Origin: Candidatus Saccharimonadales bacterium
GTDB taxonomy: Bacteria > Patescibacteriota > Saccharimonadia > Saccharimonadales > 2-12-FULL-41-12
Reading direction: 5' to 3'
Assembly (NCBI GenBank): GCA_041906505.1
Contig: JAYRJB010000004.1
Location: 6,045-70,044 of the forward strand
DNA: 64,000 bases
Shown here piece by piece: positions 1 to 64,000 of the stretch. The position numbers were made by a program, and so were the translations under genes. The number at the start of each line of letters is the position of its first letter. Position 1 is the stretch's first letter. Below the pieces are notes generated by a model. The model searched no databases and had not been told where the DNA came from. It saw nothing but the letters and a program-made list of their open reading frames with translations.

Positions 1-115
1 GAGCTGGCAGGTCATCTTCTGGCACCTTGAGACGTGGTGCGTCAAGCGGGCTGACTACTTTTTTAGGCACAGATTTAGTAATTGTCTTATTAGAAGCTTT
101 TTTGCTTTTGGCCAT
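1..115 (-). CDS. hypothetical protein, N-terminal fragment running off the window start
   Basis: Minus-strand ATG at 115-113 opens a frame reading MAKSKKASNKTITKSVPKKVVSPLDAPRLKVPEDDLPA to the window edge. No recognisable motif. Confidence 0.3.
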   Translation of the reverse strand, partial: MAKSKKASNKTITKSVPKKVVSPLDAPRLKVPEDDLPA

Positions 116-169
116 GTTTCCCTCTATTCACCAATATAGACATAAGTGTAACCAGTTTTAATACACCAA

Positions 170-3100
170 TCAAGGACCTTGTGAGGTCTTGGCGTCGTTG
201 ACGCTTAATGCTACCCACGAAAATTCGATTTGCTGCGTCGCCACCTCTGACAATTGTATCTTGAACCCGTCTGGAGTTAGGTCGGTGTACGCGTACTGAA
301 CAAACTGTCCATTCTTAACTGCAACACTCACCACCGGCGCTTGCTGATACGGTGCGTCAAACCTTACCTCTACCTCGCGTTGGCCAGGTTTTATGACAGC
401 ATAACCACCACTGTCGGCATTAAACGTTGCCCTGCCCTGGAACTGAACATCCTTGTTAAATACTGTTTTTTCGACAAAAGTTACAAGACCTGCAAACAAG
501 GTGTTACCTCTAAATTCGGAAGGACCCCCTACAGTTAGGCCGCCGTTTACCTTAAAGTCAAAGACAACGCTGCCATTTTGGATGGTCACGCTACTAAGAT
601 CTACCGCATTAGTCACATTGATTACTGCAACGTTTGTGGTGTTTGTGCTACCCGGCGGCGGCTCTTCGTTGCCGTTCGCCTGCTCGGCGTCTAGTTTTGC
701 TTGCAGACTAGACAACTGATTTGTAAAGATTTCGAGCCCTTCTATCTGGTTGGCTTTAATTCTGTCCGCGTAGACCGTGCCTCTCACATAAATATCGTTG
801 TCAAATACATGGTCGACACTCGTCGCGCTATTAAAATCAACAAACGCATCGCTCGGCAAATTTGCGTCAGCCCCCTCATCGATACTAAGTGGTACAACGC
901 CGTTAAACGGTGTACCTTGTGGTGTGTTCTCTACGATTTGATTATCTGGCTGGGCGGGAGCGTTGTCATCCTGCCAGATACGGACAAAGTCAATGTCGAG
1001 GGTCTGAGTCCCCACAACGTTTGTATTGTATACAGCCGAGTGATAGTGACTCATCGCGACGGCTGGGAGAGTAACCCCCGAAATACCGCCAACACCCGTT
1101 GTTGCATTTACACATTCGACCTCATTCACACCATTACTGACGTCTACGTCGGCATAGAAGTGCACATCGCCCGCACCGACGCCCGCTTGACGGACCTCAA
1201 TACGCAAGTAGGCATATTGTGTAGTGGAGATTGTGCCTGGACAAACCATATTAGCTCCGATTTGTGCGCTACCAGAAGATACCATACCAACCCATTGATT
1301 GCTACTACATGTGGGAGCGGTGGTGCTATAGGTAGTACAGTTACTAAAATAGATGCCATTTGCTGGCATACCGCTAATAGCCGTGTTGTTGTCACCAAAT
1401 CCGACATACACCTTTGCGGCGGTAGTGCCGACCAGTCCTGGTCGGACTTTGTATGTGCCGATTGGTAAATTGGCTGCAGCATAAATCTTGTTTGATGAGT
1501 TTGTGGCTGTACCGCCAAGCGTTTCCATACACGAAGCACTGTTGTTGGCGGGAACCCCAGAAGTTGCGGTAATACGCTCTATACCATTGGGTACATTTGC
1601 TTGTGACGCGTATGTGCACGTATTGGCGCCAGCCGCAAGACCCATGGTGGAGTTGACATTAAGTTCTCCTGCACCTGCGGCACAGGTGTTGTGCGTACCA
1701 TAATCGCCACGCGCATTTCGCACATTTGTGGTCGAAGTGTGGGTACAGTTGGCTGCCTGGACAGCGTTAAACTCCTCACCGTAATACGAGTTCTTACCAA
1801 CAAAGGCGCCGCCAGTTATGAGAGAACCGAAGTTCGTACTCATATGGCGGATATTGAAGATACTATTACTATTGAGGTTGTTGATATTGAATACTGTTTG
1901 GCCAAGCGCAGCGCTAACTGCATTAAGATTAATGGCACTATCAACACTAATGCCGTTGTTAAAATCAGCATACCCATCAACCCTTAGGTCACCCACAACG
2001 CGAGTATTGCCGGCAGTAAGTGAACCGCCCCCACCGAAGTCACCAATATTCTGTCCGCTTAAACCTACCAGGTCAAGTGCTCCACCGACCAACGTCCTTG
2101 GCATAGAGCTATAGTACAGTGTGGGCACGCGGTTGGTGCCATCAAATCCACCGAGAATATAGACATAGCCATTCGCTATGGCGTATCCCGAAGCTTCGCG
2201 ATTTGCTGGCAGATAATTTTGGCTACTGTTCCAGGCACCGATTGTACCATCTCCGTTCAACTTGGAATACAGTACTGTATTTGTAGTGTTCGTACCGTCA
2301 GAACCGCCAACAACATACAAATAACCATTCGCGACAACGGTCGCATGCTCCTGGCGTATCTGTGGTAGAGAGGTTCCAGAATTAAAAGGCCCAAGAGAGT
2401 AGTCGTTATTGATGGTCGCGTAGTAGACCGTGTTTTGGGCAGTAGAATTGCGTCCACCAAGATAGTAAATGCTACCGTTCGCATACACCGCCGTACCCAT
2501 GCCTCGAGCATTTGTGAGGTTATTGGCGTTTGTGTCCCACGCATTGGTGGTTGTTACCCCTTGAATAGACCCGTCGGCGTTGATCTTGCCATAATACACC
2601 GTATTCGCGGGGGTACCACAAGTAGCAGTATTGTCGGTACAACCACCGATCACATACATCATACCGTTCGCTACAACCGCAGACGGCGCCACCCGAGCCG
2701 TCGTGAGTGGTACATTATTGGTTTGCCATATACCCGTAGAGCCGTCGGAGTTAAGCCGAGCAAAGTAGACACTAGACTGCGCATTTGTGCCATCAAAACC
2801 ACCCACGACGTAAATATAACCATTTGCTACCGTGGCTGCTGCGTAACGTTTCACACCTGGGATATTGTTCGCATTTATCGGACTTGAGCTTGTGCCACAA
2901 CTCGTTGCCACTGCGGTTCCTTGACACTGCCAAGCCCCGACCGAGCCATCGGCATTCACCTTGGCATAGAACACGCTGTTTACTGTGTTCGTTCCATCAA
3001 ACCCACCGATGGCATACATGTAGCCATTCGCTATGACCGTTGCGACATCTTCCCTGTTTACTACCCGTGTTGTGTCGTTTGGTGCGGTAGCTCCGAGCGG

Positions 3101-4924
3101 AACATTGTTTAGTTTCCATGACTGCAGTTCACCGTTATTGTTACCGTTGATGGTAACTGTCGAATTGGTGTTATCTATTTGGAAAATATTGGAGTCCTGT
3201 GTGAAAGCGAGGCCTGCCGGTGCAGAAACAAGCGTGACGCCGTCTACGTAAATGTTGTCACTTGAGCCAGTATCGGTTTGTTTGATGTAGAAGTTCGAGG
3301 CATTACCGATGGTACCACCAGTGGTAAATGTACAACTAAACTGCGTCCAGGTCGTAGTAATGCCAACAGAGGTAATGTCTGGGCTCGTAGTACAGTTTGA
3401 ATCTGCACCATTGTCTGCACGACCGACTGCAAATGCTGTTGAGCTACCGGTATCTTTTTTTGCCCAAAACGACAGCGAGTATTGGGTGTTCGGCAAAAAT
3501 GGATAGCGGTATTCGGCGCCATTCCCGGCAGCAGCGCTAGTACCAGTCACAACCTTGAGCGAATAGGCGCCAAAGTTGGCGTGCTCAGTGCTTGCAGCGA
3601 TGGAGTTACCAACTGGGGTGGTTGCGCTCTTGAGTGCCCAGCCAGACGTATTGCCATTCTCGAAGCTCGGATTGTTGACCATGTTCGTAATGGCGCTATT
3701 GGCAACACTCAAGTACGCGGTATCCGCGTAAATCGTCTTGCCAGTAGTGCTTGTGTCTCTTAAAAATACATAGTCGTTCACGGTGGTAGTCGCCCCCGTT
3801 GTAAACCGACAACTAAACTCTTGCATGCTTGTGGTAACAGACTGAGCCGCCAAACAAGTTGTGGTCGCGCCGTTGATATTGGTGCCGAGGTCAAACGTTG
3901 CGAAGCCTGCCGAAGCAGAAACCCAGACACTGAATGTGTAGGTAGTACTAGGAGCAAATTCGTACGTGTACCTCGCGCCTTGATTGGCAGTACCCGCAAC
4001 AGTAGTGATGCGCAAATTCTGAGCACCATCGTGGCTGGCAGCCGTGTTGTCGGCAGTGAAGGTCGTCTCCGCGCCTTGCAAGCGTGTCCAGCCAGTGGTG
4101 CCCGACTCAAAGTTAGAGTTTGTAATGAGATTCGCATTACCGCCGGTGTTAATGCTCATAATTGTGTTGCCCGAGGGGTCTTGGACCGAGAATCCAGAGG
4201 CCGAATTGGCCGACGGTCGAACAATATTGCTGCTGCCAGTGAATAGACTGCCATTGGACGCGGTTACTAAGCCGCTGTTATTGATTGCAAATACGTCAAT
4301 CCCATTCTTTTGGAGTTGCAAAATGTTGGCTGTTGCCCCTGTTTTGTTGACAAAAATCGAGGGGTTTGTTGCTGAACTATCGACTTGAACCCCTTGCGCA
4401 AGTCGGACAAAGTTTGCACTAGTTAAACCATCGAGTGATTTGGAGTTAAGCGCATATGGCGTAGCGCTGAACCTGGTAAAGGGGCTCATTTCTCCATCCC
4501 AGCTTGGCGTGCCAGTTCCACCGATGTTTACGGACAGCCACAACGTATCTTGATTCCAGTCTACGCTGCTTCCAAAGGGTGTGACACTACCCATATATAT
4601 ACTAAAATAACCATTCTTTACTAGTACTTTATTGCCACCTGTCCTTGTCTCTGTCCATTTTAGGGTTTCGTCACCGCCACCCAAGATTCCGTTACCATCT
4701 TGGTAGATCTTGAACTCGACGTTATAGCTACCATCTGGCACCACCGCACCGGTGTTTGTAAGAAGTCGCCCTTGATAGTTAATCTGTTCGTTGATGCCGA
4801 CAGCTGCATTTGCTTTAGAGAAGTGAAAAGCGCCTACCACCCCTGTTATCACCACAATAACACACGCAAGCATAAGGGCTCTTACTCGAAACCTCGAACC
4901 TTTGACTACTGTTGTTGGTTGCAT
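170..4924 (-). CDS. giant secreted/surface multidomain protein (CBM-like modules, 6-blade Kelch propeller, coiled coil, C-terminal lectin-like domain)
   Basis: 1584-aa uninterrupted ORF. N-terminal basic stretch plus hydrophobic helix LMLACVIVVITGVVGAF followed by ANAA. Repeated modules open with NSNFESGTTGW and NPSFENGNTSGW, as in CBM4/9-type sugar-binding modules. Six VANGYxYxxGGxDGTN...DGSxGxW Kelch-like repeats. LSSLQAKLDAEQ coiled-coil segment. The last ~100 aa (VEVRFDAPYQQAPVVSVAV...GFKIQL...FSWVAL) follow an H-type-lectin-like pattern. Confidence 0.85.
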   Translation of the reverse strand: MQPTTVVKGSRFRVRALMLACVIVVITGVVGAFHFSKANAAVGINEQINYQGRLLTNTGAVVPDGSYNVEFKIYQDGNGILGGGDETLKWTETRTGGNKVLVKNGYFSIYMGSVTPFGSSVDWNQDTLWLSVNIGGTGTPSWDGEMSPFTRFSATPYALNSKSLDGLTSANFVRLAQGVQVDSSATNPSIFVNKTGATANILQLQKNGIDVFAINNSGLVTASNGSLFTGSSNIVRPSANSASGFSVQDPSGNTIMSINTGGNANLITNSNFESGTTGWTRLQGAETTFTADNTAASHDGAQNLRITTVAGTANQGARYTYEFAPSTTYTFSVWVSASAGFATFDLGTNINGATTTCLAAQSVTTSMQEFSCRFTTGATTTVNDYVFLRDTSTTGKTIYADTAYLSVANSAITNMVNNPSFENGNTSGWALKSATTPVGNSIAASTEHANFGAYSLKVVTGTSAAAGNGAEYRYPFLPNTQYSLSFWAKKDTGSSTAFAVGRADNGADSNCTTSPDITSVGITTTWTQFSCTFTTGGTIGNASNFYIKQTDTGSSDNIYVDGVTLVSAPAGLAFTQDSNIFQIDNTNSTVTINGNNNGELQSWKLNNVPLGATAPNDTTRVVNREDVATVIANGYMYAIGGFDGTNTVNSVFYAKVNADGSVGAWQCQGTAVATSCGTSSSPINANNIPGVKRYAAATVANGYIYVVGGFDGTNAQSSVYFARLNSDGSTGIWQTNNVPLTTARVAPSAVVANGMMYVIGGCTDNTATCGTPANTVYYGKINADGSIQGVTTTNAWDTNANNLTNARGMGTAVYANGSIYYLGGRNSTAQNTVYYATINNDYSLGPFNSGTSLPQIRQEHATVVANGYLYVVGGSDGTNTTNTVLYSKLNGDGTIGAWNSSQNYLPANREASGYAIANGYVYILGGFDGTNRVPTLYYSSMPRTLVGGALDLVGLSGQNIGDFGGGGSLTAGNTRVVGDLRVDGYADFNNGISVDSAINLNAVSAALGQTVFNINNLNSNSIFNIRHMSTNFGSLITGGAFVGKNSYYGEEFNAVQAANCTHTSTTNVRNARGDYGTHNTCAAGAGELNVNSTMGLAAGANTCTYASQANVPNGIERITATSGVPANNSASCMETLGGTATNSSNKIYAAANLPIGTYKVRPGLVGTTAAKVYVGFGDNNTAISGMPANGIYFSNCTTYSTTAPTCSSNQWVGMVSSGSAQIGANMVCPGTISTTQYAYLRIEVRQAGVGAGDVHFYADVDVSNGVNEVECVNATTGVGGISGVTLPAVAMSHYHSAVYNTNVVGTQTLDIDFVRIWQDDNAPAQPDNQIVENTPQGTPFNGVVPLSIDEGADANLPSDAFVDFNSATSVDHVFDNDIYVRGTVYADRIKANQIEGLEIFTNQLSSLQAKLDAEQANGNEEPPPGSTNTTNVAVINVTNAVDLSSVTIQNGSVVFDFKVNGGLTVGGPSEFRGNTLFAGLVTFVEKTVFNKDVQFQGRATFNADSGGYAVIKPGQREVEVRFDAPYQQAPVVSVAVKNGQFVQYAYTDLTPDGFKIQLSEVATQQIEFSWVALSVNDAKTSQGP
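2100..3060 (-). other. Kelch-type beta-propeller region (six blades) within the giant surface protein
   Basis: Six consecutive units of about 50 aa: ANGYMYAIGGFDGTN, ANGYIYVVGGFDGTN, ANGMMYVIGGCTDN, ANGSIYYLGGRNST, ANGYLYVVGGSDGTN, ANGYVYILGGFDGTN. Each is followed by a (K/R)(L/I/V)NxDGSxGxW-type motif. Confidence 0.8.
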
Positions 4925-5037
4925 GTTGTGGTAGATTTTTGTTTATTTAATAGCTTTTGTATATAACTCTTATAATTATACCATTAAAACCAAAAGCAAG
5001 ATGGCATTTTCATCTGTTATCCACAGCAATCTTAGGG

Positions 5038-6192
5038 CTAACGTTTGTGGCGAAGACTCGGTGTGATGCGAGCAGCAACAATTCGCTCACCAAACCAAAA
5101 ACTTATCGTCATCAAAACCGCGATACCAAACGCTGGCCAAACCGAGTCTAAAATTTGTGCAACCCTGCTGCTGACATAACACTCTGAGCTAAAATAATCG
5201 GCACTACCCGGCACACATTTTGGCGAGATCACACCGGCCACCCCTGTATAGTCACGGGTTACGCTGACAATTGTTTGGATAGTTGTTTTGTTGTTCAGCC
5301 CGTCGCTAATAGTAATCGACACCACGTGTTGCCCTGATTTTGTGAACCTGTGCAACGCCGATTGTTCACCACCGTTCGTCAAAGAAAATAGGTCGTTTTG
5401 GGAGCCATCATCCCAGTTTATCGAAACAGCGTAAGGCGCAATCCCTCCGATTATTGTGTATTTGAGGGTTCCAACTTTATTAATCGGGTAGGCTTTTCTG
5501 GAAAGCGAGGTCGTTACAATCAGCGGCTCGTAATTCGGTGGGTTATTTTGGTTTTGGCTGTTCGGATCATTCGGGTTCGTTGCTTGCGTGCCGGTTCCGT
5601 CAACTTTCAGCTTTTTTGGAATTTCGTAAAATATCGTTAACACGCTTGAGTCTGGAGCATACTGAGCATCAGCATCACTCATTTTTGCAATAAAGTTATT
5701 TTGTCCTGGCCTAAGGCTAACCGTAAGTTGAAATTCCCCACTATTCCCACACAACGTCGCGCCCGCAAAAGTTGAATAACGAAATAGTTCAACATACAGC
5801 CCCGACTGACATGTACCTCTGATAGTTATGGTGTTCGTGCCGACCTTGCTGTCGTTTGAAGGTTCAATAAATGTGGCCGGAAATTGTGGAACAGGGCCTT
5901 TCATGCGGCCCGTGAGGTTTATGCTACCCGACACTGTTTGGTCAGCTTGCGCCGCGTTGCTCGCAAAGAAAAGGGTGGCGCCGGTGAGCACAAGGATGAA
6001 GTACAAGACCGTGTATGACGTAAACGCTATGCCAATTCGGCGACCAGTGTGTTTGTGATGCGCCACCCGAACACCGTACTTCTTCGTAGACTCAACCTGC
6101 TTAACGGCGTGAGTCTTTGCCTTCGATATTGTGCGACTAGTCCTCTTTTTTAGTTTGGCCATTGCTGTGCTTCTTTTTTGATCTTTTGACAA
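5038..6192 (-). CDS. bitopic membrane protein with Ig-like and PKD-like extracytoplasmic domains
   Basis: 384-aa ORF; an alternative start MAKLKK at 6162 is also possible. Basic N-terminus, TM helix FTSYTVLYFILVLTGATLFFA, an Asn/Pro-rich linker and a PKD-like motif (INWDDGSQ...HRFTKSGQHVVSITISDG). C-terminal TM helix VWPAFGIAVLMTISFWF. Overlaps the stop of the upstream gene. Confidence 0.7.
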   Translation of the reverse strand: MSKDQKRSTAMAKLKKRTSRTISKAKTHAVKQVESTKKYGVRVAHHKHTGRRIGIAFTSYTVLYFILVLTGATLFFASNAAQADQTVSGSINLTGRMKGPVPQFPATFIEPSNDSKVGTNTITIRGTCQSGLYVELFRYSTFAGATLCGNSGEFQLTVSLRPGQNNFIAKMSDADAQYAPDSSVLTIFYEIPKKLKVDGTGTQATNPNDPNSQNQNNPPNYEPLIVTTSLSRKAYPINKVGTLKYTIIGGIAPYAVSINWDDGSQNDLFSLTNGGEQSALHRFTKSGQHVVSITISDGLNNKTTIQTIVSVTRDYTGVAGVISPKCVPGSADYFSSECYVSSRVAQILDSVWPAFGIAVLMTISFWFGERIVAARITPSLRHKR

Positions 6193-7114
6193 TGAATTTG
6201 TTGTACCGTGTGACCAAGAAAATTAGTAGTGCCAGCAGTGCACCACCGATTGCGAGCAGCTTATATGGTATAACCCAAAAACTAGCGGTTTGACTAATAA
6301 TCTTGTTTTCTTCGCCGTACGTTACATCTGCTTGAACTTTGTATTTACCGAACAAAAGTTTTTTATTTAGTTGCTGACTAAACTTACGAGTACTCTTTGG
6401 GAGTACGTTTCCACCGCTTGGGTTTAATTGACTATCTTGCACGGTTTTGCCAAACATATTTGAAACCCGGATTGTACCCTTTGGCTTAATGTGCACATTG
6501 CCGGTGTTCTCTATTTTTGTCACGATACCGACTGGTCCGTATTCGAACAATGATCGTTTCTTGCCATCTCGCGCACTGAACAATTCTGTTATCTTTGCAG
6601 ACTCTTGCACATCACCAGAAACCCGTACCAACATAAGTGTACCGATACTGGCCGAGAGCGAGACTCCACTGCCCTGGGCATCGGCTGGTGTTCCCGTGTA
6701 GCGTACAACTCCGTAGTGTCCACCGGGGCTTGCGTCTTTGGGAACTGTAATTGTCACGTCAAATGTTTGTTGTTGTCTTGGAGCGAGCGTTGCGGTTGGA
6801 ATTGTACTTAACCAATCTTTTATGGAATATGGGCTTTGCTCTTCATCTTTTAAGAGAATCTTTGGGCTACCGTCTTCGCCACTGGCCACAAAGTCGTTGT
6901 ACTCCGCTTCGACGACGAGTGTCTCTTTGGTCACATTTCTCACCTTAAGTTGGGTTTTGATAACTTGACCTGGATCGGCTTTGACATCAACGAGAGGCGG
7001 TGAGATCTCAAGACCTTGGCCAGCCCCTTGCTGAGCAGACGCTGGAGACACGAATGTACTGAGTGGGAGCAATCCAAAAAGCAATATAGCAAGTACCGAC
7101 AAGTAGTATTTCAA
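6137..7114 (-). CDS. membrane-anchored Ig-like surface protein (DUF916/DUF3324-like or PapD-like N-domain)
   Basis: 325 aa. Signal peptide MKYYLSVLAILLFGLLPLSTFVSPASA. Beta-rich segment GLEISPPLVDVKADPGQVIKTQLKVRNVTKETLVVEAEY. C-terminal TM helix LLAIGGALLALLIFLV followed by a Lys/Arg-rich tail. Family assignment rests on pattern memory only. Confidence 0.6.
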   Translation of the reverse strand: MKYYLSVLAILLFGLLPLSTFVSPASAQQGAGQGLEISPPLVDVKADPGQVIKTQLKVRNVTKETLVVEAEYNDFVASGEDGSPKILLKDEEQSPYSIKDWLSTIPTATLAPRQQQTFDVTITVPKDASPGGHYGVVRYTGTPADAQGSGVSLSASIGTLMLVRVSGDVQESAKITELFSARDGKKRSLFEYGPVGIVTKIENTGNVHIKPKGTIRVSNMFGKTVQDSQLNPSGGNVLPKSTRKFSQQLNKKLLFGKYKVQADVTYGEENKIISQTASFWVIPYKLLAIGGALLALLIFLVTRYNKFIVKRSKKKHSNGQTKKED

Positions 7115-7161
7115 AAGATTACCCCTTTTAGTATTAATTACCTCTGATCAAAGGTATTATA

Positions 7162-7202
7162 GCAAACAAAAGCGGTTTCTGTTTTTGAAGATCAGAAACC
7201 GC
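7162..7202 (-). terminator. rho-independent terminator after the 366-aa secreted-protein gene
   Basis: The minus strand reads GCGGTTTCTG-N11-CAGAAACCGC followed by TTTTGTTTGCT, about 28 nt after the stop at 7230. Confidence 0.7.
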
Positions 7203-7229
7203 AATTGAGATGCTCGTTTTTTCGAGAGA

Positions 7230-8330
7230 CTAGAAGGTTGCTGTAGCGATGTACGTCATCGTTGCAGTGTAGGTGCCAGCTGGTTGACTACCAGGTACGT
7301 TCACGATGTAGCTCGTCGTGAATGTGTTTGCGTCGGTAGCTGATGCTGCTGATGCCACACCGTCACCGGTAACAAATCGGTATTGGTTCGTGGTTCCGTA
7401 GTTTGCAGTGTAGCTACCACTACCCGAGCCCGATGGATCGGCACCAAAAGTACTTGGAGAGGTGTTAGAACGAAGGTTTGCCCCAAATTGAGCTGTCCCT
7501 GCAGATGATGCAGTTTGCGAACCAAGTGCAGCAATGGTTGGAGAACCAGAACATGTGGTACAGGTAAGTGTTGAGCCATTAATCGTAATCGAGTAACCCG
7601 ACACACCGTTGGTTGAAGCAGCCATTACAGAAGTACCAGTGCTGGCTGAAGTACTGGAGAACGTTTCAAAGTTTACTGTACTACCGGCAACTGTGCCACA
7701 GTTTTGACCTGTAATCGAAGTACCTGTACAGAAAACAAGTGACTCGTCCATGGTACCCGAAAGCTGAATCTGGGTCGCAGTTGAAGCTGCGACAACACCC
7801 GCATCAACAGGAGTGGTCCATGATGCATCCGAGTAAGTTGTAACTCGAGCAAAGAACGTTTGGTTCGTAGTAGTTGGGTTCTGTACGTTCCCAAACACCA
7901 CTGTTTGCGATCCAGTTGGAGCCGCAGCGTTTCCAGCCTTGCTTATTCGAAGCGAACCTGCAGTTGCAGTGCTAACTGTCCACCCGGTTGCGTCACCGAG
8001 GTTGACTGGCTGGCTGGCTAGGGTTGATGAGCTGTTCGAAAACCCTGTAGGCGTGGTACATGTACCCGAGGCAGTTGTACACACTTGCGCAGACAAGGAC
8101 TGCAATACAGTGCTCGACGGTACCGTAAAGTTAAATGTATATGAAGTAGTTGCATTCGAACCGGCTGGGTTCGAAGAACTAAGTGTGAGCTTACGTGCGG
8201 TGATCTGTGCCGCATTGGCAGTTTGTGGAACAACCAACGCTTGCATTGTCGCCAACAGTAAAGCTGCTGCGGCTGCCAAATAGACAGCACGCGCCGAAAC
8301 GCTTGACATGGTATTTGCTACTTTGTGCAT
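7230..8330 (-). CDS. secreted Thr/Ser/Ala/Gly-rich beta protein, candidate major surface-fibre or surface-layer subunit (paralog of 8458..9198)
   Basis: 366 aa. Signal peptide ending TANA|AQ. The C-terminal ~175 aa share ordered motifs with the neighbouring 246-aa protein: GSTVNF..FS, SGY, SSAGTAQFGANL..NTSP..FG, ANYGTTNQYR, ASA, TTSYIVNV, PAGTYTATMTYIATATF. Bracketed by its own promoter-like element and terminator. Confidence 0.75.
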   Translation of the reverse strand: MHKVANTMSSVSARAVYLAAAAALLLATMQALVVPQTANAAQITARKLTLSSSNPAGSNATTSYTFNFTVPSSTVLQSLSAQVCTTASGTCTTPTGFSNSSSTLASQPVNLGDATGWTVSTATAGSLRISKAGNAAAPTGSQTVVFGNVQNPTTTNQTFFARVTTYSDASWTTPVDAGVVAASTATQIQLSGTMDESLVFCTGTSITGQNCGTVAGSTVNFETFSSTSASTGTSVMAASTNGVSGYSITINGSTLTCTTCSGSPTIAALGSQTASSAGTAQFGANLRSNTSPSTFGADPSGSGSGSYTANYGTTNQYRFVTGDGVASAASATDANTFTTSYIVNVPGSQPAGTYTATMTYIATATF

Positions 8331-8391
8331 TTTTGTTTACCTTTTTTAGTTGTTTATATTAATCGTCTCTTGTTATTAAAGAGTTGAGTAA

Positions 8392-8420
8392 AAGATAGCA
8401 TGAGCGTTGTAAAAATGCAA
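8392..8420 (-). promoter_or_regulatory. sigma70-like promoter candidate for the 366-aa gene
   Basis: The minus strand reads TTGCAT-17 nt-TATCTT, with the -10 element about 60 nt upstream of the ATG at 8330. Confidence 0.35.
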
Positions 8421-8457
8421 CATTAAAACTTTTCAGCTTTTCCACAGCTTTGAATAA

Positions 8458-9198
8458 TTAGTAGGTGCCGGTGCAGACGATCGCTTGATTGCCCGTGTAT
8501 GTGCCACCTGGTGTCGTGGTAGAAACGTTTGCAATATATGAGATAGTGTAATCTGTTTGACCAGACGACTTGGGGGCGCTGGCAATGGTTTCTCCCGAAT
8601 TGTATCTGTAGCTATTCGTGGTGTTGTAGTTCGCATCAACTGTGCCAAATGAAAACGTCGAATCTGGAACTTGAACCGGTCCGGAACCAAAGACAATTGG
8701 GCTGGTGTTACCAACAAGGTTAATACCAAACTGCTCTGTGCCAGCAGTCGAGGCAGTGTTTGTTGCCAAGTTCGTCATAGTATGTGCCCCGCTGTTTGGT
8801 GGCGATCCCACAACGGAAACCACGTAGCCATAAGACGTGTAGTTTAATACGCTAAATGTTGCGGTTGCGGTTGCGGTTGTTGCGGTCGAAAAAGATCCAA
8901 AATTGACGGTTCCCGAGTTAAGTGTACAGCTGAGTGTTGGGTCGGGAGTGGTTATGTAGCCGTTCTCGACTTGAAAATTCGACGAAACCCCGTTGCCAAC
9001 ACCAATGTTCCCAAGCGCCTGTTGTCCACTCTGAAGCTGAAAGCTTGCAGAAGAACTATCAAGATTTCCACCAGGACCGATAAAACTTTCGTCGATTCGG
9101 TAGTTGCTTGAAGCGCCTTGGGCTATGACCACACCTGGAATCAATACAAATGCCAGAAGTCCGCCAAAAAATAATATTAATCCATGCGTTTTTGTCAT
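8458..9198 (-). CDS. secreted Thr/Ser-rich beta protein, paralog of 7230..8330 (candidate minor subunit)
   Basis: 246 aa. Signal peptide LILFFGGLLAFVLIPGVVIAQG. Motifs LSCTLNSGTVNFGSFS, YGYVVSVVGS, STAGTEQFGINLVGNTSPIVFG, ANYNTTNSYRY, IASA, TISYIANV and PGGTYTGNQAIVCTGTY are collinear with the 366-aa protein. Confidence 0.75.
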   Translation of the reverse strand: MTKTHGLILFFGGLLAFVLIPGVVIAQGASSNYRIDESFIGPGGNLDSSSASFQLQSGQQALGNIGVGNGVSSNFQVENGYITTPDPTLSCTLNSGTVNFGSFSTATTATATATFSVLNYTSYGYVVSVVGSPPNSGAHTMTNLATNTASTAGTEQFGINLVGNTSPIVFGSGPVQVPDSTFSFGTVDANYNTTNSYRYNSGETIASAPKSSGQTDYTISYIANVSTTTPGGTYTGNQAIVCTGTY

Positions 9199-9268
9199 GC
9201 GTATGAGTACCTATTATATATGGAGTCCGTGTGTAAAAATACAGCACTATTTTGCAGCACTGCGATTG

Positions 9269-10300
9269 CTAGAGTTTTATGTAGGTTCTGGTGGGTTGTT
9301 TTTCTTTGAGGTCATTCACGTACTGATTTGCATCCTTAAAACTGAAGTATATATGCGCAGCTCGTATCTGATTGCCTTTTGTTTCGAGGTTTTTTATTAT
9401 TTCAAGCCCATAGCCCGTGTCGACGACTTCTGAGTATTGGCCCGGCTTGAGCTTAAAAAGTGCATCAACTGTCCGAGGTGAAATATCTCGATTATTTTGG
9501 TCGATCAAAAATCCATATTCGCCACCAGCTTCTTTGGTGGCTGGATCTTCCGAAATTTCCTTGGCAAGCGTGGCGAAGTCTTTATTGTTTTTTAATTGCG
9601 CGAGTGCAACATTTGCTCGATCATGTGTATCGGTGTCAAGATGTGACACCAGTTTTTGGGCAAGGAGTTGGTGTTTTAGGCTTCTCTTAAAATCTCCCAC
9701 TGACCAACCCCAATAGTCCTTAAGCACTGCTTCAAACTCTTTATCATTCCCACCCAATCGATTTTGTTTTTTTACGACAGCTATCGCGTCGTTCACCTCT
9801 TGATCGCTGACGCTCACGCCGTTGTTTTTTGCCAACTTATCAACATAGGCGTCGTTGACCACTTTCTCGAGCGCTCTTTTTTTGAAATCGGCAAGTTGTT
9901 GTTTGCCCGCTTCGGAGCTAAAGTCTAGTTTTTGCTGGGACTCATAATAATGAGTGTAATGCTGGACTTCAAACAAATAGTCTTCATACGCCACAAACTC
10001 TGACCCCATTCTGGCAATCGGAAACGGCACCACCTTTGTAACCTTATACAAAAATGTTGATGTGCTCTTCATCTGATACAGAGCGACCACACAATACGAA
10101 AAGAAAGCTACCACCGCGACTAAAAACAGTGTGATCGATATTACGACCAACTTGTGTTTGCTGTGCTGAAGCGGATAAATATACTTGCGTGCCCCTTTTA
10201 GCACTTCTTCGCGGTGAAGTTCGATATTCTCGCTCGTTATTCGAGTCCCGGGCTGGTTTTCGGGCTTTTTCCTTCTAATTTTGTTGACTAGCTTTTTCAT
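9269..10300 (-). CDS. membrane-anchored parvulin-type peptidyl-prolyl isomerase (PrsA/SurA-like foldase)
   Basis: 343 aa. N-terminal TM helix LVVISITLFLVAVVAFFSYCVVAL, a SurA-like helical region, and a C-terminal PpiC motif (SEDPATKEAGGEYGFL...KPGQYSEVVDTGYGLEIIK). Confidence 0.8.
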   Translation of the reverse strand: MKKLVNKIRRKKPENQPGTRITSENIELHREEVLKGARKYIYPLQHSKHKLVVISITLFLVAVVAFFSYCVVALYQMKSTSTFLYKVTKVVPFPIARMGSEFVAYEDYLFEVQHYTHYYESQQKLDFSSEAGKQQLADFKKRALEKVVNDAYVDKLAKNNGVSVSDQEVNDAIAVVKKQNRLGGNDKEFEAVLKDYWGWSVGDFKRSLKHQLLAQKLVSHLDTDTHDRANVALAQLKNNKDFATLAKEISEDPATKEAGGEYGFLIDQNNRDISPRTVDALFKLKPGQYSEVVDTGYGLEIIKNLETKGNQIRAAHIYFSFKDANQYVNDLKEKQPTRTYIKL

Positions 10301-10836
10301 GCGTCGGCCTCACCCTGCATCATTGGCGGGTTATTAGCCACAATTCCCTTCTCTCTTAAAATTCCGAGGAGTTTTTTCTGAGTTTTTGCAGGATGGTGAA
10401 CGTCGTGAATTACCAAATCACCAACAAAGGTCTGCATCATTATTGTACCAAATCCCAGCACAGTTTCTTGAAATCCAGCGACTTCGTAGTTAACCATTTG
10501 AATTTGATTGAGCCCAATGTCAACCACACTTCGCTTCCATAGGCCTTTTTGGGTAATCTGTATAAAACGTTGGTCGGTCAAAATAAACACGCTGTAAAAC
10601 CAGGTAATCCAAGAGGGTAAAAACACGATGCCCGCCAGAATTAAACCTGCAGCGAGTCCTCCGAAAAGATATGAGTACTCTGGCTTGATGAGCGATGGGA
10701 TGGTACCAAGCAACACCGCCAGCATTGCCAGAATCAAACCGCGCCGCATCACAATGGGGTGTTTGCGAAAAACAAAAAGTAGCTCTTCGCCGTCAAGCTG
10801 ATCCTCAAAAAACTTTTCCGACTTGTTTTCGCTCAT
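10297..10836 (-). CDS. membrane protein with bacterial PH (YdbS/YdbT-like) domain
   Basis: 179 aa. EELLFVFRKHPIVMRRG followed by two TM helices, then a LTDQRFIQI...VVDIGLNQI-type bPH segment. ATGA overlap with the downstream PPIase gene. Confidence 0.6.
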   Translation of the reverse strand: MSENKSEKFFEDQLDGEELLFVFRKHPIVMRRGLILAMLAVLLGTIPSLIKPEYSYLFGGLAAGLILAGIVFLPSWITWFYSVFILTDQRFIQITQKGLWKRSVVDIGLNQIQMVNYEVAGFQETVLGFGTIMMQTFVGDLVIHDVHHPAKTQKKLLGILREKGIVANNPPMMQGEADA

Positions 10837-10864
10837 GCTCAGATACGATTATACCCTAGTAAGG

Positions 10865-10883
10865 TTGGTATCCCCACTACGAT
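10865..10883. repeat. 19-nt duplicate of the tRNA-Arg 3' end (att-like direct repeat)
   Basis: TTGGTATCCCCACTACGAT occurs at 10865-10883 and again at 11030-11048. The second copy covers the acceptor/T-stem 3' end and CCA of the tRNA. Confidence 0.8.
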
Positions 10884-11030
10884 ATCGCGCGGCTACGCCA
10901 CACTCCTCCCTGCAGTGCTCGGCAATAAGATAATCAAGATCGTCATATTGCCTGCGCTCCTCGTACGCCGAACTCCGTTCTCATAATAATTACATTACCA
11001 ATAAATACACCCCTAGCGGGGTGAATGTAT

Positions 11031-11105
11031 TGGTATCCCCACTACGATTCGAACGTAGATCTGCTCCTTAGGACGGAGATGTTCTATCCATTGAACTATG
11101 GGGAC
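11031..11105 (-). tRNA. tRNA-Arg (anticodon CCU)
   Basis: The reverse complement GTCCCCATAGTTCAATGGATAGAACATCTCCGTCCTAAGGAGCAGATCTACGTTCGAATCGTAGTGGGGATACCA folds as a cloverleaf. Acceptor GTCCCCA/TGGGGAT; D stem GTTC/GAAC with a GG loop; anticodon loop GTCCTAA; T arm CTACG-TTCGAAT-CGTAG; encoded CCA. Confidence 0.9.
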
Positions 11106-11126
11106 AAATATGACTCGCGTGTTATC

Positions 11127-11636
11127 TTACTGCTTTCTTTTTGGTTGCGTAAACTTCTCGTGAACTGTTGGGTAATTAAAAATTTCCGACTGACTAAACC
11201 AATGAGCAATTTCGGCCTTTGCTTCATCAACATCACCAGACGCATGAATAATATTCGCGATCCCTGCCCCTTGAGAATCGGCGTGATCAAAGCTGACATG
11301 GGCATAGTCCCCACGAATTGTGCCCGGTAATGCGCTTTTGGGTTCCGTGGTACCGACCATTTTCCGCACAATCGAAACAGCGCCAACCCCCTCTAACACG
11401 ACTGCGATCACTGGCCCTTCTTGCATGAGCTCGAGCGTCACATCAAAGGCTTTCTGGCCACGACGCGATATCATTTTGCTGATTGTTTCATAGTGATGAT
11501 GGTAGTGCTCGGCACTTGGTTGCAGCATCTTCGCGGCGACAATCTTGAGTCCTGCTCTCTCAAAACGCGTAATAATTTCACCAACAAATCCACGCTGCAG
11601 GCTATCAGGCTTCAAAATAATCAACGTCCGTTCCAT
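11127..11636 (-). CDS. ndk: nucleoside diphosphate kinase
   Basis: MERTLIILKPD..., GEIITRFERAGLKIVAAKM, and active-site NIIHASGD. Start set at the MERTL ATG (11636). Confidence 0.9.
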   Translation of the reverse strand: MERTLIILKPDSLQRGFVGEIITRFERAGLKIVAAKMLQPSAEHYHHHYETISKMISRRGQKAFDVTLELMQEGPVIAVVLEGVGAVSIVRKMVGTTEPKSALPGTIRGDYAHVSFDHADSQGAGIANIIHASGDVDEAKAEIAHWFSQSEIFNYPTVHEKFTQPKRKQ

Positions 11637-11712
11637 CAAACATCCTTCATACAATTACTCTCTTTGTTATTACAGTAAATTGTACCAAACAACACCTTAT
11701 CCGTCACGATTC

Positions 11713-11750
11713 AGTAGCACTTCTGTGACGATCGTCTCAAAAGTGCTACT
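11713..11750. repeat. 38-bp imperfect palindrome, copy 1 (operator, recombination-site or hairpin candidate)
   Basis: AGTAGCACTTctGtGACGATCGTCtCaaAAGTGCTACT followed by ATTTGTG. It ends 8 nt before the ATG at 11759. Confidence 0.85.
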
Positions 11751-11758
11751 ATTTGTGC

Positions 11759-12238
11759 ATGAATCGAGGTAATAAAACATCTACTCAATACATCTTGGAG
11801 GCACTTATTCCCTATTCCAAGGCCAACCTGCAGCTGGCTTTTAAGCCCGCTAAATTTTTCGCAGAACTCGAAAGACTCGACCAAGTCAAAGTGCAGACCG
11901 CAAAAACGTCATTCTACCGGGCCGTGAGGAAAGGTTTGGTTGAACTCGACGACCAAGGAATACCGCGCCTTACCGAAAAGGGCAACCGACGTGTGCTTCC
12001 CTTTTCGGCGCCCAAACTCAAGGGAGCTCACCTCATGATTGTCTTTGATATACCAGAAGCAGATCGCTGGAAGCGCGGACATTTGCGAGCCCTGCTGCAC
12101 GAACTATCGTTCAAACAAGTGCAGAAAAGTGTCTGGACGAGCCCCTATGATCATCGAGAACTCTTAAAAATGGAAATAAAGGAGTTGGGACTAGAGAAAG
12201 AAATACGCCTGTTTGAGGCGAGAGATTTATTAAACTAG
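11759..12238 (+). CDS. small wHTH protein with a Cas2-like/PaaX-C-like ferredoxin-fold C-terminus (putative regulator)
   Basis: The N-terminal half is helical (FYRAVRKGLVELDDQGIPRLTEKG). The C-terminal MIVFDIPEADRWKRGHLRALLHELSFKQVQKSVWTS matches the Cas2/PaaX-type pattern. ATG at 11759; the ORF track opens at TTG 11753. Confidence 0.55.
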   Translation: MNRGNKTSTQYILEALIPYSKANLQLAFKPAKFFAELERLDQVKVQTAKTSFYRAVRKGLVELDDQGIPRLTEKGNRRVLPFSAPKLKGAHLMIVFDIPEADRWKRGHLRALLHELSFKQVQKSVWTSPYDHRELLKMEIKELGLEKEIRLFEARDLLN

Positions 12239-12274
12239 TAGCACTTTTTGGACGATCGTCCAAAAAGTGCTACT
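12237..12274. repeat. 38-bp perfect palindrome, copy 2
   Basis: AGTAGCACTTTTTGGACGA|TCGTCCAAAAAGTGCTACT followed by TATTTGTG. It overlaps the stop codon of the 11759..12238 gene and lies 12-45 nt upstream of the candidate xer starts. Confidence 0.9.
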
Positions 12275-12319
12275 TATTTGTGAGGGGTGTTGGGGTGCGA
12301 GTGTCGTACAATGTGGGGT

Positions 12320-13249
12320 ATGGGCAAAGAAACACCGCATATGCAAGCGCTGCTGACAGATTTTTTAGAGTACCTCGAGATCGAACAAAATCGATCGCAA
12401 AAAACCATCGCCAACTATGACCACTACCTTACTCGCTTGATTGATTACGCTGGCGACATAACGATCGCCGAGATTACGCCAGAACTTATTAGAAAATGGC
12501 GGCTGTGGCTTAATCGACTTGGCACCAACAGTAGCGATGAACTGCAAAAAACAACTCAAAATTATCACTTGATTGCACTGCGTAGCTTTTTGAAATATTG
12601 TGCCAAACGCGATATCCCAGCCCTCAGCGCCGACAAGATTGAACTCGCCAGAACCAAAAGAAAACAGGTTACCTTCTTGTCTGGTGAAGAAATGAAGCGC
12701 TTGCTTGAGCAGCCAGACGACAGCCAAGTTGCAGGCTTAAGAGACCGGGCAATTTTAGAGCTACTGTACTCGTCGGGGCTACGCGTCTCGGAGCTCGTTG
12801 GTCTCAACCGTGACCATATTAATCTCAAGCGGTTGGAGTTCATGGTTCGAGGAAAGGGCCAAAAGGACCGTCCGGTTTTTGTCAGCCCGCAGGCGGCTCA
12901 GTGGGTAGAACACTATTTAGAAGCCCGCAAAGATAACAGCCCTGCCCTGTTTGCTCGTATTGGCGGCCAAAAAATCGCTGATAGATCTGGGGACCATCTG
13001 CGCCTTACGGCTCGTTCGGTGCAACGAATGGTGGCTCGTTACGCACTACTGGCGGGCATCACCAAACACGTCAGTCCCCACACCCTGCGACACAGTTTTG
13101 CAACCGATCTGTTGATGAACGGCGCTGATCTAAGAAGTGTGCAGGCCATGTTGGGCCACAGCAACATTGCAACGACCCAAATCTATACTCACGTCACCGA
13201 TCCACACCTAAAAGCCGTACACGAGAAGTTTCACCGAAAAAACGACTAG
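12320..13249 (+). CDS. tyrosine site-specific recombinase, XerC/XerD family
   Basis: N-terminal SAM-like core-binding domain (FLEYLEIEQNRSQKTIANY). Catalytic region includes GLRVSEL (catalytic Arg) and HTLRHSFATDLLMNGADLRSVQAMLGHSNIATTQIYTHV. The start is ambiguous among GTG 12287, ATG 12311, ATG 12320 and ATG 12341. TACAAT at 12307-12312 could make the 12320 start leaderless. Confidence 0.88.
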   Translation: MGKETPHMQALLTDFLEYLEIEQNRSQKTIANYDHYLTRLIDYAGDITIAEITPELIRKWRLWLNRLGTNSSDELQKTTQNYHLIALRSFLKYCAKRDIPALSADKIELARTKRKQVTFLSGEEMKRLLEQPDDSQVAGLRDRAILELLYSSGLRVSELVGLNRDHINLKRLEFMVRGKGQKDRPVFVSPQAAQWVEHYLEARKDNSPALFARIGGQKIADRSGDHLRLTARSVQRMVARYALLAGITKHVSPHTLRHSFATDLLMNGADLRSVQAMLGHSNIATTQIYTHVTDPHLKAVHEKFHRKND

Positions 13250-13250
13250 A

Positions 13251-14306
13251 CTAATTTATCGGGCAGTCGGAGAGGTCAGAATTCACCGATCCAGTTGGAT
13301 CCTTTTTTACGCTCAAAACCTTGCAAATTGATTCTGCAGAGTGGAGTGCTGATTCGACATTTCGATATTGGGGGTTGGAGGCGACCCGGACTTGAATTCG
13401 CTTCAGCACATCGTTAGCTCTGCCAGTCGAGTCGATCATAATTTGGGCGTTGTTGAACCGAACTGTGGCACCAGTCGCGTCTTTGCCGCTAATAGTCACG
13501 TCCGTAACCTCGTAAAGCGATCGGATATGCAACACGCTTTTTGGTGTGTTGATTCCCTTCAAGGTGATACTGCATTTTCTGGCGCCGCTACCGCTACAAT
13601 TGGCTTGGCCGATGATCCCTTGGTTATTAGGATAGGTTGACACAGGGCCAATGCTCCCGCCGTCATTGGCGTTCGGCAAAAGAAAGGCGTTGATACTAAA
13701 CCTGTTTATATCGTCCCGATTTCCCTTGTCGGCTCGAGTAAGGTCAATTCTCAGCCCACCCACGGTGCAACCTGTCGGAAGCTCTGGCGGTAAACTTGCG
13801 TTCCCTTGAGCAAAGTTACAACCAGACACCGTGCCGGCGCCGTTGGCGTCGTCCCAGCGAAAGGTAAGTTCGCTCACGTCCACTTGGGTTTGCCCGTCAA
13901 GACTTCGCCCTTCAATTGGTATCAATTTTGAGTCGTTTATCTGCAAATTATCCAACTCGATCGTTTCCGGGGCTTTATCGTAGAGTACACAGGTATAACG
14001 GTTGACGCCGTTCGGGCCATCAATTTGGGCATTAAGACCCAAATCATCGGTATCGCCGCACTTATCATTTTTTGTGGCCGCAGTCGGTGTTTTGTAGAGG
14101 TAATTCACTACATCATTCACACCGGTTTCGGCATTATAAAAAGCCTGGTCACTCAGTTGCCTATCCAGCGCTTGGCGTTGTTCGTTGCGGGCATTTTGGG
14201 ACATGGCAAGGACAATTAGCGACAGCATCAGCACGATGATAATTGCGACGATCAGCGATACAACACCCTGTTCGTCATTCTTTAGTTTTTTGTGTGTGCT
14301 CGACAT
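13251..14306 (-). CDS. PilX-N-domain pilus-associated protein
   Basis: 351 aa. N-terminal EQGVVSLIVAIIIVLMLSLIVLAMSQNARNEQRQALD is typical of the PilX N-terminal domain. Large Cys-containing globular remainder. Confidence 0.65.
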   Translation of the reverse strand: MSSTHKKLKNDEQGVVSLIVAIIIVLMLSLIVLAMSQNARNEQRQALDRQLSDQAFYNAETGVNDVVNYLYKTPTAATKNDKCGDTDDLGLNAQIDGPNGVNRYTCVLYDKAPETIELDNLQINDSKLIPIEGRSLDGQTQVDVSELTFRWDDANGAGTVSGCNFAQGNASLPPELPTGCTVGGLRIDLTRADKGNRDDINRFSINAFLLPNANDGGSIGPVSTYPNNQGIIGQANCSGSGARKCSITLKGINTPKSVLHIRSLYEVTDVTISGKDATGATVRFNNAQIMIDSTGRANDVLKRIQVRVASNPQYRNVESALHSAESICKVLSVKKDPTGSVNSDLSDCPIN

Positions 14307-14317
14307 AAGTACCTACG

Positions 14318-14947
14318 CTAATTTAATCGTCTTTTTACAGAGTTGTCCAGTAGTGAGGTGGCACAGAAATTGCTGCCGGCAATTCCAGACTTACAGTTGG
14401 CGTCCTGTAGTGCGGAGTTACTTATTGGATTGCCATTATCATCATAGTGGGTTAATAAGTCATCATCACCGTAGGCAACTTTAATATCTATTTTAAATAT
14501 TTTGTTTGATGCATCCGGCGTGACTTCAAACTTCAGCAAACGCATGTTGGTCTGCAAAAATTCCCTACCACTTGGATCACCTCCACAAGTATCACTTGCT
14601 TTGATTCGATCAATTTTGAGCCCATAGTCGTTTGGGTCTGACGTTCCTCCGACCTTCTTGTTTAATTGATAGGTGTATCGGGTATCACCAATGCAGAATT
14701 GTTTTTTGGGATCATTTTGTTGTGCAGGATCCACCTTCCGTAGATCGGCGTTGGCGAACTGGATCGTTCGGGTCACCTCTTCTGAAATATTTCTGACCGT
14801 TTCTTGGGTTTTAGACTGTAAAAGGCCCTTGTAGTAGCTTCTGCCGATATGAATGGCTGTGGTGGTCGCAATCAGCAAGACAATACTAAACGCCAGTGTT
14901 GCCACCATTAGTTCGATCAGCGTAAAACCTTTATTGTTTTTTTTCAT
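14318..14947 (-). CDS. type IV pilin-like protein (minor pilin, PilW-like)
   Basis: Prepilin signal MKKNNKG|FTLIELMVATLAFSIVLLIATT, with Glu at +5. Confidence 0.8.
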   Translation of the reverse strand: MKKNNKGFTLIELMVATLAFSIVLLIATTTAIHIGRSYYKGLLQSKTQETVRNISEEVTRTIQFANADLRKVDPAQQNDPKKQFCIGDTRYTYQLNKKVGGTSDPNDYGLKIDRIKASDTCGGDPSGREFLQTNMRLLKFEVTPDASNKIFKIDIKVAYGDDDLLTHYDDNGNPISNSALQDANCKSGIAGSNFCATSLLDNSVKRRLN

Positions 14948-15023
14948 GTGTTAGCCACCAGAAACTACATAAAGCATAACCACTACTGTAGATTAAAGTC
15001 TTAACAAGGGCAAGGCTTAGCGC

Positions 15024-16643
15024 TTATTGGTTTTTTGTGCCGACCACTCGATTTGTTAGCGCTTGGCGATACTTCCAGCCGATTTTTGTGATAATCACGA
15101 CCGCGCTTGCCATCAACACCCACTCCCCCAGCTGGCTATAGAGAGTTTTTGTGCGGTTTGTCATAATATCGGCCGTAATAAGGCTCGGGTTGGCCTGGGT
15201 GGTAGAAGCACGTACGCTGCCGTTATGATCAATGATCGTGCTACTGCCGGCCTTGGCAGACTGCACAAAGGTCCGTGCGTTACTGACGGCAATGAAACGG
15301 GCAATTTGTTGGGCTTGGGTGTGATACGTCGGCGCGTTCGCAAACATGACGAGCGATGCCGAGTTTGTCAGCAACTCGGCGCCAGAAGCCACTTGCGTCC
15401 GAAACTCTTCTGGGGTAATTGCCCCAGAACACGCCGTGGCGGCAATGAGCTGTCCATTTGTAAGAAACGCCGTAGCTTCTGTCTGTCCTTTATGAATCTC
15501 CCGGCTGCCGCGAATCATCTCTAGTGTTTGGGTTTGGCCCAACAGCTTATAGATGAATTCGTAGCTGTAGGGCATTGCCTCGCCGACCGGAATCAGAAAT
15601 GTTTTGTCGTGTTGATACAACGGTTGACCAGAAGAACCATAAACAGTGAGCGTATTGTAATTCTTGCCGTTTTTGGTTCGTTTTTTTGAGGTAATTATTG
15701 GGGATTGCGTGCTCGACATGAGCTTATCCAGGGTGACGCTGTCCGCTTCTTTATTCTTTTCAAAAATCGACACATATTCTGGGAGTACCAAGACATCGAG
15801 ACTGGCTGGTTGTGTTTGCGTTTTCTGGGCCTCGGTAAGCGCTGTAGCTGTCTCACTTGGCGCGGTGGATGCAATTTGTAGTGCACCAACCGTTTGCCCG
15901 GAGCCGTTGGGTACCCGATAGCCAGCGTAGCCTACCCCACACAAAAGAATTACGGCGGCAAATACTGCGGCGCTCGGCTTCCAGCGCTTGTTCAGTAACC
16001 AAAAAAGCGCCAGATTTATTAGGATTACTAAAATGCCAAGACCGTAAAGGCCAACAAACCGGCTGGCATATACCAGTAGCGTCGAACTGGCGGGAAAACC
16101 GAGATCCCCAAAATTCCAATTTGCACCAAGGCTGCCGTTGGAGCCATACATTGCAACCGAATACAGCCAGCTGCGAACAAATTCACTGACCACCCACAGC
16201 GTTGGCACAAACAAAAAAGCTTGCACCGAGAGCAAACGCAAGTTTAATAGCCGATAGGAACAACCAAAAAGCACAAAACCGAGCGACAAAACTCCCGCAA
16301 AACCAAGATAGGTAAAGAGTAGCCCAAACGTCACCCAACCGCTTTTTAAGCCAGCCAAGAACACCGTGTCGAGCTGAGCAACCCAAAAAAGTGCAGTCAG
16401 CATCATGACAAGGCCGGCCAGCCAGATAAAAAAGACAAACCACCGAAACGGTAGCTTTTGCTTCTCGAGTTCATATACCATATACAGAAAAGGAATTACC
16501 CCTACAAAGACGAGCCAGCTTGCTGCGACGCTGACAAATGGCAGCGCCAAGCAAATGCCTGCAATAATCGACGCGGCGAGCCAGACTATTCGCCGTCGGC
16601 TAGACAATTGAGCTGAAGTTTGTTTTTTCGTATTCTCTACCAC
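15024..16643 (-). CDS. lnt: apolipoprotein N-acyltransferase-like protein (polytopic membrane domain + CN-hydrolase domain)
   Basis: 539 aa. About 8 N-terminal TM helices. CN-hydrolase triad context: VLVLPEY (Glu), HDKTFLIPVGEAMPY (Lys, the Lnt-type K..LVPFGE motif), ATACSG (Cys). C-terminal TM helix. Confidence 0.75.
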   Translation of the reverse strand: MVENTKKQTSAQLSSRRRIVWLAASIIAGICLALPFVSVAASWLVFVGVIPFLYMVYELEKQKLPFRWFVFFIWLAGLVMMLTALFWVAQLDTVFLAGLKSGWVTFGLLFTYLGFAGVLSLGFVLFGCSYRLLNLRLLSVQAFLFVPTLWVVSEFVRSWLYSVAMYGSNGSLGANWNFGDLGFPASSTLLVYASRFVGLYGLGILVILINLALFWLLNKRWKPSAAVFAAVILLCGVGYAGYRVPNGSGQTVGALQIASTAPSETATALTEAQKTQTQPASLDVLVLPEYVSIFEKNKEADSVTLDKLMSSTQSPIITSKKRTKNGKNYNTLTVYGSSGQPLYQHDKTFLIPVGEAMPYSYEFIYKLLGQTQTLEMIRGSREIHKGQTEATAFLTNGQLIAATACSGAITPEEFRTQVASGAELLTNSASLVMFANAPTYHTQAQQIARFIAVSNARTFVQSAKAGSSTIIDHNGSVRASTTQANPSLITADIMTNRTKTLYSQLGEWVLMASAVVIITKIGWKYRQALTNRVVGTKNQ

Positions 16644-16704
16644 TGTTTACCAACCATGATATTATATACCATAAGAAGTTTGTAATGACTGGAGTGTTGA
16701 TTTT

Positions 16705-17238
16705 ATGAGTACCGCTTCCCCCGCACCGAAACGGAAAAAATTACTGATTGTAGGAGCCATCGGAATTATCCTAGTCACAGTTGGCGGGGGTCTAATCTAC
16801 CTGCAGGTTCGAGATCGCCCGTTTAGCAATCCGCCCAAACCAAGCGCCTCGAGCCCAGGGCCGTCACAAAATGTAATTACTCAGTTTGAAGACAGTGTTC
16901 CCAGCGGAACAATTAGCCCCTCGGAAATCACAAAAGATCCAAACAAATTCAATGGCAAAGAAGTAAAAGTTCGTGGCAGTATTGTCCAAATGACTGATGG
17001 CAAGTATTTTGTGGTTGGGCAAGAAAAAACCAACCCGCCTGCAATAGCGCTTGACCTTGGAAACAGTGGTATCAAGATCGAAGACTATGTTAGTGCGTAC
17101 GCGGATCCAAACAAGACTACTCCCCAAGAAGTTGGCAGCAATACGCCCAAAAACGTTGGGCCTGTGACAATTACGGCGATTTTTAGCGGTGGGCCAGCAG
17201 CCACCAGCCTACAAGTCAAAAAGATTGAGACCAAATAA
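16705..17238 (+). CDS. membrane-anchored hypothetical protein
   Basis: 177 aa. N-terminal TM anchor LLIVGAIGIILVTVGGGLIYL, then a Pro/Ser linker and a small beta-rich domain. It is the only plus-strand gene inside the pilus cluster. Confidence 0.55.
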   Translation: MSTASPAPKRKKLLIVGAIGIILVTVGGGLIYLQVRDRPFSNPPKPSASSPGPSQNVITQFEDSVPSGTISPSEITKDPNKFNGKEVKVRGSIVQMTDGKYFVVGQEKTNPPAIALDLGNSGIKIEDYVSAYADPNKTTPQEVGSNTPKNVGPVTITAIFSGGPAATSLQVKKIETK

Positions 17239-17265
17239 TCCAACTTGTTAGCTTTTGCGCGAGCT

Positions 17266-18567
17266 TTACGGGCAACCTGTGTAGGGTACCGTTATGGTTT
17301 CGTTGTATGTTTCTGTTATGTAGCCAGTCAGCTGCTGCCCAGACCACAACTCAAAACGGTTGTACCAGGCGTTACTTTCGTTAGGGTTTGAGGTGTTCAA
17401 CAGTGCATAACGAACGGTGACGGTCCCCCGTCCCGCGACACTTTGCTCTGTCGCATAATATTCGGTGGGAAAACCAGATTTATTGTTGCCAATGGCGTAG
17501 CGAGGCTTCGGTGGGCCTTGGGTAGGAGTCTGTGGCCCAAATGGTCCCCAGCCAGGACCGGTGTGCTGCCACCAGTAGATCGTGGTGTACTGAGGAACGA
17601 GTCGCGTGCGAGTCACCGTCTCGTTTCTTGTCTTCGGAACCTCGCATTTGGGCCGGATAACAAAATTATGGTTTGTGGTACTTGCCAATAAGCCGGCACT
17701 CACGGGGGCCGGGTTTTGTGGGCAAGGCTCATAATATTGCGGCAACGAACCTATCTGCAGGCTATAGTTTCCTCTAGGTATAAGACCATCGAATGTCGCG
17801 GGAGCATTGGATGACGTTGCAATGCCAAGACCATTTATGCTCACCGAGACAGGGAAGGTGGGGTTGGTTGCGCCGCCTGCACTACACTGCGGGGTTGATT
17901 CATTCGGTCCAGGCAGAAGTTGCTGCACGCTGACGGTAATTTTTGGTGGAATGTCCCTACAGATTTCCCTGCCACCGGGACTGCCTTGACCGAACGGACA
18001 AGGATCGCAGTTGCCCACAGTGTTGAATTGTTGATTTGGTTGACAGCCGCCGACCGACAGTGGCGAGTTGTCTAGGGCTGCAATGGTGTCTGGGTAGATT
18101 CGATAAACCATGGTGGCCTCGTCTATGCCATCACCATTCACCTTTTCCCATCTGGTATGAGCCGTAAAGGTATTGCCCTCTCTTGAGACAAAAGTATAGT
18201 AAAAATCGCCGTTTTTACACTCGGCTGGATACGAAATAAAGTTTTCTTGCTGGGCGTCATCTGGTGGCCGTTTACCGGCGTCAAAGGCCTGGACCGTGAT
18301 CGCACCACCATCTGTTTTCATACAAAAAACCGACCCGCTCGTTGGTATGTCGTTCGAAACACTTGCAATAGAAGCGTATTGTTTTAGTTTTTCAATCTGG
18401 GTTTCGGTTATTTTGAACGATTCACCACGTTCTTGAGATTGACGAACCGCCAGCGAGCTTTTGTTGGCGAGGGTATACGACGCCCCCATGATAAAACTTA
18501 GCACTGTAATAGCAATCAAAACTTCGACAATGGTGTCGCCGCGGTGGTTTTTTAGGAGATTTTTCAT
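17266..18567 (-). CDS. large pilin-like protein (PilV-like N-terminus, Cys-rich globular domain)
   Basis: Start at MKNLLKNHRG|DTIVEVLIAITVLSFIMGASY, a prepilin-type hydrophobic helix with Glu at +5. Cys-rich segment GCQPNQQFNTVGNCDPCPFGQGSPGGREIC. ATGA overlap with the upstream pilin gene. Confidence 0.7.
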   Translation of the reverse strand: MKNLLKNHRGDTIVEVLIAITVLSFIMGASYTLANKSSLAVRQSQERGESFKITETQIEKLKQYASIASVSNDIPTSGSVFCMKTDGGAITVQAFDAGKRPPDDAQQENFISYPAECKNGDFYYTFVSREGNTFTAHTRWEKVNGDGIDEATMVYRIYPDTIAALDNSPLSVGGCQPNQQFNTVGNCDPCPFGQGSPGGREICRDIPPKITVSVQQLLPGPNESTPQCSAGGATNPTFPVSVSINGLGIATSSNAPATFDGLIPRGNYSLQIGSLPQYYEPCPQNPAPVSAGLLASTTNHNFVIRPKCEVPKTRNETVTRTRLVPQYTTIYWWQHTGPGWGPFGPQTPTQGPPKPRYAIGNNKSGFPTEYYATEQSVAGRGTVTVRYALLNTSNPNESNAWYNRFELWSGQQLTGYITETYNETITVPYTGCP

Positions 18568-19385
18568 GGGTTGCACCCCGCTGGCCAAGAATCAATGGTT
18601 CTTTCGACACTCAGCTGTTGGTTACCACCACCAATAGTCAATGACGCTTTGCGGCCACCACCCGACTCTTGAATGCACACCACTACGCCAGATCCGGCGG
18701 CGTTATTAATATTAGTCGTGACCTCAGTGGTATCTGCAAACCCTTTCGTTTGCATTTTTAGGGAGGTTCCATCTATCGGCCAGACCGAAACCCGAGAGGA
18801 ATTACCGCTAACGATGTTGCCCACTTGCGACTTTTTAGAGAAATCGGACACGATCACTAGTCCGCCAACCGATGAGCCACTGGAGGCATTAATGACTTTT
18901 GTGACCTCGACACTGGCCGTAAGCTGCCCCGTATCGAACAGGCCCGGTCGCCCCTTAACCCCCATAAGTACTGGTTTGGCCTGTTCGAGGGATTCTACGT
19001 CTTTGTTAGTAGTAGTCTGCCGATTGCCAACCATGGTATAGACATTGTAGGTGCTGGGTTCTCCTTGGGGTTCAAACTGCAAGGCTTTACCCACAAACAC
19101 GCAATCTTGGTTTGCGCCTTGCTCTTTTGTGCTTGATGTCGAAAACATTGGACCGTTTTGTCCACCGCCACATGAATAGCCCGTGGTATACGGATAAAAC
19201 CCGGTCGAAACATCGTTGAGAACGTCTTGCAGCTTGACCTGCATGGCATCTACCGACTGGGTAAACTGGTTTCGTCTATTCTGCTGCGTCATTGCAATAA
19301 TTACCGTCCCAAACAGCGAGGCGCTTATTATGAGGAACATCATCGTTTCTATTATTGTGTACCCGTTGGCGTTACGCCGTATCAT
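18564..19385 (-). CDS. pilin-like protein (minor pilin)
   Basis: Start at MIRRNANG|YTIIETMMFLIISASLFGTVIIAM, a prepilin leader with Glu at +5. The upstream 35 codons of the ORF track are unlikely to be coding. Confidence 0.7.
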   Translation of the reverse strand: MIRRNANGYTIIETMMFLIISASLFGTVIIAMTQQNRRNQFTQSVDAMQVKLQDVLNDVSTGFYPYTTGYSCGGGQNGPMFSTSSTKEQGANQDCVFVGKALQFEPQGEPSTYNVYTMVGNRQTTTNKDVESLEQAKPVLMGVKGRPGLFDTGQLTASVEVTKVINASSGSSVGGLVIVSDFSKKSQVGNIVSGNSSRVSVWPIDGTSLKMQTKGFADTTEVTTNINNAAGSGVVVCIQESGGGRKASLTIGGGNQQLSVERTIDSWPAGCNP

Positions 19386-19428
19386 GGGCAAATTATAGCA
19401 TAAGCACTCGTATCCAGCTTCTGGGTAA

Positions 19429-20262
19429 TCAACCAATAAATGTGTCGATGTACCACTGGGTAATTTTCTCTCCCCAGAGCTGGACCACAAAAGCTCCTAT
19501 TATTAGGAACGGGCCGAACGGGATTTTGGTGCCCCGATGTGCCCGTTTGCTGAGCAACAGTGGTAGTGAGATCAGCGAGCCAAGCAGCGACGCAAAAAAC
19601 AATACCAACAGGGCAGGCTCGGGACCGCCCACGACCGCCCCCAGCAAAAACCCCAGTTTTACGTCACCTCCACCAATCCATTTCGCGTTCGACAGCTGAA
19701 AAAGGAGGTAAAAGAGGCCACCACCAATCAAAACCCCAACCAGGGCTCTCACAAGCGGTTCTAGGGACTGTTGGGAAAGTATTTGGACCACAATCATGGC
19801 CAGCGCAACCCAATACAGCGAAAATACCACCTTGTTTGGCAGTATCATCCAGCGTAGGTCATAGATAACGAGCGCTGCCAGTCCGACCAACATCACCAGC
19901 CAAAGGCCAAAATACAAGCTGCCGTAGACGTCGAGCTCGAGCGGCCAAAATACATATGACGCAACAAACGCCAAAGCAGTCGTCGCTTCGACCACTGGAT
20001 ACTGCCACGAGATGGCCTGCGAGCAATATCGGCATTTACCCCTCAGAATAATCCAACTTAGGAGCGGAATGAGGTCAGAAACAGCCAGTTCGTGCTGACA
20101 GTTTGGACACATCGACCGGCCGCGGGCGATAGAATAGCGCGAGTTTTTCTTGGCGTTTTTTGCCGTTGATTGGGATTGCATATGGAGCCGCCAGACCAGC
20201 GCGTTCACAAAACTCCCTAGGCACAAACCAAGCAACACCAGCGCAACAATAATCATTAGCAA
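19429..20262 (-). CDS. pilD: prepilin peptidase (A24 family)
   Basis: Zn-binding CPNCQHEL...GKCRYC, catalytic Asp contexts VIYDLRWMILPN and IGGGDVKLGF, and multiple TM helices. Confidence 0.9.
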   Translation of the reverse strand: MLMIIVALVLLGLCLGSFVNALVWRLHMQSQSTAKNAKKNSRYSIARGRSMCPNCQHELAVSDLIPLLSWIILRGKCRYCSQAISWQYPVVEATTALAFVASYVFWPLELDVYGSLYFGLWLVMLVGLAALVIYDLRWMILPNKVVFSLYWVALAMIVVQILSQQSLEPLVRALVGVLIGGGLFYLLFQLSNAKWIGGGDVKLGFLLGAVVGGPEPALLVLFFASLLGSLISLPLLLSKRAHRGTKIPFGPFLIIGAFVVQLWGEKITQWYIDTFIG

Positions 20263-20284
20263 TAATCATAGCACGACCAAATAA

Positions 20285-20309
20285 AAACGGGGCCACCTGG
20301 ACCCCGTTT
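20285..20309 (-). terminator. rho-independent terminator/attenuator after pilA
   Basis: The minus strand reads AAACGGGG-N9-CCCCGTTT followed by TTATTTGG, giving the run CCCCGTTTTTATTTGG, 17 nt after the pilA stop and before pilD. Confidence 0.7.
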
Positions 20310-20326
20310 AATTCACAGTTGAACTA

Positions 20327-20788
20327 TTAGCCTTCTTGGCAAGCAGCGATCGGTCCGCCCGAATCCTCAATTTGATACAAAAGTGCAACCTGTCTCAGTG
20401 TCCCCCCGGTCGTAAGATCGTCCGTGAGCGCGCCTGTGGGTGAAGTACACTTTGCTCCAAGCTTGAGTACTGCTTGCGTGGAGCTTGGGCTTGACGACTG
20501 ACTTTCGTTCTCAATAACAAGTGTCGTTATGTTTGTTAGCTTCGCGTTCGAAATCACCTTCGCTGAATCAGTACTTGCTGGTAGCTTCCCGTTGTTGTTG
20601 TTCGTAAACTCGCTGACCGCTCCCAAAATACTTGCCGCCTCATTCTTTGATTGGGTGTTTCGGCTGTTTCTCTGAAGTGCTGGTACCGCCAAGAAGACGA
20701 TCAAAAGAATCAGTCCCGCGATAGCCAATACTATCAAGACCTCGATAATCGTAAATCCTCGGTTATTTTTCTTTAAGCTATTTGTCAT
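20327..20788 (-). CDS. pilA: type IV major pilin
   Basis: MTNSLKKNNRG|FTIIEVLIVLAIAGLILLIVFLAVPALQRN, a class III signal peptide. GGGGG Shine-Dalgarno-like run about 10 nt upstream of this ATG; the ORF track opens 9 nt further upstream. C-terminal Cys pair (C116, C153). Confidence 0.88.
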   Translation of the reverse strand: MTNSLKKNNRGFTIIEVLIVLAIAGLILLIVFLAVPALQRNSRNTQSKNEAASILGAVSEFTNNNNGKLPASTDSAKVISNAKLTNITTLVIENESQSSSPSSTQAVLKLGAKCTSPTGALTDDLTTGGTLRQVALLYQIEDSGGPIAACQEG

Positions 20789-20834
20789 TTTGCCCATTCC
20801 CCCTTTTGGTGGTGTTGTTTAAGCTTATGGTTAG

Positions 20835-20863
20835 AATATAGTCTAGTCGACCCCTCATTGCAA
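20835..20863 (-). promoter_or_regulatory. sigma70-like promoter for pilA
   Basis: The minus strand reads TTGCAA-17 nt-TATATT, just after the pilC stop and about 45 nt upstream of the pilA start. Confidence 0.5.
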
Positions 20864-20867
20864 CCCC

Positions 20868-22088
20868 TTACTTGATAAGATCCTTGCCCGCCAGACCATA
20901 AATTGGCAGCAGCACGGCCGCTACAATAATAAACGCCACAACGCCCAGTATTACCATCAAAAGCGGCTCGATGATGGTCGAGATGGTCTTTACTTGGTTG
21001 TCGACCTCTTTTTCGTAGTAGTCGGCGGTTTTTTCGAGCATATCCTCGAGCGATCCAGATTCTTCACCTATCCGAAGCATATTTGGCACCAACGGCAAGA
21101 AATTTGGGTCGCCCTCTAAAGAATCGGCCAGCGACTTTCCGCCTTTGACTTTTTCGATGGCCCGACCAATAGAACGCTCGACATGCACATTGTTTATCGA
21201 CTGAGCCACCACCTCGAGCATCTGGATAAGCGGCACACCGCTCGCAACCAGCGTAGTGCCCGTTCTGGCGAATCTGGCCATGTAAAGCTTCATAAACAAC
21301 GGACCAATCGGCCAGCCAGTCATCTTAAATCTGTCAATTACATCCCTTCCCCCCGGGGTCCTGGCATATCTGGTCGTCGTAAAGCCCGCCAAACCAAGCA
21401 AAATAAGTACCAGCCACCAAAACTTGGTTACAAAATGCGAAACCGCCAACAGGGCTTTTGTAACCAGTGGCAAGGACGCGCCCGGCAAGTCGTTGTAGAT
21501 AACTTCCACTTGCGGCAGCACTTTGACGATCATAAAGCCAACCACCGCGATCATGACAAAAATGACCACCGCCGGGTAAACCATCGCGCCGCGAACTTTC
21601 GACAGAATTTCGGCATCTTTTTCTTGTTGATCGGCAATCCGAATAAGGGCTTTGTCCAGTGTGCCAGACACCTCACCAGCCGCAATTAGACTGACGTAGA
21701 CATTGTTAAATATTCGGGGGTGTTTTTTGAGTGCCTCGGAAAAGGATGACCCGCCCTCTATATCAGTTATGATTTGATTAATAACTACGCGAAACGACTT
21801 ATTTGTGGTCTGATCGTTGACATTTCGGAGGCTTTGCACGAGCGGCAAACCAGCATTAATCAATGTCGACATTTGGCGCGAAAAGATGATTTTGTCTTTG
21901 GCGGTAATGCGATTGCGCAGTTTTGCGATCGGCGAAGAGCCACCCACATCAACCAGCTTTATCTCGAGCGGTGCCAGACCTTCGGCTTGAATAAGTTTGG
22001 CAGCCGCACCTTCATTGTCAGCCTGCAGCGTGGCTTTGACCTTTTGGCCGCTGGCTGGATCTCGGGCAGTATAGGCGTAACTTAGCAT
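20868..22088 (-). CDS. pilC: type IV pilus platform protein (GspF/PilC family)
   Basis: 406 aa. Two T2SSF repeats (FSRQMSTLINAGLPLVQSL and FARTGTTLVASGVPLIQML) and three TM segments. Confidence 0.9.
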   Translation of the reverse strand: MLSYAYTARDPASGQKVKATLQADNEGAAAKLIQAEGLAPLEIKLVDVGGSSPIAKLRNRITAKDKIIFSRQMSTLINAGLPLVQSLRNVNDQTTNKSFRVVINQIITDIEGGSSFSEALKKHPRIFNNVYVSLIAAGEVSGTLDKALIRIADQQEKDAEILSKVRGAMVYPAVVIFVMIAVVGFMIVKVLPQVEVIYNDLPGASLPLVTKALLAVSHFVTKFWWLVLILLGLAGFTTTRYARTPGGRDVIDRFKMTGWPIGPLFMKLYMARFARTGTTLVASGVPLIQMLEVVAQSINNVHVERSIGRAIEKVKGGKSLADSLEGDPNFLPLVPNMLRIGEESGSLEDMLEKTADYYEKEVDNQVKTISTIIEPLLMVILGVVAFIIVAAVLLPIYGLAGKDLIK

Positions 22089-22095
22089 GAATCCG

Positions 22096-23169
22096 TTAAC
22101 CCCTCATTAACCTATCGAGTTCGTCCAAATCAACCGCAACTTGACGGGCTTCGTCGTAGGTAATCGACCCATTGTGTATGAGGCTAACTAGTGTTTTATC
22201 CATAGACTGCATCCCGTGTTCGCCACCAGTTTGTATCACCGCGTCGAGTTGGTGGCTCTTGCCCTCACGAATAATGTTGCGCACCGCCGGCGTGGCTACC
22301 AGAATTTCAGCTGAAGCGATTCGGCCACCACCAATTGTTGGCACTAGTCGCTGCGAACAAATTGCCATCAGAATATTGCTTAACTGGGCCCGAATCTGGG
22401 GTTGTTGATGCGGCGGAAACACGTCTATCATTCGGTCGATACTCTGTGCGGCGCTGTTGGTGTGCAGTGTCGCAAAAACCAAGTGCCCGGTTTCGGCAAT
22501 CGTAATCGCCGCCGCAATGGTTTCCAGATCTCGCATCTCGCCAATCAAAACCACGTCTGGATCTTGACGCAAGCTCGAACGGAGAGCTGCCGAAAAAGAA
22601 TAGGTGTCGTAGTGAACTTCCCTTTGGACGATGACCGACTTATTGCTCTTGTGGGTAAATTCTATTGGGTCTTCGATGGTGACAATGTGCGAGGCGCGCT
22701 CGGCGTTAATTTTGTGAATCAAGGCCGCCAGCGTCGTAGATTTACCAGATCCAGTTGGACCAGTCACCAGCACCAATCCCCGTGGATAATCAGCAAATTT
22801 TTCGACGATTTTTGGCAGTCCCAGCTGTTCGATGGTCAAAATTTCGTTGGGAATAAGTCGAAGCGCGGCGGCCAGATTACCCCGTTCATGAAAGGCATTT
22901 ACTCGAAAACGGCCGAGGTCTCCAAACGCAAAACTAAAGTCAAATTCTTTGTCCTTGAGCAGTATCTGCTTCTGCTCGTCGTCGAGAATTGCAAAGATGA
23001 GCGTTTCGACATTTTGCTCGTTTAACACCGGTGACCCGGTTACTGGACGTAGTGCTCCGTCGACTCGAAGCATCGGCGGCAAGGCAACTTGCAAGTGAAG
23101 GTCGGACGCCTTGGTTTTTACTACCTCTTCGAGAAGTAGTTCTATTTTGAGCTGTGTTTGTTGTGCCAT
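22096..23169 (-). CDS. pilT: twitching-motility retraction ATPase
   Basis: 357 aa. ASDLHL, Walker A GPTGSGKSTT, VLIGEMRDLETI, GHLVFATLHTNSA. Confidence 0.9.
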   Translation of the reverse strand: MAQQTQLKIELLLEEVVKTKASDLHLQVALPPMLRVDGALRPVTGSPVLNEQNVETLIFAILDDEQKQILLKDKEFDFSFAFGDLGRFRVNAFHERGNLAAALRLIPNEILTIEQLGLPKIVEKFADYPRGLVLVTGPTGSGKSTTLAALIHKINAERASHIVTIEDPIEFTHKSNKSVIVQREVHYDTYSFSAALRSSLRQDPDVVLIGEMRDLETIAAAITIAETGHLVFATLHTNSAAQSIDRMIDVFPPHQQPQIRAQLSNILMAICSQRLVPTIGGGRIASAEILVATPAVRNIIREGKSHQLDAVIQTGGEHGMQSMDKTLVSLIHNGSITYDEARQVAVDLDELDRLMRG

Positions 23170-23195
23170 ATCCCACCTATCCTTTTCTACTGCTT

Positions 23196-24998
23196 TTAAG
23201 CGCTGTCCGATGCGGCGACTCGATTTACCTCTGCAACCGTGGTATATCCGGCAAGTGCTTTGAGATAACCATCTTCGCGCATATTGATCATGCCTCTTCG
23301 CTGGGCTTCGGTTTGGATCTCGCTACTGGTTGCTCGTTTGAGTCTTAGCTGCTGAATTGCTTCGTCAACCTCAAACACTTCGTAGAGCCCCATACGCCCC
23401 TTGTACCCCCCTGGAGTTTCGGGTCCATCTTTGCCCTTGTACAAAGTATAAGCATTTTGGTTCGCCAGTGGCAAGCTTTCGTACCCGAGATCGTCCGAAA
23501 CTGCCTTTCTCTGAGCCTCCTCTTTTGGCAATAGCTGGCCAACCGTGCTGACAATCGCTTGCTGCTCGGCCGCAGACGATTGATAGGTTTCTTTGGTCGT
23601 ATCGGCAATTCGGCGCACCAAGCGCTGGCCGATAACGGTACGAACCGTCGAGGCAATCAAAAATGGCTCAATGCCCATGTCGAGCAATCTGGGCAAAATA
23701 CCGGCCGCACTGTTGGTGTGAAGTGTGCTAAACACTAGATGTCCCGTCAGCGCCGCCTGCACTGCCAGTGTGGCGGTCTCTTTGTCACGAATTTCGCCGA
23801 CCATAACGACGTCCGGGTCTTGGCGCAAGATCGAGCGCAGTCCAGAGGCAAACGTCAATCCCACTTCGGCATTTACTTGGATCTGGTTAATGCCTTCCAT
23901 CTTGTATTCGACAGGATCCTCGAGCGTCACAATGTTTATGGCTTCGTTTTTTATTTCCTGGATAAGCGCATACAGCGAGGTCGATTTACCAGACCCTGTT
24001 GGCCCGGAAGTTAGAATCATGCCATTCGGGTTTTCTATGCCCTTTCGGATGGTTCGAAGCGCCCGGCCATGATAGCCCATGTCCTCGAGTTTTAAGCTGG
24101 TTCCTGTCTTATCAAGCAGTCGAATCACGACTTGTTCGCCCCACACCACCGGAGATATGGCAATACGAAGATCAATTGCTTTGTCGCCCACCAACACCGT
24201 AAACTGACCATCTTGTGGAATGCGATGCTCATCTATCTTTAGGTTGCTCAAAATTTTTATTCGGGAAATAAGCGGCGGTTCGGTGGATTTAGGAAGCTTC
24301 ATTATTTCGCGCAGCACGCCATCAATCCGGCAGCGAATTTTGAGTTCCTTTTCGAGTGGCTCAATGTGCACATCGCTCGCCCGACTATTGGCCGCATATT
24401 CTAAAATTGCCGACAAGGCCTTACTGATCGGCGAGTCTTGGACAATAGTTTTGATGCTCGAATTTGACTTAAGAAGCTCGGCAGCAGCATCGGCTTTTTG
24501 CTCGGCAGGCGTTCCAGGATGCGATTGAATAGCCCTTGTGACATCGGCTTCGACATCTTCGTCATACTGCTTTAGGATCCTGCGAATACCCTCTTCGCTG
24601 GCGGTATAGACCTTGAGCGGACGGCCAATTCGATTCGCCAAAAAATCTACCGCCTGCACATTGTCAGCATCCAACATCGCCACCACTAATCGGCTTTTGA
24701 TTTGGCCAATTGGCACCGCCATATAATGTTCGGCGATGTCTTTCGGCAGCAGTCGAAGCACCTCTTTTTCGATGCGGGCGTCGGTGAGGTTGACGTAAGG
24801 AACCTTGTTTACCTTGGCAATTGTTTTGGTAAGCACCTCGTTGGAAATATTTCCATCGCTCGCCAAGAGTGACAGCAATGGTTCGGTGCTTGACTTGGCT
24901 TTTTCGCGAATTTGTTCGAGTTTATCGAGCGCAATAACCCCATCAGCGACAAGGGTTTTTTCGACAAGCTTTTGGTTTTCTGTAGAAAGTACCGACAC
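23196..24998 (-). CDS. pilB: type IV pilus assembly ATPase (GspE/PilB family)
   Basis: 600 aa. N-terminal GSPII-type domain, ASDVHIEP, Walker A GPTGSGKSTS, VMVGEIRDKETA, GHLVFSTLHTNSAA. Confidence 0.9.
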   Translation of the reverse strand: MSVLSTENQKLVEKTLVADGVIALDKLEQIREKAKSSTEPLLSLLASDGNISNEVLTKTIAKVNKVPYVNLTDARIEKEVLRLLPKDIAEHYMAVPIGQIKSRLVVAMLDADNVQAVDFLANRIGRPLKVYTASEEGIRRILKQYDEDVEADVTRAIQSHPGTPAEQKADAAAELLKSNSSIKTIVQDSPISKALSAILEYAANSRASDVHIEPLEKELKIRCRIDGVLREIMKLPKSTEPPLISRIKILSNLKIDEHRIPQDGQFTVLVGDKAIDLRIAISPVVWGEQVVIRLLDKTGTSLKLEDMGYHGRALRTIRKGIENPNGMILTSGPTGSGKSTSLYALIQEIKNEAINIVTLEDPVEYKMEGINQIQVNAEVGLTFASGLRSILRQDPDVVMVGEIRDKETATLAVQAALTGHLVFSTLHTNSAAGILPRLLDMGIEPFLIASTVRTVIGQRLVRRIADTTKETYQSSAAEQQAIVSTVGQLLPKEEAQRKAVSDDLGYESLPLANQNAYTLYKGKDGPETPGGYKGRMGLYEVFEVDEAIQQLRLKRATSSEIQTEAQRRGMINMREDGYLKALAGYTTVAEVNRVAASDSA

Positions 24999-25013
24999 TC
25001 CAGCTTACCTCAG

Positions 25014-25250
25014 CTAGAGCGGTTTTTGGTTATTGTTATCGCCAATTTGAATCAACTGTGTCGGATTAATCGCGTTTTGGTTAAACACTTTCGGATCTGG
25101 TTTCTGGAAATCAGAAGTTATCGCGCTCACCGTTTCGGCCTTCTGTTCTTTGCCCTTTTTCCCCACAAATAAGGTGCTGGTAATGAGGATAGAGATAACG
25201 CCGGCAAACACCGCGACGACAATAATAACTGCAACATCTTTTCGTTTCAT
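25014..25250 (-). CDS. small single-pass membrane protein of the pilus operon
   Basis: 78 aa. TM helix VAVIIVVAVFAGVISILITSTLFV. 4-nt overlap with the pilO-like stop. No identifiable family. Confidence 0.5.
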   Translation of the reverse strand: MKRKDVAVIIVVAVFAGVISILITSTLFVGKKGKEQKAETVSAITSDFQKPDPKVFNQNAINPTQLIQIGDNNNQKPL

Positions 25251-25921
25251 CTTTTTACCGTCTCCGTCTTTACGTCAAACTTCTTTTCTGGCTGGTAAAA
25301 GGTCTTGGCGTCAACCGTTACTTTTAACGAAGAGCCGCCGCCATTTATGACAATTTTTTGGACTTGCATTGGGCGAATCGAGCGCTCAAACAGTTGCATC
25401 AGCGACTTGGTCGCAGACCCAGAAGTGTTTACCGTCACCGAAAATGGCATTTCGACCGGGCTTGGTGACACCGAAGACTGGTTGGAGGCTTGGGCAACTT
25501 CGTCATCGACTCCAGTAATCGTCTCCAGCGAGAATTGATTGTCTTTCAGCAGCTTTTCTAGGCTGGTCGCCAGGGCTGGAAAGTCATACTTGCTCGGCAA
25601 TGCGTCGAGAATAATTCGTGGGTTTTCGCCATCTCGTGGTCCGTTACCCTTTGGGTTCCCGCCCAAAACATTGGTCGTTTCGCCCGCAAAGGCTTGATAA
25701 GAACTGTCAAGTTTTTGCACTTCTTCCAAATTTTTATTGGTTTGCTTCAGCGCAATTTTCTTTTTGCCAATCACTTTTGCCTGGTATGACCTCTGTTCCA
25801 TCAACGCCTTTCCCGCAACCAGCGAAAAGATCACCACAAACACCGCCAAGCTGACCGCCAGTAAGATGGTAGCCTGCGCTTTATCTATTTCGAGTCGTTT
25901 GGTTGATGGAGGAAGTGCCAT
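25247..25921 (-). CDS. PilO-like pilus alignment protein
   Basis: 224 aa. N-terminal TM helix ILLAVSLAVFVVIFSLVAG, a coiled-coil region, then a ferredoxin-like C-terminus. Position after pilN. Confidence 0.55.
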   Translation of the reverse strand: MALPPSTKRLEIDKAQATILLAVSLAVFVVIFSLVAGKALMEQRSYQAKVIGKKKIALKQTNKNLEEVQKLDSSYQAFAGETTNVLGGNPKGNGPRDGENPRIILDALPSKYDFPALATSLEKLLKDNQFSLETITGVDDEVAQASNQSSVSPSPVEMPFSVTVNTSGSATKSLMQLFERSIRPMQVQKIVINGGGSSLKVTVDAKTFYQPEKKFDVKTETVKR

Positions 25922-25922
25922 A

Positions 25923-26660
25923 TTATTGCCCCTGTCCTGGTACGTTTTGCGTTTGTGGACTAAATAGTGCCGCTGGTTTTTCGGTCTCAGATCGAGTCGA
26001 GATGATATTTGGAACCGTTAACGTCACTGGTTGTTTTCCGTTGGGGACATCGCCCTTCACATTTTGGAAGATAACCGGATCAAAGCTAAATTTGAGGCTA
26101 TAGGTCGCCTTGCCGCCTTGGCCAGCACCGGCCGCTTTCTCTACCGAAAAACTGTCGAGCACCACGTTGCTAAAGGCTTTTCCGGTTTTTTCATCGCCGG
26201 CGTTCACCTTGTAGTCAGTAAATTTGAGCGTATCAACAAATTTGTTCACTGTTCCGAGATTATCGGCTTCGCCCTGCAGCTCGATGGTGTTGGCAGCAAA
26301 GTCGACAGAAATAGTCGTGATCGTCGACTGGTTTGGCACCAACTGCGTCAAATAATCAAGCAGTCGAGAGCTCACCACCTTCTGGTCGTGCAACGCCGGC
26401 AAGCTAGAGAGCTGATTTTGAATAGTCAAAATCTTGTCCAGGTCTTCTTTTGACTGGATTTTCTTCACATTGGTGTTGATGTCCTTGGTAAGGTCGCTAA
26501 TATACTTGGCTTGGTTGACCTTTACAAACAAGAAAAGTAACAAAAAGAGGCCAAAAAACACCGCCGAAACCACAATCGACGTCCCAATAATCAAACGCTT
26601 GCGATTCCGCGCTTTTACATATTCGAGTTTTACATCTGGCAGGAGGTTAAATTGGATCAT
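25923..26660 (-). CDS. pilN: PilN-like pilus alignment protein
   Basis: Start at MIQFNLLPDVK (PilN INLLP signature), 2 nt after the pilM stop. TM helix IIGTSIVVSAVFFGLFLLLFLFV. Confidence 0.7.
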   Translation of the reverse strand: MIQFNLLPDVKLEYVKARNRKRLIIGTSIVVSAVFFGLFLLLFLFVKVNQAKYISDLTKDINTNVKKIQSKEDLDKILTIQNQLSSLPALHDQKVVSSRLLDYLTQLVPNQSTITTISVDFAANTIELQGEADNLGTVNKFVDTLKFTDYKVNAGDEKTGKAFSNVVLDSFSVEKAAGAGQGGKATYSLKFSFDPVIFQNVKGDVPNGKQPVTLTVPNIISTRSETEKPAALFSPQTQNVPGQGQ

Positions 26661-26661
26661 G

Positions 26662-27702
26662 CTATTCGTCTCTCTCCGCCAGGCCAACTGCCACCCCAAA
26701 ATGGTTCGACACGGCCATGAGTTCATTTTGTCGCTCCATGCCGTACACAACATTTCTCCAAGAATTACCGATTTCGACATTTACACCGAATTTGTTGGCA
26801 ATATATAGCGGAAATTCTGGCAAGGCCGAGGCCCCGCCGGTCATAACAATCCGATCCAGCTTTGTGCCCTGGTAACGGGTCTGGAAGAACTTAATCGACT
26901 TATCTATATCGCCCATCAAAAGGTCAATGGTACCGATGATCGCGTGATACACTTGGCCCTCTAGCTTGTTCTCGCTCACGCCAAATTTAAAGACAAATTC
27001 TTGCGCCTGTTTTTCGTCGATATTCAGATTTTGTTGGGCCGCTTTGATTATTGCGTCAGAGCCAGTCGGCACCGAGCGCGTCAACCGTGGCGCGCCGTTC
27101 ATAGTTATTACCAAATCGGTACTTTTGCTACCAATGTCGAGCACCATGTGCGGCGTTTGAGCATCTTGTGGCAGCATAGACCGCGTTAGTGCCAAGTTAT
27201 CCGGCTCAAACGCGATGACATTGAGCCCAATCGACTCCAGTAAATCCAGCCGCTTCTCGATAAACTCATTTGGCACGCTGGTCAGCAACACCTCTACCTT
27301 ATTGGCATCGCTCGGCGAGTCACCAATTATAGCCCAGTCTATCTTGGACTCATTAATCGGTGTTGGAATCAGCGAATCAGCTTGGAAACGAATGGTTTTT
27401 GCAAGCTCTGCAGGCGAAATTCGCTCGATATCAACCACGGTCGTAAATACTCGCTGCGAAGGAATGCCAACCGCCACGTTCTTGGTGCTTATTTGGGCAG
27501 CACTCAGCATTTCGCGAATTTTTTCGCCAACTTTTTGCTGATCGGCCTTCGAATCACTCAGAGAAATTTTGCTCTCTATCGGTGTCATGGCATACCGCAG
27601 CAGTTGCTTGTTGCGCGGGTTGTTTGTCAGCTGTACAGCCCGAATCGCCGTACTGCCAATGTCGAGACCAAAGAATTCGGATACCCCACTCAGTAAACTC
27701 AT
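26662..27702 (-). CDS. pilM: type IV pilus assembly protein PilM (actin-like ATPase fold)
   Basis: 346 aa. FGLDIGSTAIRAVQL, VLDIGSKSTDLVI, IVMTGGASALPEF. Confidence 0.88.
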   Translation of the reverse strand: MSLLSGVSEFFGLDIGSTAIRAVQLTNNPRNKQLLRYAMTPIESKISLSDSKADQQKVGEKIREMLSAAQISTKNVAVGIPSQRVFTTVVDIERISPAELAKTIRFQADSLIPTPINESKIDWAIIGDSPSDANKVEVLLTSVPNEFIEKRLDLLESIGLNVIAFEPDNLALTRSMLPQDAQTPHMVLDIGSKSTDLVITMNGAPRLTRSVPTGSDAIIKAAQQNLNIDEKQAQEFVFKFGVSENKLEGQVYHAIIGTIDLLMGDIDKSIKFFQTRYQGTKLDRIVMTGGASALPEFPLYIANKFGVNVEIGNSWRNVVYGMERQNELMAVSNHFGVAVGLAERDE

Positions 27703-27816
27703 TCCGTTATCGTCCTATTCCCTATCTCTTCTTATGTTCGTTTTGATATGTATCATACGCATGTAGCCGTCTTTTTCCGAGTACAAACCCTTTTGGGGTG
27801 CACATCTGTTAATTGC

Positions 27817-27844
27817 AGTATACCACAAGCGTTTTAGATAGTAA
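27817..27844 (-). promoter_or_regulatory. extended -10 promoter candidate upstream of pilM
   Basis: The minus strand reads TTACTA-16 nt-(TGg)TATACT in the 149-nt gap between the 1216-aa gene and pilM. Confidence 0.3.
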
Positions 27845-27851
27845 TTACTTT

Positions 27852-30800
27852 TTACAAGATCGGTGGCAGAGTGGTTATGTATTGATACTCGCCGCTGTTT
27901 GCCGTCGATCGCGGGTTAAACACCGGAGGCGACAGGTACATTTCTGGGCTAAAGTTAAAGATTTCGGCCGCTTTACTGTCAGTGGCGCTCTCTTGCTGCT
28001 TCGAATCTCGCAGCGTGTGGCCCGTGCGGTTTAAGACCAGTCTTTGAGCAATAAACGCCCCGTTGACCCGCAGCTGCTTGTCGTTTCCTTCGGCACCACA
28101 GGCGCTAAACAATTCTGCGCTGCCAGGCGCAACACCAGAGCTGATTGCACAGGTATAAATTGTGCCCTTGCTAGCACCGTTTGGCTGGGCAATATAGAGT
28201 CCATCCAGAGTCGTGACCGTATTGGAAATATAGATATTACCCTTTACCACCAGCGTAAAGTTGGGTATCTCATTGGCATTGTTATATTGGTTTTTGTAGG
28301 TAATGTCGCTGGCGATAAACACATCGCCATTAACGTACATGGTGTGGCGCTTGCCGTAGCCCGTTGCACCGCCCAGTGTCGCCGAGCCTCTGGGGCCAGG
28401 ATTCACCAAAGATTGGCCTTCATCAGCAATTCGTGTGTCATCAATGCCAAGTGGTAGTCCATCAGTATTAATGATCGTTTTCCAATTAGTGACGTTATCT
28501 GACTTTTTGGCATTATCTGGATACTGCGTCTCGGTGTAATAATCTGGTACACACCAGCCATCGCCACTCATATTACCGCCAAGCTCTGGGGCATAACCAA
28601 GACTTGAAACAGTCGGCGGGTCGGTATTGGCAAATGTCAAGCCTCTCGGTTGGTTGGGTTGATCTGTTCTTAGTGTCGCACTCGGGAAACCGTTTATTGC
28701 GCCCAGCGCCATGGCGGCTAACTGTACGCCAGAACCACTCTTGGTCCCCAGCTCGCCAATTGGCCGAGTGTAGGTTTTAATAAACGTATTCTTTATATTA
28801 GGACAATTTGTCGCAAAACCACCCCCCGCAGATACATCCGCCCCGTAAACCCTCACGTAGGGTTTGTTGGACACTTGAGCACAGCTTTCTTTTTCAGTTG
28901 AGCCGCCACCGGGACCGGGATCTGGAATAGTTTGGAACAGTCCTGCCCAGCCCTTGGCGGGCGACACCACTATCTTGCCGCAATATCTATCACCCAAAGT
29001 TGGGGTGTTTGTCGGCCCACTCATGGTGCCACTAAAGTCACCGATTGTTTCAAGGCTGCTTTGAGTAGGCACAAGCAGGCCGCCATTTTTTGTTAGGGTG
29101 CGTACTGCATTTGCTCGAATCGGCCAGCCACTGTTTTTTGCGCTGTAGTCAAACTTGGCTTGGGTTGGGCTTTCTTCGTCTGGATCCAGCGAAACAGCTG
29201 CAGTCGGTGTAATATCAAACCGCTTGAAGGTATCAACATTCACGCCGGCTCCACCGTTACATGAGGGTCCCAGGCCAAAGATATTGTAGTAATCCGGGTA
29301 CATACTAAGGTTATACCTCTGCACAGTATCTGGTGCAGTAAGTGAAAATTCTAATATCTGGGTGGTTTCTCCTCTATCTAAGCGCGTATCGCTATTATCT
29401 AAATCTTGTAACCATTTGTGGGTCAAATGCCATCCCGACCCAGGCTGAGTTGTCAAAGAAAGTTGGCCAAAACCGCCCCAAGTTGTATATGGCAAGTCGG
29501 CGTCTCCAGTATTGGTAACTGTGGTTCTTACAGTAAACGGCTTGCCAGCCTCAACACCAACTCCACCAATTGTGTTGACTATTTGCATCGTGCAAGTTGC
29601 AACAAAACACTGAAGTCCCAAGTTTGCAGTGCTTTCCGTGCTCACTTGATATTCCCATGCAGGACCACCAGACACACGTGACCACTTCTCTACTACCATG
29701 ATTCTGTCTTTATATGTCGGGTCTGGGTAATCTACGGTCACGGTTTTTGCTTCATCAGTATAGTTTCGGTAGGTTGAATTATATGCAGTATTTATCGGTG
29801 TTTGCAGCGTATGGTCCGCACCAGGAATGCTTTTCCAATAGTTTCCAGTAGTAAAGCCGGGGTTTGATTGTGAAGGCGTAAAGGCTCCGACAGTCGGAGT
29901 CGTTGGTCCTCCAAAGTTATTATGATTTTTATTACCCCTCATAACGGTAAATCTGTAGGTTGAATTTGGCGAAAGAATTCGAACGCTTTGTTCGCATCTG
30001 TTCGTGCCGGTACACCCATTTACTGTAAAAGTCCTTACTACTGTCGTGTCATTCGAGCTATTCGGGTTTCCGTTTTGGTCAATGTTCACAATTGTCAACC
30101 GAAACTCTCTAGTCGGAGAGTTTTCTAAAAGCTGGCTTAGGTTGACCGGTTTTACCATAAAATCATGTCCAGGAGGATAGCCCTTTGTTTCAGAAATTCC
30201 ATAGTATTTAGTTGCAAGCCCATTGCCGCTCGGAACTGGATTAAAGTTATTCCAATTACCACTCGTGGTTTTGTATTGCAACCTCACATCTACTTTATTG
30301 CCAGTTTTGTCGGGGTCAATAGCCCAACCCTTTATATAAGTGCACTTTACTTCAGTAATCTCGCCTACGGGCTTTTGGTCACATTTAAATTGATCGAGTT
30401 GGGTAAACTCACTAAAAGGAAGCCACATCTGAACCCCGTTGCCTTTCGACACATCGTTCCACGCCCATGTACTACGTTCTCCCCTTTTAAAACTTACTTG
30501 CTCTTGACGGTATTGATCATTGTCCCCCATCGCATCCCCTACAAAAATTGCGGTGTCAGCAGGAGAGGAATAAATAAAACCCATCTGCTTATTCATAACT
30601 GGATCGTTTCTGATATATTGATTCCTTGCATTGGGACCATTATCGGCATCAAACCACCTCAAATAAACACTCTGATTGGCCGGTGACTCGCAGTCAGTTT
30701 TAAACTGAAAATCATAACCAGCATACTGCTGGGTGGCTGGGCCAGCGATAAGTGCTGAGGGACTTGCGCCCGGAGTACTGTAATCAATTGTATCTCCATT

Positions 30801-31502
30801 TAGCTTGGTCGTAAGTTGGTCGTACGGCCCTTTGCGCGTCCCATTCCCAAAACCATTGTAGTTGTCAGAGTTTCCACCGAACGCAGCACTTAATAATGAC
30901 GTATCTACCTCCCTTTGAGTAACATATCCCGGCGTGATGGAATAAGTGTATAGCCTCACATTGTTAAGCCCACTATTCACCTGCAAATAGAGATCAAAAT
31001 AGCGAACATTACTGGGGTACCGCGGATCGCTCCTCAACTGCGACTTTGGTACCGTTCTCGTTTGGCTTCCACCACAATTCGCACTTGTAAAGTTTCTCCT
31101 ATTGCCAGAGTTTCCGCCATTGATTATAGAAAATCCCGAAGACCCAGGAGTGCATCCCGCAAAAAATATTTGAATTTGAACATTTTGTGCGTAATCAACA
31201 GCATCACCGTTATTGACATCAATCAGATTAGACTGCGGGTATCCCCCCGGTCCGTCAAAAAAATAGAAAAAACGGATGGTTGATTGTGGCGACTCCAGGT
31301 GGCTGCCTGGATTGGTCGGACTGGGATCATAGTTTGATAAGGCTGTATAAAGTTCTTGGCTGCCGTTGTTAAGACTTCGAGGAAAATAATTAGTAATTGG
31401 ACTTGCGCCTGCTTTATTCCCCACCACCAAAAAAATAGCTGAACACAGCAAAAAACATAAGATTGTTAGTAATTTACGATTCCGCAAAAATACCGCGTTC
31501 AA
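27852..31502 (-). CDS. giant secreted protein of unknown family at the head of the pilus cluster
   Basis: 1216-aa uninterrupted ORF. TTG start overlaps the upstream stop (GATTGAAC). Signal peptide LLTILCFLLCSAIFLVVGNKAGA. Asn/Gly/Thr/Pro-rich with no motif I recognise. The C-terminal part (VNGDVFIASDITY...VVKGNIYISNTVTTLDGLYIAQ...LRVNGAFIAQRLVLNRT) looks beta-helix-like. Confidence 0.75.
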   Translation of the reverse strand: MNAVFLRNRKLLTILCFLLCSAIFLVVGNKAGASPITNYFPRSLNNGSQELYTALSNYDPSPTNPGSHLESPQSTIRFFYFFDGPGGYPQSNLIDVNNGDAVDYAQNVQIQIFFAGCTPGSSGFSIINGGNSGNRRNFTSANCGGSQTRTVPKSQLRSDPRYPSNVRYFDLYLQVNSGLNNVRLYTYSITPGYVTQREVDTSLLSAAFGGNSDNYNGFGNGTRKGPYDQLTTKLNGDTIDYSTPGASPSALIAGPATQQYAGYDFQFKTDCESPANQSVYLRWFDADNGPNARNQYIRNDPVMNKQMGFIYSSPADTAIFVGDAMGDNDQYRQEQVSFKRGERSTWAWNDVSKGNGVQMWLPFSEFTQLDQFKCDQKPVGEITEVKCTYIKGWAIDPDKTGNKVDVRLQYKTTSGNWNNFNPVPSGNGLATKYYGISETKGYPPGHDFMVKPVNLSQLLENSPTREFRLTIVNIDQNGNPNSSNDTTVVRTFTVNGCTGTNRCEQSVRILSPNSTYRFTVMRGNKNHNNFGGPTTPTVGAFTPSQSNPGFTTGNYWKSIPGADHTLQTPINTAYNSTYRNYTDEAKTVTVDYPDPTYKDRIMVVEKWSRVSGGPAWEYQVSTESTANLGLQCFVATCTMQIVNTIGGVGVEAGKPFTVRTTVTNTGDADLPYTTWGGFGQLSLTTQPGSGWHLTHKWLQDLDNSDTRLDRGETTQILEFSLTAPDTVQRYNLSMYPDYYNIFGLGPSCNGGAGVNVDTFKRFDITPTAAVSLDPDEESPTQAKFDYSAKNSGWPIRANAVRTLTKNGGLLVPTQSSLETIGDFSGTMSGPTNTPTLGDRYCGKIVVSPAKGWAGLFQTIPDPGPGGGSTEKESCAQVSNKPYVRVYGADVSAGGGFATNCPNIKNTFIKTYTRPIGELGTKSGSGVQLAAMALGAINGFPSATLRTDQPNQPRGLTFANTDPPTVSSLGYAPELGGNMSGDGWCVPDYYTETQYPDNAKKSDNVTNWKTIINTDGLPLGIDDTRIADEGQSLVNPGPRGSATLGGATGYGKRHTMYVNGDVFIASDITYKNQYNNANEIPNFTLVVKGNIYISNTVTTLDGLYIAQPNGASKGTIYTCAISSGVAPGSAELFSACGAEGNDKQLRVNGAFIAQRLVLNRTGHTLRDSKQQESATDSKAAEIFNFSPEMYLSPPVFNPRSTANSGEYQYITTLPPIL

Positions 31503-31954
31503 TCGATTATTCCTCCTGCATTATTGACTAAAAACTTTTTCTTTAGATTGTTGGCTGACTCCACCTTCTCGCGGTTATTTTGTGATTGATAAATTGCAAT
31601 CGCTTTATCCATCCACAGACTACCTTCTGTTTTATTTCCACTAGCAAAATAGTAGCTCGCTATTTGTGTTGCGGTGTCCGCTTGCTGATTCTTGTCCTTA
31701 AGCATGTCGAACTTTTCCTTTGCTTTATTTATTGCCAGCTCATAGTTGTCAGCCTCAGCAGCCAATGCCCCTTCGTCACTGAGTTTTGCAACCCTGTCGA
31801 CATTTTGCCCATCATTGTCTTTTTGTTTCATAAAAAAAACCAACAAAAGAGCGACAACAGCCACTAATATAATTACAGACAAAAGGAAGATCGCTCTGTT
31901 TTTGTTTAGTCTTATTGCTTTGAATTTCATTACTGATTTAAGTAAGAATAACAA
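31499..31954 (-). CDS. membrane-anchored helical (TPR-like) protein
   Basis: 151 aa. TM helix AIFLLSVIILVAVVALLLVFF, then a helical repeat region (YELAINKAKEKF..., ATQIASYYFASGNKTEGSLWMDKAIAIYQ). Stop overlaps the start of the 1216-aa gene. Confidence 0.55.
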   Translation of the reverse strand: MLFLLKSVMKFKAIRLNKNRAIFLLSVIILVAVVALLLVFFMKQKDNDGQNVDRVAKLSDEGALAAEADNYELAINKAKEKFDMLKDKNQQADTATQIASYYFASGNKTEGSLWMDKAIAIYQSQNNREKVESANNLKKKFLVNNAGGIID

Positions 31955-32076
31955 ATACCCATACTACTCATGGTTACACTATAAACCAATGTCAACTATT
32001 GATCAAAGCTATCGTGAGGGTGTTTGTCTTTTATCAAACACTGAGGTGTTTTGTTTGTTTCAGTTAAAAAGTAATC

Positions 32077-32889
32077 CTATTTACTGCAGGGTATAAAGTC
32101 GTAGGTTCCAGATGTTGCTGTCCAGGTCTGTTTTTTGCCGCCATTAGATTTTAATGGCTCAGCGGTTGTATACTTCATCTGCACAATCTCATTTCGTAAC
32201 TCGCAGTTCGATTTGGTTCTATAGAGTGGAAGTGTAGTTGAGGCGCTAAAGTTGTTCTTACTTGAAAGAGGTAACTCGCCGATTGGAGTGTTTCTCACCA
32301 TCCTTGATCTTTCAGATGCCTTGCTTACCGCCCAAACTTTTACTGTCAAATCACCGAGCGCTTCACAGTACGGATTGGCTTGAAAATCTTCCGATTCCGC
32401 CCAAATTTTTACGTTGGTTTTCTGTTTGTTCGCAAACCAGATTTTTCTGTGCTGTTGGCTAGTTTGTAGAGCAATGCGCTGCCCACAATCGATATAAACA
32501 TCCTCGGGCACGCCATTATCAAAATAGCCCTCTGGAAACTTGCTCAAATCAAAGCTCGAAAGTAGTGGGCGTTTTTTGGTAGTTGCCGGCTTAGTATTTG
32601 CCCCGGCAAGGTTAATACCAGTTTGAGGCATAGTTACCTTTGTAGCGACTTCTCTTGCGTGGGCTGGCTCTGTTCCGAGGGGTCCCTCTGATCGCTGGGC
32701 CATTGCTGCACCACCACTAAGTGCCAAGGTGGCACCGACAACTGCACCGGCTCGCCGGGCAACGTTGTGCGCAGCACTAAACCGTTCGTGCTGCTGAGTT
32801 GCGAGTTGTGGTTCAAAGGTTTGAGGTTCATTAAAATAAGCAACTGGTGGTTGCTCGAGTAGTTGCATTGCTGGATCTTGTTCTGGCAT
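32077..32889 (-). CDS. hypothetical protein
   Basis: 270-aa ORF. One hydrophobic stretch (AGAVVGATLALSGGAAMA) and a Cys-containing C-terminal domain. No recognisable family. AT-rich flanks. Confidence 0.5.
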   Translation of the reverse strand: MPEQDPAMQLLEQPPVAYFNEPQTFEPQLATQQHERFSAAHNVARRAGAVVGATLALSGGAAMAQRSEGPLGTEPAHAREVATKVTMPQTGINLAGANTKPATTKKRPLLSSFDLSKFPEGYFDNGVPEDVYIDCGQRIALQTSQQHRKIWFANKQKTNVKIWAESEDFQANPYCEALGDLTVKVWAVSKASERSRMVRNTPIGELPLSSKNNFSASTTLPLYRTKSNCELRNEIVQMKYTTAEPLKSNGGKKQTWTATSGTYDFIPCSK

Positions 32890-33037
32890 TTTCTTATGCT
32901 CCCTAAATAACTTATGTTATTCACTAAACATAGTTATACCAAATAAATCGACCTCTGTAAATTGCTTATGCTAATAAACTATCCACAGCACCCATATACT
33001 TCTTCACCCCCAAACCCAAAGCTACGAGCGAAAAAAA

Positions 33038-33298
33038 TTAACCATATAGCTGGCTGTGGGTTCCGATCAAAGCAAATAATATGACCTCTTCGCCTTGGTT
33101 TATATAAAGAGCTCGCAAGTCGCCGCTTACATTCATGCTCCAATAACCCTTGTATTTTCCTTTAAGAGGATGAACTCTGAGTTCTGGGCTCATTGGATTA
33201 TCAATAAACAACTTTAGGCGTTCATCAAACCTCTCTTGGAGTTTTGTGGGTAACTTTTGATACTGTTTTTTAAACTTCGGTAAATAACGAATGGTCAT
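33038..33298 (-). CDS. type II toxin, RelE/YafQ family mRNA interferase
   Basis: 86 aa. FKKQYQKLP..., HPLKGKYKGYWSMNVSGDLRALY...VILFALIGTHSQLY. Confidence 0.8.
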   Translation of the reverse strand: MTIRYLPKFKKQYQKLPTKLQERFDERLKLFIDNPMSPELRVHPLKGKYKGYWSMNVSGDLRALYINQGEEVILFALIGTHSQLYG

Positions 33299-33307
33299 TT
33301 GAGGTGT

Positions 33308-33577
33308 TTATTTCTTTAAGTCTGCCAAAAAATCCTCGGCGTTTTCAAAGGGTTTACTGACCTTACCTAAAGCCAGTTCACTTTCGACCTCTTCTATAAG
33401 CTTTTCCAGGTGCGGAGTCATCTGTTCTGGAGCAAAAAGCTCGATTCTGCGTGTCGCAACAACTTGTCGCAAGTACGCATTTACAAGACTACTCAAGGTT
33501 AAACCTGCACTTTTTGCTACTTCTCGTGCTTCTTCCTTTATTTCATTATCTACTTTGACGCTAATTACTGTTTTCAT
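33308..33577 (-). CDS. type II antitoxin, RelB/DinJ family (RHH)
   Basis: 89 aa. MKTVISVKVDNEIKEEAREVAKSAGLTLSSLVNAYLRQVV. Lies 9 nt upstream of the toxin gene. Confidence 0.75.
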   Translation of the reverse strand: MKTVISVKVDNEIKEEAREVAKSAGLTLSSLVNAYLRQVVATRRIELFAPEQMTPHLEKLIEEVESELALGKVSKPFENAEDFLADLKK

Positions 33578-33714
33578 ACTACAAAGTATATACTATGTAT
33601 TACTATAGTTCAAACTGCCTTTTCTGCACATAATGGAGCAAAAATATCATATGCCCATTTTTATTTGTTAATTGATAGAAATATGCATACATCGGCTTTT
33701 AGTCTTGCCCTAAA

Positions 33715-33744
33715 GTTACTCTAAAGGTATACTTATAGAGTAAC
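33715..33744. promoter_or_regulatory. inverted repeat (operator candidate) in the divergent relB / phd-like promoter region
   Basis: GTTACTCTA-N12-TAGAGTAAC, ending 17 nt upstream of the ATG at 33762. Confidence 0.4.
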
Positions 33745-33761
33745 TTGATGAGGATAACACT

Positions 33762-33977
33762 ATGACAATTATCGGATTAAAGGAATTAAGACAAAATGCG
33801 ACTGAAATCGCCGAACGTGCCCAAAAGGGCGAAAGTTTTATGGTTGTAAAGCGCTCTAAGCCCGTCTTTACCATTTCCCCACCAGAAGAGTCTCTTGATT
33901 TGACGGCCACAAAAGCGTGGGTAGATAGCTATATTAAAGAAAATAAAACCCTACTAAAATCACTTTCTAAAAAATGA
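33762..33977 (+). CDS. Phd/YefM-family antitoxin-like protein (no cognate toxin adjacent)
   Basis: 71 aa. MTIIGLKELRQNATEIAERAQKGESFMVVKRSKPVFTISPP. ATGA overlap with the ychF start. Confidence 0.7.
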   Translation: MTIIGLKELRQNATEIAERAQKGESFMVVKRSKPVFTISPPEESLDLTATKAWVDSYIKENKTLLKSLSKK

Positions 33978-35053
33978 GTCTTTCGATCGCCATTGTGGGG
34001 CTACCGAACGTCGGTAAGTCTACCCTCTTTAACGCGTTGACCAATAACAATATCCTGGCCGCAAACTATCCTTTTGCCACGATCGAGCCAAATACTGGCG
34101 TCGTACCAATTCCCGACGATCGACTTTTTGCGCTCCAAAAAATCTATAATGCCCAAAAAGTTGTACCGGCAACTGTTACCTTTGTTGACGTTGCGGGCTT
34201 GGTCGCCGGTGCCAGCCAGGGCGAGGGTTTGGGTAATCAGTTTTTAAGCCACATCCGAACTACGAATGCAATTTGCCAAGTCGTACGCGCCTTTAAAGAT
34301 GACGATGTGGTCCATGTAGAAAACCAAACAAACCCGCTAAAAGATATCGAGGTGGTCAATACTGAACTGGTGTTGGCCGATCTTCAGACCGCCGAAAAGC
34401 GATTACCAAAACTAGAAAAAGAGGCCCGCGCCAACCCAAAACTGCGCGCTCACGCCGACCATCTGCAAAAAATCCGTCGCAGTCTCGACCAAGGCATTCC
34501 TCTGTCAAAAAATCCACAGTTACTCGACGACGAACTGATCGCTGACTTGCAGCTTCTCACCGCAAAACCAGTGATGTATTTGTTTAATGTCGACGAGGAG
34601 ACGCTTGTTGATCAAGATCGCCAAGCAGAATTATCAAAACTGGTAGCCCCCAACCAGGCCTTGTTTGTCTGCGCAAAATTAGAAAACGAACTAAAAGATT
34701 TAACCGAGTCTGACCGGCATGAATTGCTCGAGAGTTATGGGGTGCAAAGATCCGGCCTCGACCAAGTTGTTCATTCGGCCTACGGCATTTTGGGACTGCA
34801 AAGCTATCTGACTGCGGGAGAAAAAGAAGTGCGGGCTTGGACCATACCAAAAGGAGCTACCGCACCGCAAGCTGCGGGAGTAATTCATAGCGATTTTGAA
34901 CGAGGGTTTATCTCGGCTCAAATTGTGAACTATGGTGATCTTGTGGCGGCTGGGTCTGAAACAGCTGCCAAAGCAGCAGGCAATGTCCGCACCGAAGGAA
35001 AAACCTACGTTATGCAACCAAACGATGTTGTCGAGTTTCGTTTTAACACGTAG
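33974..35053 (+). CDS. ychF: ribosome-binding ATPase YchF
   Basis: IAIVGLPNVGKSTLFNALT, DVAGLVAGAS, and a C-terminal TGS-like domain (RAWTIPKGATAPQAAGVIHSDFERGFI). Confidence 0.92.
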   Translation: MSLSIAIVGLPNVGKSTLFNALTNNNILAANYPFATIEPNTGVVPIPDDRLFALQKIYNAQKVVPATVTFVDVAGLVAGASQGEGLGNQFLSHIRTTNAICQVVRAFKDDDVVHVENQTNPLKDIEVVNTELVLADLQTAEKRLPKLEKEARANPKLRAHADHLQKIRRSLDQGIPLSKNPQLLDDELIADLQLLTAKPVMYLFNVDEETLVDQDRQAELSKLVAPNQALFVCAKLENELKDLTESDRHELLESYGVQRSGLDQVVHSAYGILGLQSYLTAGEKEVRAWTIPKGATAPQAAGVIHSDFERGFISAQIVNYGDLVAAGSETAAKAAGNVRTEGKTYVMQPNDVVEFRFNT

Positions 35054-35092
35054 ATGCTTCTTTTTGGTTTTTACGGTGTGGCAAAGATTTAC

Positions 35093-35122
35093 TTGACATT
35101 CTCAAGTATTTTTCGCTACACT
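35093..35122 (+). promoter_or_regulatory. sigma70-like promoter for the ABC transporter operon
   Basis: TTGACA-18 nt-TACACT. The -10 element ends 10 nt before the ATG at 35133, implying a very short leader. Confidence 0.45.
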
Positions 35123-35132
35123 CTTTAGATAA

Positions 35133-35885
35133 ATGTCCGCGCTCAAAGTAAATAAACTTGCCAAAACCTACCCCTCGGGAACCAAAGCCCTCAAAGGCAT
35201 TGATCTTGATATTGCTGATGGGTCGTTTTTTGGCCTGCTTGGACCAAACGGTGCCGGAAAATCGACGCTGATTCACTGTATTATGGGACTTGCCCTTCCC
35301 ACCTCGGGCAAAGCTGAGGTTTTTGGACACGACGTGGTAAAAGACTATCGACAAGCCCGTGCCACCGTTGGCCTGGCCCCGCAAGAGATTAACTTGGATT
35401 GGTTTTTGACCGTCGAAGAAACACTCGACTACCACGGCGGCTACTATGGTATGCCCAAAAAGCAACGCCGTGAGCGAATAGAGGAGCTGCTCGAGGCTTT
35501 TTCTTTGACCGATAAACGCAAGGTAAATAGCCGAATGCTGTCAGGTGGTATGAAGCGACGGGTTATTTTGGCACGGGCCATGATGCACCGTCCAAAAATG
35601 CTTATCCTGGACGAGCCAACCGCTGGTGTCGACGTCGAGCTTCGACTAGAGCTGTGGCAATACATGAAAAAGGTCAACAAAGAAGGCACCACCATACTTT
35701 TGACCACACACTACATTGAAGAGGCTGAACAACTGTGTGATAATTTGGCGCTTATCAACAATGGTAAAATCATCAAAACTGGAACCAGCGACGACCTAAA
35801 AAAGGCCTACAAAAAGAAAACCCTCGAAGATGTGTACTTGCACCTTATTGGCCGCGACGAACTGACGAGGAGTATTGAGACATGA
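35133..35885 (+). CDS. ABC transporter ATP-binding protein (ABC-2/DrrA-like)
   Basis: Walker A GPNGAGKST, signature LSGGMKRR, Walker B LILDEPTAGVD. Confidence 0.9.
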   Translation: MSALKVNKLAKTYPSGTKALKGIDLDIADGSFFGLLGPNGAGKSTLIHCIMGLALPTSGKAEVFGHDVVKDYRQARATVGLAPQEINLDWFLTVEETLDYHGGYYGMPKKQRRERIEELLEAFSLTDKRKVNSRMLSGGMKRRVILARAMMHRPKMLILDEPTAGVDVELRLELWQYMKKVNKEGTTILLTTHYIEEAEQLCDNLALINNGKIIKTGTSDDLKKAYKKKTLEDVYLHLIGRDELTRSIET

Positions 35886-36670
35886 TGAAAGAAATGACCC
35901 GCAAACAATCTTGGATGGGATTCTGGACGGTCCTGCGACGAGAAATGACCCGTTTTTGGATAATTAAGCGTCAGACAATTCTTGGCCCCCTACTCGAAAC
36001 CTATCTCTATATCAGCGTGTTTGGAGCGGCACTGGGAAGCCGGATAAAGGACTTGGACGGCTACAGTTATATTGTGTTTATTATTCCTGGTCTGTTGATG
36101 ATGACGTTTGCGATTAACATGTTTTCTAACAATGCATCTTCTTTGATGCAACAAAAAATTCAGCGCGCTATCGATGATCAACTAGCTTCGCCAGTCTCGA
36201 ACACCCAACTTTTGGGCGCGTTTGCGTTGGGAGGATTTATTCGGGCATCACTAATCGTGGCAATAACCTTTACGACCGCCTGGATCCTGGTTGACGACCT
36301 GCCAATGGTTCACCCTTGGTTATTTCTGCTCAGCATGGGTCTTATTGGGCTGTTCTTTTCGATGGCAGGTGTCCTTGTCGGCTTGCGCTCGGAAAAGTTT
36401 GACGACCTCAGCTTTTATCAAACATTTGTCTTGCAACCATTGATATTTTTGGGCGGAATATTTTACTCGGCTTCCCTGCTACCCGAACCATTCCATACAC
36501 TCATACAAATAAACCCCTTGTACTACATGATCAACACGGTCCGCTATGCCATGCTCGGCAGTGCTGACGTGCAGCCGCTGATTTCCCTCAGCGCCGTCGG
36601 GGTTGCCGGACTAATTTTACTCGCCATTAACTACAAACTCTTTAATCGCGGCTACAAACTGAGAGTTTAA
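35882..36670 (+). CDS. ABC-2 type transporter permease
   Basis: 262 aa with six predicted TM helices. ATGA overlap with the ATPase gene. Confidence 0.85.
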   Translation: MMKEMTRKQSWMGFWTVLRREMTRFWIIKRQTILGPLLETYLYISVFGAALGSRIKDLDGYSYIVFIIPGLLMMTFAINMFSNNASSLMQQKIQRAIDDQLASPVSNTQLLGAFALGGFIRASLIVAITFTTAWILVDDLPMVHPWLFLLSMGLIGLFFSMAGVLVGLRSEKFDDLSFYQTFVLQPLIFLGGIFYSASLLPEPFHTLIQINPLYYMINTVRYAMLGSADVQPLISLSAVGVAGLILLAINYKLFNRGYKLRV

Positions 36671-37629
36671 GGCAATAGAGCTTGATCGACGGTGTGCGCA
36701 ACGCTGGCCACATCATTCCAACTGGCGTTTTCGCTCATGATAACCACGACGTACTTCGCCGAATTGTGCGTCACCACCGCAACATCATGCTTCACTGGAC
36801 CATCTTCGCCCGTTTTGTTGCCAACTAAGCATTCTTCGCCGCAGCCCGTGGGTATGCCCATTCGAAGCTTCTGGCTATACAAACCATCAAAGATGAGGCG
36901 ACGGGCCTTGTCGCTAAGTAGCTGTGCATTCTGAAGCCGATAGACTAAGTCGCCAACTTCTCGAGCGGTAGTCTGCTGAGCTGTGTTGCCTATCTTGGTT
37001 TTTGTAAAGCCAATATTTTGGTTGTATTTGTCGATATACTGCCAGCCAACGTAGTTCCCGACCGCTTCTCCGCAGGGATTGTCAGAGACTCGTATCATTG
37101 CCATCACGCAATCGTTAATTGTGTGTGCTCCTAAGCGACTGTTCCAGTTTTTGGCTGGTAGTTTATTTTCTAATGGTGGCAGCAAAAATAATTTGTAGAG
37201 GCTGGCCGATTGCATCCGATCGTCAGCATTAATGCTGACCATTCTTTCCGAATTTAAGTCGCGAATAAATACCGACCATTTTTGATTTTTGGGCATTGAT
37301 TTTAGCTGCGATTGGACAAAGCGGGACATTGACTCGTCTTCTCGGGCTTGTTTTGGGGCTTGCACCAGGTTGGCTTGTTCCGTCGTCTGCTCTTTTTGAG
37401 TCAGCGTCGACTCTACCCCATCGGTTCGTTGCAGAGGTGACGCATTCAGTTTTTGGTACACACCAAAAGCCCCGGCGGCAACAAGGCACACCACCAGAAA
37501 ACTGCGAGCTAGCGCCAGCAGGTTTGGACGCCGCTTGGCATAGACCACACCCGCTGATCGTTGATAATATCGAATGCGTGGACCAGTGGTGCCACGATTT
37601 TTAGTTTTCATTTTTATCTCACAAAGCAA
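36667..37629 (-). CDS. membrane-anchored serine hydrolase, class A beta-lactamase/PBP-like fold
   Basis: N-terminal TM anchor. SxxK (ASLYK), SDN (VSDNP) and KTG (NKTGEDG) motifs in canonical order. Confidence 0.7.
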   Translation of the reverse strand: MLCEIKMKTKNRGTTGPRIRYYQRSAGVVYAKRRPNLLALARSFLVVCLVAAGAFGVYQKLNASPLQRTDGVESTLTQKEQTTEQANLVQAPKQAREDESMSRFVQSQLKSMPKNQKWSVFIRDLNSERMVSINADDRMQSASLYKLFLLPPLENKLPAKNWNSRLGAHTINDCVMAMIRVSDNPCGEAVGNYVGWQYIDKYNQNIGFTKTKIGNTAQQTTAREVGDLVYRLQNAQLLSDKARRLIFDGLYSQKLRMGIPTGCGEECLVGNKTGEDGPVKHDVAVVTHNSAKYVVVIMSENASWNDVASVAHTVDQALLP

Positions 37630-37787
37630 CCCGCATCTTACGGCGAACTACTTATTTTATTTTTGGTAAGTCTTTTTGGCTTTTTGCGTGTCTCTACCTA
37701 AAAACCTATCACAATTAAAGCATACTTTGCAAGAAGTTTTTTATGTGTACAAACTTATTTAATTGAATTGATTATTTTTGCACGCAG

Positions 37788-38438
37788 CTACCAGCTGTAT
37801 ACAATATTTTTCATGATTTCCACCACTGTTTTATGGTCTGGGATTGTGTTGTCGTCATAGTAATGGTCGGTCCCGAAATAATTCTCTAAAATTGATAAAC
37901 AAAATATTTGATCAGCCAACACGTGCATGCGGTCAGTTGCAGCAATGCTGGCAAGTGGGGTCGCAACAACAATTTTGCGAACCGCAATTGGTTTTAAATA
38001 ATCTGCCGCCACATCAAGTGACATTCCCGTCCCCAGCCCGTCGGACACCAAAATTACGGCATGGCGTTTGAGCAATGCGCGTTTTACTTCGCCGTCTTTA
38101 CCAATAATACGATTGATCTTGCGGAACGCTTCCAGACTGGCCTGGTCAATAATAGAATGGTAGTCAGTCTTAAAGCTTTCGAGTTGGCCTGGAGATAGGT
38201 GTGAGCCATAGGTTAGGCCTTGGGTACTCATGGTTGCGATTGGCGAGGGGTCTTCTGGAATTCGAATATCTTCGGTCGCAAGCAAAAAAAGCGCACTGTG
38301 AAGCTGCTTGGCAATTTCCGCCCCAACCACTACCGCACCCTCGCTGAGCGCCAATACCACATTGTTTTCCTTGGCCAGCTCGGTCATTTTTTCTGCAAGC
38401 AATGCCCCGGCTTGCGTTCGGTCTTTGAAGTATTGCAT
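37788..38438 (-). CDS. phosphoribosyltransferase-family protein
   Basis: 216 aa. PRPP-binding-loop-like VILVSDGLGTGMS, and an overall layout like the standalone putative PRTases. Confidence 0.65.
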   Translation of the reverse strand: MQYFKDRTQAGALLAEKMTELAKENNVVLALSEGAVVVGAEIAKQLHSALFLLATEDIRIPEDPSPIATMSTQGLTYGSHLSPGQLESFKTDYHSIIDQASLEAFRKINRIIGKDGEVKRALLKRHAVILVSDGLGTGMSLDVAADYLKPIAVRKIVVATPLASIAATDRMHVLADQIFCLSILENYFGTDHYYDDNTIPDHKTVVEIMKNIVYSW

Positions 38439-38473
38439 GTATTTCTAAGCCCCAGTGTAGCAAACCCGCGCCA

Positions 38474-39193
38474 CTATTTGAGCAAAGTAAGCACGTAGAA
38501 TCGCTCGGTGTTTCCTTTTTCCCCAGCTACCTTGCTGTCCGCCTTATCACGGATTTTGTAGCTGTTTTTTACCCACGACTCGAAGTCTTTCAACACCGCT
38601 CGACGAAGCGACTCGTTTTTGATCACACCTTTGTGCTTTGTCTGCTCGCCAACCTCAAATTGGGGCTTTACCATTGCCGCTACAACTGTCTTTGGAGAAA
38701 TGAGTATCGGAAGATGGCATAGAATTTCTCTGATACTAATAAACGACACGTCGATAAGCACTATATCTGGGTGTGTTGAGGTGTGCTTGATGTCTCGGAT
38801 ATCAGTTTGTTCGTGAAGTTCAATACGCACATCGGTTCGCAGCGAGGGGTGTAGCTGATTTGTACCGACATCGACGGCAATTACCTTCTTTGCGCCATGA
38901 GTGAGTGCAAACTGAGTAAATCCTCCGGTACTGCTGCCCACATCTAGCACTGTTTTGTCGATAAAATCCAGCTGCAAGCTATCTGCGACCGATGCCAGCT
39001 TAAGTCCTGCCCGCGACACGTACTGCGTACCAACATCGAGTCGAATTTCTGCCTGCGGTTGCACAAAAACGCCCGGTTTAGTCGCCACTTGCCCATTAAG
39101 CCGTACTTTTCCGAGACGAACATAACTTTCGGCTTGGCTGCGTGTACGGACCAAGCCGCGCTGAACCATCAACGCATCAAGTCGAATCTTCAT
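38474..39193 (-). CDS. tlyA: TlyA-family rRNA (cytidine-2'-O)-methyltransferase
   Basis: Start at MKIRLDALMVQRGL (S4 domain). FtsJ-like SAM motif VLDVGSSTGGFT. Confidence 0.85.
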   Translation of the reverse strand: MKIRLDALMVQRGLVRTRSQAESYVRLGKVRLNGQVATKPGVFVQPQAEIRLDVGTQYVSRAGLKLASVADSLQLDFIDKTVLDVGSSTGGFTQFALTHGAKKVIAVDVGTNQLHPSLRTDVRIELHEQTDIRDIKHTSTHPDIVLIDVSFISIREILCHLPILISPKTVVAAMVKPQFEVGEQTKHKGVIKNESLRRAVLKDFESWVKNSYKIRDKADSKVAGEKGNTERFYVLTLLK

Positions 39194-39197
39194 CAGC

Positions 39198-39764
39198 TTA
39201 GTCCTTTTTGCGTTCTCGATACGCGCCAGTTGCCGTATCAACGCTCACCACGTCGCCGGTTTTAATAAAAGCGGGCACTTTGACAATTGCGCCAGTTTCC
39301 AGAGTTGCGTCCTTCGTAATCGAAGAGCTGGTGTCGCCCTTGACAGCATCTTCGGTATACGTCACCTCGAGGTATACATTTTTTGGCAATTCAACGTTAA
39401 TAATTTGATTGTTAAAGATCTGAACTTGCACTCTGTCACCATCTCTTAGATATGCTTGTTGGTCGCCAACGATGTCCTCGGCTACCTCATGTTGGTCAAA
39501 ACTTTCTTCGTTCATAAAGTAAAAAGTTGCGCCATCGCGATACAAATACTGAGCGTTGGCATTGGTTACATCGGCCGAATCTAGTTGATCGCTACCTTTA
39601 AAAGTTTTGTCGAGCACTCGGCCATCAATAAGACTTTTGATCTTCACGTTTACAATCGAACCACCTCGCCCCATGACCTTCTGACCATATTCAATTACTC
39701 GATATGGTGTGCCCTCGAGCTGGAAAACAGTGCCTTTTTTTAGTTCGGTGATAGAAAATGCCAT
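39198..39764 (-). CDS. efp: elongation factor P
   Basis: 188 aa. ELKKGTVFQLEGTPYRVIEY, three-domain length. The tip loop reads VMGRGGS. Confidence 0.92.
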   Translation of the reverse strand: MAFSITELKKGTVFQLEGTPYRVIEYGQKVMGRGGSIVNVKIKSLIDGRVLDKTFKGSDQLDSADVTNANAQYLYRDGATFYFMNEESFDQHEVAEDIVGDQQAYLRDGDRVQVQIFNNQIINVELPKNVYLEVTYTEDAVKGDTSSSITKDATLETGAIVKVPAFIKTGDVVSVDTATGAYRERKKD

Positions 39765-39772
39765 AAAAATTG

Positions 39773-40078
39773 TTAGTAAGGATAAAACTCTCGGACCTTC
39801 CCGCCTAGTTCTATACAGTCTTTCATAAACCTATCAGTGTGACGAAAATCCATAATTTGATCGCCGTGACCACGGATTTGCTGTAGCGCACCCATAACAC
39901 TACCGATTCTCTGCTCGATGTTAATCCTATGTCGTTTTACTTTGACGTCAGTCACGAGCTGCTCAATTTCGCTGAGTAGCCGCTTGCCGTAAGGGTGCTG
40001 CGCATCATCGATCAGATCGTGAACATGATATTTCAACCTGTCGACAAGCTGCACAATCTCCAAATGATCCTTGCTCAT
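39773..40078 (-). CDS. hypothetical helical protein
   Basis: 101-aa ORF, same strand and tightly packed between rpsR and efp. No motif recognised. Confidence 0.5.
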   Translation of the reverse strand: MSKDHLEIVQLVDRLKYHVHDLIDDAQHPYGKRLLSEIEQLVTDVKVKRHRINIEQRIGSVMGALQQIRGHGDQIMDFRHTDRFMKDCIELGGKVREFYPY

Positions 40079-40135
40079 CGTACTTACTATGTTAGTACCA
40101 ATTGTAGTGAAATGAAAACTACCTTCGGGGTAGGT

Positions 40136-40339
40136 TTAGTTGTGAGCCACAAACGGCAGCAAGGCGAGATGTCGTGCCCGCTTAATCGCTCGCGCGAGTC
40201 GCTTTTGCTCTGTTTCGCTAAGACCGGTTTTTTTTCGCGTCTCGATTTGTCCGTATTGGTTGACATAACGCTGCAAGGTTTTTACATCCTTGTAGTCAAA
40301 ATACGGTACATCAATTCTATGCTTAAAAATCTTTGCCAT
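40136..40339 (-). CDS. rpsR: 30S ribosomal protein S18
   Basis: [19 protein letters not shown]...[17 protein letters not shown]. Confidence 0.92.
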
Positions 40340-40421
40340 AAACTTTTTTACTCCATTCGTTACTAGTTATTGTGCCCTTTCGCTGGTTTGAAATATCAAA
40401 CAACCTAGTAGGCTTCTTTTA

Positions 40422-40889
40422 CTAAAATGGGATGTCGTCGAGGTTTATTGGCTCATCGCCAATATCTTCGACCACCACGTCTTTTTTCTTTTTTGTGCCC
40501 TTTGTCGATTCTGTTGGCTCAGCCGCTGCCGAAGCTGGACTAGAAGTATCGTTCTCGCCTCGTCCTCCCAAAAATGTCACATCTTGGGCGTTTACTTCGA
40601 CTTTGCTTCTTTTTTGGCCATCTTGTTCCCACGAACGACTCTGCAAACGACCACTTACTAGCACAGGTCGACCTTTTGTGACGTACTGTGCAACCCGTTC
40701 GCCAAGTGGCCCCCACGCAACAACATCTATATAGTCAACTGCCTCTTGCCACTCGCCGTCACTGCCTTTGTAGCTTCGATTAAGCGCAAGACTAAATGTA
40801 CATACACTTTGTCCGCTTGGAATTTGTCGTAACTCTGGATCTCTCGTAAGATTACCCATTAATATTACTTGATTAAAGCTTCGTGCCAT
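40422..40889 (-). CDS. ssb: single-stranded DNA-binding protein
   Basis: NQVILMGNLTRDPELR OB fold, acidic tail ending DDIPF, and rpsF-ssb-rpsR synteny. Confidence 0.92.
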   Translation of the reverse strand: MARSFNQVILMGNLTRDPELRQIPSGQSVCTFSLALNRSYKGSDGEWQEAVDYIDVVAWGPLGERVAQYVTKGRPVLVSGRLQSRSWEQDGQKRSKVEVNAQDVTFLGGRGENDTSSPASAAAEPTESTKGTKKKKDVVVEDIGDEPINLDDIPF

Positions 40890-40911
40890 TGTAGTAATCC
40901 CCTCTTAATTC

Positions 40912-41289
40912 TTACTCTTCTTCGGTTGCTTCATCTGATTTCTCACCTCTCACCGCGGCCTTTTTCGCCTTTTCTTCTCGAATAGCTTCGGCCTTGGCGA
41001 TTGCTTTTAGGTCTGGTCGACTTACAAGATAACGGATAACCTCGTCAGTAATGTTCAGTGTTGTCTCAACTTTTTTTACTGCTTCTGGTGGCAATTCTGC
41101 CGTGTAAAAAACATACACCGCGTAGTCATGTTTTTGTATTTGATAGGCCAGCTTCTTTTTGCCCCAATTATCAGTTTTTAGGACCTTGCCACCGTTATCT
41201 TTTATGATTTTATCGATTTTTTTTGAAACTTTTTCCAGATCTGCTTCCGAGTCTGGATGGAAAAGTATCGCTACTTCGTACTGATTCAA
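40912..41289 (-). CDS. rpsF: 30S ribosomal protein S6
   Basis: MNQYEVAILFHPD...WGKKKLAYQI, with an acidic C-terminal extension. Confidence 0.9.
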   Translation of the reverse strand: MNQYEVAILFHPDSEADLEKVSKKIDKIIKDNGGKVLKTDNWGKKKLAYQIQKHDYAVYVFYTAELPPEAVKKVETTLNITDEVIRYLVSRPDLKAIAKAEAIREEKAKKAAVRGEKSDEATEEE

Positions 41290-41372
41290 AGAATCCTCCT
41301 TTGGTTAATGCCCATACGCTGTCGTGCTTGTCTTTTGCTTTGGCACCGCTATGAACTGAGTTATTGTGGTCT

Positions 41373-42281
41373 CTATTGTACGGTAGTTACCCCTGTTTGT
41401 AAAGCGTTGAGTTGTTTTGTTACGTTGTTTCGAAAGTAACCAAAAGCATAAGCTTTTACCATTTCGCGAGCAACTTCGTGAAACGTAAATGTGCGATCTT
41501 CTGGAATGAGCCCCTCGTTTTTATAAACCCGGTGCTTGTCGTGCAACTGAACCCCGTTCACACTGTCGCAGAGCGCAATTGAAAGCATCGATTGCGCCAT
41601 TTTCATTTTTGTTTCGTTCTCAGTCTTGCGACTCAGAAATGCGTCAATATTAAATTGGTCAATAATATGTTCGAGTCCCTTTTTGGTTGCAAAATGAGAA
41701 ATAAACTTGCTGACTTCTTGCTTTGATTCGACGCGAGTTGCGGCGGCGATTTTTTGATGTTGCCGATTATTTAGATCAACTTCTACCCATTCTGAGTCAT
41801 CTGTAATTTTTAAGGCTTTTCTTGGTAGTACACCTGCCGCTGCTATAACTGTAAGCCGAAACTTTTCGTCCTCTTGATAAGGCAGAGCTGGGCCATCAAA
41901 AATCCTATGATAGCCAAGATGGTGAACGCCATATGGCACCCGTTGTATCCGCGATTTTCTGAGGGCGATGCCCCCAATATCTTGAAGGTAGGGATGACTC
42001 TCTCTATGAAACGCGTGGTGTCTGTCTGGAGGACGTAAACTTAAAAGAGCTCCGTCTTCACGAAGCTCTTCTGGAAGGATCGGCAGCGGCAATCCTGTCA
42101 TCTCACATACCGGAGTGATGGTTTCTGCCGCCACAACTTGTCCTTCCTTTTTGCAGTGTTTGTTACATATTTTAATATGCTCCTGAACAAAATTTTTGTC
42201 AACGTATATGCTTGATTTTTTGTATTTTAATCGTATCTTTTTGAGCGAATACGTAATGAAAATTCGAAATACGGCATACAC
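41373..42281 (-). CDS. hypothetical protein with His-rich motifs
   Basis: 302-aa ORF with uncertain start. Motifs RPPDRHHAFHRESHP and VPYGVHHLGYHRIF. No confident family. Confidence 0.5.
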   Translation of the reverse strand: MYAVFRIFITYSLKKIRLKYKKSSIYVDKNFVQEHIKICNKHCKKEGQVVAAETITPVCEMTGLPLPILPEELREDGALLSLRPPDRHHAFHRESHPYLQDIGGIALRKSRIQRVPYGVHHLGYHRIFDGPALPYQEDEKFRLTVIAAAGVLPRKALKITDDSEWVEVDLNNRQHQKIAAATRVESKQEVSKFISHFATKKGLEHIIDQFNIDAFLSRKTENETKMKMAQSMLSIALCDSVNGVQLHDKHRVYKNEGLIPEDRTFTFHEVAREMVKAYAFGYFRNNVTKQLNALQTGVTTVQ

Positions 42282-42431
42282 CCTACAACCGACAAATCAA
42301 CGAATCCTCATCTATAATCGGATCAAAATAAGGCCAATAGATGGTATTGTTGCGCGAAACACAATAAAAAATGACTCCAACTGTTGAACACCAAATTGAA
42401 CCCAAATTATGTTGCAACCCGGATTAGTACT

Positions 42432-44636
42432 TTATTTGGCAGCGAGCTGGTCGTGAGGCTCGTCATCTGGCATGTCATCATATACTTCGTCGCCTACGGA
42501 CGAAGCGTCTCCACCAAACACATCATCCATGCTACTAACCAGCACCTCGCGGGGCCGTGCGCCGTCCGCGGGGCCTACAATTCCCTGCTCTTCCATGCTT
42601 TCTATCAATCTTGCAGCTCGGGCATAACCAACCCGCAAACGACGCTGCAGCAAGCTTGTGCTCGCTTTGCGGCCGTCAATAACAACCTTGACTGCGTCTC
42701 GAAATAAATCATCGTCTCCATCTGCCCCCGAATCAACCACAATACCGCCCTTGCCATTAAGCTGCACTGGCATGCTCACGACTTCTTCGTCATACATTGG
42801 TGGACGTTGCTCTCGAATAAAATCAGTTATTTTGGCTGTCTCATCCTCGCCAATAAAGGCAGCTTGCACGCGTTTTGGCTTTGGCATAGAGGCGTTAATG
42901 TAGAGCATGTCACCGAGTCCCAGCAACTTTTCTGCACCACTTTGGTCCAAAATAATTCTCGACTCAACTTCTTGTGAAACGGTAAAAGAAATGCGCGCCG
43001 GAATGTTTGCCTTAATAAGTCCTGTAATGACCGTGACTCGTGGACTCTGTGTGGCCAAAATAAGGTGTATACCCGCGGCACGAGCTTTTTGAGCCAACCG
43101 TACCACTAAGGCCTCAACATCTCTGGCAGCCATCATCATCAGATCAGCAAGTTCATCAATCACAATTACAATGTATGGCATGCTGTCTTGGTCTTTTAGG
43201 TTATTGTACTCGGCAATATTGCGCTTTCCGACTCCCGCCATGGTTCGTAAGCGACGTTCCATTTCGGCAACCGCCCACTTTAGAGCGCTGATACATTTTT
43301 CCGGTTCATTGATAACTGGCGTCAGAAGATGAGGCAAGTCATTATAAGGAGTGAGTTCGACTTGTTTTGGATCAATAAGGATCAGTTTTAGATCTGACGG
43401 CGAATTGCGAAACAAAAAACTGGTAAGAATGTCGTTGATCATGACCGACTTACCAGATCCAGTTTGACCAGCGACCAGCAGGTGAGGCATTTTTGCCAAG
43501 TCACCAACCATTGGCTTCCCCACAATATCTTTGCCAATAACAAAGCTAAGTGGGCTCGTTGACGCTGACCACTCTGGCGAACTTACCACGCTGCTCATGC
43601 GTACAATTGCCGGCTTAAAGTTCGGCACCTCAATACCCACCAAACGCTTACCTGGTATTGGGGCTTCGATCCGAATCGAGTGCGCTGCAAGATCCAGCGC
43701 CAAATTATTCTCTAGTGCGGTTATTTTTGTCAGTTTTACCCCAGTTGGTGGTTTCAGTGTGTACTGGGTCACTCTTGGGCCAACGTTTGCGCCCTCCATG
43801 TCGACTGGAATATTAAAATTAGCAAATGTTTCGCGAATCGCAACCGCGTTGCCTTCGACATCACCAGCATCGGCTTTTTCTTGTTTTTGGTTGAGTAAGT
43901 TTACATCTGGAAATTTCCAGTCTGGATCGCTCGCTGCAGTCAATGCCTGGTGGTTTTCTGAAGCAGTTAGTTTTGCGGCTGTATTCTTGAGCGTTGACAA
44001 CCGAGGCGCTTCTTCACCGGTGCTTCGCTCCATCGGCACGCCTTCGTTGAGCTTGAATGAGCTCTTGGCTTTGAGCGTTTCGAGATCACTGTCTTCTTGC
44101 TTCTTACGACCAAAAACGTCACCAACTTTAAGTAGTACCTTCGGCGAAATACCAAATGACAACATAAATGTCAGCATGGCTATAACTGCAAATAACAAGC
44201 TCGCAGGAATAGTGTTGAGCGCTTGAAGTACAATTCCGCCCACAACTTCTCCAGCATGTCCGCCGTTTCCGCCGCTTAACTCAGCAGCTGAGTCCTTCTG
44301 AGCAAACGCGACGTGAAATAGGACGCTCATCGAGATGACGAACGTACTCATACTGACTAGTTTGCCAAGTGGTATCTGTCTATCTTCGCTCTTAAATTTA
44401 TGGATGCCAAAATAAAACAACGCGAGAGATGTAAAATAAGCTGCCCAACCAAGTGTCCAATAGACGCCGTTAAACATATTCACCGGCAATGGGCCGCCCG
44501 CCCCAAATCCGCCAATCAAAAGAAAAACTGCCAGAAGCATTAATATAATTGCACCGGCAAGAGGCCAGAACGTGGACTCATTTTTCGCTTCTTTATGTGC
44601 GACTTTTTTCTTTGACTGCTTTTTCTTTTTTGCCAT
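42432..44636 (-). CDS. ftsK: DNA translocase FtsK/SpoIIIE
   Basis: Four N-terminal TM helices. Motor domain with Walker A AGQTGSGKSV and Walker B IVIVIDELADLMM. C-terminal gamma wHTH (STSLLQRRLRVGYARAARLIE). Confidence 0.92.
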   Translation of the reverse strand: MAKKKKQSKKKVAHKEAKNESTFWPLAGAIILMLLAVFLLIGGFGAGGPLPVNMFNGVYWTLGWAAYFTSLALFYFGIHKFKSEDRQIPLGKLVSMSTFVISMSVLFHVAFAQKDSAAELSGGNGGHAGEVVGGIVLQALNTIPASLLFAVIAMLTFMLSFGISPKVLLKVGDVFGRKKQEDSDLETLKAKSSFKLNEGVPMERSTGEEAPRLSTLKNTAAKLTASENHQALTAASDPDWKFPDVNLLNQKQEKADAGDVEGNAVAIRETFANFNIPVDMEGANVGPRVTQYTLKPPTGVKLTKITALENNLALDLAAHSIRIEAPIPGKRLVGIEVPNFKPAIVRMSSVVSSPEWSASTSPLSFVIGKDIVGKPMVGDLAKMPHLLVAGQTGSGKSVMINDILTSFLFRNSPSDLKLILIDPKQVELTPYNDLPHLLTPVINEPEKCISALKWAVAEMERRLRTMAGVGKRNIAEYNNLKDQDSMPYIVIVIDELADLMMMAARDVEALVVRLAQKARAAGIHLILATQSPRVTVITGLIKANIPARISFTVSQEVESRIILDQSGAEKLLGLGDMLYINASMPKPKRVQAAFIGEDETAKITDFIREQRPPMYDEEVVSMPVQLNGKGGIVVDSGADGDDDLFRDAVKVVIDGRKASTSLLQRRLRVGYARAARLIESMEEQGIVGPADGARPREVLVSSMDDVFGGDASSVGDEVYDDMPDDEPHDQLAAK

Positions 44637-44778
44637 CGCGGGTTTCTACCAATTTATTGTACGATCTTCGGTGACAGAAGTACAGAACTAATCATAACAA
44701 GTTAATTGTAGCACAATTTACTACAAAAGTCAATTACTGCTTGGGTGGATTTATCCTCTTAACCAATACACTGTTTCT

Positions 44779-45921
44779 TTATTTAATGATTTCTTTGGTT
44801 AATGCACCGACTTTTCTTGGATAGGCACTGGTAAAATAATGTGTTGCCTCGGGCACTTGAATGACTTTCACTCGCCCGATAAAATCACCTTCTACATCAG
44901 TAAATATCGCTAATCTTGCCAAATAATTCGCGGCGTCTTGCCAGCTACTACCACGCAATAACTCGGAATTATCTGGACTCACGTAAGTTAATTTAGCTTC
45001 TGGCAGTCGACTCATTGCTGATGCGATGTCTGTCGACAGACCTTGCTGCTTAGCCATAGCCCTCGGCAGTTGCCAAAACTTTTGCGTAAGAGCGCGGTTG
45101 CGGCGAAGTTGAACGCCAAGAGTCTTAGGCCCAACCATTTCTTCCCACTCCTCCGGGGTATTAAAATTATCGTGCGGTTTTAGATATGGGTCCTCACTGG
45201 CTGCCGCAAATTTTGGAGCATGCCGGACTAGTTCTTTTACCATTCTGCGACCAAGCTTGAGCGCGCCAAAAGCCGATTGCCCAGGCGGATCGATTACTCC
45301 GAGCCTCTCGACATTATCAACCGCGCTGCTACGACCAATACCTAGCGCATAACGACCTCCAGTCGAAGTTCCCATATAGGTTCGGGGGTAGTAATTTTCA
45401 TCAGCAAGTGCACGACTAATAATTGCACCTGCTTTATCGAATTCACCTGTGGCAAGCGTGTGTTCCATAACTTTGGCTGGCAGTTTATCCGAAAAGCCCG
45501 ATCCAGGATTGTCGATAATCACAAAAGGCGTTTCGGGATTCATGGCTGCCACTACCGCAAACTCACGCCTGTTTCCACCGTTTGTTTCCATCGATGATGT
45601 CCAGGTGGTAATAATTGCTGTGAGCTTGTCATGATTTGTTTTCAGTTGATCCTGGTTAGCCCAATAGGTAGAGACTCGGTTTTCAGTAACTGGGTCTTCC
45701 AAAATTTGTCGACTATTTAGAAAATTGCCATAATTTTCTAAAAATCTCGCGTGGTCAACCGTCTGTACGGAAAGTGCTAATTTTGTCTTTGTTTGAACAA
45801 TTGGCATTTCCAGATCATTTGGATGAAGACTATGTGCGTATGTATCTCTAAAGGTAGTGACCTCAACAAGCTGTGGATTAGCATTAAGGTATCCGTAATC
45901 AATAGCCTCTCTTGAACTCAT
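44779..45921 (-). CDS. hypothetical protein, possible alpha/beta hydrolase
   Basis: 380-aa ORF. GxSxG-like nucleophile elbow (GTSTGG). Otherwise unrecognised. Confidence 0.5.
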   Translation of the reverse strand: MSSREAIDYGYLNANPQLVEVTTFRDTYAHSLHPNDLEMPIVQTKTKLALSVQTVDHARFLENYGNFLNSRQILEDPVTENRVSTYWANQDQLKTNHDKLTAIITTWTSSMETNGGNRREFAVVAAMNPETPFVIIDNPGSGFSDKLPAKVMEHTLATGEFDKAGAIISRALADENYYPRTYMGTSTGGRYALGIGRSSAVDNVERLGVIDPPGQSAFGALKLGRRMVKELVRHAPKFAAASEDPYLKPHDNFNTPEEWEEMVGPKTLGVQLRRNRALTQKFWQLPRAMAKQQGLSTDIASAMSRLPEAKLTYVSPDNSELLRGSSWQDAANYLARLAIFTDVEGDFIGRVKVIQVPEATHYFTSAYPRKVGALTKEIIK

Positions 45922-45997
45922 AATAGATATACTATACTGTTTTTATAGAATATTGTCAACAACTATGCTTAGGCTTGTGTTTGTTTCTTGGGCAGAT

Positions 45998-48040
45998 CTA
46001 GTCGACGCGAGCGTCTTGGTTAAGCAGCTTAGAGCGCATTTGGGCAAAACGCTTCTGCATATCAGCAGCTTGTTCCTCTGGGGTTGGGGCTTTTTTGCCA
46101 TTTGTTGTAGCTGCAGCCCTCGCTTGGAGCTGTTTTCCGCCGACAACATTCACAACTGGGATAACGATTGGACTTCTACCTGTTTGTTCGTACAGAAAAT
46201 GCGTCACATGTTCTTTGAGCTCTATTTTGAATCGATCGAGATCAACTCGCTTAAACCGCTGGGAAACAGCTCGTTTAAGTTCGGTCCGAAAGGCGTTCAT
46301 TAGTTCTTCTTGACCCTTCATATATATAAAGCCTCGACTAATAATGTCTGGGCTGGTCATGAGTTGGCCAGTTTTTTTATCAACTGTAAGTACCACGGCT
46401 ACAAGACCTTCGTTTGCCAGCATAAGTCGATCTTTGACCACCACATTACTTACTATTGCGCCGGTTTGATCTACGAGCACCGTACCGTATGGTACCCGAC
46501 CTAAAAGCTCCATTTTATCTCGGCTCAAACCAATCACATCGCCGTTTTCGGCATTAAGAGCCCGATTTCGGGAAATTCCCTCTTCAATAGCGCTCTCTAT
46601 ATGACGTTGTTTTGATCGATACGAACCATAGATGGGGATGAAGAATTTTGGCCTGGTCATTTTTATCATGTCTTTATATTCGTCAATGCTGGCGTGACCA
46701 GAAACGTGCAAGGGGCCAACTCCATCAAGATCATGCGTCTCATGTCGAAAGACATGTACGCCTTTGCGCATAAGTTCGTCAACCATATTGCCAATGAGTG
46801 CGTCATTACCAGTTTCTGGAATTGGGGTTGAGCTTAGCACAACCGAGTCCTGTGGTTTTAGCTTGATGTGTTTATGATCACCGGTACTCATTCTTTGGAG
46901 TGCCGAGTTTGGCTCGCCTTGAGAACCAGTACAAACCACCACCACGTCTTGATCTTTTAGTGTCGGTACAGTTGCAATCGGCACAATTGTGCCTTTTGGA
47001 ATTTTGACAAAGCCGTGTCGCACCGCCATTTCTAGTGTGCTTACCAAGCTACGTCCATCGAGCGCAATTTTTTTATTATGATGCGTTGCCGCATTAATAA
47101 TCATCTGAATTCGGTTAATGTTGGTCGAGAACATGGCCATAAAAGTGCGGCCCGGTGCTTGCTCCATGATGTCGACGAAGCTTTGTTCGATGGTGCTTTC
47201 GCTTGGGGTTCTGCCTGGCCTTTCGCAGGTGGTGCTCTCACTCAAAAGCGCCAACACTCCCTCTTTGCCGAGTTCGAGTAGTCTTTCGGTGTCGGTTTTT
47301 TCATGGTCAAGTGGGTTTGGATCAAGGCGGAAGTCACCAGTGTTAATTATGCGTCCAACCGGCGTGTCGAGCACCACACAAGTGCTACCTGGTATTGAGT
47401 GCGTAACCCGTACCAGCTCAACAAAAAACTCACCAATTTTTAGCCGTTCATGCGTGTCTTCGTTGAGCATAACGGTTTTTAGCTCAAACCCTTCGGGCAT
47501 TGGCAGACCAAAGTTCTCGAAAATTTCTTCGACCCGTCCGATGGTAAACTTACTGCCATAAATTGGTGCCGGATAAAGTGGCACTATATGCGGCAAACCG
47601 CCAATATGATCCAAGTGACCATGAGTGATAATGTAGGCCTTTAATTTATGTTTTACCGTTTCGAGATAGGCCATATCCGAAATCCCGTAGTTAATGCCCG
47701 GCAGGTCAACACCTAAGTCACTGCCGCAATCTATGACGACCACGTCGTTTTTATATTCGACAAGCAGACAGTTTTTTGAGCCACCGCCGTCCATGCCACC
47801 AAGGCCAATAACTTTTAGCTTAGGGCTATCGTCGATAAAGTTGGCGCGAACACCTGGTTCGTTGGTTGCATTTTCTGCAGTCAAATATTGGCTAGCGATT
47901 CGATGGGCATCTTCGGCTGTCCGTTTTTGGGCTCGAATTGCCGCCCCCCGGCTTACCGAACGGCCGTTCATCGGTGAACTATTGCCGTTGTTTTGGGCAC
48001 CATTCTTTGGTTTTGATTTGTTTGGTTGATTGTTATTCAT
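45998..48040 (-). CDS. rnj: ribonuclease J (metallo-beta-lactamase/beta-CASP)
   Basis: HGHLDHIGG motif and a beta-CASP region. Low-complexity basic N-terminal extension of ~70 aa and a basic C-terminal tail. Confidence 0.88.
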   Translation of the reverse strand: MNNNQPNKSKPKNGAQNNGNSSPMNGRSVSRGAAIRAQKRTAEDAHRIASQYLTAENATNEPGVRANFIDDSPKLKVIGLGGMDGGGSKNCLLVEYKNDVVVIDCGSDLGVDLPGINYGISDMAYLETVKHKLKAYIITHGHLDHIGGLPHIVPLYPAPIYGSKFTIGRVEEIFENFGLPMPEGFELKTVMLNEDTHERLKIGEFFVELVRVTHSIPGSTCVVLDTPVGRIINTGDFRLDPNPLDHEKTDTERLLELGKEGVLALLSESTTCERPGRTPSESTIEQSFVDIMEQAPGRTFMAMFSTNINRIQMIINAATHHNKKIALDGRSLVSTLEMAVRHGFVKIPKGTIVPIATVPTLKDQDVVVVCTGSQGEPNSALQRMSTGDHKHIKLKPQDSVVLSSTPIPETGNDALIGNMVDELMRKGVHVFRHETHDLDGVGPLHVSGHASIDEYKDMIKMTRPKFFIPIYGSYRSKQRHIESAIEEGISRNRALNAENGDVIGLSRDKMELLGRVPYGTVLVDQTGAIVSNVVVKDRLMLANEGLVAVVLTVDKKTGQLMTSPDIISRGFIYMKGQEELMNAFRTELKRAVSQRFKRVDLDRFKIELKEHVTHFLYEQTGRSPIVIPVVNVVGGKQLQARAAATTNGKKAPTPEEQAADMQKRFAQMRSKLLNQDARVD

Positions 48041-48055
48041 ATGTGAGGTTTTCTC

Positions 48056-48652
48056 CTATTTAGTAGTTTCAATTTGATTAATAATTTCTGGTAGTAACGA
48101 AAAGTCTTCGAACAAGGTTGTTTTTAGTCCCCCGTTATAGAGCGCGGCTGCTGGATGGAATAGCGGAAGTATGACAATTTTCCGATCACCAAGCGTAATC
48201 CGCTTTGGCTGACCATGAATTTCACTTATCCGGCGACCAGGAAGAAAGTACTCCATGCTGTGTCTTCCCAATGTGGCAATAATTATTGGTCGTATGGTGC
48301 TTAGTTCTTGGATAAGAAATGGCCAAAATGCACGCTTTTCCTCTGGAAGTGGATCTCGATTTCCTGGAGGTCGATATTTGACGATGTTGGTAATGTACAC
48401 GTCTTCTCGCTTGAGATTGACCGTCCGGAGCATTTCATCGAGCAGTTTCCCGGCTGCCCCAACGAAAGGTATGCCTTGAAGGTCTTCGTTTTTTCCAGGA
48501 GCTTCACCAATAAATACCAGTTTCGCTTTTGAATTTCCGTGGCCCATCACCAACTGCGTTGCAGATTGAGCCAAATCTGGACAGATATTACTCGCGAGAA
48601 TATCTGCCTTGATCTGATCAAGCTTTTTTGTGGTGTTTTTTGCTTCTGGCAT
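48056..48652 (-). CDS. udg: uracil-DNA glycosylase, family 4
   Basis: GEAPGKNEDLQGIPFVGAAGKLLD and HPAAALYN motifs. Confidence 0.85.
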   Translation of the reverse strand: MPEAKNTTKKLDQIKADILASNICPDLAQSATQLVMGHGNSKAKLVFIGEAPGKNEDLQGIPFVGAAGKLLDEMLRTVNLKREDVYITNIVKYRPPGNRDPLPEEKRAFWPFLIQELSTIRPIIIATLGRHSMEYFLPGRRISEIHGQPKRITLGDRKIVILPLFHPAAALYNGGLKTTLFEDFSLLPEIINQIETTK

Positions 48653-48863
48653 GTGGTTTGTGAACTAGTTTGGTGTGACGATGGAACAAACGAACGATAT
48701 TACTAATTACCCCCACAAAGAGCGCAATGGCGAGGGCATACTGCCAAAGGCTTCCCGTGTCAATTGCCCTGCTGACTATCACGTAAAAAAGCAGAAGCTC
48801 AACAACCGCAAAGGTGCAGTACCCTAACGGGGTAGCATGAAAATCGTTAATATCTCTAAGCAC
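48618..48863 (-). CDS. small membrane protein
   Basis: 81 aa with two hydrophobic helices. Overlaps the pnp stop and the udg start, so it appears translationally coupled. Confidence 0.45.
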   Translation of the reverse strand: MLRDINDFHATPLGYCTFAVVELLLFYVIVSRAIDTGSLWQYALAIALFVGVISNIVRLFHRHTKLVHKPHARSKKHHKKA

Positions 48864-50985
48864 TGTTTTCCCTCTTGGCTTCTTTCATGCTGAGCTGAAG
48901 TCGCCCTTTGTCGTCAATGGCAACCAGTTTCACGTCAACCAAATCTCCCTCTTTGACAACGTCACCTGGTTTTTCAACTCGCTCGTCTTTCATTGCACTT
49001 ACATGCACAAGACCGTCTTTACCTGGCAAAATTTCAACGAACGCGCCAAAATCGAGCACACTAACTACTTTTGCATTCTTGTAAATCTTCCCCACTTCTG
49101 GCTCTTCTGTTAACCTCTGAACCCACGCAATCGCGGCGTCGATGCTCGTCTTATCGGGGCTTGCAATCATGACTGTGCCGTCGTCCTTAATATCAATCTC
49201 CGCACCGGTCTCAGCAATTATTTTATTGATTGTCTCGCCGCCCTTACCAATAACCTCCCTAATTTTTTCGGGATTAATCTTGATCGCCTCTACGCGCGGC
49301 GCAAAAGGACTGAGTTCGACGTTTGGCTTTGGAATAGTCTCAAGCATGTGTTTTAGAATGTGATCTCTACCACTCTTTGCTTTTAGAAGGGCCTCTTTCA
49401 AAACCGACACCGGCAAACCATGAACTTTCATATCCATCTGGAGAGCCGTGATGCCCTTGGTAGTACCAGTTGCCTTAAAATCCATATCACCAGCAAAATC
49501 TTCAGCGTCGGCGATGTCCGACAAAATTATTGCCCTATCTCCATCAAGCATCAAACCCATTGCTATACCACTTACTGGCGCTTTTAGGGGTACACCGGCA
49601 TCCATCAGCGCGAGCGTTGACGAGCAAGTTGCTGCCATCGAAGTGCTTCCGTTCTGGCTCATAATCTCCGTGACCGAACGAATGGTGTACGGAAATTCAG
49701 CTTCGTCTGGCAATACCGCATCGAGCGCTCTTTCGGCTAGGTAGCCGTGTCCAATCTCTCGCCGACCAGGGCTTCCAAGCCGACGCACTTCACCTACAGT
49801 GTAGCCTGGTGCGTTGTAGTGATGAAGGTATCGGCGCTCAGCATCGCGTTCCATGGTGTCTACGAGCTGCACGTAGCTGAGTGGAGCAAGAGTAACGACA
49901 TTTAGAGCTTGGGTCATTCCTCGAGTAAATAGGCTCGATCCATGCGCTCTTGGCAAGAATCCAACTTCACTTTCGAGTGGTCGAATTTCATCAAGTCCCC
50001 TGCCGTCTGGGCGAGTACCACTTTCGACAATGTGCTTGCGAACGTCTTTATGGAGCGCAATTGTAAAGGAGTCGTCATATTCTTGACGTAGGGGTTTATA
50101 GTCTTCTTCGCCTATTTTAGCCTCAAAGTGATCGTGCATATTCTGGCGAAGATCTGCCACGAGCTGGTTTCGCTCTGGGTATGGTGCATGGAGGTTTTTT
50201 CCTAATTTACCATCTACCCAAGCGTCAACAGTTTCTTGAATTTTTTCGTCGGGAAGACTCAATTCAAACTCGTGTTTTGCAATACCAATTTTCTTGGCGA
50301 GTTCGTTTTGAAGAGCAATTGCAGGCTGCATGGCGTGGTGGGCATATTCAATCGCCTCTGCCACTTTCTCTTCACTGACTTCCTGGGCGCCCGCCTCGAC
50401 CATCATTACGCCGTGCTCTGTCCCCGCAACCACGAGGTCTAAAGGGCTTTTTTCAAGAGCATCCGGTGCCATAAAGGCCCGAAAATCGTCGTTTTCAATT
50501 CCGATTCGAAGCCCTGCAACTGGACCCTCAAAAGGAGCGCCAGTTAGTACAAACGCCGCACTCATCGCAATCATCGCAATCATGTCTGGTCGAAACGTCG
50601 GATCCATACTTAGAACCGTGGCAACACCTTGAGCCTCATGACGATAACCCTTTGGCCAAAGTGGTCGAATCGGCCGATCTATAAGCCGACCAATTAGTAT
50701 GGCATCATCGCTTGGACGACCCTCTCGTTTGATAAATCGACTGCCGCTAATTTTTCCCGCAGCATACATTTTTTCTTCGTAATCGATGCTTAAGGGGAAA
50801 TAATCAAACCCTTCTAGTTTTTGGGTGCCAACCATGGCCGTACCCAGAACAACGGTCTCGCCATATCGAGCAATAACGCTCGCACTCGTCCGGAATCCGA
50901 CTCGGCCAACTTCAAGTGTGAGTGTTTTGCCACAAAAATCGGCTGAAACGCTTACGATGTCCTTGCCTATGATATTTTTCGTCAT
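48856..50985 (-). CDS. pnp: polynucleotide phosphorylase
   Basis: 709 aa. Two RNase PH domains, then KH (IREVIGKGGETINKI) and S1 (GAFVEILPGKDGLVHVS) domains. Confidence 0.93.
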   Translation of the reverse strand: MTKNIIGKDIVSVSADFCGKTLTLEVGRVGFRTSASVIARYGETVVLGTAMVGTQKLEGFDYFPLSIDYEEKMYAAGKISGSRFIKREGRPSDDAILIGRLIDRPIRPLWPKGYRHEAQGVATVLSMDPTFRPDMIAMIAMSAAFVLTGAPFEGPVAGLRIGIENDDFRAFMAPDALEKSPLDLVVAGTEHGVMMVEAGAQEVSEEKVAEAIEYAHHAMQPAIALQNELAKKIGIAKHEFELSLPDEKIQETVDAWVDGKLGKNLHAPYPERNQLVADLRQNMHDHFEAKIGEEDYKPLRQEYDDSFTIALHKDVRKHIVESGTRPDGRGLDEIRPLESEVGFLPRAHGSSLFTRGMTQALNVVTLAPLSYVQLVDTMERDAERRYLHHYNAPGYTVGEVRRLGSPGRREIGHGYLAERALDAVLPDEAEFPYTIRSVTEIMSQNGSTSMAATCSSTLALMDAGVPLKAPVSGIAMGLMLDGDRAIILSDIADAEDFAGDMDFKATGTTKGITALQMDMKVHGLPVSVLKEALLKAKSGRDHILKHMLETIPKPNVELSPFAPRVEAIKINPEKIREVIGKGGETINKIIAETGAEIDIKDDGTVMIASPDKTSIDAAIAWVQRLTEEPEVGKIYKNAKVVSVLDFGAFVEILPGKDGLVHVSAMKDERVEKPGDVVKEGDLVDVKLVAIDDKGRLQLSMKEAKRENSA

Positions 50986-51000
50986 TTTTCGTCCTTTTCC

Positions 51001-51056
51001 TCGTCGACTCGATTCAAATATACACCTACAAGTATATCTGTATATCGACTCGACGA
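51001..51056 (-). promoter_or_regulatory. long hairpin in the rpsO-pnp intergenic leader
   Basis: TCGTCGACTCGAT at 51001-51013 pairs with ATCGACTCGACGA at 51044-51056: 13 bp with one C/C mismatch. An inner ATATAC/GTATAT pairing is also present. The hairpin ends about 15 nt upstream of the pnp start. Confidence 0.4.
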
Positions 51057-51167
51057 ATTTTGTTATTAAAAGAGAGTTTTCTCTTTGTTGTTTAACTCTC
51101 TGGTTTTAAGGACAATTCTGGTGTTTTTTTAAGAAGAATTGTACAAAACGAGAGACTCAAAAAAATA

Positions 51168-51434
51168 TTACCTGCGGATGCCTAACTTATTAATTAGCTC
51201 AAGATACGCCTGGCTATCTTTAGAAGCAATGTACTTTAGCAGCCGCTTTCGTTTGCCAACCATCTGAAGCAACCCTCTGCGAGCCATATGATCTTTTTTG
51301 TTGATCTTAAGGTGTTCAGTCAGTTCGACAATCCGTGCCGTCAAAATAGCCACCTGTACTTCTGGTGAGCCAGTATCCTTCTTATTGTCACCAAGATCGG
51401 CTACAATTTCCTGCTTTTTCTCTGTAGATATCAT
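51168..51434 (-). CDS. rpsO: 30S ribosomal protein S15
   Basis: Start at [42 protein letters not shown]. Confidence 0.92.
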
Positions 51435-51545
51435 TCGTTGAACACAATTGTAGCACAACTTCATCTGTTAGGCAAGTGTTTATTGTTCAATGATATTTGC
51501 TTACGCTTGCACTGTGCAATGAATGTCACTTACTATTACGTCGTA

Positions 51546-52832
51546 ATGCCTATCACAGTAATCTTGGGCGAGCAACGAGGCGATGAGGGCAAGGGGCGCT
51601 TTGTTGACTTGCTCATGTCAGAACATGAAATCGGTGCCAGGTTTAATGGTGGCGACAACGCTGGCCACACCGTTGTTCATGGCGACGAAGTGTACAAATT
51701 GCACGGTCTTCCCTCATCAATCCTACACCCTCACAAAAAAAGCGTTATGGGCAACGGTGTTGTTATCAACCCTGTTCGGCTCACGGCCGAAATGGACACT
51801 CTCTCGGCCCAAGGAGTTGAGATAAGCGCAGAGAATCTATTAATTAGTTCTGGAGCCCACCTCACCTTACAATCCCATATTTCCGAAGACGAGATACGCG
51901 AGTGCGGCGCTGGAGCCCAAGGCAGCACACGATCTGGAATTGCCCCTGTCTACGCCAGTAAAGCACTCAAATTAGGAGTACGGGCTGAAATAATAAATAA
52001 TGACTTGGATGGGCTTTTTCAAATCGCACTTGATGGCCTTATGGCCCAGCGTCATCTTCGTGTAGAAGCTCACTTACCCAATCTTGACGAAGAACGTATC
52101 GCAACAGCGTTTATCAAATCAGCCCAGCGTCTTGGCGAATTTGTAACTGATACGGCCTTGTTTCTAAATAGAGAGCTCAAAAAAGGCACACCAATTCTGG
52201 CAGAAGGCGCACAGGCTTTCCTACTCGATATTGATCACGGGATGTATCCCTTTGTCACGTCGTCTTCAACCACTTCTGGTGGTGTAGTCACTGGCTTGGG
52301 AGTGCCCTGTGAAAAATATCGGGTCGTAGGAGTTTCAAAGGCTGTTCAATCTCATGTGGGTGGAGGGCCATTTGTTACTGAGATAAACGACCCGCAGATA
52401 CTTGAAAAACTGCATGGCAAAATGTCAGCTGTCGATGCCGAGCGTGGCACTACTACCGGGAGAACCAGACGGCTTGGGTTTCTCGATTTGCCCGCAATAA
52501 AGCGGTCACAAATGATAAATGGCACAGACGAAATGGCGCTTACCAAGCTGGACTGGGTACCAAGATTTGGAAAAACTATCCCTATTTGTGTTGCTTACGT
52601 AAGAAAAGGCAAAACTCTGGACATTGCACCAGACGCGGCTTACAAGCTCGAGCAATCAACCCCGGTGTATCAAGAACTTTCAAGTTGGGATGAAGATGTC
52701 TCGCACGCTCGTAGATACAAACATCTGCCACCTGCCGCAAAAAAATATCTCGATTTTATCGAAGAACAGACGCAAACACCAATTACCTTCGTTGGCGTTG
52801 GTCCAGAACGCGATCAAGTTGTTATCCGATGA
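51546..52832 (+). CDS. purA: adenylosuccinate synthetase
   Basis: Start at MPITVILGEQRGDEGKGRFVD (P-loop GDEGKG). GNGVVI, TTGRTRR. Confidence 0.92.
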   Translation: MPITVILGEQRGDEGKGRFVDLLMSEHEIGARFNGGDNAGHTVVHGDEVYKLHGLPSSILHPHKKSVMGNGVVINPVRLTAEMDTLSAQGVEISAENLLISSGAHLTLQSHISEDEIRECGAGAQGSTRSGIAPVYASKALKLGVRAEIINNDLDGLFQIALDGLMAQRHLRVEAHLPNLDEERIATAFIKSAQRLGEFVTDTALFLNRELKKGTPILAEGAQAFLLDIDHGMYPFVTSSSTTSGGVVTGLGVPCEKYRVVGVSKAVQSHVGGGPFVTEINDPQILEKLHGKMSAVDAERGTTTGRTRRLGFLDLPAIKRSQMINGTDEMALTKLDWVPRFGKTIPICVAYVRKGKTLDIAPDAAYKLEQSTPVYQELSSWDEDVSHARRYKHLPPAAKKYLDFIEEQTQTPITFVGVGPERDQVVIR

Positions 52833-54314
52833 TCATTTTACTTGAACGTCGTGTATGTGGGACTCGGCAAGTCCAGAGTTGGTGATCCTAATAAATCGGG
52901 TATTTTTGCGATGATCTTCGATGTTTTGGGCACCCACATATGCCAAACTCTTTCTTAAAGCTTTGATATAGCCTTCGACTAACGGCACCACGGAACCTTT
53001 GTATGGAACATAGGCCTCAACCCCTTCTGGCAGCGGATCTTCCATTCCAGGTGCACCGTAGCGCATTTTCGCCGCACTACTATCTCTAATTGCAGCCGCC
53101 GAACCCATTCCACGATATTCTTTTACTCGGCTGCCGTTTTTAAGTTCAATTACCTTTCCTGGCGCCTCGTCGGTGCCGGCAAGCATATTTCCCATCATGA
53201 CTGAATGCGCGCCAGCCGCAATAGCGATTGAGATGTCGCCAGGGTAGCGCAAGCCACCGTCGGCACAAATCGGCACACCCATACCCCTTATCGCCCTTGC
53301 GGAGTTATATACGGCGGTAACCTGGGGCGTACCAATACCGGTTATAGGCCTGGTTGTACATATTGCCCCAGGTCCTTGGCCTTCTTTCACTCCGTCTGTT
53401 CCCATATCTACAAGCAATCTTGCAGACGAGCCCTCCGAGATGTTACCAATCATAATATCAACGCTAGAAAGCTCTTCTTTTGCATATTTGAGAGTCGACC
53501 GGGCATATTTTGAGTCGCCCATTGCCGAATCAAAAACAGCAACGTCAAGATACTTTTCCATACTCTTTATTGCGTCAATCGACTCCTCGCTTGTTGGAAA
53601 TGCCGCCGCTACAATTAGGCGTCCCTTTTGATCAACGTTGTAGTTTTGCGGGTTTCCTTCAATCACCCTCTGAACGTCAGACAGAATATACATTCCAGAA
53701 AGTTCCCCTGCTTCAGTAACAAGCGGCAGGGTTTTCTTCTTATGTAGGCGCATGATGCTGTAGGCTTCCTCGATTGACGTGTGTTCTGGAGCCGAGACAA
53801 CATCGCGTAGCGGAGTCATTGCATCTGAAACCAACGTGGATCGATCGCTAAATATCTCAAAGTCATTTTGAGTTAATATACCGACCAGCTTATGATTTTC
53901 ATCTTCTACCGGAAATGTACTAAACTCGAATTGCTTTTTATCCTTTTGTTCCAACACCGTCGATAAGGTCTGCGTATCTTGAACAGTGACTGGTTTCTCG
54001 ATAAGTCCGTTCAAGTGCAGTTTTACGCGCCGCACCTCCTCTCGTTGTCGTTCTGGTTCCATGCCAGCATGAATCACACCTAAACCACCGAGTTTTGCCA
54101 TCGCAATAGCCATCGATGATTCTGTGACAGTGTCCATAGCTGCACTGACCAGCGGAACTTTGAGCTCTACGTTCTTGGTGAATTGACTACGAATACTTAC
54201 TTCCGTCTGATCATAGTCACTTGCCGCCGTCCGGAGTCGGACGTCATCGAAAGTAAGCGCAAGACCTACACTATTGTGGTATTCAAAAAAATCATTTTTG
54301 CTTAACTCTGCCAT
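52833..54314 (-). CDS. guaB: IMP dehydrogenase
   Basis: 493 aa. Tandem CBS insert, catalytic loop GPGAICTTR, GGLRYPGDI. Confidence 0.92.
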   Translation of the reverse strand: MAELSKNDFFEYHNSVGLALTFDDVRLRTAASDYDQTEVSIRSQFTKNVELKVPLVSAAMDTVTESSMAIAMAKLGGLGVIHAGMEPERQREEVRRVKLHLNGLIEKPVTVQDTQTLSTVLEQKDKKQFEFSTFPVEDENHKLVGILTQNDFEIFSDRSTLVSDAMTPLRDVVSAPEHTSIEEAYSIMRLHKKKTLPLVTEAGELSGMYILSDVQRVIEGNPQNYNVDQKGRLIVAAAFPTSEESIDAIKSMEKYLDVAVFDSAMGDSKYARSTLKYAKEELSSVDIMIGNISEGSSARLLVDMGTDGVKEGQGPGAICTTRPITGIGTPQVTAVYNSARAIRGMGVPICADGGLRYPGDISIAIAAGAHSVMMGNMLAGTDEAPGKVIELKNGSRVKEYRGMGSAAAIRDSSAAKMRYGAPGMEDPLPEGVEAYVPYKGSVVPLVEGYIKALRKSLAYVGAQNIEDHRKNTRFIRITNSGLAESHIHDVQVK

Positions 54315-54388
54315 ATTCGCCCTCCAAAAGTGTTAGAAGTTGTATACCACGATAGCACACCACCAGATGCAGTAACAACGATAAGCAC

Positions 54389-55066
54389 TTAGATTTTATG
54401 AATGTCTTTTGGAGTAACTTTTTGCGGTAATTTTGCGTTGGAAATCTTGAAAGATCCAACAGAAACACGCCGAAGACTCGACAAATACGCCCCCGTGCCA
54501 AGCTTGGCACCAATATCTTGAACAAGACTTCTAATATAGGTCCCACTGCCGACATCAGCAACAAACGACGCAAAGGGATAATCGTAGTCTTGCAAGACAA
54601 TTTTGTGTATTGTGACAGATCGAGGTTCAAGCTTTGGTTCTATGCCCTCTCGAGCCAATTTGTACGCCCGCTTTCCATCAACTTTGATTGCCGAAAACGC
54701 GGGGGGAACTTGTTCGACCGTCCCCACAAACTCCATGATTGCGTTTTTTATTTGCGTTTCAGTAGGCACATGGGTTGCTACTTGGATTTTTGTGCCCTCC
54801 TCGTCGCCAGTGGTGCTGGTTTCGCCCAACTTCATTGTCACTTGGTACGTTTTATCGAGCTTCGAAAACTCTTGCGCGCGTTTGCAATATGAACCAACAA
54901 CCACAATCATGAGTCCGGTTGCCAGCGGATCAAGCGTCCCTGTGTGCCCAACCTTAATCTTCTTGCCGGTTTGAGCCTTTAGTAAACCTCGGATCTTTGC
55001 CACCACATCAAAAGACGTCCAGTCTCTTGGTTTATCAACAAGAAGTATTCCATCAATGGTGTCCAC
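54389..55066 (-). CDS. truB: tRNA pseudouridine(55) synthase
   Basis: GILLVDKPRDWTSFDVV, and GHTGTLDPLATGL with the catalytic Asp. Confidence 0.92.
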   Translation of the reverse strand: MDTIDGILLVDKPRDWTSFDVVAKIRGLLKAQTGKKIKVGHTGTLDPLATGLMIVVVGSYCKRAQEFSKLDKTYQVTMKLGETSTTGDEEGTKIQVATHVPTETQIKNAIMEFVGTVEQVPPAFSAIKVDGKRAYKLAREGIEPKLEPRSVTIHKIVLQDYDYPFASFVADVGSGTYIRSLVQDIGAKLGTGAYLSSLRRVSVGSFKISNAKLPQKVTPKDIHKI

Positions 55067-55074
55067 GGGGTGGA

Positions 55075-56610
55075 TTATACACCAGGCGGGGTCATTGGAG
55101 GCGGAACCGGCGGGGGTGGCCCAATTGGTGCATTGTTGCGGCTATTCTCTTCCGAGCCGTCGTTTTTTTCCTCGTGACCAAGATCGAGGTTCACTGGGTT
55201 TGCGCCAAGCGCCTCTATCGGTTCTGGTTTATATTCATCAACTGCTTCGACCGCCCGCTGAACTGCATCGCGAGCATTTTCGGGAGCTGGGGGCGGCACA
55301 TAGGCATCTTCAATCGCTTGCAGTGTTGGTGGCTGTGACTCGACTGGCTCAGCACGGGTGTGCGGGCTATCGACTGCTTCCTCTATTTCTGAAAGGGTTT
55401 TATCTGATGCATCTGGCGTATTGAACTCAGAAATTATTGGCTCCTCTGGGGGGGTCACATCTTTGGGTTCGGGTAATGGATCACGGCTCAAAATTTGGTT
55501 GTTACTCGGAGTTGGAGCGCTTAAAGGATCAGTCGATCCAGTGTATTGCTGATACTCTGGAATGCTGTTGGCTGTTAATTGTCCACCAAGGCGAGGTGGC
55601 TCTGAGATGATACTCGGACTGTCATGATTCACCGCTTCGCGCTTGGAAACTTCGTCTGCTGTTTCTTCACTCGAAGTTGGTTCTTCGCTCAATGGCTGCA
55701 AAGCACCAGATCCGTCGACCTTAATGTTGTCATCGATGTTGTCGTCAAGAACCGGTGGATCATTACTATGGTCAATCTCAATGGTGCCATCTTCGTTGTT
55801 TTGAGCAGTCTCATCAGTGATTTCAGCCGGTTCTTGAGATGGAGCCGGGGGTTCTTCCAATTTGCTCGCGATAAGTTGCGTGCTTGCACCAGCTGACATA
55901 AGGGTGCCCGCCACGCTCATGGTATGTGGGTTAGATCGTTCATTGCGAAATCGGTCGGTTTCAGCAACAATTCCAGTGAGAAACGCTGTTGCAATTTGCG
56001 CATCTAATAGATCGGCGCCCAATTCTGTGACTAAGTCGCTAATCATTTCCGACAAGCTACTTGCCGAGCTATCGAGCCAGTTGATCGAACCAAGTTCTGA
56101 GCCTGGCAGAGTATTTACAGATATAACTGTGGCATCATGTAGTATTCGCCCGTGAGACACAATTGCTTTATCAAGATCATTTTTTTCTTTTACGCCGATT
56201 GCGACCACCGCATCTACATTAAAGTCGCCTTGACTAAAATCAAAGTCCTTTTCAGAAATACTGGTTTTGTACGGTGTAATAAAGATTTTTACGACGTTAT
56301 CTTCGACTTTATAACGTAGTTTATCAGCTTTGGCTTTATCAAGGGAAATAATAAAGTCGCGCAGACTATCAGTATTTTTTTCTAGGGTATTCTCGGGTTT
56401 AAGAAATTCAAGCGTCGACGGTGGCTCACCACTAAACACCGCCGTGGCATGCTTGTTCAATTTATTGAGTGCCAAAGTTAAGCCAATACATGCCGACAAT
56501 TGGTCGACCGAAGGGTTATTGCTGACGGTAACAAGCACGTTATTTGCAGAGCGAATTCGCTCAACTACTTGAGAAAATTGGTCTTGATTTGGGTTGTTAT
56601 TCGGCTGCAT
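55075..56610 (-). CDS. DHH/DHHA1-like (NrnA-like) protein with degenerate motifs and a Pro/Glu-rich C-terminal tail
   Basis: Start at MQPNNNPNQ. NrnA-like layout (LVTVSNNPSVDQLSACIGL, GIVAETDRFRN) and position just upstream of truB. No DHH or GGGH motif is present. The C-terminal ~250 aa are low complexity, ending PPPPVPPPMTPPGV. Confidence 0.6.
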   Translation of the reverse strand: MQPNNNPNQDQFSQVVERIRSANNVLVTVSNNPSVDQLSACIGLTLALNKLNKHATAVFSGEPPSTLEFLKPENTLEKNTDSLRDFIISLDKAKADKLRYKVEDNVVKIFITPYKTSISEKDFDFSQGDFNVDAVVAIGVKEKNDLDKAIVSHGRILHDATVISVNTLPGSELGSINWLDSSASSLSEMISDLVTELGADLLDAQIATAFLTGIVAETDRFRNERSNPHTMSVAGTLMSAGASTQLIASKLEEPPAPSQEPAEITDETAQNNEDGTIEIDHSNDPPVLDDNIDDNIKVDGSGALQPLSEEPTSSEETADEVSKREAVNHDSPSIISEPPRLGGQLTANSIPEYQQYTGSTDPLSAPTPSNNQILSRDPLPEPKDVTPPEEPIISEFNTPDASDKTLSEIEEAVDSPHTRAEPVESQPPTLQAIEDAYVPPPAPENARDAVQRAVEAVDEYKPEPIEALGANPVNLDLGHEEKNDGSEENSRNNAPIGPPPPVPPPMTPPGV

Positions 56611-56790
56611 TTTATTTGCATTTTTATTTTTGATGCTGAATCTGTGACTAACAGTATCATAAGCGGAAAGAAAAGTCCAGAGGTTTTTCATCGGTGATAC
56701 TTTACAGATAACACTTTTCAAGCTATAGTAGGACTTCGAATCATTCGATTAAGTGATAGTTAACAGAAGTAAGGAACCACCCTACGCTCT

Positions 56791-57147
56791 ATGCCAATAA
56801 TTAAGTCTGCAAAAAAGCGAGTTCGTACTGCCGAAAAGGCAGCTATTCGCAATGTAAAGACCAAGCGAAATGTAAAAACTGCAGTTAAAACATTTCAAAA
56901 AGCCGCAACTTCGGGAAGCAAACAAGCTAGCCAAGCTCTTCGTGATGCACAAAGTGCAATCGACATCGCCTATAAGAAGAATGTGTTGCACAAAAACAAG
57001 GCTGCACGGAAAAAAAGCCAGCTCGCAAAGGTCGCTAAAGCCAACGCAACGAACAAGACCGCCAAAGTTGTAACCAAAAAAACAGCCGCCAAAAAAACCG
57101 TTGCAAAGAAACCTGCAGCAAAAAAGAAGCCCGCTACAAAAAAATAG
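56791..57147 (+). CDS. rpsT: 30S ribosomal protein S20 with a Lys/Ala-rich C-terminal tail
   Basis: MPIIKSAKKRVRTAEKAAIRN. The last ~30 aa are AKK/PAAKK repeats. Confidence 0.9.
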   Translation: MPIIKSAKKRVRTAEKAAIRNVKTKRNVKTAVKTFQKAATSGSKQASQALRDAQSAIDIAYKKNVLHKNKAARKKSQLAKVAKANATNKTAKVVTKKTAAKKTVAKKPAAKKKPATKK

Positions 57148-57215
57148 CCTTTGTTTCTAACCCGTCACAAACCGTCCTCTTCATGCCGTTTGTGACACCT
57201 TAACACCTTAATGTA

Positions 57216-57260
57216 TGCGACTTTTTTACGCGATCGCGTATTTTTGTCGCATTATTTTGT
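57216..57260 (+). terminator. hairpin terminator candidate between convergent rpsT and holA
   Basis: TGCGAC-TTTTTT-ACGCGATCGCGT-ATTTTT-GTCGCA followed by TTATTTTGT. A second hairpin, GTCACAAAC-N15-GTTTGTGAC, lies at 57164-57196. Confidence 0.4.
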
Positions 57261-58175
57261 CAGAGATACAATAAAAAAGCGCAACGCATCATCAAAATTG
57301 ATGGTCTTCGTCTTGCTGTCTCGATCTATGTTCCGCAAGAGCGTAAGTGTGTCGCTGACTTTCTGAGCACCCATTTTTTGGGCAATAGACTGACTTTTTT
57401 GTACAACATACGGGTTTAAGCTGGCATCCTTTGCAATGCGTTCTGCCCGTAGTTCTTTTGGCGCACGTGCAACAAGCGACACAATATGCATTTGCCAGAC
57501 CAGCATTGCAAAAATAGCTTGTGGTTCAACTTTTTGAGCACGTTGCGACGCATATATTTCTATTGCACGATCTGTGCGACCCGAAAACGCATTATCAATA
57601 AGGTTAAAAATTGTAGAGCTGGGAGTTTCTTCAGTAAGATTCTCGATATTTTGCTTAGAAATTTCTGGATTGTATGAAACAAGCTTATCAGTTTCGAGCG
57701 CAACTTTTGTCTGATTTAAACCCACTCTCTCGACAAGGTAGCGGGCATTGGCTGGGCCTATTTTGCCGCCTTTCTTGGAAACAGTGCGTTGCACCCACGT
57801 GACTAGAGCAGCTTGGTCAAGTTCATTGTATTCACAAAAACCGGCTTGTTGCTTAAGGAGCTTATAGTAACTTCCCCGTTTATCAATTTTTGGTTCTACA
57901 ATTATTAAGTCTGTGGTGTCGTTGAGTTTGCGAAAGAGTATCTCTGCATCATCTGCTGCAGAAGGAACTAAACCCAGACCAGAAACAACAACCATTTTTT
58001 TGGTTGTTAAGAAAGGAAGTGATTCTGCCGCACCAACGACCTGCTCAAAACCCACTTCGGACGCATCAATTCTCTCGAGTCCAAGTTCGCCATGATCTTT
58101 CACAAACCCACCAACAATGTTGTCGAGCTCGGCTTTCAAACCAAACCAATTTGTCCCCGTAAGTACTTTAATCAT
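57252..58175 (-). CDS. holA: DNA polymerase III delta subunit
   Basis: 307 aa. Length and helical C-terminal pattern are typical of HolA, and it sits beside other replication and repair genes. Assignment from overall pattern only. Confidence 0.7.
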   Translation of the reverse strand: MIKVLTGTNWFGLKAELDNIVGGFVKDHGELGLERIDASEVGFEQVVGAAESLPFLTTKKMVVVSGLGLVPSAADDAEILFRKLNDTTDLIIVEPKIDKRGSYYKLLKQQAGFCEYNELDQAALVTWVQRTVSKKGGKIGPANARYLVERVGLNQTKVALETDKLVSYNPEISKQNIENLTEETPSSTIFNLIDNAFSGRTDRAIEIYASQRAQKVEPQAIFAMLVWQMHIVSLVARAPKELRAERIAKDASLNPYVVQKSQSIAQKMGAQKVSDTLTLLRNIDRDSKTKTINFDDALRFFIVSLTK

Positions 58176-59051
58176 CTAGTGTTCAGTTCCTTTTTGGCAG
58201 CTAGGACAAACATGTGTACCGCGACCCGCGACCCGAATTTTTTCGATCGTTGTGCCGCATCTTGGACATGGCAAATGCTCGCGGCGAAAGACCCTGGCAA
58301 AGTTCATGTAACTTCCTTTTTTACCTTCTGCATTTACATAATTCCTATCCGTCGAGCCGCCCTTTTTTATTGCCAAACGAAGCACAAAAAGCAGTTCTTT
58401 ATATAATAGCTCTAATTGAGCGTCGGTTACATCTCTTACAAGAATGCTCGGGTGAATTTTTGCCGCCCAAAGACTCTCGTCAGCATAAATATTACCCACG
58501 CCAGCTAGTATTGATTGATCGAGTAACACCGACTTAATATTACTATTTTTGCGCCTTTTGACTCGATTCACAAAAACGCTTGCGGTGAACGCCGCCGAAA
58601 GTGGTTCTGGGCCAAGCCTTACAAAAAAATCTAGATTTTCAACCTCCCCAGTTGGCACGAGGCGCACCCAGCCAAATTTTCGTTGGTCATTGAAAAATAG
58701 TTTGCCTTTATCGAGCACAAAAATTACTCGTGTTGACGCATCTGGCAAATTTCCTATCAATGAATTAGTTGGATGTCCTGCCCCAAATCGTTTATTTTCT
58801 CCTATGTACACAAGCTGGCCAGTCATCTTTAGGTGAATTACTAGCGAATAGTGGCTGTCAAGATCGACAATAATTACTTTGGCTCGTCGTCGAACGTTTG
58901 TAATCTTCGATCCAATTAAGAAAGTCTTTACATCCGCATTGGTATTTGGAAATGATTTTGGCCAATCATGGGTGACTTTCGCGATTTGATGCCCCACCAA
59001 TACATCAAGGAGTCCACGACGAACAGTCTCAACTTCTGGTAGCTCCGGCAT
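58176..59051 (-). CDS. mutM: formamidopyrimidine-DNA glycosylase
   Basis: Start at MPELPEVETVRRGL. H2TH region and C-terminal zinc finger CPRCGTTIEKIRVAGRGTHVCPSCQ. Confidence 0.9.
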   Translation of the reverse strand: MPELPEVETVRRGLLDVLVGHQIAKVTHDWPKSFPNTNADVKTFLIGSKITNVRRRAKVIIVDLDSHYSLVIHLKMTGQLVYIGENKRFGAGHPTNSLIGNLPDASTRVIFVLDKGKLFFNDQRKFGWVRLVPTGEVENLDFFVRLGPEPLSAAFTASVFVNRVKRRKNSNIKSVLLDQSILAGVGNIYADESLWAAKIHPSILVRDVTDAQLELLYKELLFVLRLAIKKGGSTDRNYVNAEGKKGSYMNFARVFRREHLPCPRCGTTIEKIRVAGRGTHVCPSCQKGTEH

Positions 59052-59075
59052 GATAAGTATTATAAGGTAGATAGT

Positions 59076-59315
59076 ATGAGTAGCAGCATTCACGACATAT
59101 TATCGACAAAAGACTTTTCTGAACCTCCCGAACTTCAAGAAATAAAAACCTTTGTCGAAAGCGCGGTCGGAATAACTCCACTAATATCCGTCACCACAAA
59201 CTCGTTCATCGTCAGTCTGCCAAATGGCTCGGCCATAGGAGCTCTAAGGACACAGATAAATATCCTTCAAAACCAACTCAAAACCAACAAGCGCATCATA
59301 CTGCGCATCCGCTAA
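59076..59315 (+). CDS. small hypothetical protein, possibly DUF721/DciA-like
   Basis: 79 aa. The pattern LQEIKTFVESAVGITPLISVTTNSFIVSLPNGSAIGALRTQINILQNQL resembles DUF721, but this is a weak call. Confidence 0.35.
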   Translation: MSSSIHDILSTKDFSEPPELQEIKTFVESAVGITPLISVTTNSFIVSLPNGSAIGALRTQINILQNQLKTNKRIILRIR

Positions 59316-59393
59316 ATAAAATCATTACAGATAGGAATCCAAGTCCGTTTTAGGTTTTTGCTTCGAGTTGATAGGAGAAATTACTTTCTCTCA

Positions 59394-62048
59394 TCATAGT
59401 TCGCCCCAGTTTTTGCCTATACTCGTATCGACTGTCAGCTTAACGGGAAGTCTATATACGCCTTCCATGATTTCTTTAAGGTTTCGAGCAATTTCATCGG
59501 CTTCATGTTCTGGACACTCCACCAAAATTGAATCATGGATTTGAAGCAGTTGGTGCGCGTCCTCTTGAGTATTCAGATATTCTTGCACTCGAATCATCGC
59601 CAGTTTCATTAAGTCGGCTTCTGTACCTTGAATTGGCATATTGATCGCAGCTCGTTCGGCGCCCGCGCGAACCATATAATTCGACGAGTTTATGTCCGGC
59701 ATGGGCCGCCTTCTGCCGAGCAATGTCTCGACATAGCCTTGTTCGTGAGCCATCTTTTTAAGATGATTCATGTAGTCAAGAAGGGGTTTTCTTAGCTCAA
59801 AATACTTATCAATAAAATCTTTGGCAGCAACAAAGGTCATGCCGGTTGCAGCACTTAGGCCGTGTGGGCTCATGCCATATAAAATGCCAAAATTGATAAC
59901 TTTTGCATCTCTTCGCATAGTCTTTGTAACGTCTTCGGGCTCGCGGCCATACACCTGTGCAGCGGTTGCTGTATGCACGTCAATATCTCGGTTAAACATA
60001 TCTACTAATTCTTTATCTTCGGCCAGCACCGCAGCCAAGCGCAGCTCGAACTGACTATAATCGGCACCAACAAATACCTTGCCTGGACCCGCAATAAACG
60101 CAGTTCGTATATGGTTACCTAGTTCGGTGCGAACCGGAATATTTTGCAGATTTGGATCGTTAGAGCTCAGCCTACCCGTTTGAGCAATTGTAAGGCTGTA
60201 TGTCGTATGAACACGCCCATCTTTATCCACTTGTTTTGGGAGAGTTTCGACGTAAGTACTCATTAATTTTGTCACTTCGCGATACTGACTAATTAGCTCG
60301 ATGATAGGGTGTTGAGAACGTAACTTGTCCAATTCGCTCGCCGCAGTAGAGTAGCCGGTTTTACCTTTCTTTATGCCTTGTGTCGACAACTTAAGTTTTT
60401 CAAACAATACCACCGACAGTTGTGATGGACTCGCAATATTAAATTCTTGGTCAGCAAACCCATAGATCTGTTGCTCAAGATCGCTTATTGTGTCGCGCAG
60501 TTCCTGTTCAAAGCGTGCTAAGTATTTGCTATCAAGCAAGATACCGCGATATTCCATCTCTGCAAGTATTGGAATAACTGGCCACTCTACCGTCTTAGCA
60601 AGATCGTGTAGCTTTGGTATCTCGCGTAATTTTTCCGACTGTGTTCTATAAAGAGAGCGAATTATTGCAATAATTTGCGGAAGTTGCTGCACATACTCTT
60701 CGGGTGGCAGATGATCAAGCCCCGGCCCTTCATAGTCAAGATCTATCTGTGCAATTTCAGTAAGTGACTGTTCTCTGCGAAGACTATCAAGCAGAAATCC
60801 ACCCACCAAAATGTCGTGTCCAACACCTTGAAAACCAAGTCCCAACGAATACACAACTTGAATATCGGACTTTACATCATATCCGATTTTTTTTATGGTA
60901 CCCTCAGCAAAAATCTTTCCCAAGACAGCTGTTAGATTTTTGGGTTCCAGACTCATAAGATCAAACACATACACTTTCGTTTCGTCTGGGCTCAGCGCAA
61001 GATACATTGAACCCATGCCGTGTTTTCCTGTTGCGTAGCTGTGAAGCACATACTCTTCTGCGTCAAGTTTGAGCGATGACAGTTTGCTGTCATCATCAAT
61101 AAGCTCTAGTGCCGGCAGCATGACATCAGAATTGTGACTTGGATAATCGACACGATCTACTGAAACGCTCATGACCTCTGGAAGTTGTCGTGCAAGCGAC
61201 CTAAACTCGAGTTTTTTGAGCAACGACAAAATCTTTTCTGGATCAACGCGACGCCCATCAACCTCTTTAAGATTCAGCTTTATTGGCGCATTGGTCCATA
61301 TTTTTGCGAGCTCTTTACTCATATATGCAGATTCTTTGCCGTCAATCAGCTTCTGTTTTGCGCTACCAGAAATAAGTTCAATATTCTCGTACACACCGTC
61401 CAGCGTCTTATAGTCTTGAAGCAACTTGATTGCTGTTTTTTCTCCAACTCCAGGAACTCCAGGAATGTTATCCGAACTGTCGCCCTTTAGTGCCTTAAGA
61501 TCAAGGAATTGTTCTGGAACCAATCCATACTTTTCCGTAAAGCTCTCTGGATGATACAGTTCAATATTGCTCAATCCCTTTTTTAGCGCGTAGACATGCG
61601 TCAGCGGACCAACACACTGAAGCGCATCAAGATCTGATGTTACCAGCTGCACCTCAATATCCTTTTTATTTGCTTGGATCGCTAAAGCCCCCATAATGTC
61701 GTCAGCCTCGTAGTCATCCAACTCATACAGTGGCCAACCGAAAGCCTCCAGCAACTCATGAAGAATAGGAATTTGCTCATAAAAGTCGGGGGGTGGTGGC
61801 TTACGACCAGCTTTATACTCTGGATAGATAGCCAGCCGGCTCCTAATATTTGTTTTTGGCTTGTCCCATGCAACGCACACATAATCGGGCTTGAGACGCT
61901 TAATCACCTCCAGTGCCATCACCGCAAATCCAAAAACCCCGCCCGTTGGCGTGCCATCTTTGGTGCTAAGGTTTGGCATCGCGTAATAACCACGATAAAA
62001 CACGCTTTTCCCATCAATAATCGCAAACTTCTTGCGCACCTCCGCCAT
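59394..62048 (-). CDS. polA: DNA polymerase I
   Basis: 884 aa. 5' nuclease domain (IIDGKSVFYRGYYA, GDSSDNIPGVPGVGEKTA). Polymerase motifs A (DYSQFELRLAA), B (RRDAKVINFGILYG) and C (QIHDSI). Confidence 0.93.
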   Translation of the reverse strand: MAEVRKKFAIIDGKSVFYRGYYAMPNLSTKDGTPTGGVFGFAVMALEVIKRLKPDYVCVAWDKPKTNIRSRLAIYPEYKAGRKPPPPDFYEQIPILHELLEAFGWPLYELDDYEADDIMGALAIQANKKDIEVQLVTSDLDALQCVGPLTHVYALKKGLSNIELYHPESFTEKYGLVPEQFLDLKALKGDSSDNIPGVPGVGEKTAIKLLQDYKTLDGVYENIELISGSAKQKLIDGKESAYMSKELAKIWTNAPIKLNLKEVDGRRVDPEKILSLLKKLEFRSLARQLPEVMSVSVDRVDYPSHNSDVMLPALELIDDDSKLSSLKLDAEEYVLHSYATGKHGMGSMYLALSPDETKVYVFDLMSLEPKNLTAVLGKIFAEGTIKKIGYDVKSDIQVVYSLGLGFQGVGHDILVGGFLLDSLRREQSLTEIAQIDLDYEGPGLDHLPPEEYVQQLPQIIAIIRSLYRTQSEKLREIPKLHDLAKTVEWPVIPILAEMEYRGILLDSKYLARFEQELRDTISDLEQQIYGFADQEFNIASPSQLSVVLFEKLKLSTQGIKKGKTGYSTAASELDKLRSQHPIIELISQYREVTKLMSTYVETLPKQVDKDGRVHTTYSLTIAQTGRLSSNDPNLQNIPVRTELGNHIRTAFIAGPGKVFVGADYSQFELRLAAVLAEDKELVDMFNRDIDVHTATAAQVYGREPEDVTKTMRRDAKVINFGILYGMSPHGLSAATGMTFVAAKDFIDKYFELRKPLLDYMNHLKKMAHEQGYVETLLGRRRPMPDINSSNYMVRAGAERAAINMPIQGTEADLMKLAMIRVQEYLNTQEDAHQLLQIHDSILVECPEHEADEIARNLKEIMEGVYRLPVKLTVDTSIGKNWGEL

Positions 62049-62121
62049 AGAGGTAGTATAAACCTTTTTGGATCATTAACCACAAGAGTATCATCTCTGT
62101 TTTTGTTACAATAGCCATAGA

Positions 62122-62685
62122 ATGAATCAAAATTATGTGATTGCGCTCGTCGGCATGCCGGGAGCTGGAAAAAGCGTATGTGTAGAATACTTAGAGTCCC
62201 ATAAGAAATGGCCCTCGGTATATTTTGGTGGCGTTACGCTTGATGAGCTAAAAGATAGAAGAATGGAAATTAATCCAGATAATGAGCAGTTCATCCGAGA
62301 AGAGCTTAGAAAAAAATATGGAACGGGCATATACGCCGAACGAATAATAAACAAGGTGGAAAAATTATTTGATCAAGGAAAAAAGGTTGTAGTCGCAGAT
62401 GGTTTATATAGCTGGACCGAATACAAAATATTTAAAGAAGTCTACGGAGATAGGGCTCTGATAATTGCAATCACGGCTCCGAGGCAACTGCGTCATCAAC
62501 GATTGTCAACACGAAAAACCAGACCACTCACTGCCGAGGAAGTAACAAAAAGAGACTACGCTGAAATTGAGAATATCGAGAAGGGCGGGCCCATCGCTAA
62601 CGCCGACTACACAATCGTAAATGACAAGGACAAGGTTGACCTCGTCAAGAAACTTGAAAAAATCATACACGCCGCAGGGCTATAG
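62122..62685 (+). CDS. P-loop nucleotide kinase-like protein (dephospho-CoA-kinase-like/UPF0200-like)
   Basis: 187 aa. Walker A GMPGAGKS, and size and layout of small nucleotide kinases. Confidence 0.55.
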   Translation: MNQNYVIALVGMPGAGKSVCVEYLESHKKWPSVYFGGVTLDELKDRRMEINPDNEQFIREELRKKYGTGIYAERIINKVEKLFDQGKKVVVADGLYSWTEYKIFKEVYGDRALIIAITAPRQLRHQRLSTRKTRPLTAEEVTKRDYAEIENIEKGGPIANADYTIVNDKDKVDLVKKLEKIIHAAGL

Positions 62686-62699
62686 ACTCTTCCCCTTTA

Positions 62700-63797
62700 C
62701 TACTTTATATAGTCCTGGAGCTTTTTTGCGTCTTTGTGTTTTCGCAGCTTTGCCAACGCTTTGGCTTCGATTTGTCGAATTCTTTCCCGCGTGACACTAA
62801 ATTCTTGTCCAACTTCTTCGAGAGTGTGTGATTTTCCGTCTTCTAGCCCAAAACGAAGTTTTAGTATTTTTTGTTCACGTTCTGTCAGCCCAGAAAGCAT
62901 ATCTGTTACGTGCTCTTTGAGAAGCTGTCCCGTTGCGGACTCTTCGGGGCTCACAGTGTCCTCATCTTCAATAAAATCACCGAGCACACTATCTTCTTCG
63001 TCATCACGCACACTTGCATCAAGCGAATGAATATCTTGTTTAATCTTCATAATATGCTCAACTTTTTCGACATCCATCTCCATAGCCTTGGCGATTTCCT
63101 CATTAGATGGTTCTCGATTAAGCTCTTGGGTCAAACGTCTTTGGGTTCGAAGTAGTTTATTAATTGTTTCGAACATATGCACCGGTATACGTATCACTCG
63201 AGCTTGATCAGCAATGGCGCGAGTAATAGCTTGACGAATCCACCATGTTGCATAGGTTGAAAACTTAAAACCCTTATCTGGATCAAACTTTTCTACCGCG
63301 CGAAGAAGCCCAGTGTTTCCTTCTTGAATAAGATCAAGTAAGTCGAGTCCACGACCAACATATCTCTTGGCAATGCTCACAACCAGACGCATATTTGCCT
63401 CTGCCATTTTATCCTTTGCGTCTTTGTCGCCGGCGACGACTCGTTTTGCAAGCGCGAGCTCTTCGTCGGCTTTGAGTAGTGGGATTTTGCCAATCTCCCG
63501 AAGATAAAGTCGCACAGAGTCATCCGCAATATCGTTCATGTAATCTTTGTCTTCTAAAACAACTTCTTCATCGCCTTCGCCCGCCCAGACATCACTTGTG
63601 CCGGCGTCACCAGCTCCAGATATCTGAATACTGGCTTCAGCAAGCTCGGTATACAGTGCATCAAGTACTTCGGCGTTCTCTGGTGTCTCCGGAATTCCAG
63701 CAAAGATCGCTTCTTGATCTATTTTGCCGTCTTTCTTTGCTTGGGCGAACAACGCCTTTTTTATTTCAATAATTGCGTCTTTTGGGTCTTCAGCCAT
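62700..63797 (-). CDS. rpoD: primary RNA polymerase sigma factor
   Basis: Regions 1.2-4 are present: [60 protein letters not shown]. Confidence 0.93.
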
Positions 63798-64000
63798 TCT
63801 TTTCCTTCACTCTGTTTAATAATTGATCTAGCTCTCTTGCGCGCTCAAGCAAGGCCGTCGCATCTTTCCCGGTTGCTTGCTCGAGCTCGCTCGATATTTT
63901 TGTTTTTTGTTCTTTTACGAAATGATCGATTACTTTGGCTCGGAGTCGCGCCGCTTCATATTGAAGCTCTAGCGTATCGACATTGCCATATAGTTCTTCA
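63790..64000 (-). CDS. dnaG: 3' end of an upstream gene, probably DNA primase
   Basis: An open frame from the window edge reads ...[27 protein letters not shown]...[10 protein letters not shown]. Its stop overlaps the rpoD start by 8 nt. The call rests on dnaG-rpoD synteny only. Confidence 0.4.

Follow-up and report, generated by a model that had tools for sequence, protein, structure and literature searches.

Paired palindromes bracketing a small PaaX-like gene in Saccharibacteria are candidate operators of the protein encoded between them

Introduction

One of the described systems closest to the locus reported here is that of PaaX. The E. coli PaaX operator has the form TGATTC-N27-GAATCA, PaaX blocks RNA polymerase at its own promoter and thereby represses it, and the C-terminal helical domain of the protein binds the inducer phenylacetyl-CoA (PMC9493321). 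The gene studied here, which we refer to as mini-PaaX, lies at positions 11759–12238 on the + strand of a 64-kb stretch of DNA from a Candidatus Saccharimonadales bacterium (hereafter the window, whose numbering is used throughout) and encodes a 159-amino acid protein composed of a winged helix and a Cas2-like ferredoxin fold. As in PaaX, an N-terminal winged helix is followed by a Cas2-like middle domain, and a wide inverted repeat is found at the gene's own promoter (39 bp for PaaX and 38 bp for mini-PaaX, where it is known by geometry). In contrast, mini-PaaX is half the size of PaaX (159 versus 316 amino acids), lacks the C-terminal domain and has no paa genes nearby. Additionally, each mini-PaaX gene is bracketed by two sites, the sites have an extra conserved 12-bp core that covaries with residues of the Cas2-like domain, and mini-PaaX has expanded to 2–4 paralogues of distinct specificity in small CPR genomes.

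Cas2 forms a homodimer, and in the Cas1-Cas2 complex this dimer lies on duplex DNA. Both Cas2 and VapD have the same ferredoxin-like β-α-β-β-α-β fold as the C-terminal half of mini-PaaX, and Cas2 (most closely that of type II-A) also shares the motifs FD(I/M)P...R..(F/L)R...L...F...Q.SV(W/Y/F). Unlike Cas2, mini-PaaX falls below the curated cut-offs, is fused to a winged helix and has only housekeeping neighbors, with no Cas matches among them in the loci examined. Its Cas2-like domain, in a further difference, appears to give base-specific recognition.

Insertion sequences offer another comparison, since their transposase promoter is embedded in the left end and binding to the terminal repeats autoregulates expression. 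The mini-PaaX unit is similar in that the ORF nearly fills a short unit, the promoter is in the left end and the encoded protein is proposed to recognize the terminal repeats. It differs in that each end is itself a full palindrome and in showing no multiple identical copies, target-site duplications, known transposase fold or evidence of recent movement. Autoregulation from two operators with DNA looping is known for lambda CI at OL/OR, lac O1/O2 and gal OE/OI, where, as for the candidate operators here (524 bp apart, center to center), a repressor gene or promoter is located between two cognate operators a few hundred bp apart. In contrast to those systems, the second mini-PaaX site is found exactly at the 3′ end of the regulator in nearly all members, and the spacing gives no signal of helical phasing, a sign of looping, at periods of 10.3–11 bp.

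REPs occur as tens to hundreds of dispersed copies, and in a REPtron (REP plus RAYT) a small gene is positioned between palindromic repeats that its product is thought to recognize. The resemblance to mini-PaaX ends there, as the folds differ (HUH/Y1 versus wHTH-Cas2), the window contains exactly two cognate copies and orphan sites of the same architecture number about 2 per ~660 kb of related loci. By these counts, from the window and the related loci, a REP or other dispersed palindromic element is a poor candidate. Lastly, dif and IMEX sites consist of two 11-bp arms around a central region of 6–8 bp, and IMEX elements leave cargo between two copies of the site (PMC5357621). The window similarly has a site beside an Xer gene and cargo between two site copies, whereas the link to xer is confined to one synteny group, the empty junctions are siteless and the site evolves with the small protein.

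Results

The upstream palindrome (copy 1; 11713–11750, no strand assigned; AGTAGCACTTCTGTGACGATCGTCTCAAAAGTGCTACT) has 17 of 19 self-complementary pairs, while the downstream palindrome (copy 2; 12237–12274, likewise without strand; AGTAGCACTTTTTGGACGATCGTCCAAAAAGTGCTACT) is perfect at 19/19. An earlier description of this DNA, made from the letters and their open reading frames (the sequence-only reading), had given coordinates and sequences for both 38-bp copies, which are correct. It had also described copy 2 as perfect and copy 1 as imperfect, which stands, although the copies differ at five positions rather than four (33/38 identical), all within the A/T-rich spacer between core and outer arm. 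The statement that the copies share an orientation is meaningless for copy 2 because it is a perfect palindrome, and family-wide no register between the copies is favored. The (T)ATTTGTG reported directly 3′ of both copies is present at this locus; across the family the flanks past the palindrome are at background identity, without a direct-repeat extension, and the tail is found only here.

Both copies are placed tightly against the gene. As previously described, copy 1 ends 8 nt before the mini-PaaX ATG at 11759 and copy 2 overlaps the stop codon, beginning within the TAG at 12236–12238. The center of copy 1 is 28 nt 5′ of the ATG and that of copy 2 is 17 nt past the stop. The 38-bp motif is not expected by chance (0 in 100 shuffles), and no other short-loop inverted repeat in the 64 kb reaches 24 nt. 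Upstream, the divergent neighbor is ndk (11127–11636, − strand). Downstream, the neighbor is a Xer-type tyrosine recombinase gene, xer (12320–13249, + strand), verified as the only gene of its type in the window.

To characterize the protein, we used Pfam, AF2 and Foldseek, which together confirmed the earlier description of the small gene as a winged helix joined to a Cas2 fold. The winged helix occupies residues ~8–71 at the N-terminus and the Cas2-like ferredoxin fold residues ~91–154 at the C-terminus. Pfam returned a match to PF20803, PaaX_M (55.7 bits, cut-off 24, E 5e-15), under which homologues were already annotated, and no Pfam match for the N-terminal part. In the AF2 model (pLDDT 85), residues 8–71 form three helices and a beta wing. 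The top full-length Foldseek match was PaaX (8a39), accompanied by many Cas2 chains with an rmsd of ~3 Å over ~74 residues. Cas2 profiles scored below their cut-offs (PF09827, 21.0 versus 23.8 bits; TIGR01573, 20.9 versus 24.5 bits), and the FDIPE motif of mini-PaaX, which aligns with the Cas2 sequences FDMP/YDV, includes the conserved Asp that follows β1. That residue, Asp97, is invariant in the family and aligns with the catalytic Asp of Cas2. Mini-PaaX ends at residue 159, right after the Cas2-like fold, and the C-terminal ligand domain of PaaX (316 amino acids in 8a39) is absent. No tandem repeat array was found at 9–15 kb of the window, and literature searches on PaaX, Cas2-like and winged-helix proteins and on Patescibacteria/Saccharibacteria returned no description of the mini-PaaX family.

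The palindrome-gene-palindrome layout is not limited to the window and recurs in ~80 related Saccharibacteria/CPR loci (80 GTDB loci plus metagenome loci were compared). A strict palindrome is found on both sides in 57 of 81 loci with complete flanks, and most of the others share a direct repeat containing the core. The core, CG[AG][TC]CG, is conserved while the arms are locus-specific. The upstream center falls 27–31 nt before the start codon in 35/54 loci and the downstream center 14–25 nt after the stop in 39/54, ranges which include both copies in the window. Neighboring genes include ndk, xer, tRNA synthetases, RecG, Mur ligase and similar functions, and none are paa genes. For example, in L004, the first example found away from xer, the unit lies between a rhodanese gene and an ABC transporter. 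Genomes carry 2–4 paralogues, which within a genome are less than 60% identical and have different ends. For one distant homologue (P0338), the 677-bp contig is too short to judge, with no site in the 68 nt available upstream.

This conservation bears on whether the palindromes do anything at all. The pair could be a functionless relic of gene duplication or insertion, its copies kept alike by gene conversion, and the copies are indeed alike in either register, with conversion between palindromes being plausible. Such a history is hardly credible for a pair that persists down to homologues of 28–32% identity at fixed positions relative to start and stop. Additionally, conserved and variable positions coincide in both copies, and both independently obey the rule relating protein residue to DNA base described next.

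Three residues of mini-PaaX are linked to specificity: T50 in the recognition helix, G107 in helix α1 of the Cas2-like domain and K123 in the QKSVW hairpin. At residue 123 (QxSVW), K, R or L occurs with a CGATCG (AT) center in 39/39 cases and Q or H with a CGGCCG (GC) center in 29/29. The rule has no exceptions and is obeyed by the upstream and downstream copies, each taken alone. On a tree from which the columns concerned were excluded, parsimony calls for no fewer than 15 switches. Both states of the residue are found inside four separate synteny groups. Out of sample, P0358 (28% identity, QQSVW) has CTTATAGTGACGGCCGTCACTATAAG on both sides, the GC center predicted from its Q123. At residue 107, R occurs with GTCCG, D with TCACG and N or G with xGACG. 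For the recognition helix and the outer arms the signal is weak and confounded by phylogeny, with residue 50 associated with arm positions 15/16. All four arm half-sites have changed together in L003, from AGTAGCAC to AGTAACAC.

Because residues of the Cas2-like domain change in step with the center of the palindrome, the covariation points to binding of the protein at both of its own flanks. The observation is one of coupling, from which we infer both the residue-to-base contacts and the domain that would do the reading.

The upstream copy overlaps a predicted promoter. A putative −35-like hexamer, GTGACG (11725–11730, + strand), lies inside the left half of the copy 1 core, and a −10-like hexamer, TACTAT (11747–11752, + strand), straddles the right end of copy 1, 16 nt past the −35-like element and 6 nt before the ATG. 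Family-wide, the −35-like equivalent is TTGTCC/GTGACG at −8 to −3 from the palindrome center, and −10-like hexamers are found at +14 to +19 in most of 58 upstream copies, usually 6–7 nt before the ATG. Since the −10 is this close to the start codon, the mini-PaaX mRNA is probably leaderless. The downstream copy lacks a −10, the equivalent count being 14 over 70 downstream copies. On the other side of copy 1, the predicted ndk promoter (11707–11679, − strand) abuts the palindrome, its −35 lying 5 nt from the left edge. The xer gene has its own conserved −10, TACAAT (12307–12312), 7 nt before its ATG and 32 nt from the end of copy 2.

One alternative raised by the sequence-only reading was that the palindromes are operators bound by a dimer of the winged-helix protein, and this proposal has gained support: the palindromes follow the gene over ~80 loci, the upstream copy overlaps the promoter and protein residues covary with bases. 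The accompanying suggestion that the sites control xer is not supported as a general rule. Only one synteny group adjoins xer, and the next gene's orientation makes no difference to the presence of the downstream copy, which is equally frequent when that gene is convergent.

Both copies also fold strongly (−25 to −29 kcal/mol, z −4.7 to −10.6), raising the question of whether the palindromes are mainly RNA or DNA hairpins, with copy 2 a terminator or 3′-end stabilizer, copy 1 a leader hairpin and their likeness due to gene conversion. A loose terminator scan accepts copy 2 together with its tail TATTTGTG (5 T in 8), and in an orphan palindrome at 57215, positioned between convergent genes, the core hairpin is followed by ATTTTT. 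In contrast, a T-run precedes and an A-run follows the core hairpin on both strands, and only 16% of downstream copies are followed by a 10-nt stretch with 6 or more T, while ordinary stem-plus-T-run terminators occur elsewhere in the source genome. At positions that are not Watson-Crick paired, G-U-compatible mismatches are not favored over others; a slight G-U excess at positions 7–9 of downstream copies could be explained by base composition. No Rfam family matched. Conservation is highest in the loop, or core, which also covaries with the protein, and hairpin function alone would leave this unexplained. Thus, we consider it very unlikely that hairpins are the main function. The earlier suggestion of a terminator at copy 2 and a 5′-UTR hairpin at copy 1 is at best partly right: copy 2 does pass the loose scan, but the U-tract is absent family-wide, and a leaderless transcript is predicted to start downstream of copy 1, which therefore would not be a 5′-UTR hairpin.

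The sequence-only reading had further proposed that the palindromes are dif-like or att-like sites of the adjacent Xer, the small gene being cargo of an IMEX-like, Xer-exploiting element. In the window and five related loci mini-PaaX does adjoin xer, the layout is that left by IMEX elements, and the window Xer scores above the cut-off in a search with the XerA model for single recombinases. An 11 + 6 + 11 bp division of the inner 28 bp is possible, but the center is perfectly symmetric, which would leave a dif site directionless, and the conserved element spans 38 bp. GC-skew shows no clear sign switch at 12 kb. More importantly, the motif is not tied to xer: ~75 of 80 homologous loci have paired palindromes and no xer within 4 kb. 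Xer remains 76–94% identical in genomes whose palindromes differ in their arms and even in the central hexamer, and it is a residue of mini-PaaX, not Xer, that changes together with the central bases. Empty junctions point the same way. In six sampled genomes whose Xer is 80–89% identical, ndk and xer are adjacent with neither the mini-PaaX gene nor the palindrome between them, and 0/6 of these junctions carry a solo CGRYCG-type palindrome, whereas an IMEX target would keep dif. Recombination sites for Xer are therefore among the least probable of the readings considered here.

The same junctions are relevant to a different possibility, that the palindrome-gene-palindrome unit is a selfish, mobile or invertible cassette whose ends are bound, transposase-like, by its own protein. 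The agent that cuts or recombines the ends could be a host recombinase or the Cas2-fold domain, whose fold is that of metal-dependent nucleases, and because the sites are symmetric, recombination would give inversion or excision. The unit is compact (562 bp, nearly filled by the ORF), and the ndk-xer junction is occupied in the window, L006, L003, L008, L020 and L007 while empty in all six other genomes. In four synteny groups the unit is flipped relative to both conserved neighbors, and gene maps of L007 and the window provide a fifth case, giving at least five inversions in place. Protein phylogeny and synteny are discordant: identity is 59% for L004, which lies at a different locus, and 48% for L020, which shares the locus. 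The several paralogues per genome, the existence of solo palindromes and the unrelated housekeeping neighbors in random orientation all favor a cassette as well, as does the invariance of Asp97.

Several observations argue against mobility. No near-identical copies were found in different contexts; the two members of the sole identical pair (L030/L032) share more than 4.5 kb of collinear sequence, and neither target-site duplication nor flank similarity beyond ±19 was seen. An insertion sequence or transposon was rejected as a candidate on these grounds. The divergence of paralogues and their ends within a genome, and synteny kept over deep divergence, likewise count against movement. A viral-contig scan found no relatives of mini-PaaX on viral contigs, PHROGs gave no matches and PADLOC gave weak Cas2 matches only. 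As for the inversions, ordinary homologous recombination between two 38-bp palindromes can invert a segment, and flips may be neutral since symmetry rebuilds the promoter afterwards. Overall, we regard a selfish, mobile or invertible cassette as rather unlikely, while noting that housekeeping neighbors, patchy presence and repeated inversions are compatible with a selfish or mobile module too.

The invariant Asp97 deserves separate mention. Because it aligns with the catalytic Asp of Cas2, mini-PaaX may have nuclease activity, although within D-I-P-E this residue could simply be a helix N-cap. That the Cas2-fold domain also acts catalytically on the palindrome core, making each unit a self-contained site-specific module for DNA cutting or inversion, seems to us a little less likely again than a cassette of some kind. 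If so, CPR bacteria would possess a kind of minimal selfish or invertible element not described before, and a free-living Cas2-fold partner of ~38-bp palindromic repeats would bear on the origin of the partnership between Cas2 and the CRISPR repeat.

Discussion

We consider it fairly probable, from comparison of sequences, that both palindromes are cognate DNA sites of the mini-PaaX encoded between them and are operators of the PaaX type. In this operator model, a symmetric mini-PaaX dimer would sit on each 38-bp site, with the Cas2-like dimer reading the 12-bp core (GAC-CGATCG-GTC in the window) and the two winged helices reaching the outer arms (AGTAGCAC), 13–19 bp from the center. Since the upstream site is built into the gene's own, predicted leaderless promoter, with the −35-like element in the core and the −10 in the right arm, binding there would repress the gene, a negative autoregulation. 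The abutting ndk promoter may be influenced by this binding as well. On the stop codon, the downstream site would be a second cognate site, whose most likely role is that of a boundary, by protein roadblock and/or hairpin terminator, that works in either orientation. The downstream site could also anchor a repression loop of ~520 bp; spacing without helical phasing neither supports nor excludes looping. If the main sites of each protein are its own flanks, with orphans at ~2 per 660 kb, this counts against the operator model, the benefit to the cell then being hard to see.

Should operators be the correct reading, the Cas2 fold, familiar from CRISPR adaptation as a structural or nuclease component, would here serve as a base-specific DNA reader. 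The rule would be simple, with K or R going with an AT center, Q a GC center and a second position tracking the flanking triplet. Small-genome Saccharibacteria/CPR would carry 2–4 mutually orthogonal mini-regulators, each locked to two sites around its own gene, providing a handle on regulation in hard-to-culture organisms and a possible source of compact orthogonal repressor-operator pairs. The symmetric unit would be orientation-independent, and its repeated flipping in place a clean natural case of palindrome-mediated inversion of a single gene. For annotation, the lesson is that a palindrome beside xer is not necessarily dif.

Dispersal was also addressed by scanning a metagenome collection for GTAGCACTT-N5-ACGATCGT, which gave 22 matches, 0 beside a family gene and 0 with a second arm. 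The pattern specifies 17 bases, few enough that matches could arise by chance in a collection of this size. The scan missed known relatives, among them L001, which contains the pattern; the scanned collection therefore does not include the source genome, and the 22 matches are uninformative on dispersal.

Within the window, the sequence-only reading had seen no further copy of the motif. This is accurate for cognate copies, but a third palindrome of the same architecture with other arms is located at 57215–57252 (no strand assigned), between convergent rpsT and a holA-like gene. Its sequence, ATGCGAC-TTTTTT-ACGCGATCGCGT-ATTTTT-GTCGCAT, has 14/19 pairs, and no family gene lies beside it. Given its differing arms, this orphan is probably a site cognate to another paralogue, or a relic.

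Two palindromes bracket the mini-PaaX gene

The mini-PaaX gene (window 11759-12238, + strand) encodes a protein of 159 aa and lies between two 38-bp palindromes. The downstream one, copy 2 (AGTAGCACTTTTTGGACGATCGTCCAAAAAGTGCTACT, 12237-12274), is perfect and starts inside the TAG stop codon of the gene; the upstream one, copy 1 (11713-11750), has 17 of 19 self-complementary pairs and ends 8 nt before the ATG at 11759. Their centers are 524 bp apart and they agree at 33 of 38 positions; every mismatch is in the A/T-rich segment that separates the core, GACGATCGTC, from the outer arms, AGTAGCAC. The motif appeared in no shuffle of the window sequence and is the sole long short-loop inverted repeat in the 64-kb window. 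Upstream and divergent lie ndk and a tRNA-Arg gene, and the only Xer-type recombinase of the window follows downstream.

The protein matches the Pfam family PaaX_M ('central Cas2-like domain of PaaX') with E = 5e-15 and scores just under the cut-offs of the Cas2 models. Its AlphaFold2 model (pLDDT 85) has a winged helix followed by a beta-alpha-beta-beta-alpha-beta fold; over its full length the closest PDB entry is E. coli PaaX (8a39), and numerous Cas2 structures match its C-terminal half. The family is large: a search of a library clustered at 50% identity gives 75 clusters at E<=1e-30, rising to 1296 at E<=1e-10, and the signature FDIPE...R..LR...Q.SVW is kept in relatives at 23-36% identity. 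The sequence-only reading had described one perfect and one imperfect 38-bp palindrome around a small gene, which matches the sequence; the wHTH/Cas2 fold that it gave the product is borne out by the domain match, the model and the PDB matches, and its statement that xer is the only such recombinase in the window is correct.

The palindromes follow the gene, not xer

Close relatives (L001-L003 and L006, 83-90% protein identity) retain ndk, the mini-PaaX gene, xer and both palindromes, and in L003 all four arm half-sites have switched together from AGTAGCAC to AGTAACAC. A homologue with 59% identity (L004/L005) lies between a rhodanese gene and an ABC transporter, with xer absent nearby, and again has a copy of a related element, TTTTCGTTTT-GTCCGATCGGAC, on each side. 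We fetched 80 loci from GTDB species representatives, nearly all from Saccharibacteria or other Patescibacteria, with 2-4 paralogues in several genomes. A strict palindrome (at least 12 of 19 pairs around a CGRYCG-type center) stands on each side in 57 of 81 loci with complete flanks, and the majority of the remaining loci keep a direct repeat that includes the core. The consensus half-site is a variable arm followed by C-A-n-W-T-T-T-T-G-Y-C-C-G-R. While the core is common to the whole family, the arms vary by locus and, within one locus, agree between both copies and between both halves of each copy. The upstream center lies 27-31 nt 5' of the start codon in 35/54 loci and the downstream center 14-25 nt 3' of the stop in 39/54; the 8-kb flanks contain few additional palindromes of this kind.

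Only one synteny group of the 80 loci has xer within 4 kb. Xer itself is a strongly conserved housekeeping protein; hundreds of its homologues share 80-94% identity. In six Saccharibacteria genomes (L108-L113, Xer 80-89% identical to that of the window) ndk and xer are adjacent and divergent in every case, and none of the six gaps, of 46-190 bp, holds a mini-PaaX gene or a CGRYCG palindrome. According to a review of Xer (PMC5357621), a dif site or IMEX target has two 11-bp arms and a 6-8 bp center; such a site should persist at gene-free junctions, so its lack there counts against an Xer role. Additionally, unit-bearing ndk-xer junctions have other arms and even other central hexamers, though their Xer proteins are 76-83% identical. 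The xer-free bracketed loci, the site-free junctions and the divergent sites beside a conserved Xer make it very unlikely that the palindromes are dif or att sites of the adjacent recombinase. The sequence-only reading had also proposed looking for empty sites with a single copy; gene-free junctions were found, but all six lack even one palindrome.

Across ~1-16 kb the cumulative GC skew stays flat, and from there to 64 kb it declines steadily; near ndk-xer the slope changes (around 8-16 kb), but the sign does not clearly switch. The window Xer (12320-13249) scores 239.8 against a cut-off of 220 bits with the NCBIfam archaeal XerA/integron-integrase model and falls under the XerC and XerD cut-offs; it is probably a single-recombinase system.

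We also compared the ndk genes of the window (11127-11636), L003 (192-656), L007 (4623-5087), L109 and L111-L113. Two types (168-169 and 154-155 aa, ~41-43% identical) hold the same place beside xer in close relatives. L003 has the short type, although its mini-PaaX homologue is 83% identical to that of the window, which suggests gene replacement or recombination in this region. In L007, the 350 bp that separate xer from the upstream palindrome are filled by low-complexity proline/glycine-codon-like repeats (cctgaacc/gagccag, 3660-3900).

The upstream copy is a predicted promoter-operator

In most of 58 loci, a -10-like hexamer (TATAAT, TACAAT, TACTAT or TAGTAT) occurs at +14 to +19 from the upstream palindrome center and usually ends 6-7 nt 5' of the start codon; the matching tally for downstream copies is just 14 across 70. 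The left half of the core contains a -35-like element (TTGTCC or GTGACG), 16-18 nt 5' of the -10-like hexamer. The window has GTGACG at 11725-11730, TACTAT at 11747-11752 and the ATG at 11759. Because this leaves no room for a Shine-Dalgarno leader, the mini-PaaX mRNA is predicted to be leaderless. The xer -10 block TGTCGTACAAT, conserved in four of the six site-free junctions and in the window (12302-12312), lies 6-7 nt before the xer ATG, and this position suggests that xer may be leaderless too.

Since the upstream palindrome overlaps both promoter elements, a bound protein would cover -35 to -10 and could sterically repress its own promoter. PaaX acts by steric autorepression at its own Px promoter, and the E. 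coli operator is TGATTC-N27-GAATCA, 39 bp (PMC9493321); the outer arms of the family palindromes match this wide geometry. At its left edge, copy 1 adjoins the -35 of the predicted ndk promoter. The upstream copy is thus a probable promoter-operator, with binding and repression predicted from comparison of the loci.

Residues of the Cas2-like domain covary with the core

We aligned 75 non-redundant family proteins and took a consensus half-site per locus. Mutual information points to residues of the Cas2-like domain and not to the winged helix. At residue 123, the x of QxSVW in the beta2-beta3 hairpin, 39/39 loci with a CGATCG center have K, R or L and 29/29 with CGGCCG have Q or H, without exception; the few mixed centers (CGACCG/CGGTCG) occur with either type. 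The rule is valid for the upstream and the downstream copies each on its own. On a neighbor-joining tree built without the covarying columns, each character requires at least 15 changes, and four separate synteny groups each contain both states, a result that needs no tree. Even two paralogues of one genome, JAHWKM01, differ: L010 has K and an AT center, L026 has Q and a GC center. As an out-of-sample case, the distant homologue P0358 (28% identical, motif QQSVW) was predicted to have a GC center, and both of its flanks carry CTTATAGTGACGGCCGTCACTATAAG.

Additionally, residue 107, on the second turn of helix alpha1, varies with core positions 4-6: loci with R have GTC, those with D have TCA, and those with N or G have xGA. 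The invariant residues R106, R110, Q122 and S124 adjoin the covarying ones and parallel the invariant CG of the core. A weak signal links residue 50, in the recognition helix, to arm positions 15/16. In the ferredoxin-fold topology, the start of alpha1, the beta2-beta3 turn and the Asp after beta1 are at the same end of the domain, and in Cas2 structures this Asp is at the dimer interface. From this placement we infer a Cas2-like dimer that would sit on the dyad and read the core, with the winged helices reaching the arms. The proposal that the palindromes are operators through which the wHTH protein autoregulates its own gene is favored by the covariation, by the overlap with the predicted promoter and by the way the sites follow the gene.

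K and Q often trade places between residues 120 and 123 (codons 12116-12118 and 12125-12127): FKQVQKSVW accompanies a CGATCG center, and 15 loci combine CGGCCG with FKKVQQSVW. The two side chains may come close to the same base pairs at the center.

The downstream copy

The downstream palindrome is present before 36/40 co-directional and 33/38 convergent genes. Being equally present before convergent genes, it is not in general an operator of a downstream promoter, and the idea that the sites control xer is not supported as a general rule. Nor does the copy look like a canonical terminator: symmetry puts the T-run before and the A-run after the core hairpin on both strands, and the 10 nt that follow include 6 or more T in only 16% of downstream copies. 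Elsewhere the genome does have ordinary terminators with a stem and a T-run. We found no clear G-U preference at non-Watson-Crick palindrome positions, no Rfam match and no helical phasing of operator spacing. Of the earlier suggestion of hairpins, the terminator is at best partly borne out, in that copy 2 passes a loose terminator scan with 5 T in 8, and the upstream copy carries a predicted promoter; the downstream copy may act as a roadblock, hairpin boundary and/or loop anchor.

Units inverted in place

The unit, palindrome-gene-palindrome, is inverted between unchanged neighbors in at least five synteny groups: L017 versus L004/L011/L012; L027/L038 versus L019/L049; L041/L051/L070 versus L047/L060/L071/L073/L074; L010 versus L022; and L007 versus the window, where gene order is otherwise conserved (pilin-like gene, xer, ndk, 179-aa gene, rotamase) and the mini-PaaX gene alone is reversed. 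Single-gene inversions with both neighbors unchanged are unusual and point to recombination between the flanking palindromes. Because each flank is a palindrome, the pair is simultaneously a direct and an inverted repeat, and this symmetry would rebuild the promoter after a flip. Consistent with it, the copies show no preferred register (direct 0.80, inverted 0.80) and the two flanks of a locus no similarity past +/-19. L007 differs from the window in its tRNA-Arg(cct) gene (5513-5588) as well, whose orientation is reversed with respect to ndk and the 179-aa gene.

A mobile or invertible cassette is the main rival explanation. It would account for the flips in four synteny groups and in L007 versus the window, the patchy presence at the ndk-xer junction, the unrelated housekeeping neighbors, the orphan sites (window 57215-57252 and L007 5212-5250) and a clash between protein phylogeny and synteny, in which L004, from another locus, is closer to the window protein than L020, from the same locus. 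However, we found no near-identical units in different contexts, no target duplications, no viral relatives and no defense or phage family matches beyond weak Cas2. We rank it below the autoregulatory operator and think it unlikely, because these signs of active mobility are lacking.

Relation to known systems

Of the known systems, PaaX comes closest: it represses its own promoter from a wide palindromic operator. Like PaaX, the family has the PaaX_M domain and a winged helix, and its proposed operators share the geometry; unlike PaaX, it lacks the C-terminal domain, which binds the inducer (review PMC9493321), and the paa context, and we therefore regard it as a truncated variant and not an orthologue. 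It shares the fold and motifs of Cas2, but scores under the Cas2 cut-offs and has no Cas match among the neighboring genes examined. The searchable literature yielded nothing on the family, its bracketing palindromes or the rule that links residues to bases, which is not proof of novelty. Overall, the finding of a family bracketed by palindromes that covary with the protein is well supported by comparative evidence; binding and repression are predicted from it.

Two palindromes stand apart from a unit. In L007, GCGAAATAGATTGGACGGCCGTCAAATCTATTTCG (16/19 pairs, 5210-5253) lies in a 560-bp gap after ndk. In the window, a third palindrome of the same build (arm, T-run, ACGCGATCGCGT core, arm) with other arms lies at 57215-57252, between the convergent rpsT (56791-57147, +) and a holA-like gene (57252-58175, -), with no family gene adjoining. 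Possible explanations are a relic, a terminator or a site for a paralogue whose gene lies outside the window.
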